Virus record (IMG/VR): IMGVR_UViG_2667527789_000018
Coordinates: 1-31,427 of that record
Strand: one strand, 5' to 3'
Source of the DNA: a virus
Lineage: Duplodnaviria > Heunggongvirae > Uroviricota > Caudoviricetes
DNA length: 31,427 bases
Shown here: positions 1 to 31,427 of the stretch, in pieces
How positions within the stretch are numbered: the first letter of the stretch is position 1
Layout: every line of letters begins with the position of its first letter
Position numbers and translations under genes: made by a program
Notes under the pieces: model-generated
Seen by the model: only the letters and a program-made list of their open reading frames with translations
Database searches by the model: none
Told to the model about the DNA's origin: nothing

Positions 1-1011
1 TTATAACGTCACTCCGCCTTTTAGTGGATTCAGAGCGACGGCATTTTGCAGATAGTCAGGCGCAAGGTGCGCATAGGCCATCGTCTGCTGAATGCTCGCA
101 TGTCCCAGAATCTGTTGCAGTGCGATTATATTGCCCCCATTCATCATGAAATGGCTTGCGAATGTATGCCGCAGGATGTGGGTTGCCTGATTGGGTGGTA
201 TATCAGGTTTCACTCTGCGTAAAATCCCGCAAAATTTCTCATAATCAACTTTGAATAATTTGGCGCTGGCCTCCTCTTTAACTTTTTTCTCCAGTTCCTC
301 AGAAATCGGCACGGTTCGCTTTTTACCGTTTTTGGTTTTCAGGAAGGTAACCCTGCAATTTGTAATCTGTGCTGGTTTTAGCGTGGCAACTTCCGTCCAT
401 CTTCCTCCAGTGCTCAGACATAAAAGCGCGACAAGTAAGTCATCACCAGCCAAAACATTTAACAGTTTTTCGATTTCTGCTTTTTCCAGGAACGTCATTT
501 CAGGGTTGGCCTCCGCCAGTGGCGGCAGTCCGTGAATTGGGTGTTGCCCGGAAAATTCATCCAATTGAATTAATTTTGTGAACATGCCGGATAATCTGTA
601 CATGTCACGGTTTATCGTTGAGGCACTGATACCATCACGTAGTCGCATGGAACGATAATCCATCAAAGCCCTTTTGCTCATCCTGCTCACTGGTATATCA
701 CCTATGCCGCTGATGGTTTTGAGTAGATGATTAAACTCTTTTGTTCCATGCTCGTGGTTTTGCCCGTGATATTTCCACCAGATGTCCAGCAACTCACTCA
801 AAGTCCGGCGGTCTGCTCGCTGGCCTCCCCATTCTTTCTGACTGGCATTGGCGATTGTGTATCGCTCAAATGCTAGTGCTTCAGCTTTTCTTTCGAATTT
901 CCTGCGGATGCGTTTTCCGTCGCGACCGCGAGGTCTAATGTCCACTTCATAGCGACCATCATCGAGCTTCTTAATTGCCATAAGAAAGCCCTCCGGCGCT
1001 GTATTCACCAT
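1..1011 (-). CDS. int: tyrosine integrase (P2 Int family)
   Basis: 336-aa ORF ending at a TAA whose complement is bases 1-3; C-terminal tyrosine-recombinase-like region (HILRHTFASH...GHASIQQTMAYAHL); located at prophage end beside repressor. An alternative ATG at 981 (MAIKKLDDGRYEV) has a better SD (GGAGGG), so the true start may be 981. Confidence 0.9.
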   Translation of the reverse strand: MVNTAPEGFLMAIKKLDDGRYEVDIRPRGRDGKRIRRKFERKAEALAFERYTIANASQKEWGGQRADRRTLSELLDIWWKYHGQNHEHGTKEFNHLLKTISGIGDIPVSRMSKRALMDYRSMRLRDGISASTINRDMYRLSGMFTKLIQLDEFSGQHPIHGLPPLAEANPEMTFLEKAEIEKLLNVLAGDDLLVALLCLSTGGRWTEVATLKPAQITNCRVTFLKTKNGKKRTVPISEELEKKVKEEASAKLFKVDYEKFCGILRRVKPDIPPNQATHILRHTFASHFMMNGGNIIALQQILGHASIQQTMAYAHLAPDYLQNAVALNPLKGGVTL

Positions 1012-1050
1012 CTTGGTAGCAAATGGTGAAAATGTAATCTTTATATAGAG

Positions 1051-1344
1051 TTAGCCAATCCTTTTCGCGGAGTGGTTGGACTCTGTTGACTCTGGCCCAA
1101 TGTGCGCGAGAGCCGGTGCGATTTGTCCTGCGTCCGGCGCGGTTTTATCTGTCATAAGCCATAGAGCATATTTTTGGAATGTGGGATGCATAGTGATTTT
1201 TAGCAAAGCTGTGCCACCGGGTTCAAAGTTTCCTCCTTCATATTTTTTAAGTGTGCTTAGCGGTAACTCTATGATTTCACAGAATTTTGATTGGCTTAGC
1301 CCTTCAGCCTCACGCAAGGCCTTAATCTTTTCGCTTAATTTCAT
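1051..1344 (-). CDS. C: immunity repressor, P2 C-like HTH protein
   Basis: 97-aa ORF with N-terminal HTH-like segment (LSQSKFCEIIELPLSTLKKY); divergent from the early operon, directly upstream of int as in P2. Confidence 0.85.
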   Translation of the reverse strand: MKLSEKIKALREAEGLSQSKFCEIIELPLSTLKKYEGGNFEPGGTALLKITMHPTFQKYALWLMTDKTAPDAGQIAPALAHIGPESTESNHSAKRIG

Positions 1345-1465
1345 TTGACATGGTGCCTATATAGGGACTAAATTCCCTCAAAACTGGAACCTATATAGGT
1401 TCCATTGATTTGAGAATAAACCAGCGTCTAAACGGTTTTGAGTGGTTTAGAAAGGGCTGGATCCT
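1345..1465. promoter_or_regulatory. immunity switch region: divergent early/repressor promoters with two palindromic operator-like sites
   Basis: TTGACA at 1345-1350; palindrome CCTATATAGG at 1356-1365 and again at 1390-1399, the second embedded in a perfect 18-bp palindrome GGAACCTATATAGGTTCC (1386-1403); sits between divergent C and cox. Confidence 0.6.
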
Positions 1466-1753
1466 ATGAGGGTACCATATATGGACGCTGAAAATTATGT
1501 GATTCAGTATCCGCTTGATGCGGTTCATGTGGATAAATTTGCTGATTTATTAGGGAAGCCAAAGACAGCCGTCAGTGAAATGGTGAAGGCAAATAAATTA
1601 CCAATTATTGAATTGCGTGATCCTTGCAAACCGAAGGCTCGTGCCGGTGAAAAATGGGTTTTCATTCCTGAGTTTAATCGCGCTGTACGTGAGGCGTTTT
1701 ATAACCGACCGGTTGAACAGCGTGATGCATGGCTTTTGTGGATGGGGTTGTGA
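1466..1753 (+). CDS. cox: Cox-like excisionase / early transcriptional regulator
   Basis: 95-aa first gene of rightward early operon; C-terminus RDAWLLWMGL resembles what I recall of P2 Cox; position identical to P2 cox. Confidence 0.7.
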   Translation: MRVPYMDAENYVIQYPLDAVHVDKFADLLGKPKTAVSEMVKANKLPIIELRDPCKPKARAGEKWVFIPEFNRAVREAFYNRPVEQRDAWLLWMGL

Positions 1754-1755
1754 TT

Positions 1756-1926
1756 ATGAATGAGCCGCGTTGTATTGCTCAGTTATTGCGTAACGAAAGC
1801 CCCAGGGCGATTGACTTCACCATCACCCACGGGAAGGGGCGCAAGGGAATCATTATCCGCACCAAAAAACAGAGTCCGTTAAAAAAGGCTCTGACCTTTC
1901 TGAAAAGCCGGAGGGCCTGGAAATGA
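1756..1926 (+). CDS. small early-operon protein (P2 orf78 position)
   Basis: ATG at 1756 three nt after cox stop; 56 aa; ends with ATGA overlap into next gene. The longer tracked ORF 1729-1926 overlaps cox. Confidence 0.5.
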   Translation: MNEPRCIAQLLRNESPRAIDFTITHGKGRKGIIIRTKKQSPLKKALTFLKSRRAWK

Positions 1927-2423
1927 CAGTGATGACGCTCAATCTCGTTGAAAAACAGCCAGCAGCTATGCGCCGGATAATTGGTAAGCATCTTGCCGTT
2001 CCTCGCTGGCAGGATACATGTGATTATTATAATCAGATGATGGAGCGCGAACGGCTAACAGTTTGCTTTCATGCGCAGTTAAAACAACGTCACGCAACGA
2101 TGCGTTTTGAAGAAATGAACGACGTCGAACGTGAACGGCTGGTTTGTGCAATTGATGAATTGCGTGGGGCATTCTCAAAACGCCGTCAGGTTGGCGCAAG
2201 TGAGTATGCATATATTAGTTTTTTAACAGTCAGTCAGCGTCGTACTTTATTTATGCATGCCGGATTGACTGAAAAAGAATTCAACCAGCCATACTGGCGA
2301 ATTAATGAAGAGTCATGTTACTGGCGTGATGCTTTATTTCGTGCATTACGTGAATTATTCAGCCTGTTTGAGTATGCACCGACAATTCTGACGTCGGTAA
2401 AACCAGAGCAATATCTGCATTAA
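1923..2423 (+). CDS. B: P2 gpB-like replication accessory protein (putative)
   Basis: 166 aa, the length I recall for P2 B; position cox-orf78-B; start codon overlaps previous stop (ATGA). Confidence 0.55.
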   Translation: MTVMTLNLVEKQPAAMRRIIGKHLAVPRWQDTCDYYNQMMERERLTVCFHAQLKQRHATMRFEEMNDVERERLVCAIDELRGAFSKRRQVGASEYAYISFLTVSQRRTLFMHAGLTEKEFNQPYWRINEESCYWRDALFRALRELFSLFEYAPTILTSVKPEQYLH

Positions 2424-2444
2424 GTAATTAACCAGAGTTTTTAA

Positions 2445-2472
2445 CGCACTTAATCGTGCGGGGCTTCTTTTT
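2445..2472 (+). terminator. weak hairpin plus T-tract after B (possible partial terminator)
   Basis: CGCAC-TTAATC-GTGCG stem-loop (2445-2460) followed by GGGCTTCTTTTT; short stem, so low confidence. Confidence 0.25.
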
Positions 2473-2486
2473 GCCTGGAGAAAGTT

Positions 2487-2711
2487 ATGCATACAGTTTC
2501 TGAAAATCAGTGCGGTATATACGCATTACTGCTGCAACAGGCCAGAACCGAAGCACAGGCCGACGCTGCGACGCGCTTTTCTTCTCATCTTGATGCCATG
2601 ATTCGCCACATCACAAAGGCGGAGTTATCCCGCGTGGAGATAGTCGAGCTGCTCAGTCAGGAGTCGGAAAAATTTCACAATATCGGATTGTCTCGCGGGG
2701 AGGTGCTTTGA
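2487..2711 (+). CDS. hypothetical early protein (P2 orf80 position)
   Basis: 74-aa ORF with strong SD (GGAGAAAG) 5 nt upstream of ATG 2487; stop overlaps next start (TGATG). Confidence 0.65.
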
Positions 2712-3013
2712 TGTCCTGTTCTCGTTCAGTTGTATTATTGAATAACGCCTTAAAAATCGCCGTTATGAAAAATGGCGATTTGTCTCTTATTCAACTTGGT
2801 CTTGATAAAGAAAAACGCGAAATAACTGAGTCTGTTATCGCGATTTATCAGAACGAATTAAACCTCCTGTCTGATGTGGTCAATTTACTTGTTAAACGCG
2901 CTGTGTTTCACAAGCAAATCTCCTCCGTGGATGAACTGACGAAATTAACGGCAGAAATCGCCAGCTATTGCGCTGATGAATTTAAAAACCTTAACGACAA
3001 AAGGAACTGGTAA
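2711..3013 (+). CDS. hypothetical early protein (P2 orf81 position)
   Basis: ATG at 2711 overlapping upstream stop; about 100 aa; stop overlaps next start (TAATG). Tracked ORF starts at TTG 2708. Confidence 0.65.
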   Translation: MSCSRSVVLLNNALKIAVMKNGDLSLIQLGLDKEKREITESVIAIYQNELNLLSDVVNLLVKRAVFHKQISSVDELTKLTAEIASYCADEFKNLNDKRNW

Positions 3014-3237
3014 TGCCGGACAACGTAGATTTTATTCAGGAACAACAGGCTGAATTACTGGAGCGCCAGATTAACGCGGCAAGGGTAAAACATTGCGGTG
3101 CTTCTGCGCTGGTTTGCGAAGAGTGTGACGCGCCAATACCTGCTGCCCGTCGTGCGGCTTATCCGTCAGCCACGCGTTGTGTTTCCTGTCAGTCAGTCTT
3201 TGAAGCAAAAAACAAACATTACCGGAGAACGGCATGA
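3013..3237 (+). CDS. TraR/DksA-family C4 zinc-finger protein (P2 orf82 position)
   Basis: 74 aa with CEEC-x17-CVSC four-cysteine motif typical of phage TraR/DksA-like zinc fingers. Confidence 0.75.
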   Translation: MPDNVDFIQEQQAELLERQINAARVKHCGASALVCEECDAPIPAARRAAYPSATRCVSCQSVFEAKNKHYRRTA

Positions 3238-3509
3238 GTATTCGTATTGAAATTGGCGAACGTTATGTCGTTACCAGTGACAGCTTTCAGTTTATTCTCC
3301 ACGAGAAAAAGAGAGCGGAAAGCGGTAAAAACGCCGGTCAGGAATGGCTGGCGGTGGTTGGTTATTACCCGAAATTAAGCCAGCTCGTTTCCGGCCTGAT
3401 GCATCACGATATTCTGACCGGAAGCGCAAAATCTTTTGCCGATTTAAACGCGCAGGTTGAGCAACTCAGCAAGCGTTGTTCAAAGGCTTTTGGCTCACAT
3501 GGCCGTTAA
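3234..3509 (+). CDS. hypothetical early protein (P2 orf83 position)
   Basis: 91-aa ORF; its stop overlaps the start of the replication gene (ATGGCCGTTAA). Confidence 0.6.
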   Translation: MSIRIEIGERYVVTSDSFQFILHEKKRAESGKNAGQEWLAVVGYYPKLSQLVSGLMHHDILTGSAKSFADLNAQVEQLSKRCSKAFGSHGR

Positions 3510-5784
3510 AGCCTCCGGGCGTTTTGTCCCTCCGTCAGCATTTGCCGCAGGCACCGGTAAGGCGTTTACTGGTGCTTATGCATGGAACGCGCCACGCGAG
3601 GCTGTCGGGCGCGAAAGACCCCTTACACGTGACGAGATGCGTCAGGTGCAAGGTGTTTTATTCACGATTAACCGCCTGCCTTACTTTTTGCGCTCGCTGT
3701 TTACTTCACGCTATGACTACATCCGGCGCAATAAAAGCCCGGTGCACGGGTTTTATTTCCTCACATCCACTTTTCAGCGTCGTTTATGGCCGCGCATTGA
3801 GCGCGTGAATCAGCGCCATGAAATGAACACCGACGCGTCGTTGCTGTTTCTGGCAGAGCGTGACCATTATGCGCGTCTGCCGGGGATGAATGACAAGGAA
3901 CTGAAAAAGTTTGCCGCCCGTATCTCATCGCAGCTTTTCATGATGTATGAGGAACTCTGCGATGCATGGGTTGATGCACATGGCGAGAAAGAATCGCTGT
4001 TTACGGATGAGGCTCAGGCGCATCTGTATGGTCATGTTGCTGGCGCTGCACGAGCTTTCAATATTTCCCCTCTCTACTGGAAAAAATACCGTAAAGGACA
4101 GATGACCACGAGGCAGGCATATTCTGCCATTGCCCGTCTGTTTAACGATGAGTGGTGGACTCATCAGCTTAAAGGTCAGCGTATGCGCTGGCATGAGGCG
4201 TTACTGATTGCTGTCGGGGAGGTGAATAAAGACCGTTCTCCTTATGCCAGTAAACATGCCATTCGTGATGTGCGTGCGCGCCGCCAGGCAAATCTGGAAT
4301 TTCTTAAATCGTGTGACCTTGAAAACAGGGAAACCGGCGAGCGCATCGACCTTATCAGTAAGGTGATGGGAAGTATTTCTAATCCTGAAATTCGCCGGAT
4401 GGAGCTGATGAACACCATTGCCGGTATTGAGCGTTACGCCGCCGCAGAGGGTGATGTGGGGATGTTTATCACGCTGACCGCGCCGTCAAAGTATCACCCG
4501 ACACGTCAGGTCGGAAAAGGCGAAAGTAAAACCGTCCAGCTAAATCACGGCTGGAACGATGAGGCATTTAATCCAAAGGATGCGCAGCGTTATCTCTGCC
4601 GCATCTGGAGCCTGATGCGCACGGCATTCAAGGATAATGATTTACAGGTCTACGGTTTGCGTGTCGTCGAGCCACACCACGACGGAACGCCGCACTGGCA
4701 TATGATGCTTTTTTGTAATCCACGTCAGCGTAACCAGATTATCGAAACCATGCGTCGCTACGCGCTCAAAGAGGATGGCGACGAAAGAGGAGCCGAGCGA
4801 AACCGTTTTCAGGCGAAACACCTTAACCGGGGCGGTGCTGCGGGGTATATCGCGAAATACATTTCAAAAAATATCGACGGCTATGCACTGGATGGTCAGC
4901 TCGATAACGATACCGGCAGACCTCTGAAAGATACTGCCGCGGCTGTTACTGCATGGGCGTCAACGTGGCGCATCCCGCAATTTAAAACGGTTGGTCTGCC
5001 GACAATGGGGGCTTACCGTGAACTACGCAAATTGCCTCGCGGCGTCAGCATTGCTGATGAGTTTGACGAACGCGTCGAGGCTGCACGCGCTGCCGCAGAC
5101 AGTGGCGATTTTGCGTTGTATATCAGTGCGCAGGGTGGGGCAAATGTCCCGCGCGATTGTCAGACTGTCAGGGTCGCCCGTAGTCCGTCGGATGAAGTTA
5201 ACGAGTACGAGGAAGAAGTCGAGAGAGTGGTCGGCATTTACGCGCCGCATCTCGGCGCGCGTCATATTCATATCACCAGAACGACGGACTGGCGCATTGT
5301 TCCGAAAGTGCCGGTCGTTGAGCCTTTGACTTTAAAAAGCGGCATCGCCGCGCCTCGGAGTCCTGTCAATAACTGTGGAATGCTCACCGGTGGTGATACT
5401 TCGTTACCGGCTCCCACACCTTCTGAGCACGCCGCAGCAGTGCTTAATCTGGTTGATGACGGAGTTATCGAATGGAATGAGCCGGAGGTCGTGAGGGCGC
5501 TCAGGGGCGCATTAAAACACGGCCTGAGAACACCTAATCGTCAGCAAAGAAACGGAAGCCCGTTAAAACAGCATGAAATAGCGCCATCGGCCAGACTGAC
5601 CCGGTCGGAACGAATGCAAATCACCCGTATCCGTGTTGACCTTGCTCAGAACGGTATCAGGCCGCAGCGATGGGAGCTTGAGGCGCTGGCGCGTGGCGCG
5701 ACCGTAAATTATGACGGGAAAAAATTCACGTATCCGGTCGCTGATGAGTGGCCGGGATTCTCAACGGTAATGGAGTGGATATAA
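3499..5784 (+). CDS. A: rolling-circle replication initiator endonuclease gpA
   Basis: First ATG at 3499 (MAVKASGRF) gives 761 aa, the P2 A length I recall; HUH-type motif HWHMMLF and tandem-tyrosine motif YIAKYISK seen in the translation. The tracked ORF begins at an upstream TTG (3457). Confidence 0.9.
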   Translation: MAVKASGRFVPPSAFAAGTGKAFTGAYAWNAPREAVGRERPLTRDEMRQVQGVLFTINRLPYFLRSLFTSRYDYIRRNKSPVHGFYFLTSTFQRRLWPRIERVNQRHEMNTDASLLFLAERDHYARLPGMNDKELKKFAARISSQLFMMYEELCDAWVDAHGEKESLFTDEAQAHLYGHVAGAARAFNISPLYWKKYRKGQMTTRQAYSAIARLFNDEWWTHQLKGQRMRWHEALLIAVGEVNKDRSPYASKHAIRDVRARRQANLEFLKSCDLENRETGERIDLISKVMGSISNPEIRRMELMNTIAGIERYAAAEGDVGMFITLTAPSKYHPTRQVGKGESKTVQLNHGWNDEAFNPKDAQRYLCRIWSLMRTAFKDNDLQVYGLRVVEPHHDGTPHWHMMLFCNPRQRNQIIETMRRYALKEDGDERGAERNRFQAKHLNRGGAAGYIAKYISKNIDGYALDGQLDNDTGRPLKDTAAAVTAWASTWRIPQFKTVGLPTMGAYRELRKLPRGVSIADEFDERVEAARAAADSGDFALYISAQGGANVPRDCQTVRVARSPSDEVNEYEEEVERVVGIYAPHLGARHIHITRTTDWRIVPKVPVVEPLTLKSGIAAPRSPVNNCGMLTGGDTSLPAPTPSEHAAAVLNLVDDGVIEWNEPEVVRALRGALKHGLRTPNRQQRNGSPLKQHEIAPSARLTRSERMQITRIRVDLAQNGIRPQRWELEALARGATVNYDGKKFTYPVADEWPGFSTVMEWI

Positions 5785-5895
5785 TGGCAAAAATTCACGA
5801 GATCTTAGATAGTTTCGTACTGTATATATTTAGTTGTTACTTGCAGTTTGGTATTGTTTGCCATGGTTGTTTGTTAAGTGCTTTAAAGGTGAGGA

Positions 5896-7734
5896 ATGAG
5901 CGAGTTCGATGTTTTTTCTATTTCAGTTGATGATTTTAAAAAAAGTGAGTACGCCAGTATATTGTTACCACCAAGAAGCCATTCTTATTTTGAAATGGAA
6001 TCTTATTTTTTTCAGTTGTTGTCATTTTATAAGCAAAAAAAAGATGTGAGTTCTTGGAGGGTTTGCTATTTATTACGTTCGTTATTTAGTTTAAAATTTT
6101 CTAAGTCTGGTGATATTATCGACTTTGAGTCTAAAATCATTCTCTATCCTAAGCGAGGTTATAGACCTTCAGATTACAAGGATAATTATTTAACCATATT
6201 AACTTGTATTAAAGAAAATACTGACAACCCTTATATTATATCTAGGGTGTGTGATGTTTTATGGATAAATAACCGTAAGGATATAGATTCTGCTAATAAA
6301 GCAATAGAGTCATATGCTCTAATGATTAATGATGCTTGTGATACTTTGTTAGAAAAAAAGGAATCAGGTGACATCCATGTTTTTGATGTCGTTGACTGCT
6401 TGGATAGAGGTATTACAATATCGCGCATGCTTATTGGCAGGAAAAAACAACTGCAAGGAGGGATAGTTGACTCGACGTTAAGGCTATATCATATATTAAT
6501 AGATTCTAGTATATTTATCGGTGTTTTAAGAATTTCTGAAATTCTTTATAAGAATAATTTATTGTGCCCCTTACAATTGGCTAAGAATGCAGAAAAGATA
6601 GCTGATGAGCATTGTGGAGCTTCTTATTTTGATGCTGTGAAAAAATTGTTTTATTTTGCGTCTGAATTATATGTTAAAAATGATATGGAAGAGCAAGGAA
6701 GAAGGTGCAAAATGAAAGCGACAGAAATAACATTGGCTCAATTTGAACAGTCTTCATCTCCAACATTGAAGGCTCATTGGCTAAGAGTTGCTCTTGGGGA
6801 ATTTAGAGCGATTGGTGGAATGAGTGAAAGGATTAAAGAGATTAAAGAGGAATTAAATTCTATTCGAGATCAAATCAATGATGAAATGTATTCCTTTGCA
6901 ATACCAATGGATCTTAGTGATGTTATCGCTCAGAAAGAGCATATTTATAATCAATTAAATTTCTCAGAAATAATTAAAAAATTAATCTCTAGATTTAAGG
7001 TTGTAAGTGCCAGTGAGATTATGGAAAGAGCTCGCTCTGATGCTAAGAGATATTTTTTTGTTAATGTGAGTGATACGGTTTTTTATGATGACAGAGGACG
7101 CGTTGTGGCAAGGCAACCACCTTTAGATTCTGCTGGGGATATAAGTCTAGATGATGCCTGTGTAAATTATTTAAGAACTAGTAATATTGAGCATCAGTTT
7201 TATGTTTATGGTGAGTTTGAAGTTGTTAGGCAAAGAGTGTTGTCTAGGTATTCATTAAATGAGAATACATTTGACCCAATCTCACAACAAAGTCTATTTG
7301 TTCCTCCTGGGTATGCGGAAATATTTTCTTTAGGATTTCTTAAGCTTTGGCAGGGGGATTATGTGTCTGCCTGTTATTTGTTGTTGCCGCAGTTGGAGAA
7401 TTCAATTAGATGGATTTTAGAATTAAGAAGAAAAGAAACAACGAAAATAGATGTGTCACTTTTTGAGGAGGCTACTAGTCTATCTCAAATGCTTGCAAAT
7501 TATAAGAGTGAAATGGAAGGTATTTTTGGGAGTGATCATGTATTGACTATGGATTTATTGTTCAATATGAAAGGTGGTGCTGCAATTAGACACACGATGG
7601 CTCATGGCAGGTATACTGTAAATCATTGTTATCAACCAACTTCAGTTTTTGCCTGTGTCTTTATCTTTTATTTAACTTGTTTGCCTTTATTTAGTGTATG
7701 GGAAGATAAAGTTGAACCTTATCTGACTGATTAA
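5896..7734 (+). CDS. AT-rich accessory (cargo) protein of unknown function, 612 aa; candidate anti-phage defence protein
   Basis: ATG 5896 preceded by AGGTGAGGA; about 32% G+C in a 60-nt sample versus about 57% in phage genes; occupies the tin/old position of P2; no P-loop; C-terminal R-x4-H motif (AIRHTMAHGRY). Confidence 0.8.
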   Translation: MSEFDVFSISVDDFKKSEYASILLPPRSHSYFEMESYFFQLLSFYKQKKDVSSWRVCYLLRSLFSLKFSKSGDIIDFESKIILYPKRGYRPSDYKDNYLTILTCIKENTDNPYIISRVCDVLWINNRKDIDSANKAIESYALMINDACDTLLEKKESGDIHVFDVVDCLDRGITISRMLIGRKKQLQGGIVDSTLRLYHILIDSSIFIGVLRISEILYKNNLLCPLQLAKNAEKIADEHCGASYFDAVKKLFYFASELYVKNDMEEQGRRCKMKATEITLAQFEQSSSPTLKAHWLRVALGEFRAIGGMSERIKEIKEELNSIRDQINDEMYSFAIPMDLSDVIAQKEHIYNQLNFSEIIKKLISRFKVVSASEIMERARSDAKRYFFVNVSDTVFYDDRGRVVARQPPLDSAGDISLDDACVNYLRTSNIEHQFYVYGEFEVVRQRVLSRYSLNENTFDPISQQSLFVPPGYAEIFSLGFLKLWQGDYVSACYLLLPQLENSIRWILELRRKETTKIDVSLFEEATSLSQMLANYKSEMEGIFGSDHVLTMDLLFNMKGGAAIRHTMAHGRYTVNHCYQPTSVFACVFIFYLTCLPLFSVWEDKVEPYLTD

Positions 7735-7895
7735 TGGAAGTTGATTTAGGTATTTTGGCATTTATCTTTCTGCGTGCAATATGTGCATGGTTTTGCATGT
7801 GCCGGAGTTGCATGTTCCGGCCGTGCGTCCGCCAGAACGGGCGTGGCTCAAAAGCGGTATTGCACCTGCATTAAAAACACCCCATGAAGCGGGCG

Positions 7896-7914
7896 GGCGA
7901 GGCGGGGAAAGCAC
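7896..7914. other. cos: cos cohesive-end sequence (P2-type 19-nt overhang)
   Basis: GGCGAGGCGGGGAAAGCAC at 7896-7914 matches the P2 cohesive-end sequence as I remember it; lies 170 bp from the portal gene stop, where P2 cos is expected. Confidence 0.6.
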
Positions 7915-8083
7915 TGCGCGCTGGCGGTGGTGCTGATTTTATTTTTTCAGCGTCTGAGCGCGTCGTGACGGCGTTTAGATTGTTCGCCGGGGCGTTGGAG
8001 TGTCTGCGGGGTGTTTTGTGCGGTGGTGAGCGTGTGAGGGCGTGATGACGGGGTGTAAAAAAGCCGCCCGCAGGCGGCGATGT

Positions 8084-9118
8084 TCAGCCGTTGTCAGTGT
8101 CCAGTGAGTAGTTTTTAAAGCGGATGACCTCCTGACCGAGCCAGCCGTTTATTTCCCGAATTCTGTCCTGTAACGGGATAAGCTCATTGCGGACAAAGAC
8201 CTTTGCCACTTTCTCAATATCTCCCAGTGACCCGACGTTCTCCGGCTTGCCGCCCATCAACTGAAAGGGGATACGGTGCGAGTCCAGCAGGTCAGCGGTG
8301 CTGGCTTTTTTGATATTAAAAAAATCGTCCTTCGTTGCCACTTCACTGAGCGGGATAATTTTAATGCCGTCGGCTTTTCCCTGCGGGGCATAGAGAAACA
8401 GATTTTTAAAGTTGTTGCGGCCTTTCGACTTGACCATGTTTTCGCGAAGCATTTCGATATCGTTGCGATCCTGCACGGCATCAGTGACGTACATGATGTA
8501 TCCGGCATGTGCGCCGTTTTCGTAATACTTGCGGCGGAACAGCGTGGCTGACTCATTCAGCCAGGCAGAGTTAAGGGCGCTGAGATATTCCGGCATGCCG
8601 TACAGCTCCTGATTAATATCCGGCTCCAGCAGATGAAACACGGAGCCGGGCGCGAAGGCTGTCGGCTCGTTGAAGGACGACACCCACCAGTAAACATCCT
8701 CCTCCACGCCACGGCGGGTATATTTTGCCGGTGAGGTTTCCAGTCTGATGACCTTACCGGTGGTGCTGTAACGCTTTTCCAGAAACGCATTACCGAACAC
8801 CAGAAAATCCAGCACAAAGCGGCTGAAATCCTGCTGAGAAAGCCACGGATGCGGAATAAACGTTGAAGCCAGAATATTGCGTTTAACGTAAATCGGCGAG
8901 CTGTGATGCACGGCAGCACGCAGGCTTTTTGCCAGACCGGTAAAGCTGACCGGTGGCTCATACCATCTGCCGTTACTGATGCACTCGACGTAATCCAGAA
9001 TGTCACGGCGGTCGAGAACCGGCACCGGCTCGCCAAAGGTGAATGCCTCCATTTTCGGTGCACTGGCGGTCATTGTTTTTGCCGCAGGTTGCGGTGTTTT
9101 CCCTTTTTTCTTGCTCAT
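8084..9118 (-). CDS. Q: portal protein gpQ
   Basis: 344 aa (P2 Q length as recalled); leftward operon Q-P next to cos; start ATG overlaps P stop (ATGA on minus strand). Confidence 0.9.
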   Translation of the reverse strand: MSKKKGKTPQPAAKTMTASAPKMEAFTFGEPVPVLDRRDILDYVECISNGRWYEPPVSFTGLAKSLRAAVHHSSPIYVKRNILASTFIPHPWLSQQDFSRFVLDFLVFGNAFLEKRYSTTGKVIRLETSPAKYTRRGVEEDVYWWVSSFNEPTAFAPGSVFHLLEPDINQELYGMPEYLSALNSAWLNESATLFRRKYYENGAHAGYIMYVTDAVQDRNDIEMLRENMVKSKGRNNFKNLFLYAPQGKADGIKIIPLSEVATKDDFFNIKKASTADLLDSHRIPFQLMGGKPENVGSLGDIEKVAKVFVRNELIPLQDRIREINGWLGQEVIRFKNYSLDTDNG

Positions 9119-10890
9119 CAGTAAAACTCCAGAATGGTGGATGTCAGCGGGGTGCTGATACTGGCGGTGAGTGGCTCATTTAACAGGGCGTGCATGGTCG
9201 CCCAGGCGAGGTCGGCGTGGCTGGCTTCCTCGCTGCGGCTGGCCTCATAGGTGGCACTGCGTCCGCTGCTGGTCATGGTCTTGCGGATAGCCATAAACGA
9301 GCTGGTGATGTCGGTGGCGCTGACGTCATATTCCAGACAGCCACGGCGGATGACGTCTTTTGCCTTGAGCACCATTGCGGTTTTCATTTCCGGCGTGTAG
9401 CGGATGTCGCGCGCGGCGGGATAGAACGAGCGCACGAGCTGGAACACGCCGACACCGAGGCCGGTAGCATCAATACCGATGTATTCGACGTTGTATTTTT
9501 CGGTGAGTTCGCGGATGGATTCAGCCTGGGTGGCAAAGTCCATGCCTTTCCACTGGTGACGCTCAAGTATTCTGAATTTGCCACCGGCCACCACCGGCGG
9601 TGCCAGTACCACGCATCCGGCACTGTCGCCACGGTGTGACGGGTCGTAACCAATCCATACCGGGCGGGAGCCGAACGGATTGGCGGCAAAGGGTGCATAG
9701 TCTTCCCATTCTTCCAGCGTGTCGACCATGCAGCGTTGCAGCTCCTCGAACGGGAACACCGACGCCTTGTCGTCAACAAATTCACACATGAACAGGTTTT
9801 TAAAATCGTCGGCGCTGTTTTCACGTTTGAGCTGCTCAATGTCGAACAACGTGCAGCCGCCTTTCAGCGCGTCCTCAATGGTGACAATCTGCCGCCACTG
9901 GCCGTCCGCACAGAGAAGACCTCCGGCAAGTGCGTTATGACTGACGTCGATTTCCACGCGTTCGGCGGCGCTGGCGCGTCCCCGGTTAAACAGTTCACCG
10001 GACCAGAACGGATAGGCGTCGTGCGCCAGCGTGGACGGGGTGGAGAAATAGGTCGAGCGCAGGTGACTCTGTGAGGCCATACCTGATGCCACCTTTCGCA
10101 GTACCTGAAAATTCGGGATCCAGAAAATCTCGTCGACGTACAGGTCGCCGTTATGGCTCTGTGCGGTGTTGGAGTTGGTGCCGAGAAAAATCAGTTTTGC
10201 GCCGTTATTGCCCAGGACAATCGGGTCACCGGTCAGGTCAACGTCAACCAGACGGGCAAAGGCGATGATGTATTCGCGGAACACATACGCCTGCGTTTTA
10301 CTGGCCGACAGAAAAATCTGGTTATGACCGGTTTTCAGGGCGCGCAGCAGCGCCTCGCGGGAAAAATAAAACGTTGCGCCAATCTGGCGGGATTTCAGGA
10401 TATCGCGAATGCGGTGCTCAAGCCCGGCGCGATACCAGTGCAACTGATATTCGAAAGACTGCTCAAAGAAAATCTGCTCCAGCTTTTCGATGGCCTCGTC
10501 ACTGAAAAAATTCTTTTTCGGTTTGCGACGCCCGCCTTTGTTGCGGTTAGCGACGTTCGGATTAAGGTCTGCCTCGTTGCCGGTCTGGCTGTAGCGGTTG
10601 ACCCGTGCCAGTCGTTCAATCTGGCGTCCGAGCAGGTCAATTTCCTTGAAGTCACCGCCGGTTTTCTGCGGTTTGATGATGAGCTGGGTCAGCCGCGCTT
10701 CCAGACTCATTTCGACACGGCTGATGGGGGCAACGCTGTCCCAGCCGTCGCGCTGTTTCCAGCTCTGCACCGTCGGGCGTTTCATCTGCAACATGGCGGC
10801 AATCTGCGGCACGGAAAACCCCTGCCAGTACAGCAGCGCCGCCTGACGACGCGGGTCGTGTAAAAGAGTGGTGTCTGTGGTGATGGTCAT
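9118..10890 (-). CDS. P: terminase large (ATPase) subunit gpP
   Basis: ATG at 10890 with GAGG SD gives 590 aa (P2 P length as recalled); the tracked ORF extends 10 codons further to 10920 from a non-ATG start. Confidence 0.9.
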   Translation of the reverse strand: MTITTDTTLLHDPRRQAALLYWQGFSVPQIAAMLQMKRPTVQSWKQRDGWDSVAPISRVEMSLEARLTQLIIKPQKTGGDFKEIDLLGRQIERLARVNRYSQTGNEADLNPNVANRNKGGRRKPKKNFFSDEAIEKLEQIFFEQSFEYQLHWYRAGLEHRIRDILKSRQIGATFYFSREALLRALKTGHNQIFLSASKTQAYVFREYIIAFARLVDVDLTGDPIVLGNNGAKLIFLGTNSNTAQSHNGDLYVDEIFWIPNFQVLRKVASGMASQSHLRSTYFSTPSTLAHDAYPFWSGELFNRGRASAAERVEIDVSHNALAGGLLCADGQWRQIVTIEDALKGGCTLFDIEQLKRENSADDFKNLFMCEFVDDKASVFPFEELQRCMVDTLEEWEDYAPFAANPFGSRPVWIGYDPSHRGDSAGCVVLAPPVVAGGKFRILERHQWKGMDFATQAESIRELTEKYNVEYIGIDATGLGVGVFQLVRSFYPAARDIRYTPEMKTAMVLKAKDVIRRGCLEYDVSATDITSSFMAIRKTMTSSGRSATYEASRSEEASHADLAWATMHALLNEPLTASISTPLTSTILEFY

Positions 10891-11063
10891 GAATACCTCG
10901 CCGTGATGAATACACGGCAAGGCTACTGAGTCGTGCCCCGCGATTCGCTAAGGTGCTGTTGTGTCAGTGATAAGCCATCCGGGACTGATGGCGGAGGATG
11001 CGTATCGTCGGGAAACTGATGCCGACATGTGACTCCTCTAATCACTATTCAGGACTCCTGACA

Positions 11064-11918
11064 ATGGCAAAAAAAGTCTCAAAATTCTTTCGTATCGGCG
11101 TTGAGGGTGACACCTGTGACGGGCGTGTCATCAGTGCGCAGGATATTCAGGAAATGGCCGAAACCTTTGACCCGCGTGTCTATGGTTGCCGCATTAACCT
11201 GGAACATCTGCGCGGCATCCTGCCTGACGGTATTTTTAAGCGTTATGGCGATGTGGTCGAACTGAAGGCGGAAAAGATTGACGACGATTCGGCGCTGAAA
11301 GGCAAATGGGCGCTGTTTGCGAAAATCACCCCGACCGATGACCTTATCGCGATGAACAAGGCCGCGCAGAAAGTCTACACCTCAATGGAAATTCAGCCGA
11401 ACTTTGCCAATACCGGCAAATGTTATCTGGTGGGGCTGGCCGTCACCGATGACCCGGCAAGCCTCGGCACGGAATACCTGGAATTCTGCCGCACGGCAAA
11501 ACACAACCCCCTGAACCGCTTCAAATTAAGCCCTGAAAACCTGATTTCAGTGGCAACGCCCGTTGAGCTGGAATTTGAAGACCTGCCTGAAACCGTGTTC
11601 ACCGCCCTGACCGAAAAGGTGAAATCCATTTTTGGCCGCAAACAGGCCAGCGATGACGCCCGTCTGAATGACGTGCATGAAGCGGTGACCGCTGTTGCTG
11701 AACATGTGCAGGAAAAACTGAGCGCCACTGAGCAGCGCCTCGCTGAGATGGAAACTGCCTTTTCCGCTCTTAAGCAGGAGGTGACTGACAGGGCGGATGA
11801 AACCAGTCAGGCATTCACCCGCCTGAAAAACAGTCTCGACCACACCGAAAGTCTGACCCAGCAGCGCCGCAGCAAGGCCACCGGCGGTGGCGGTGAAGCC
11901 CTGATGACGAACTGCTGA
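11064..11918 (+). CDS. O: capsid scaffolding protein gpO
   Basis: ATG at 11064 (MAKKVSKFFRIG) gives 284 aa; divergent from P; followed by major capsid gene. Tracked ORF starts upstream at 10998. Confidence 0.88.
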   Translation: MAKKVSKFFRIGVEGDTCDGRVISAQDIQEMAETFDPRVYGCRINLEHLRGILPDGIFKRYGDVVELKAEKIDDDSALKGKWALFAKITPTDDLIAMNKAAQKVYTSMEIQPNFANTGKCYLVGLAVTDDPASLGTEYLEFCRTAKHNPLNRFKLSPENLISVATPVELEFEDLPETVFTALTEKVKSIFGRKQASDDARLNDVHEAVTAVAEHVQEKLSATEQRLAEMETAFSALKQEVTDRADETSQAFTRLKNSLDHTESLTQQRRSKATGGGGEALMTNC

Positions 11919-11976
11919 CCGGCGTCAGTCAGTCCGGGAAAACCTTCACGATTAACCCTTAATTTCAGGAAAAACT

Positions 11977-13050
11977 ATGCGCCAGGAAACCCGCTTTAAA
12001 TTTAATGCCTACCTGTCCCGTGTTGCCGAACTGAACGGCATCGACGCCGGTGATGTGTCGAAAAAATTCACCGTTGAACCGTCGGTCACCCAGACCCTGA
12101 TGAACACCATGCAGGAGTCCTCTGACTTTCTGACCCGCATCAACATTGTGCCGGTCAGCGAAATGAAAGGGGAAAAAATTGGTATCGGTGTCACCGGCTC
12201 CATCGCCAGCACCACCGACACCGCCGGTGGCACCGAGCGTCAGCCGAAGGACTTCTCGAAGCTGGCGTCTAACAAGTACGAATGCGACCAGATTAACTTC
12301 GATTTTTATATCCGCTACAAAACGCTTGACCTGTGGGCGCGTTATCAGGATTTCCAGCTCCGTATCCGTAACGCCATTATCAAACGCCAGTCCCTTGATT
12401 TCATCATGGCCGGTTTTAACGGCGTGAAGCGTGCCGAAACCTCTGACCGCAGCAGCAATCCGATGTTGCAGGATGTGGCGGTCGGCTGGCTGCAGAAATA
12501 CCGCAATGAAGCCCCGGCGCGCGTGATGAGCAAGGTCACTGACGAGGAAGGCCGCACCACCTCTGAGGTTATCCGCGTGGGTAAGGGCGGTGATTATGCC
12601 AGCCTTGATGCACTGGTGATGGATGCGACCAACAACCTGATTGAGCCGTGGTATCAGGAAGACCCTGACCTTGTGGTGATTGTGGGGCGTCAGCTACTGG
12701 CGGACAAGTATTTCCCCATCGTTAACAAGGAGCAGGACAACAGCGAAATGCTGGCCGCTGACGTCATCATCAGCCAGAAACGCATCGGTAACCTGCCGGC
12801 GGTACGCGTCCCGTACTTCCCGGCGGATGCGATGCTCATCACGAAGCTGGAAAACCTGTCCATCTACTACATGGATGACAGCCATCGCCGCGTGATTGTG
12901 GAAAACCCGAAACTCGACCGCGTGGAGAACTACGAGTCAATGAACATTGATTACGTGGTGGAAGACTACGCCGCCGGTTGTCTGGTGGAAAAAATTAAGG
13001 TCGGTGACTTCTCCACACCGGCTAAAGTGACCGCAGAGCCGGGAGCGTAA
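11977..13050 (+). CDS. N: major capsid protein gpN
   Basis: 357 aa, position O-N-M; SD AGGA upstream of ATG. Confidence 0.92.
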   Translation: MRQETRFKFNAYLSRVAELNGIDAGDVSKKFTVEPSVTQTLMNTMQESSDFLTRINIVPVSEMKGEKIGIGVTGSIASTTDTAGGTERQPKDFSKLASNKYECDQINFDFYIRYKTLDLWARYQDFQLRIRNAIIKRQSLDFIMAGFNGVKRAETSDRSSNPMLQDVAVGWLQKYRNEAPARVMSKVTDEEGRTTSEVIRVGKGGDYASLDALVMDATNNLIEPWYQEDPDLVVIVGRQLLADKYFPIVNKEQDNSEMLAADVIISQKRIGNLPAVRVPYFPADAMLITKLENLSIYYMDDSHRRVIVENPKLDRVENYESMNIDYVVEDYAAGCLVEKIKVGDFSTPAKVTAEPGA

Positions 13051-13053
13051 CCG

Positions 13054-13797
13054 ATGACGAGTCCCGCACAGCGCCACATGATGCGGGTCTCGGCAGCGAT
13101 GACCGCGCAGCGGGAAGCCGCCCCGCTGCGACATGCAACTGTCTATGAGCAGATGCTGGTTAAGCTCGCCGCAGACCAGCGCACACTGAAAGCGATTTAT
13201 TCAAAAGAGCTGAAGGCCGCGAAAAAACGCGAACTGCTGCCGTTCTGGTTGCCGTGGGTGAACGGCGTGCTGGAGCAGGGCAAAGGTGCACAGGATGACA
13301 TTCTGATGACGGTCATGCTGTGGCGTCTGGATACCGGCGATATTGCCGGTGCGCTGGAGATTGCCCGTTATGCCCTGAAGTACGGTCTGACCATGCCGGG
13401 TAAACACCGCCGTACCCCGCCGTACATGTTCACCGAGGAGGTGGCGCTTGCGGCCATGCGCGCTCACGCTGCCGGTGAGTCTGTGGATACCCGCCTGCTG
13501 ACGGACACCCTTGAACTGACTGCCGCTGCTGACATGCCTGATGAAGTGCGCGCAAAGCTGCACAAAATCACCGGTCTGTTTCTGCGTGACGCTGGTGATG
13601 CCGCAGGGGCGCTGGCACACCTGCAACGTGCGACACAGCTCGACTGTCAGGCAGGCGTCAAAAAAGAGATTGAACGACTGGAGCGGGAGCTGAAACCGAA
13701 GCCGGAGCCGCAGCCCAAAGCGGTCACCCGCGCCCCCCGTAAGACACGGAGCGTGACACCGGCAAAACGTGGACGCCCGAAAAAGAAAGCCAGTTAA
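13054..13797 (+). CDS. M: terminase small (endonuclease) subunit gpM
   Basis: 247 aa; basic lysine-rich C-terminus; position N-M-L. Confidence 0.9.
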   Translation: MTSPAQRHMMRVSAAMTAQREAAPLRHATVYEQMLVKLAADQRTLKAIYSKELKAAKKRELLPFWLPWVNGVLEQGKGAQDDILMTVMLWRLDTGDIAGALEIARYALKYGLTMPGKHRRTPPYMFTEEVALAAMRAHAAGESVDTRLLTDTLELTAAADMPDEVRAKLHKITGLFLRDAGDAAGALAHLQRATQLDCQAGVKKEIERLERELKPKPEPQPKAVTRAPRKTRSVTPAKRGRPKKKAS

Positions 13798-13896
13798 CAA
13801 CCGAATGCGCCCCGCGCCAGGGCGGCACGCCGGTCAGTGAGGGTGAATCACCTGACACTGCACCGGCGTCCACCGCCCGACTTTTCAGAGGTAGTC

Positions 13897-14406
13897 ATGA
13901 TGACGCTGATTATTCCGCGAAAGGAGGCTCCCGTGTCCGGTGAGGGTACGGTGGTCATCCCGCAACCGGCAGGCGACGAGCCGGTGATTAAAAACACGTT
14001 CTTTTTTCCCGATATCGACCCGAAGCGCGTCCGGGAACGTATGCGCCTTGAGCAGACCGTCGCCCCCGCCCGTCTGCGTGAGGCCATCAAGTCAGGCATG
14101 GCGGAGACGAATGCGGAGCTGTACGAGTACCGCGAACAGAAAATTGCTGCCGGTTTTACGCGTCTGGCGGACGTCCCGGCGGACGACATCGACGGTGAAA
14201 GCATCAAAGTTTTTTACTACGAGCGCGCCGTGTGTGCGATGGCAACCGCATCGCTTTATGAGCGTTATCGCGGCGTGGATGCCAGTGCGAAAGGCGACAA
14301 GAAGGCCGACAGCATTGACAGCACCATTGATGAGCTGTGGCGGGATATGCGCTGGGCAGTGGCGCGCATCCAGGACAAGCCGCGCTGCATCGTGAGTCAA
14401 ATCTGA
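13897..14406 (+). CDS. L: head completion / stabilisation protein gpL
   Basis: ATG 13897 (MMTLIIPRKEA) with GAGG SD gives 169 aa; the tracked ORF begins at 13837. Confidence 0.85.
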   Translation: MMTLIIPRKEAPVSGEGTVVIPQPAGDEPVIKNTFFFPDIDPKRVRERMRLEQTVAPARLREAIKSGMAETNAELYEYREQKIAAGFTRLADVPADDIDGESIKVFYYERAVCAMATASLYERYRGVDASAKGDKKADSIDSTIDELWRDMRWAVARIQDKPRCIVSQI

Positions 14407-14609
14407 TGAAGACCTTTGCGCTACAGGGCGACACGCTCGACGCCATTTGTGTCCGGTATTACGGGCGCACTGAGGGCGTGGTTGAGACCGTGCTCGCCGC
14501 AAATCCGGGACTGGCTGAACTGGGCGCGGTGCTGCCGCACGGCACCGCCGTCGAACTGCCCGACGTTCAGACCGCGCCCGTGGCTGAAACTGTCAATCTG
14601 TGGGAGTAA
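14406..14609 (+). CDS. X: tail protein gpX
   Basis: ATG 14406 overlapping L stop; 67 aa (MKTFALQGDTLDAICVRYYG...); the tracked ORF 14337-14609 includes an upstream extension. Confidence 0.8.
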   Translation: MKTFALQGDTLDAICVRYYGRTEGVVETVLAANPGLAELGAVLPHGTAVELPDVQTAPVAETVNLWE

Positions 14610-14612
14610 CGC

Positions 14613-14894
14613 ATGACAGCAGAAGAAAAAAGCGTCCTGTCGCTTTTCATGATTGGGGTGCTGATTGTTGTCGGCAAGGTGCTTGCCGGTGGTGAACCCA
14701 TCACCCCGCGTCTGTTTATCGGGCGCATGTTGCTCGGTGGTTTTGTCTCGATGGTTGCCGGTGTTGTTCTGGTGCAGTTTCCTGACCTGTCACTGCCTGC
14801 GGTGTGCGGTATCGGCTCCATGCTGGGTATCGCCGGTTATCAGGTGATTGAGATTGCCATTCAGCGCCGCTTTAAGGGCAGGGGGAAACCGTAA
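14613..14894 (+). CDS. Y: holin gpY
   Basis: 93 aa with hydrophobic transmembrane segments and a basic C-terminus (RRFKGRGKP); first gene of the lysis cassette. Confidence 0.88.
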   Translation: MTAEEKSVLSLFMIGVLIVVGKVLAGGEPITPRLFIGRMLLGGFVSMVAGVVLVQFPDLSLPAVCGIGSMLGIAGYQVIEIAIQRRFKGRGKP

Positions 14895-15391
14895 TGCCGG
14901 TTATTAACACGCATCAGAATATCGCCGCCTTTCTCGACATGCTGGCCGAGTCCGAAGGGACGGCAAACCATCCGCTGACGAAAAACCGGGGCTATGACGT
15001 GATAGTCACCGGACTGGACGGGAAGCCGGAAATTTTCACCGACTACAGTGACCACCCGTTCGCACATGGCCGACCGGCGAAGGTGTTTAACCGTCGCGGT
15101 GAAAAATCCACGGCCTCCGGTCGCTATCAGCAGCTTTACCTGTTCTGGCCGCATTACCGCAAACAGCTTGCCCTGCCGGATTTCAGTCCGTTGTCACAGG
15201 ACAGACTCGCCATTCAGTTGATCCGCGAACGCGGTGCACTGGATGACATCCGGGCGGGGCGCATTGAGCGCGCCATTTCACGCTGTCGCAATATCTGGGC
15301 GTCCCTGCCGGGTGCCGGTTACGGTCAGCGTGAGCATTCACTGGAAAAACTGGTCACCGTCTGGCGTACCGCTGGCGGCGTACCGGCTTAA
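14894..15391 (+). CDS. K: endolysin (lysozyme family) gpK
   Basis: 165 aa soluble protein directly after the holin; start overlaps holin stop (TAATG). Confidence 0.88.
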   Translation: MPVINTHQNIAAFLDMLAESEGTANHPLTKNRGYDVIVTGLDGKPEIFTDYSDHPFAHGRPAKVFNRRGEKSTASGRYQQLYLFWPHYRKQLALPDFSPLSQDRLAIQLIRERGALDDIRAGRIERAISRCRNIWASLPGAGYGQREHSLEKLVTVWRTAGGVPA

Positions 15392-15405
15392 ACGGAGTAA
15401 ACACC

Positions 15406-15831
15406 ATGAAGAAATTATCCCTTTCACTGATGCTGAACGTGTCGCTGGCGCTGATGCTGGCACTGTCCCTGATTTACCCGCAGAGCGTGGCCGTCAGTTT
15501 TGTCGCTGCCTGGGCGATTCTGGCGACGGTTATCTGTGTGGTTGCCGGTGGTATCGGCGTGTATGCCACTGAGTATGTGCTGGAACGCTACGGGCGGGAG
15601 CTGCCGCCGGAATCGCTGGCCGTGAAGATTGTCACGTCGCTGTTTTTGCAGCCAGTGCCGTGGCGCAGACGGGCGGCGGCTCTGGTGGTGATGGTGGCGA
15701 CGTTTATCTCGCTGGTCGCTGCCGGGTGGATTTTTACCGCGCTGATTTATCTCGTGGTATCGGTGTTCTTCCGGCTGATACGTACGGCCTGCCGTCAGCG
15801 TTTTGAGGTGCGGGAACCATGTCAAAGCTGA
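15406..15831 (+). CDS. lysA: lysis-timing membrane protein LysA
   Basis: 141-aa polytopic hydrophobic protein after the endolysin; GGAG SD. Confidence 0.85.
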   Translation: MKKLSLSLMLNVSLALMLALSLIYPQSVAVSFVAAWAILATVICVVAGGIGVYATEYVLERYGRELPPESLAVKIVTSLFLQPVPWRRRAAALVVMVATFISLVAAGWIFTALIYLVVSVFFRLIRTACRQRFEVREPCQS

Positions 15832-16244
15832 TGATTGTGCTGGTTGTGTTGTTATCACTGGCGGTGGCCGGTCTGTTTCTGGCGAAGCATGAAAACGCCA
15901 GCCTGTGCGCCTCACTGGACAGGGCGAACAACGTTGCCAGTGAACAGCAGACGACCATCACCATGCTGAAAAATCAGCTTCATGTTGCCCTCACCAGGGC
16001 AGACAAAAACGAGCTGGCGCAGGTTGCACTGCGTCAGGAGCTGGAGAACGCCGCGAAACGTGAAGCACAGCGCGAGAAAACCATCACGAGGTTACTTAAT
16101 GAAAACGAAGATTTTCGCCGCTGGTACGGCGCTGACCTGCCTGATGCTGTGCGCCGGTTGCACCAGCGCCCCGCCTGCGCAGACGCCAGTGATTGTCGCC
16201 AACGCCTGCCCGAAAGTGAGCCTTTGCCCGATGCCGGGCAGTGA
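15819..16244 (+). CDS. lysB: Rz-like inner-membrane spanin LysB
   Basis: 141 aa with N-terminal transmembrane helix (LMIVLVVLLSLAVAGLFLA) and charged helical periplasmic region. Confidence 0.85.
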   Translation: MSKLMIVLVVLLSLAVAGLFLAKHENASLCASLDRANNVASEQQTTITMLKNQLHVALTRADKNELAQVALRQELENAAKREAQREKTITRLLNENEDFRRWYGADLPDAVRRLHQRPACADASDCRQRLPESEPLPDAGQ

Positions 16245-16389
16245 CCCGCAGAAGAACGGCGATTTAAGTGCCGATATCCGGCAGCTTGAGAACGCGCTGG
16301 CACGCTGTGCCAGCCAGGTAAAAATGATTAAACACTGTCAGGACGAAAACGATGCTCAAACCCGACAGCCTGCGCAGGGCGCTGACTGA
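16099..16389 (+). CDS. lysC: Rz1-like outer-membrane lipoprotein spanin LysC, embedded in +1 frame of lysB
   Basis: ATG 16099 with GAGG SD; signal peptide and lipobox (LMLCAGC|TS), Pro-rich mature part; 96 aa; overlaps the lysB 3' end and the R start. Confidence 0.8.
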   Translation: MKTKIFAAGTALTCLMLCAGCTSAPPAQTPVIVANACPKVSLCPMPGSDPQKNGDLSADIRQLENALARCASQVKMIKHCQDENDAQTRQPAQGAD

Positions 16390-16819
16390 TGCCGTCACGG
16401 TGCTGAAAACCAGTCCAGAGATGCTTCGGATATTCGTGGATAACGGGAGTATTGCCTCCACGCTGGCGACGTCGCTGTCGTTCGAAAAGCGTTACACGCT
16501 CAATGTCATTGTGACCGACTTTACCGGTGATTTTGACCTGCTCATCGTGCCGGTGCTGGCGTGGCTGCGGGAAAATCAGCCCGACATCATGACCACCGAC
16601 GCAGGCCAGAAAAAGGGCTTCACGTTTTATGCGGACATCAACAATGACAGCAGCTTTGATATCAGCATCAGCCTGATGCTGACTGAGCGCACGCTGGTCA
16701 GTGAGGTGGACGGCGCGCTGCATGTGAATAATATCCCGGAACCCCCGCCGCCGGAGCCGGTCACCCGCCCGGTGGAGCTTTATATCAATGGTGAACTGGT
16801 GAGTAAGTGGGATGAATGA
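16352..16819 (+). CDS. R: tail completion protein gpR
   Basis: 155 aa; position lysC-R-S as in P2. Confidence 0.85.
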   Translation: MLKPDSLRRALTDAVTVLKTSPEMLRIFVDNGSIASTLATSLSFEKRYTLNVIVTDFTGDFDLLIVPVLAWLRENQPDIMTTDAGQKKGFTFYADINNDSSFDISISLMLTERTLVSEVDGALHVNNIPEPPPPEPVTRPVELYINGELVSKWDE

Positions 16820-17264
16820 GTTTAAGCGTTTTGAAGACCGGCTGACCGGACTGATTGAGTCGCTGTCACCGTCAGGGCGTCGGCGACTGAGTGCCGAACT
16901 GGCAAAACGTCTGCGACAGAGTCAGCAGCGTCGGGTGATGGCACAGAAAGCCCCGGACGGCACACCCTACGCGCCACGCCAGCAGCAGAGCGCCAGAAAA
17001 AAGACCGGTCGCGTTAAGCGAAAAATGTTTGCGAAACTTATCACCAGTCGTTTTTTGCATATCCGCGCCAGCCCTGAACAGGCATCAATGGAGTTTTACG
17101 GCGGGAAGTCACCGAAAATAGCCAGTGTGCATCAGTTCGGTCTGTCGGAAGAAACCCGGAAAGACGGAAAGAAAATTGATTATCCGGCGCGTCCTCTGCT
17201 CGGCTTTACCGGTGAGGATGTGCAGATGATTGAAGAGATTATCCTGGCTCACCTCGACCGTTAG
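16812..17264 (+). CDS. S: tail completion protein gpS
   Basis: 150 aa; start overlaps R stop. Confidence 0.85.
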   Translation: MNEFKRFEDRLTGLIESLSPSGRRRLSAELAKRLRQSQQRRVMAQKAPDGTPYAPRQQQSARKKTGRVKRKMFAKLITSRFLHIRASPEQASMEFYGGKSPKIASVHQFGLSEETRKDGKKIDYPARPLLGFTGEDVQMIEEIILAHLDR

Positions 17265-17330
17265 TTGTGCCATTCCCGACACCTCATCGTTACATTGCCG
17301 CCGGTATGACCCGGCGGCATCCTTCCCGTT

Positions 17331-17966
17331 ATGAACACTCTCGCAAATATTCAGGAACTCGCGCGCGCACTGCGCAACATGATCCGCACCGGCATTATCG
17401 TCGAAACCGACCTTAACGCCGGTCGCTGCCGTGTGCAGACCGGCGGCATGTGCACCGACTGGCTTCAGTGGCTGACCCATCGCGCCGGACGTTCGCGCAC
17501 ATGGTGGGCACCTTCCGTGGGGGAACAGGTGCTGATTCTGGCCGTGGGCGGTGAACTCGACACGGCGTTCGTTCTGCCGGGGATTTATTCCGGCGATAAC
17601 CCCGCGCCGTCTGCGTCGGCGGATGCCCTGCATATCCGTTTCCCTGACGGGGCGGTGATTGAATATGAACCCGAAACCAGTGCACTCACGGTAAGCGGAA
17701 TTAAAACGGCCAGCGTGACGGCTTCTGATTCTGTTACTGCCACGGTGCCGGTGGTCATGGTGAAAGCGTCAACCCGCATCACCCTGGACACCCCGGAGGT
17801 GGTCTGCACCAACAGACTGATTACCGGCACGCTGGAAGTGCAGAAGGGCGGGACGATGCGCGGCAACATTAAACATACCGGCGGTGAACTCTCATCAAAC
17901 GGTAAGGTACTGCATACCCATAAACACCCCGGCGACAGCGGCGGCACAACCGGGAGTCCTCTATGA
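17331..17966 (+). CDS. V: baseplate central spike protein gpV
   Basis: 211 aa; C-terminal His-rich tip motif (LHTHKHPGDSGG) consistent with the metal-binding spike apex of P2 gpV; first gene of V-W-J-I-H-G operon. Confidence 0.88.
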   Translation: MNTLANIQELARALRNMIRTGIIVETDLNAGRCRVQTGGMCTDWLQWLTHRAGRSRTWWAPSVGEQVLILAVGGELDTAFVLPGIYSGDNPAPSASADALHIRFPDGAVIEYEPETSALTVSGIKTASVTASDSVTATVPVVMVKASTRITLDTPEVVCTNRLITGTLEVQKGGTMRGNIKHTGGELSSNGKVLHTHKHPGDSGGTTGSPL

Positions 17967-18310
17967 CAGCACGTTATCTCGGAATGAATCGCAGTGATGG
18001 CCAGACTGTCACTGACCTTGAGCATATCAGCCAGAGTATCGGCGATATCCTGCGCACACCGGTCGGCTCACGAGTGATGCGTCGTGATTACGGCTCGTTG
18101 CTGGCGTCAATGATTGACCAGCCGCAGACCCCGGCGCTTGAGTTGCAGATTAAGGTCGCCTGTTACATGGCGGTGCTGAAATGGGAACCCCGCGTCACCC
18201 TGTCATCTGTCACCACGGCGCGCAGTTTTGACGGGCGAATGACGGTCACGTTAACCGGCCAGCACAACGACACCGGCCAGCCACTTTCGTTAACCATCCC
18301 TGTGAGTTGA
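17963..18310 (+). CDS. W: baseplate wedge protein gpW (gp25-like)
   Basis: 115 aa; ATGA overlap with V. Confidence 0.88.
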   Translation: MTARYLGMNRSDGQTVTDLEHISQSIGDILRTPVGSRVMRRDYGSLLASMIDQPQTPALELQIKVACYMAVLKWEPRVTLSSVTTARSFDGRMTVTLTGQHNDTGQPLSLTIPVS

Positions 18311-18314
18311 AACC

Positions 18315-19223
18315 ATGCCGATTATCGACCTGAACCAGCTACCCGCACCGGATGTGATCGAGGAGCTGGACTTTGAAACCATTCTTGCCGAACGCAAGGC
18401 GACACTGATTTCCCTTTACCCGGAAGACCAGCAGGAGGCGGTCGCCCGTACCCTGACGCTGGAATCTGAGCCTCTCGTCAAACTGCTGGAGGAAAATGCT
18501 TATCGTGAGCTTATCTGGCGTCAGCGTGTGAATGAGGCCGCACGGGCGGTGATGCTGGCCTGTGCCGCCGGTAATGACCTTGATGTGATTGGTGCCAATT
18601 ACAACACCACGCGCCTGACTATCACCCCGGCAGATGATTCGACCATCCCGCCGACACCGGCAGTGATGGAGTCTGACACCGATTATCGTCTGCGTATTCA
18701 GCAGGCGTTTGAAGGTTTAAGCGTCGCCGGGTCGGTGGGTGCCTATCAGTATCATGGCCGCAGTGCCGACGGGCGTGTCGCGGATATCTCTGTCACCAGT
18801 CCGTCTCCGGCCTGTGTCACTATCTCTGTGCTGTCTCGCGAAAATAACGGTGTCGCATCCGAAGACCTGCTGGCCGTGGTGCGCAACGCCCTTAATGGCG
18901 AGGACGTCAGGCCGGTGGCCGACCGCGTGACCGTGCAGTCTGCCGCCATCGTTGAATACCAGATAAACGCCACGCTTTACCTTTACCCTGGTCCTGAAAG
19001 CGAACCCATCCGCGCTGCTGCCGTGAAAAAACTGGAAGCGTACATCACGGCACAGCACCGGCTGGGGCGCGACATCCGTCTGTCTGCCATTTATGCCGCT
19101 TTGCATGTGGAAGGCGTGCAGCGTGTCGAACTGGCCGCACCACTGGCCGACATCGTGCTCAACAGTACGCAGGCGTCTTTCTGCACCGAATACCGCGTCG
19201 TGACCGGAGGCTCGGATGAGTGA
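18315..19223 (+). CDS. J: baseplate protein gpJ
   Basis: 302 aa; synteny W-J-I. Confidence 0.88.
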   Translation: MPIIDLNQLPAPDVIEELDFETILAERKATLISLYPEDQQEAVARTLTLESEPLVKLLEENAYRELIWRQRVNEAARAVMLACAAGNDLDVIGANYNTTRLTITPADDSTIPPTPAVMESDTDYRLRIQQAFEGLSVAGSVGAYQYHGRSADGRVADISVTSPSPACVTISVLSRENNGVASEDLLAVVRNALNGEDVRPVADRVTVQSAAIVEYQINATLYLYPGPESEPIRAAAVKKLEAYITAQHRLGRDIRLSAIYAALHVEGVQRVELAAPLADIVLNSTQASFCTEYRVVTGGSDE

Positions 19224-19746
19224 TTCGCGACTGCTGCCGACCGGCTCATCACCGCTTGAAGTTGCTGCCGCAAAAGCCTGTGCGGAAATTGAAAAAACGC
19301 CGGTCAGGATTCGTGAGCTGTGGAACCCGGACACTTGCCCGGCAAATTTGCTGCCGTGGCTGGCATGGGCGTTTTCGGTCGACAGGTGGGATGAAAAGTG
19401 GCCGGAAGCGACAAAACGCGCCGTTATTCGCGATGCCTATTTCATCCACTGTCATAAAGGCACTATAGGCGCAATCCGGCGTGTGGTGGAGCCGCTCGGC
19501 TATCTCATTAACGTAAAGGAATGGTGGGAGACAAACGACCCGCCCGGCACCTTTCGCCTTGATATCGGTGTGCTGGAAAGCGGCATCACAGAGGCAATGT
19601 ATCAGGAAATGGAACGGCTGATTGCTGATGCCAAACCTGCAAGCCGCCACCTTATTGGCCTGAACATTACCCGGGACATTCCCGGCTACCTGTTCGCCGG
19701 TGGTGTGGCTTACGACGGCGATGTAATTACGGTTTACCCCGGATAA
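19216..19746 (+). CDS. I: baseplate protein gpI
   Basis: 176 aa; GGAGG SD; overlaps J stop. Confidence 0.88.
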   Translation: MSDSRLLPTGSSPLEVAAAKACAEIEKTPVRIRELWNPDTCPANLLPWLAWAFSVDRWDEKWPEATKRAVIRDAYFIHCHKGTIGAIRRVVEPLGYLINVKEWWETNDPPGTFRLDIGVLESGITEAMYQEMERLIADAKPASRHLIGLNITRDIPGYLFAGGVAYDGDVITVYPG

Positions 19747-19756
19747 GTGAGGAATA

Positions 19757-22012
19757 ATGAGCACAAAATTCAAAACCGTTATCACCACTGCCGGTGCAGC
19801 AAAGCTGGCAGCGGCAACCGCACCGGGAGGGCGGAAGGTCAACATTACCACGATGGCCGTCGGGGATGGCGGTGGTAAATTGCCTGTCCCGGATGCCGGA
19901 CAGACCGGGCTTATCCACGAAGTCTGGCGACATGCGCTGAACAAAATCAGTCAGGACAAACGAAACAGTAATTATATTATCGCAGAGCTGGTTATTCCGC
20001 CGGAGGTGGGCGGTTTCTGGATGCGTGAGCTTGGCCTGTACGATGATGCGGGAACGTTAATTGCCGTGGCGAACATGGCCGAAAGTTATAAGCCAGCTCT
20101 TGCCGAAGGTTCAGGGCGTTCGCAGACCTGCCGCATGGTCATCATCGTCAGCAGTGTGGCCTCAGTGGAGCTGACCATTGACACCACAACGGTGATGGCG
20201 ACGCAGGATTACGTTGATGACAAAATTGCAGAGCACGAACAGTCACGACGTCACCCGGACGCCTCGCTGACCGCAAAAGGTTTTACTCAGTTAAGCAGTG
20301 CGACCAACAGCACGTCTGAAATGCTGGCCGCAACGCCAAAAGCCGTTAAGACGGTAATGGATGAAACGAACAAGAAAGCGCCATTAAACAGCCCTGCACT
20401 GACCGGCACGCCAACGACGCCAACTGCGCGACAGGGAACGAATAATACTCAGATCGCAAACACGGCTTTCGTTATGGCCGCGATTGCCGCCCTTGTAGAC
20501 TCGTCGCCTGACGCACTGAATACGCTGAACGAGCTGGCGGCGGCGCTGGGCAATGACCCGAATTTTGCTACCACCATGACTAATGCGCTTGCGGGTAAGC
20601 AACCGAAAGATGCTACCCTGACGGCGCTGGCGGGGCTTGCTACTGCGGCAGACAGGTTTCCGTATTTTACGGGGAATGATGTTGCCAGCCTGGCAACCCT
20701 GACAAAAGTCGGGCGGGATATTCTGGCTAAATCGACCGTTGCCGCCGTTATCGAATATCTCGGTTTGCAGGAAACGGTAAATCAGGCTTCTGGCGCATTG
20801 CAGAAAAATCAGAACGGCGCGGATATTCCTGATAAAGATCGCTTCCTGAGTAACATTAATGTTTACAGCAAAGGCGAGGTGGATAAGAAAAAAGGAATGC
20901 GGCAGTACGTATTTAACGCGCCGTCTAATGCTGTTGGTGGAAAGTGGTATCCAGTTATTTTCCGGCGTTCCACTGGTAGCACTGGCGAACTGGCTTCCAG
21001 AGTGGTTATTACAACCACATCTGCCGGTGGTGATTACGCAATGAATAACTGCGAATTTAATGGAATGGTAATGCCCGGAGGTTGGACTGATCGTGGTTCA
21101 TATGCAGCAGGTTATTTTTCGACATATCAGACTAATGAGCGCGCAATCCATTCCATTGTAACAAGCCTGAAAGAAGATGATGTATGCAGCGTTTTTTACG
21201 TTGAAGGCAGGGCTTTTCCTGTGCGAGTTTTTGCCGAAGAAGGGCTAACGGTTATTGTTCCAACTCAGGATTATACCGTCGGTCAAACAACATATAAGTG
21301 GGGAGCAACTAATCCCGCGACAGAAAGCACGAACGCACAAGCCATTCTGGATTTTAACAATGGGCGAGGGTTTTATTGTTCTCACTCAATATTCGGTATT
21401 AATGCCATTTTTAGCGGAAATCTGGGGATTGGAACGGCTAATGCCCTGGGGGGAAATTCAATAGTTTTAGGAGATAACGATACTGGGTTTAAACAAAATG
21501 GTGATGGGGTGCTGGATGCTTATGCTAATGGTGTGCATGTATTCCGCTTTAGAAATGGCTCAGCAATATCATTAAAGGGTATTCAAGCTGGGGAAAGTAA
21601 GTTATTCACACTTTCAAGTGCAAATACCGCTGCCCATAATGCATCATTTAACTTGTGGGGAAATTCGTCAAGACCAACTGTTGCAGAGCTTGGTGATGAT
21701 TCAGGCTGGCATTTCTATAGTCAGCGAAATACAGATAACTCGGTGACATTTGCTGTAAACGGTCAGATACAACCAAGCAGCTGGGGTAACATTGATTCCA
21801 GATATGTGAAAGATGTTCGGCTTGGCTCACAGCAATATTATGGTGTGAACAACTGGCAAACATGGAACTTCCAGTGCCCTTCAGGTCATGTATTGTCTGG
21901 TATAAATGTTCAGGATACAGGTTCCAACTCCGCCGATAATATTGCGGGTGTTTATTACAGACCCGTTCAAAAGTATATAAATGGCACATGGTATAATGTA
22001 GCGAGCGTTTAA
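19757..22012 (+). CDS. H: tail fibre protein gpH with divergent, lower-GC C-terminal receptor-binding region
   Basis: 751 aa; conserved N-terminal part ([20 protein letters not shown]...), G+C drops from about 63% (near 19800) to 42-48% (21300-21660); followed by the fibre assembly chaperone. Confidence 0.88.
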
Positions 22013-22013
22013 T

Positions 22014-22541
22014 ATGATGCACTTAAAGAACATAAAAGCGGGTAACGCTAAAACACTGGAACAGTATGAGTTAACAAAGAAGCATGGAGTCATCTGGCTT
22101 TACACTGAAGACGGGAAAAACTGGTATGAGGAAGTGAAGAACTTTCAGTCAGACACAATAAAGATTGTTTACGATGAAAATAATATTATTGTCGCTATCA
22201 CCAGAGATGCTTCAACGCTTAATCCTGAAGGTTTTAGCGTTGTTGAGGTTCCTGATATTACCTCCAACCGACGTGCTGACGACTCAGGTAAATGGATGTT
22301 TAAGGATGGTGCTGTGGTTAAACGGATTTATACGGCAGATGAACAGCAACAACAGGCAGAATCACAAAAGGCCGCGTTACTTTCCGAAGCGGAAAGCGTT
22401 ATTCAGCCACTGGAACGCGCTGTCAGGCTGAATATGGCGACGGATGAGGAATGCGCACGACTGGAGTCATGGGAACGCTACAGCGTTCTGATCAGCCGTG
22501 TGGATCCTGCAAATCCTGAATGGCCGGAAATGCCGCAATAA
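22014..22541 (+). CDS. G: tail fibre assembly chaperone gpG
   Basis: 175 aa immediately after H; C-terminus [23 protein letters not shown] as I recall for P2-family G. Confidence 0.85.
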
Positions 22542-22593
22542 GTTGTATAAGCTCTGGTGTGAGATTACATATCTATGGCACAGAGTAAAGCCT

Positions 22594-22603
22594 AATCTGA
22601 CAG
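22594..22603. repeat. left copy of 10-bp inverted repeat AATCTGACAG flanking the G-FI cargo
   Basis: AATCTGACAG at 22594-22603; its exact reverse complement occurs at 23493-23502. Confidence 0.5.
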
Positions 22604-22762
22604 GCCGCTCTGTGTCTGGAGTAGATTTTAGTAAAGCATTATTTTATTAGTGCAAATTCTAATCAATACATTTTATGTATATGATATCCTGCGGACTTTA
22701 ATGACTTGGTTTAGGCTAACCAGATAACACTGAAGGAATATTTTTGATAATTAAGGTGCGGT

Positions 22763-23356
22763 ATGTTTACTAAGCGACGATTAAAAAATATTAACTGGGA
22801 GGCAAGTTCAGTGATTCTTGCTATGGTTCTCTTTGTTGGAAATATATTTTATACAAATCATCGTGATGATATAAACATGGAGGCTGAGAGAGACAGTATC
22901 AGAACAATGTTTGCATATGAAATCGCTAATAACCATCGCGCTCTCACTTTTCTTGATAAAACGAGACATATTGGCTTTGACGAAAATTCGGAGCATTTTG
23001 TTGGCGAGCCTTTTGCCATTAATGTCAAATCATTAGGGGGACCTCGCTTACAGATTGCATTAAACCAGACTGATAAAGTGTTTAAATCCTACTTCGGCGA
23101 ATTAAGTAAGCTTGATAAAGAGGATGTTACTCTTCTTATGGACTATTACCATGAGCAAAGCATCCTGCTGGAGCGTGTAAAATCTACGTTACAGAAGATG
23201 AAAAGTGGTAATGATATTAAAGTTGATATTGATGGTTACTTATTAGAAGAACACTTCATGAATGAGCTTAATCTTTCTAATATATTGCTTAAACGCTATA
23301 GCTATTTATTATCACAACACGCTAAAGAACATAAAACAAAAGATTTACATAATTGA
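22763..23356 (+). CDS. AT-rich accessory membrane-anchored protein, 197 aa, in the Z/fun hotspot; candidate superinfection-exclusion or defence protein
   Basis: About 32% G+C in a 60-nt sample; N-terminal hydrophobic helix (SSVILAMVLFVGNIFY) then a charged soluble domain; occupies the G-FI intergenic slot where P2 carries Z/fun. Confidence 0.7.
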   Translation: MFTKRRLKNINWEASSVILAMVLFVGNIFYTNHRDDINMEAERDSIRTMFAYEIANNHRALTFLDKTRHIGFDENSEHFVGEPFAINVKSLGGPRLQIALNQTDKVFKSYFGELSKLDKEDVTLLMDYYHEQSILLERVKSTLQKMKSGNDIKVDIDGYLLEEHFMNELNLSNILLKRYSYLLSQHAKEHKTKDLHN

Positions 23357-23492
23357 TAATCTGCTAATGGTTATTCATGGGGTAACTATGTTTTATATGT
23401 AATCCAGCTCAGATGAATTATTGATTCTGGATAATAACCGCAGAGCGGCATATACCCTGACAGGCAAATGTCCGCTTCTTGCTCAAAGCAGA

Positions 23493-23502
23493 CTGTCAGA
23501 TT
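23493..23502. repeat. right copy (inverted) of 10-bp repeat AATCTGACAG
   Basis: CTGTCAGATT at 23493-23502 is the reverse complement of 22594-22603; additional CTGWCAG copies at 23457-23463 and 23526-23532. Confidence 0.5.
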
Positions 23503-23544
23503 TGATAACTTTTGGGCTATGTAAACTGTCAGTCGGAAAATGAG

Positions 23545-23562
23545 TGTGTACAAATCAGGACA
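23545..23562 (+). promoter_or_regulatory. candidate Ogr-dependent late promoter element (TGT-N12-ACA dyad) for the FI operon
   Basis: TGT(23545-23547)-N12-ACA(23560-23562), about 130 bp upstream of the FI start; P2 late promoters carry a TGT-N12-ACA dyad near -55. Confidence 0.35.
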
Positions 23563-23685
23563 GGCGGGCGAATTGCCCGCATTTTCTTTATCTGTTGTTT
23601 CATCCACTGACCAGCCAGGTCAAATAGCGTCTCATGCTCTGCACAACAGAAAATAGTTGCACCCATTAACCACGGAGTTAAACGG

Positions 23686-24876
23686 ATGAGTGACTATCAT
23701 CACGGCGTGCAGGTGCTGGAGATTAACGACGGCACCCGCGTCATTTCCACCGTATCCACGGCCATTGTCGGCATGGTCTGCACGGCCAGCGATGCAGATG
23801 CGGAAACCTTCCCCCTCAATAAACCGGTGCTGATTACCAATGTGCAGAGCGCAATTGCAAAGGCCGGTAAAAAAGGCACGCTGGCGGCATCGTTGCAGGC
23901 CATCGCTGACCAGTCAAAACCGGTCACCGTTGTCGTGCGCGTGGAAGACGGCACCGGCGACAATGAGGAAACGAAACTCGCGCAGACCGTTTCCAATATC
24001 ATCGGCACCACCGACGAAAACGGTCAGTACACCGGACTAAAAGCCCTGCTGGCGGCGGAGTCGGTAACCGGTGTTAAACCGCGTATTCTCGGTGTGCCGG
24101 GACTGGATACCAAAGAGGTGGCTGTTGCACTGGCATCCGTCTGTCAGAAGCTGCGCGCTTTCGGGTATATCAGCGCATGGGGCTGTAAAACCATTTCCGA
24201 GGTGAAAGCCTACCGTCAGAATTTCAGCCAGCGTGAGCTGATGGTCATCTGGCCGGATTTCCTCGCATGGGATACGGTCACCAGTACCACCGCCACCGCG
24301 TATGCCACCGCCCGTGCGCTGGGGCTGCGCGCTAAAATCGACCAGGAGCAGGGCTGGCATAAAACGCTGTCCAATGTCGGGGTGAACGGTGTTACCGGCA
24401 TCAGCGCCTCTGTATTCTGGGATTTGCAGGAGTCCGGTACTGATGCTGACCTGCTTAACGAGTCAGGCGTCACAACGCTGATTCGCCGCGACGGTTTCCG
24501 CTTCTGGGGTAACCGTACCTGCTCTGATGACCCGCTGTTCCTCTTTGAAAACTACACCCGCACCGCGCAGGTGCTGGCCGATACGATGGCTGAGGCGCAC
24601 ATGTGGGCGGTGGACAAGCCCATCACCGCAACGCTGATTCGCGACATCGTTGACGGCATCAATGCCAAATTCCGAGAGCTGAAAACAAACGGCTATATCG
24701 TGGATGCGACCTGCTGGTTCAGCGAAGAATCCAACGATGCGGAAACCCTCAAGGCCGGAAAACTGTATATCGACTACGACTATACACCGGTGCCTCCTCT
24801 TGAAAATCTGACCCTGCGCCAGCGTATTACCGATAAATACCTGGCAAATCTGGTCACCTCGGTTAACAGCAATTAA
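23686..24876 (+). CDS. FI: contractile tail sheath protein gpFI
   Basis: 396 aa; GGAG SD; followed by the tail tube gene. Confidence 0.92.
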   Translation: MSDYHHGVQVLEINDGTRVISTVSTAIVGMVCTASDADAETFPLNKPVLITNVQSAIAKAGKKGTLAASLQAIADQSKPVTVVVRVEDGTGDNEETKLAQTVSNIIGTTDENGQYTGLKALLAAESVTGVKPRILGVPGLDTKEVAVALASVCQKLRAFGYISAWGCKTISEVKAYRQNFSQRELMVIWPDFLAWDTVTSTTATAYATARALGLRAKIDQEQGWHKTLSNVGVNGVTGISASVFWDLQESGTDADLLNESGVTTLIRRDGFRFWGNRTCSDDPLFLFENYTRTAQVLADTMAEAHMWAVDKPITATLIRDIVDGINAKFRELKTNGYIVDATCWFSEESNDAETLKAGKLYIDYDYTPVPPLENLTLRQRITDKYLANLVTSVNSN

Positions 24877-24888
24877 GGAGCCTGACCG

Positions 24889-25407
24889 ATGGCAATGCCG
24901 CGCAAACTCAAGTTAATGAACGTCTTTCTGAACGGCTACAGCTATCAGGGCGTCGCGAAGTCCGTCACGCTACCAAAACTGACCCGTAAGCTCGAAAACT
25001 ATCGCGGTGCGGGGATGAACGGCAGCGCACCGGTAGACCTCGGCCTTGATGACGATGCGCTGTCAATGGAGTGGTCGCTCGGTGGCTTCCCGGATTCGGT
25101 TATCTGGGAGCTTTACGCCGCAACCGGTGTGGATGCCGTACCGATTCGTTTTGCAGGCTCTTACCAGCGCGACGATACCGGCGAAACGGTGGCCGTCGAG
25201 GTGGTCATGCGTGGACGTCAGAAAGAAATCGACACCGGCGAGGGCAAACAGGGAGAAGACACCGAGTCGAAAATCTCCGTGGTCTGCACCTATTTCCGGC
25301 TGACGATGGACGGTAAGGAGCTGGTCGAAATCGACACCATCAACATGATAGAGAAGGTGAACGGCGTCGACCGGCTGGAGCAACACCGTCGCAATATCGG
25401 CCTGTGA
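24889..25407 (+). CDS. FII: tail tube protein gpFII
   Basis: 172 aa; AGGAG SD. Confidence 0.92.
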   Translation: MAMPRKLKLMNVFLNGYSYQGVAKSVTLPKLTRKLENYRGAGMNGSAPVDLGLDDDALSMEWSLGGFPDSVIWELYAATGVDAVPIRFAGSYQRDDTGETVAVEVVMRGRQKEIDTGEGKQGEDTESKISVVCTYFRLTMDGKELVEIDTINMIEKVNGVDRLEQHRRNIGL

Positions 25408-25463
25408 TTTTCATCCGGTCAGCCTGGCTGACCGGTTAACCCCGATTCAGAAGTGAGAAAACC

Positions 25464-25739
25464 ATGAACAAAGAAAACGTCATTACCCTGGACAAGCCGG
25501 TCAAACGTGGTGAGCAGGTTATCGAACAGGTCACGCTGATGAAACCTAATGCCGGGACGCTGCGCGGTGTCAGTCTGGCTGCGGTCGCAAACTCCGAAGT
25601 CGATGCACTGATTAAAGTGCTGCCGCGCATGACCGCACCGATGCTGACCGAGCAGGAAGTCGCCGCGCTGGAACTGCCTGACCTTGTGGCGCTGGCCGGT
25701 AAGGTGGTCGGTTTTTTGTCGCCGAACTCGGTGCAGTGA
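25464..25739 (+). CDS. E: tail assembly chaperone gpE
   Basis: 91 aa; contains slippery T-TTT-TTG heptamer near its 3' end. Confidence 0.85.
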   Translation: MNKENVITLDKPVKRGEQVIEQVTLMKPNAGTLRGVSLAAVANSEVDALIKVLPRMTAPMLTEQEVAALELPDLVALAGKVVGFLSPNSVQ

Positions 25740-25891
25740 CGTTTCCGAAAAATCTCTCGGTCGATGATCTGATGGCGGATGTGGCAGTGATATTTCACTG
25801 GCCGCCATCAGAACTGTATCCCATGAGCCTGACCGAACTCATCACATGGCGCGAAAAGGCGCTCCGGCGAAGCGGAAACACGAATGAGTAA
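25464..25891 (+). CDS. E': gpE+E' fusion made by -1 programmed ribosomal frameshift at T-TTT-TTG (25712-25718)
   Basis: Hand translation of the -1 frame from 25718 is open to TAA at 25889-25891 (...AVTFPKNLSVDDLMADVAVIFHWPPSELYPMSLTELITWREKALRRSGNTNE), giving 142 aa in total and overlapping the T start. Confidence 0.65.
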
Positions 25892-28331
25892 CAATGTAAA
25901 ATTACAGGTATTGCTCAGGGCTGTTGACCAGGCATCCCGCCCGTTTAAATCCATCCGCACAGCGAGCAAGTCGCTGTCGGGGGATATCCGGGAAACACAA
26001 AAATCACTGCGCGAGCTGAACGGTCAGGCATCCCGTATTGAGGGGTTCCGCAAGACCAGTGCACAGCTCGCCGTGACTGGTCAGGAACTGAAAAAAGCCA
26101 GACAGGAAGCCGCAGCACTGGCTGTCCAGTTTAAAAATACTGAACGACCAACAAATGCACAGGCAAAGGCAATGGAAGCCGCGCGTAAAAATGTGTCGGA
26201 GTTACAGGCGAAATATAACAGCCTGAGATTGTCGGTACAGCGCCAGCGTCAGGAACTGAGTCAGGCGGGTATTAATACCCGTAATCTGGCGCATGATGAA
26301 CGAGGGCTGAAAAACCGTATCAGTGAAACCACCGTACAGCTTAACCGGCAGCGTGACGCGCTGGCGCGTGTCAGTGCGCAACAGGCAAAACTTAACGCAG
26401 TAAAACAGCGTTATCAGGCCGGAAAGGAACTGGCCGGAAATATGGCCTCAGTGGGCGCTGTCGGTGTGGGGATTGCTGCTGCGGGAACGATGGTCGGAGT
26501 TAAGCTGCTGATGCCCGGTTATGAGTTTGCGCAGAAAAACTCAGAATTGCAGGCCGTGCTAGGAGTGGCAAAAGACTCCGCCGAAATGACCGCACTCCGC
26601 AAGCAGGCGCGCCAGCTCGGCGACAATACCGCAGCCTCGGCAGATGATGCAGCCGGTGCACAGATTATCATTGCGAAAGCGGGTGGAGATGCTGCGGCTA
26701 TTCAGGCGGCAACGCCGGTCACGCTGAATATGGCACTGGCGAATCAGCGGTCGATGGAAGAAAACGCGCAACTGTTGCTGGGGACTAAGGCATCCTTTCA
26801 ACTGTCAAATGATGATGTCAGCCATGTGGGCGACGTGTTGTCGGCAACGATGAATAAGTCGGCGGCTGATTTTCAGGGACTCAGTGATACACTGACTTAC
26901 CTCGGGCCGGTTGCGAGGACTGCAGGTGTAAGTCTTGAGCAGGCAGCAGCCATGACAGGTGTGCTGCATGACAATAACATCAGGGGGTCAATGGCGGGGA
27001 CGGGTAGCAGTGCCGTTGTCACCCGATTACAGGCACCGACTGGAAAAGCATGGGATGCACTCAAAGAGCTTGGCGTTAAAACCTCGGACAAAAAGGGAAA
27101 TATGCGTCCGTTGTTCACCATTCTGAAAGAGATTCAGGCCAGCTTTGATAAACACAAGCTGGGAACGTCTCAGAAGGGGGAATACCTTAAAACCATTTTT
27201 GGTGAGGAAGCCCTGAAATCAGCGAACGTTTTACTGGCAGCGGCAGCAAGCGGAAAACTGGATAAGCTGACCGCCACGCTGAAAGCCTCGGACGGTAAAA
27301 CGGAAGAGCTGGTTAAAATCATGCAGGATAACCTCGGCGGTGACTTTAAGGAGTTTCAGTCCGCTTATGAGGCGGTGGGGACTGACCTGTTTGACCAGCA
27401 GGAAGGCGCGCTGCGTAAGCTCACGCAGACGGCCACAAAGTATGTGTTAAAACTCGACGGCTGGATCCAGAAAAACAAATCACTGGCGTCAACCATCGGC
27501 ATCATTGCCGGTGGCGCGCTGGCGCTGACTGGCATCATCGGTGCAATTGGTCTTGTAGCCTGGCCGGTTATCACCGGCATCAATGCCATCATTGCGGCAG
27601 CAGGCGCAATGGGGGCAGTCTTCACGACGGTTGGTAGTGCTGTTATGACCGCCATCGGGGCTATTAGCTGGCCGGTTGTGGCCGTGGTGGCCGCAATTGT
27701 CGCCGGGGCGTTGCTTATCCGTAAATACTGGGAGCCTGTCAGCGCATTCTTTGGCGGTGTGGTTGAAGGGCTGAAAGTGGCATTTGCGCCGGTGGGAGAA
27801 CTGTTCACGCCACTGAAGCCGGTGTTTGACTGGCTGGGTGAAAAGTTACAGGCCGCGTGGCAGTGGTTTAAAAACCTGATTGCCCCGGTCAAAGCCACCC
27901 AGGACACCCTGAACCGTTGCCGTGACACGGGCGTCATGTTCGGGCAGGCACTGGCTGACGCGCTGATGCTGCCGCTTAATGCGTTCAACAAACTGCGCAG
28001 CGGTATTGACTGGGTACTGGAAAAACTCGGTGTTATCAACAAAGAGTCAGACACACTTGACCAGACCGCCGCAAGGACTCATGCCGCCACGTATGGCACC
28101 GGCGGTTATATTCCGGCGACCAGCTCTTATGCAGGCTATCAGGCTTATCAGCCGGTCACGGCACCGGCTGGTCGCTCTTATGTGGACCAGAGTAAAAACG
28201 AATATCACATCAACCTGACGGGCGGTACTGCGCCGGGGACACAGCTTGACCGCCAGTTACAGGATGCGCTCGAAAAATACGAGCGGGATAAACGTGCGCG
28301 CGCCCGTGCCAGCATGATGCATGACGGTTAA
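25884..28331 (+). CDS. T: tail tape measure protein gpT
   Basis: 815 aa; coiled-coil N-terminal half, Gly/Ala-rich hydrophobic central segment. Confidence 0.92.
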   Translation: MSNNVKLQVLLRAVDQASRPFKSIRTASKSLSGDIRETQKSLRELNGQASRIEGFRKTSAQLAVTGQELKKARQEAAALAVQFKNTERPTNAQAKAMEAARKNVSELQAKYNSLRLSVQRQRQELSQAGINTRNLAHDERGLKNRISETTVQLNRQRDALARVSAQQAKLNAVKQRYQAGKELAGNMASVGAVGVGIAAAGTMVGVKLLMPGYEFAQKNSELQAVLGVAKDSAEMTALRKQARQLGDNTAASADDAAGAQIIIAKAGGDAAAIQAATPVTLNMALANQRSMEENAQLLLGTKASFQLSNDDVSHVGDVLSATMNKSAADFQGLSDTLTYLGPVARTAGVSLEQAAAMTGVLHDNNIRGSMAGTGSSAVVTRLQAPTGKAWDALKELGVKTSDKKGNMRPLFTILKEIQASFDKHKLGTSQKGEYLKTIFGEEALKSANVLLAAAASGKLDKLTATLKASDGKTEELVKIMQDNLGGDFKEFQSAYEAVGTDLFDQQEGALRKLTQTATKYVLKLDGWIQKNKSLASTIGIIAGGALALTGIIGAIGLVAWPVITGINAIIAAAGAMGAVFTTVGSAVMTAIGAISWPVVAVVAAIVAGALLIRKYWEPVSAFFGGVVEGLKVAFAPVGELFTPLKPVFDWLGEKLQAAWQWFKNLIAPVKATQDTLNRCRDTGVMFGQALADALMLPLNAFNKLRSGIDWVLEKLGVINKESDTLDQTAARTHAATYGTGGYIPATSSYAGYQAYQPVTAPAGRSYVDQSKNEYHINLTGGTAPGTQLDRQLQDALEKYERDKRARARASMMHDG

Positions 28332-28345
28332 GGAGGTGACGAAAA

Positions 28346-28825
28346 ATGATGCTCGCGTTAGGTATGTTTGTTTTTATGCGCCAGACGCTGCCACACCAGA
28401 CCATGCAGCGTGAATCAGATTATCGCTGGCCGTCAAATTCCCGTATCGGTAAACGGGATGCCTACCAGTTTCTCGGTGTGGGTGAGGAAAACATTACGCT
28501 TGCCGGTGTGCTTTATCCTGAACTGACCGGCGGAAAGCTGACGATGACCACGCTCAGACTGATGGCAGAGGAAGGCCGGGCGTGGCCGTTGCTGGATGGC
28601 ACCGGCATGATTTACGGCATGTATGTCATCAGCAGGGTGAGTGAAACAGGGAGTATTTTCTTTGCAGACGGCACACCCCAGAAAATTGATTTTACGCTGT
28701 CACTCACCCGCGTGGATGAATCACTGGCCGCGCTTTATGGCGATATCGGTAAACAGGCGGAATCGCTCATCGGTAAGGCTGGCAGTATGGCGACTAAATT
28801 CACGGGTATGACGGGGGCGGGATAA
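28346..28825 (+). CDS. U: tail protein gpU
   Basis: 159 aa; GGAGG SD; synteny T-U-D. Confidence 0.88.
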   Translation: MMLALGMFVFMRQTLPHQTMQRESDYRWPSNSRIGKRDAYQFLGVGEENITLAGVLYPELTGGKLTMTTLRLMAEEGRAWPLLDGTGMIYGMYVISRVSETGSIFFADGTPQKIDFTLSLTRVDESLAALYGDIGKQAESLIGKAGSMATKFTGMTGAG

Positions 28826-29988
28826 TGCTGGATGCGCTGACATTTGATGCAGGCAGTACGCTGACGCCGGATTACATGCTGATGCTCGACAGCAGGGATA
28901 TTACCGGCAATATCAGCGACCGTCTGATGAGCATGACCCTGACGGATAACCGGGGCTTTGAGGCTGACCAGCTTGATATTGAACTGAACGATGCCGACGG
29001 GCAGGTCGGGCTGCCGGTTCGTGGCGCTGTCCTGACGGTGTATATCGGCTGGAAAGGTTTTGCCCTGGTATGCAAAGGGAAATTTACCGTTGATGAGGTT
29101 GAACACCGGGGCGCGCCGGATGTGGTCACCATCCGCGCCCGGAGTGCAGATTTTCGCGGGACGCTCAATTCCCGCCGGGAAGGCTCCTGGCATGACACCA
29201 CGCTCGGTGCGATTGTTGAGGCGATAGCCTCCCGTAACAGGCTGGAAGCCCGTGTTGCTCCGTCACTGGCCGGAATTAAAATCCCGCACATCGACCAGTC
29301 GCAGGAGTCTGATGCGAAATTCCTGACCCGTCTTGCTGAACGCAACGGCGGTGAGGTGTCGGTAAAAATGGGAAAACTGCTGTTTCTCAAAGCGGGGCAG
29401 GGGGTGACTGCCAGCGGTAAAAAAATCCCGCAGATTACCATCACCCGCAGCGATGGCGACCGTCATCATTTTGCGATTGCTGACCGCGGAGCCTACACAG
29501 GTGTAACGGCAAAGTGGTTACACACCAAAGACCCGAAACCGCAAAAGCAGAAGGTAAAACTGAAACGCAAAAAGAAAGAGAAACACCTGCGCGCACTGGA
29601 GCACCCGAAAGCAAAACCGGTCACGCAGAAGAAAGCGCCTAAAGTACCGGAAGCGCGCGAAGGTGAATACATGGCCGGTGAGGCTGATAACGTTTTTGCC
29701 CTGACCACGGTATATGCCACGAAAGCGCAGGCCATGCGCGCCGCTCAGGCGAAGTGGGATAAACTGCAACGGGGTGTTGCGGAGTTCTCCATCAGCCTGG
29801 CTACCGGTCGGGCAGATATTTACACGGAAACACCGGTTAAAGTGTCAGGCTTTAAGCGCGTCATAGACGAGCAGGACTGGACAATCACTAAGGTGACACA
29901 TTTTCTGAATAATAGCGGCTTCACGACGTCCTTAGAGCTTGAGGTCAGGCTTTCTGATGTGGAGTACGAAACAGAAGATGATGAGTGA
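28825..29988 (+). CDS. D: tail protein gpD
   Basis: 387 aa; last gene of the FI operon; Lys-rich internal segment. Confidence 0.88.
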   Translation: MLDALTFDAGSTLTPDYMLMLDSRDITGNISDRLMSMTLTDNRGFEADQLDIELNDADGQVGLPVRGAVLTVYIGWKGFALVCKGKFTVDEVEHRGAPDVVTIRARSADFRGTLNSRREGSWHDTTLGAIVEAIASRNRLEARVAPSLAGIKIPHIDQSQESDAKFLTRLAERNGGEVSVKMGKLLFLKAGQGVTASGKKIPQITITRSDGDRHHFAIADRGAYTGVTAKWLHTKDPKPQKQKVKLKRKKKEKHLRALEHPKAKPVTQKKAPKVPEAREGEYMAGEADNVFALTTVYATKAQAMRAAQAKWDKLQRGVAEFSISLATGRADIYTETPVKVSGFKRVIDEQDWTITKVTHFLNNSGFTTSLELEVRLSDVEYETEDDE

Positions 29989-30069
29989 TGCTTTTATTTT
30001 ATCTGTTTGTTTTATAAGGATAAATTAACTAAAATGGCACCATCAACAAAACCGGAAGAGGTGCTCGCG

Positions 30070-30288
30070 ATGTTTCATTGTCCTTTATGCCAGCATGCCG
30101 CACATGCGCGTACAAGCCGCTATATCACTGACACGACAAAAGAGCGTTATCATCAGTGCCAGAACGTGAATTGCAGTGCCACGTTCATCACTTATGAGTC
30201 GGTACAGCGATACATCGTGAAGCCGGGAGAAGTCCACGCCGTAAGGCCGCACCCGTTGCCGTCAGGGCAGCAAATTATGTGGATGTGA
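30070..30288 (+). CDS. ogr: late gene transcriptional activator Ogr (zinc finger)
   Basis: ATG at 30070 (MFHCPLCQHAAH...) gives 72 aa with CPLC...C-x4-C zinc-binding cysteines; the tracked ORF begins upstream at 30007. Confidence 0.9.
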   Translation: MFHCPLCQHAAHARTSRYITDTTKERYHQCQNVNCSATFITYESVQRYIVKPGEVHAVRPHPLPSGQQIMWM

Positions 30289-30298
30289 TCACAAAAAT

Positions 30299-30326
30299 AG
30301 CCCCTCAGTTGAGGGGCTTTATTTAT
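30299..30326 (+). terminator. rho-independent terminator after ogr
   Basis: AGCCCCTC-AGTT-GAGGGGCT hairpin (30299-30318) followed by TTATTTAT. Confidence 0.75.
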
Positions 30327-30331
30327 GGTCG

Positions 30332-30351
30332 ATGTGGACGCTATGTGGACG
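30332..30351 (+). repeat. tandem direct repeat ATGTGGACG x2 (candidate integrase arm-type binding sites of attR)
   Basis: ATGTGGACG at 30332-30340 and 30343-30351 with 11-bp periodicity, between ogr and host DNA. Confidence 0.45.
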
Positions 30352-30416
30352 GTGGTTGATATAAATCCATTTATATCATCAGGTTAGGTGCTTTTTTGTG
30401 ACACCATCCCTGTCTT

Positions 30417-30443
30417 CCCCCACATGATGTGGGGGTTTTTTTT
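30417..30443 (+). terminator. strong rho-independent terminator (possibly the end of a 3'UTR-derived sRNA of the upstream host gene)
   Basis: CCCCCAC-ATGAT-GTGGGGG hairpin followed by an 8-nt T run, 80 bp upstream of fieF. Confidence 0.75.
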
Positions 30444-30524
30444 ATCCTCAATTTGCCTGCTGCTTAATGCATTGCAGATGATTTGCTTCCGTTATACTAG
30501 CGTCAGTTGATAGCGGGAGTATTT

Positions 30525-31427
30525 ATGAATCAATCTTATGGACGGCTGGTCAGTCGGGCGGCGATTGCTGCGACGGCGATGGCTTCGCTGCTATTGCTGA
30601 TTAAAATTTTTGCATGGTGGTATACCGGGTCGGTGAGTATTCTCGCCGCGCTGGTGGATTCGCTGGTGGATATCGGCGCGTCGTTGACGAATTTATTGGT
30701 GGTGCGATATTCCCTGCAACCTGCCGACGATAATCACTCGTTTGGTCACGGTAAAGCTGAGTCCCTCGCGGCGCTGGCGCAAAGTATGTTTATCTCCGGT
30801 TCGGCACTATTCCTGTTTTTGACGGGTATTCAACATCTGATATCTCCAACACCGATGACAGATCCAGGCGTCGGGGTTATCGTGACAATTGTGGCGCTAA
30901 TTTGTACGATTATCCTTGTCTCGTTTCAGCGTTGGGTGGTGCGGCGGACGCAAAGCCAGGCGGTGCGGGCTGATATGCTACATTACCAGTCTGATGTTAT
31001 GATGAACGGCGCAATTCTGCTGGCGCTGGGGTTGTCCTGGTACGGCTGGCATCGCGCCGATGCTCTGTTTGCATTGGGAATCGGCATCTATATTTTATAT
31101 AGCGCGTTACGCATGGGATATGAGGCGGTACAGTCATTACTGGATCGCGCATTGCCTGATGAGGAACGGCAAGAAATTATTGATATCGTGACTTCCTGGC
31201 CGGGTGTTAGCGGCGCTCACGATCTTCGCACGCGGCAGTCAGGGCCGACCCGCTTTATTCAGATTCATTTGGAAATGGAAGACTCTCTGCCTTTGGTTCA
31301 GGCACATATGGTGGCGGATCAGGTAGAGCAGGCTATTTTACGGCGTTTTCCGGGATCGGATGTAATTATCCATCAGGACCCCTGTTCCGTCGTACCCAGG
31401 GAGGGTAAACGGTCTATGCTTTCATAA
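30525..31427 (+). CDS. fieF: cation diffusion facilitator ferrous-iron/zinc efflux transporter FieF (YiiP)
   Basis: 300 aa from ATG 30525 ([25 protein letters not shown]...), recognised as enterobacterial FieF; CDF-type [10 protein letters not shown] motif; the tracked ORF begins at upstream TTG 30507. Confidence 0.92.

Follow-up and report, generated by a model that had tools for sequence, protein, structure and literature searches.

The terminator hairpin located just upstream of fieF in the 31,427-nt stretch of DNA analysed here (hereafter the window) is, with an estimated probability of about 0.88, the attR copy of the terminator of the host small RNA (sRNA) CpxQ, generated when a P2-like phage of the WPhi/L-413C type integrated inside this sRNA, which is encoded by the cpxP 3'UTR. 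The attachment site, the sRNA and the kind of arrangement were all known already, and the new elements are the overlay of the site on CpxQ and the direction of strand exchange deduced from a single-nucleotide polymorphism (SNP). A phage attachment site published as intergenic is re-annotated here as lying inside a well-studied regulatory RNA.

The window shows a 100% match to Escherichia coli RM11911 (accession number NZ_CP044313.1), for which the PGAP annotation gives the gene order cpxA-cpxR-cpxP-(int ... ogr)-fieF-pfkA with cpxP and fieF separated by a P2-like prophage of 30.6 kb that extends from int to ogr; in a K-12-like genome devoid of the prophage fieF comes directly after cpxP. The sequence-only reading had named cpxP as the host gene preceding fieF on the same strand, with a different left-hand gene named as a reason to abandon the idea, and it is indeed cpxP that is annotated to the left of the prophage in RM11911. 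Positions in the window are obtained by subtracting 2602 from those in the RM11911 locus (L001). Base 1 of the window belongs to the stop codon of int, the DNA of which is 99.3-99.9% identical to the int genes of L-413C and other P2-like phages, and attL lies just outside the window, to the left. The features discussed below are listed in Table 1. Apart from these, the window contains a gene coding for a 612-aa protein (5896-7734, plus strand) between the replication and portal genes, i.e. in a P2 cargo hotspot, for the product of which matches were obtained to Pfam DUF7380 and, with E = 1.4e-73, to PDC-S39, a candidate defence system of PADLOC. In the other P2 cargo hotspot, located between the tail-fibre assembly and tail sheath genes, there is a hypothetical gene of 197 aa (22763-23356, plus strand) for which Pfam and PADLOC searches gave no match.

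Table 1 Features of the window relevant to the attachment site (positions are those of the window).
Feature	Position	Strand	Basis
Tyrosine integrase gene (int)	1-981	-	PGAP annotation of RM11911, ORF list
ogr, late-gene activator, last phage gene before attR	30070-30288	+	ORF; PGAP 'ogrK' at L001 32672-32890
Terminator-like hairpin after ogr	30299-30318	both	Terminator scan, RNA fold (z = -4.1), inverted-repeat search
Two direct repeats ATGTGGACG, 11 bp apart, P2-type integrase arm-binding sites of the P arm	30332-30351	+	
Perfect 10-bp palindrome TGATATAAAT/ATTTATATCA, P arm, between the Int arm repeats and the core	30357-30378		Inverted-repeat search
Common core, attR copy, 47 bp, GACACCATCCCTGTCTTCCCCCACATGATGTGGGGGTTTTTTTTATC = CpxQ nt 15-58 + ATC	30400-30446	+	
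Candidate strand-exchange region GACA-ccatccc-TGTC (attB: AGACA-N7-TGTCT)	30400-30414		Inverted-repeat search, RNA fold
Intrinsic terminator: hairpin (30417-30435) and T8 (30436-30443)	30417-30443	+	Terminator scan, RNA fold
Polymorphic loop base	30427	+	A in the window, all phage attP and all attL seen; C in K-12-like hosts and ~19% of attR
Host intergenic DNA from the CpxQ terminator to fieF (fieF promoter region)	30447-30524	+	Identical to prophage-free genomes
fieF, host cation-efflux transporter gene	30525-31427	+	PGAP annotation, ORF

The hairpin was found exactly as the sequence-only reading had described it, namely CCCCCACATGATGTGGGGG followed by T8 on the plus strand. This motif occurs once in the window and had no matches in 100 shuffled sequences even with 3 mismatches allowed. 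According to the terminator scan, its 8-bp stem includes six G-C pairs, encloses a loop of 3 nt and is followed by a T8 tail; a G+C-rich stem-loop with a T-run directly after it is characteristic of intrinsic terminators. The 44-nt piece from 30400 to 30443 was folded with an energy of -16.5 kcal/mol (z = -2.9), which was equalled by only one of 200 shuffled sequences. Taken by itself, the terminator scan carries little weight, with six sites found in the region against 2.6 expected, and the hairpin is considered to stand above chance because the sequence from 30400 rightwards is conserved exactly in every one of the 5,426 complete E. coli genomes.

The end of the T-run is separated from the fieF ATG by 81 nt. 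As had also been pointed out, the hairpin lies beyond a separate ogr terminator and before the fieF promoter region. The T-tract of the ogr terminator is interrupted (TTTATTTAT), and in the free phage this hairpin would also stand downstream of the convergent int transcript. The fieF promoter has been located in the spacer between the CpxQ terminator and fieF (PMC4817254); the promoter scan of this spacer revealed no match to the strict sigma-70 consensus.

CpxQ is an Hfq-dependent sRNA of 58 nt which is cut by RNase E from the cpxP 3'UTR, covers nearly the whole of it and has its seed for nhaB and cfa at the 5' end (PMC6755755, PMC9438474), while its Rho-independent terminator is required for Hfq binding (PMC9753035). 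Its 5' end was placed here by counting the published 58 nt (PMC6755755) back from the end of the T-run, which gives UUUUCCUUGCCAUAGACACC... as the start, 9 nt past the cpxP stop codon, and supports the suggestion, made earlier from the letters alone, that the hairpin is the cpxP/CpxQ terminator. When the right-hand end of the window was aligned with the cpxP-fieF region, as had been proposed, the two matched from 30400 rightwards, and the matching part was found to agree with CpxQ at every base of nt 15-58, a stretch comprising the terminator hairpin and the U-tail that make up the Hfq module. Nucleotides 1-14, i.e. the 5' seed, are replaced by phage DNA in this copy, which is consequently short of the full 58 nt and follows ogr, with cpxP 30.6 kb upstream, instead of lying in the cpxP 3'UTR. 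It is the attL copy that lies there: host CpxQ nt 1-14 (UUUUCCUUGCCAUA) run directly into the intact core (GACACC...), and the two together constitute a full-length, presumably functional CpxQ with its terminator.

The core was defined by comparing the empty site, both prophage ends and free phage genomes, all of which share a block of 47 bp, written with its polymorphic base as GACACCATCCCTGTCTTCCCCCACATG(A/C)TGTGGGGGTTTTTTTTATC; the homology between the window and the empty sites has its left limit at 30400. Empty sites have one copy of the core, differing from that of the window by one base in the case of the K-12 attB. The attL core (2440-2486 in L001, 116-162 bp to the left of window base 1) is identical to the attR core, and the attP of WPhi, L-413C and Salmonella phage FSL SP-004 contains a core with 47 of 47 bp identical to that of the window. 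The palindrome in the P arm is likewise conserved in the attP of these three phages and probably serves for the binding of an accessory protein, either IHF or Cox. Immediately to the right of the palindrome there is TATCATCAGGTTA (30374-30386), which we take to resemble the IHF consensus. The two direct repeats are the only TGTGGACR sites in the whole window; they fit the arm consensus tgTGGaCa of P2-type integrases (PMC3448106) and have a matching pair in the P' arm at attL. With the core, the arm repeats and a second core copy at the other prophage end beside a P2-type tyrosine integrase, at the host site cpxP-fieF, the core of the window can be assigned to the attR of a WPhi-type P2-like prophage.

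The WPhi prophage of E. coli W has been listed at 'cpxP-fieF' (PMC3032704, Table 2), and WPhi and L-413C have been assigned to MG1655 coordinate 4104392 with identical cores (PMC3448106). WPhi and the Yersinia phage L-413C (P2-like, Peduovirus) possess the same 47-bp core and the same chromosomal site as the prophage of the window, with P arms 97-99% identical to that of the window and, in L-413C, 99.3% identity of the integrase gene, so that nothing essential differs and the prophage is one more member of this integration group. The P' arm beside the core varies among the members (aaatact, aattact or aatcact). In the published descriptions of WPhi and L-413C the site is intergenic and CpxQ is not mentioned; P2-type sites in general were described as lying mostly between genes, with no mention of sRNAs (PMC3448106), and a literature search of incomplete coverage found no paper tying the cpxP-fieF phage site to CpxQ.

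The single polymorphic base of the core, located in the hairpin loop, allows host and phage DNA to be told apart at the two junctions. Among 44 phage records there was none matching an attP query with C, the best hits all having one mismatch, and attP carries A in four of four IMG/VR contigs. Similarly, attL queries with C, made for the three common P'-arm types, gave no perfect match among the 5,426 E. coli genomes, and attL carries A in 24 of 24 IMG/VR contigs. At attR, C was found in about 150 of 790 E. coli lysogens, as estimated from identity bands together with a sample of 28 rows, six of which had C, and in 3 of the 23 attR seen in IMG/VR contigs. All six sampled lysogens with C at attR carry A at attL, three of them having the same IS-riddled prophage and probably representing one clone. 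Since the attL loop comes from the phage and the attR loop from the host, strands would have been exchanged 5' of the loop, and therefore the loop, the 3' arm and the T-run in the window would be those of the native host terminator. This distinction between native and donated DNA is drawn at a single polymorphic position, and for RM11911, which has A in both core copies, it is made by analogy with the other lysogens. The CpxQ of a lysogen would accordingly be expected to terminate in a phage-donated replica, with the native loop, 3' arm and T-run displaced to attR, 30.6 kb from cpxP.

As for the empty sites, A was found in about 3,700 genomes and C, which is also the allele of K-12 laboratory strains, in about 900, so the K-12 CpxQ sequence used in the literature represents the minor allele. 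It was considered whether A in empty sites is a scar of an earlier phage passage, and this was rejected, since excision restores the host allele if the crossover lies 5' of the loop and, besides, A is the majority allele. In hosts with the C allele (K-12-type), lysogenisation would alter one base of the CpxQ loop.

The position of the crossover could be read differently, with the terminator hairpin itself (CCCCCA-N7-TGGGGG) serving as the core site of Int and both copies being mosaic within the hairpin. No inverted repeat of the core is stronger than the hairpin, which also allows a reading with a spacer of 7 bp, but the A/C position would then sit in the overlap, where heterology should inhibit recombination and the heteroduplex should give both alleles at both junctions; instead, attL always has A and attR retains the host allele. 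Strand exchange in the hairpin was rejected on this segregation of the loop SNP and is regarded as quite unlikely. The only other inverted repeat of the core with a 7-bp spacer is GACA-ccatccc-TGTC at its left edge, which also forms the small first stem-loop of CpxQ in the RNA fold and is probably the crossover site, in agreement with the SNP, which places the exchange 5' of 30427.

Integration inside CpxQ may thus be pictured as follows. The phage attP brings a 47-bp replica, i.e. CpxQ nt 15-58 plus 3 bp, and the integrase would exchange strands near the left edge of the core, probably at the GACA-N7-TGTC inverted repeat. The resulting attL would consist of cpxP, CpxQ nt 1-14 and phage-donated DNA from the crossover rightwards, comprising at least the hairpin loop, the 3' arm and the T-run, and the cpxP mRNA of the lysogen would still have full-length CpxQ with its terminator at the 3' end. 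In turn, attR would read ogr, the P arm with the Int arm sites, the core with the native loop, 3' arm and T-run, and fieF, the promoter spacer of which is left untouched by the integration. Lysogens possess, in front of fieF, a second copy of the CpxQ terminator lacking the seed, which is likely to function as the substrate for excision and as a second terminator shielding fieF from phage transcription, the terminator activity of both core copies being predicted from their sequence.

It may also be asked whether lysogeny rewires CpxQ at the RNA level, either through a 44-nt mimic or sponge made by read-through from ogr or the late operon in both attP and attR, or through antisense transcription from int over CpxQ and cpxP, or through both, which as a whole we judge improbable. 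Concerning the antisense part, no terminator-like site was found on the int (minus) strand from the end of int to cpxP (the attL P' arm, 2487-2602 in L001), the first such site past int being a weak one inside cpxP, whereas in the free phage the bidirectional ogr terminator stands about 80 bp beyond the core. Because of this difference, int transcripts could run antisense over CpxQ, and only in lysogens. In P2 lysogens, the repressor gene C and int are co-transcribed from Pc, as the antisense reading assumes for this prophage. If it is true, the non-coding arm of the Cpx envelope-stress response would be dampened by the repressor-integrase antisense transcript in some 15% of E. coli strains.

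The read-through part, in its narrower form, would have the attR/attP copy expressed past the ogr terminator as a 5'-truncated CpxQ-like RNA acting as an Hfq-binding mimic or sponge. The terminator module relevant to Hfq and the middle of CpxQ are retained in the attR copy, and the interrupted T-tract of the ogr terminator makes some read-through plausible. Nevertheless, the promoter scan of the window gave no promoter-like site from the ogr terminator to the core, the attR copy is devoid of the 5' seed that serves for nhaB and cfa (PMC6755755), and the requirement that the core match attB and restore CpxQ is a sufficient reason for its conservation, all of which makes such an RNA highly improbable.

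The sequence-only reading had offered two alternatives, a prophage sitting between cpxP and its native terminator or a reconstituted 3' end, and each of them holds in part: the SNP suggests that at least the native loop, 3' arm and T-run were separated from cpxP, and the identical 47-bp copy at attL indicates that the end was rebuilt. If only the separation had occurred, cpxP would be cut off from its terminator and CpxQ would be lost or lengthened in lysogens. The 30.6-kb displacement of the native elements speaks for this, but in attL the identical core, with the hairpin, T8 and 3 bp more, comes directly after CpxQ nt 1-14, and the attL junctions of the IMG/VR contigs are built likewise in 24 of 24 cases, which leaves a truncated or extended CpxQ extremely unlikely. 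CpxQ thus appears to be rebuilt at attL rather than lost. The earlier suggestion that the prophage could alter CpxQ production is weakened, since the CpxQ sequence is unchanged in RM11911, and its expression in the lysogen may be expected to be unchanged as well.

A purely phage-derived terminator of ogr or the late operon with no host counterpart, which the identical hairpin downstream of ogr in the attP of free WPhi, L-413C and FSL SP-004 could suggest, is almost certainly the wrong explanation, being refuted by prophage-free genomes: the hairpin, which had been expected to be absent from them were it of phage origin, runs on without a break into cpxP to the left and fieF to the right, K-12-like genomes included, and occurs in each of the 5,426 genomes, of which about 4,600 have no junction, while the host loop allele C is seen at attR and never in attP.

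None of the 5,426 complete E. coli genomes lacks the core, and the attR junction was found in 787-790 and the attL junction in 794 of them, or about 15%. Thus, approximately one in seven complete E. coli genomes has a prophage at this site, and the CpxQ of these strains, the non-coding arm of the Cpx envelope-stress response, would end in phage-supplied DNA. For work with natural isolates this means that the 3' part of CpxQ will be encountered in two copies, both with probes and in read mapping. Beyond E. coli, several IMG/VR contigs (L017, L022, L023, L042, L051 and others) have the same core next to a cpxP 3' end or a downstream flank that is not of E. coli type, and phage FSL SP-004, from a different genus, has the identical core with diverged arms, which implies that the CpxQ site is used in several enterobacterial hosts. 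In both the IMG/VR junctions and FSL SP-004 the core is invariant while both arms drift.

Integration at the 3' ends of RNA genes is known for phage 186 in tRNA-Ile, Fels-2 and SopEPhi in ssrA, P2-like prophages at two sRNA genes, cyaR and rybB (PMC3032704, Table 2), and phages at sdsR, the locus of which has been called a phage attachment site (PMC3333887). As in these tRNA, tmRNA and sRNA sites (PMC3448106), the identity block in our case extends from a symmetric element, the probable crossover site, to just past the RNA 3' end, and the phage would supply a replacement 3' end with which the gene survives. Unlike them, CpxQ has no promoter of its own and is processed from an mRNA 3'UTR, and the rebuilt part would therefore also be the terminator of the protein-coding gene cpxP. 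An sRNA derived from a 3'UTR thereby joins the RNA genes used as integration targets, by the same logic as tRNA sites. The mode of integration is tidy but ordinary for phages, and the prophage is of the common P2-like (WPhi-type) kind.

CpxQ has no family in Rfam 15, and no Rfam match in the window reached its gathering score. The nearest model is RF02628, Hrs1 (Hfq-regulated sRNA 1 of Erwinia amylovora, encoded between cpxP and fieF), which is clearly homologous to CpxQ but matches it below the threshold and on the opposite strand, with 31.8 bits on the attR copy (30377-30443 of the window, minus strand) and 41.4 bits on the intact K-12 CpxQ (1472-1544 of L002, minus strand) against a gathering score of 56.4. 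Hrs1 has been described as lying on the same strand as cpxP and fieF (PMC4070566), and since the match is to the minus strand, the RF02628 model seems to represent the Erwinia CpxQ orthologue in reverse-complement orientation.

Decayed prophages were also observed at the same site in E. coli M217, B20159 and 298 (L005, L007 and L008) and in 2017.11.01CC (L006), one lineage containing IS150, ISEc22 and ISEc12 and one strain keeping only an ogr-int remnant; both att cores are intact in each of them.
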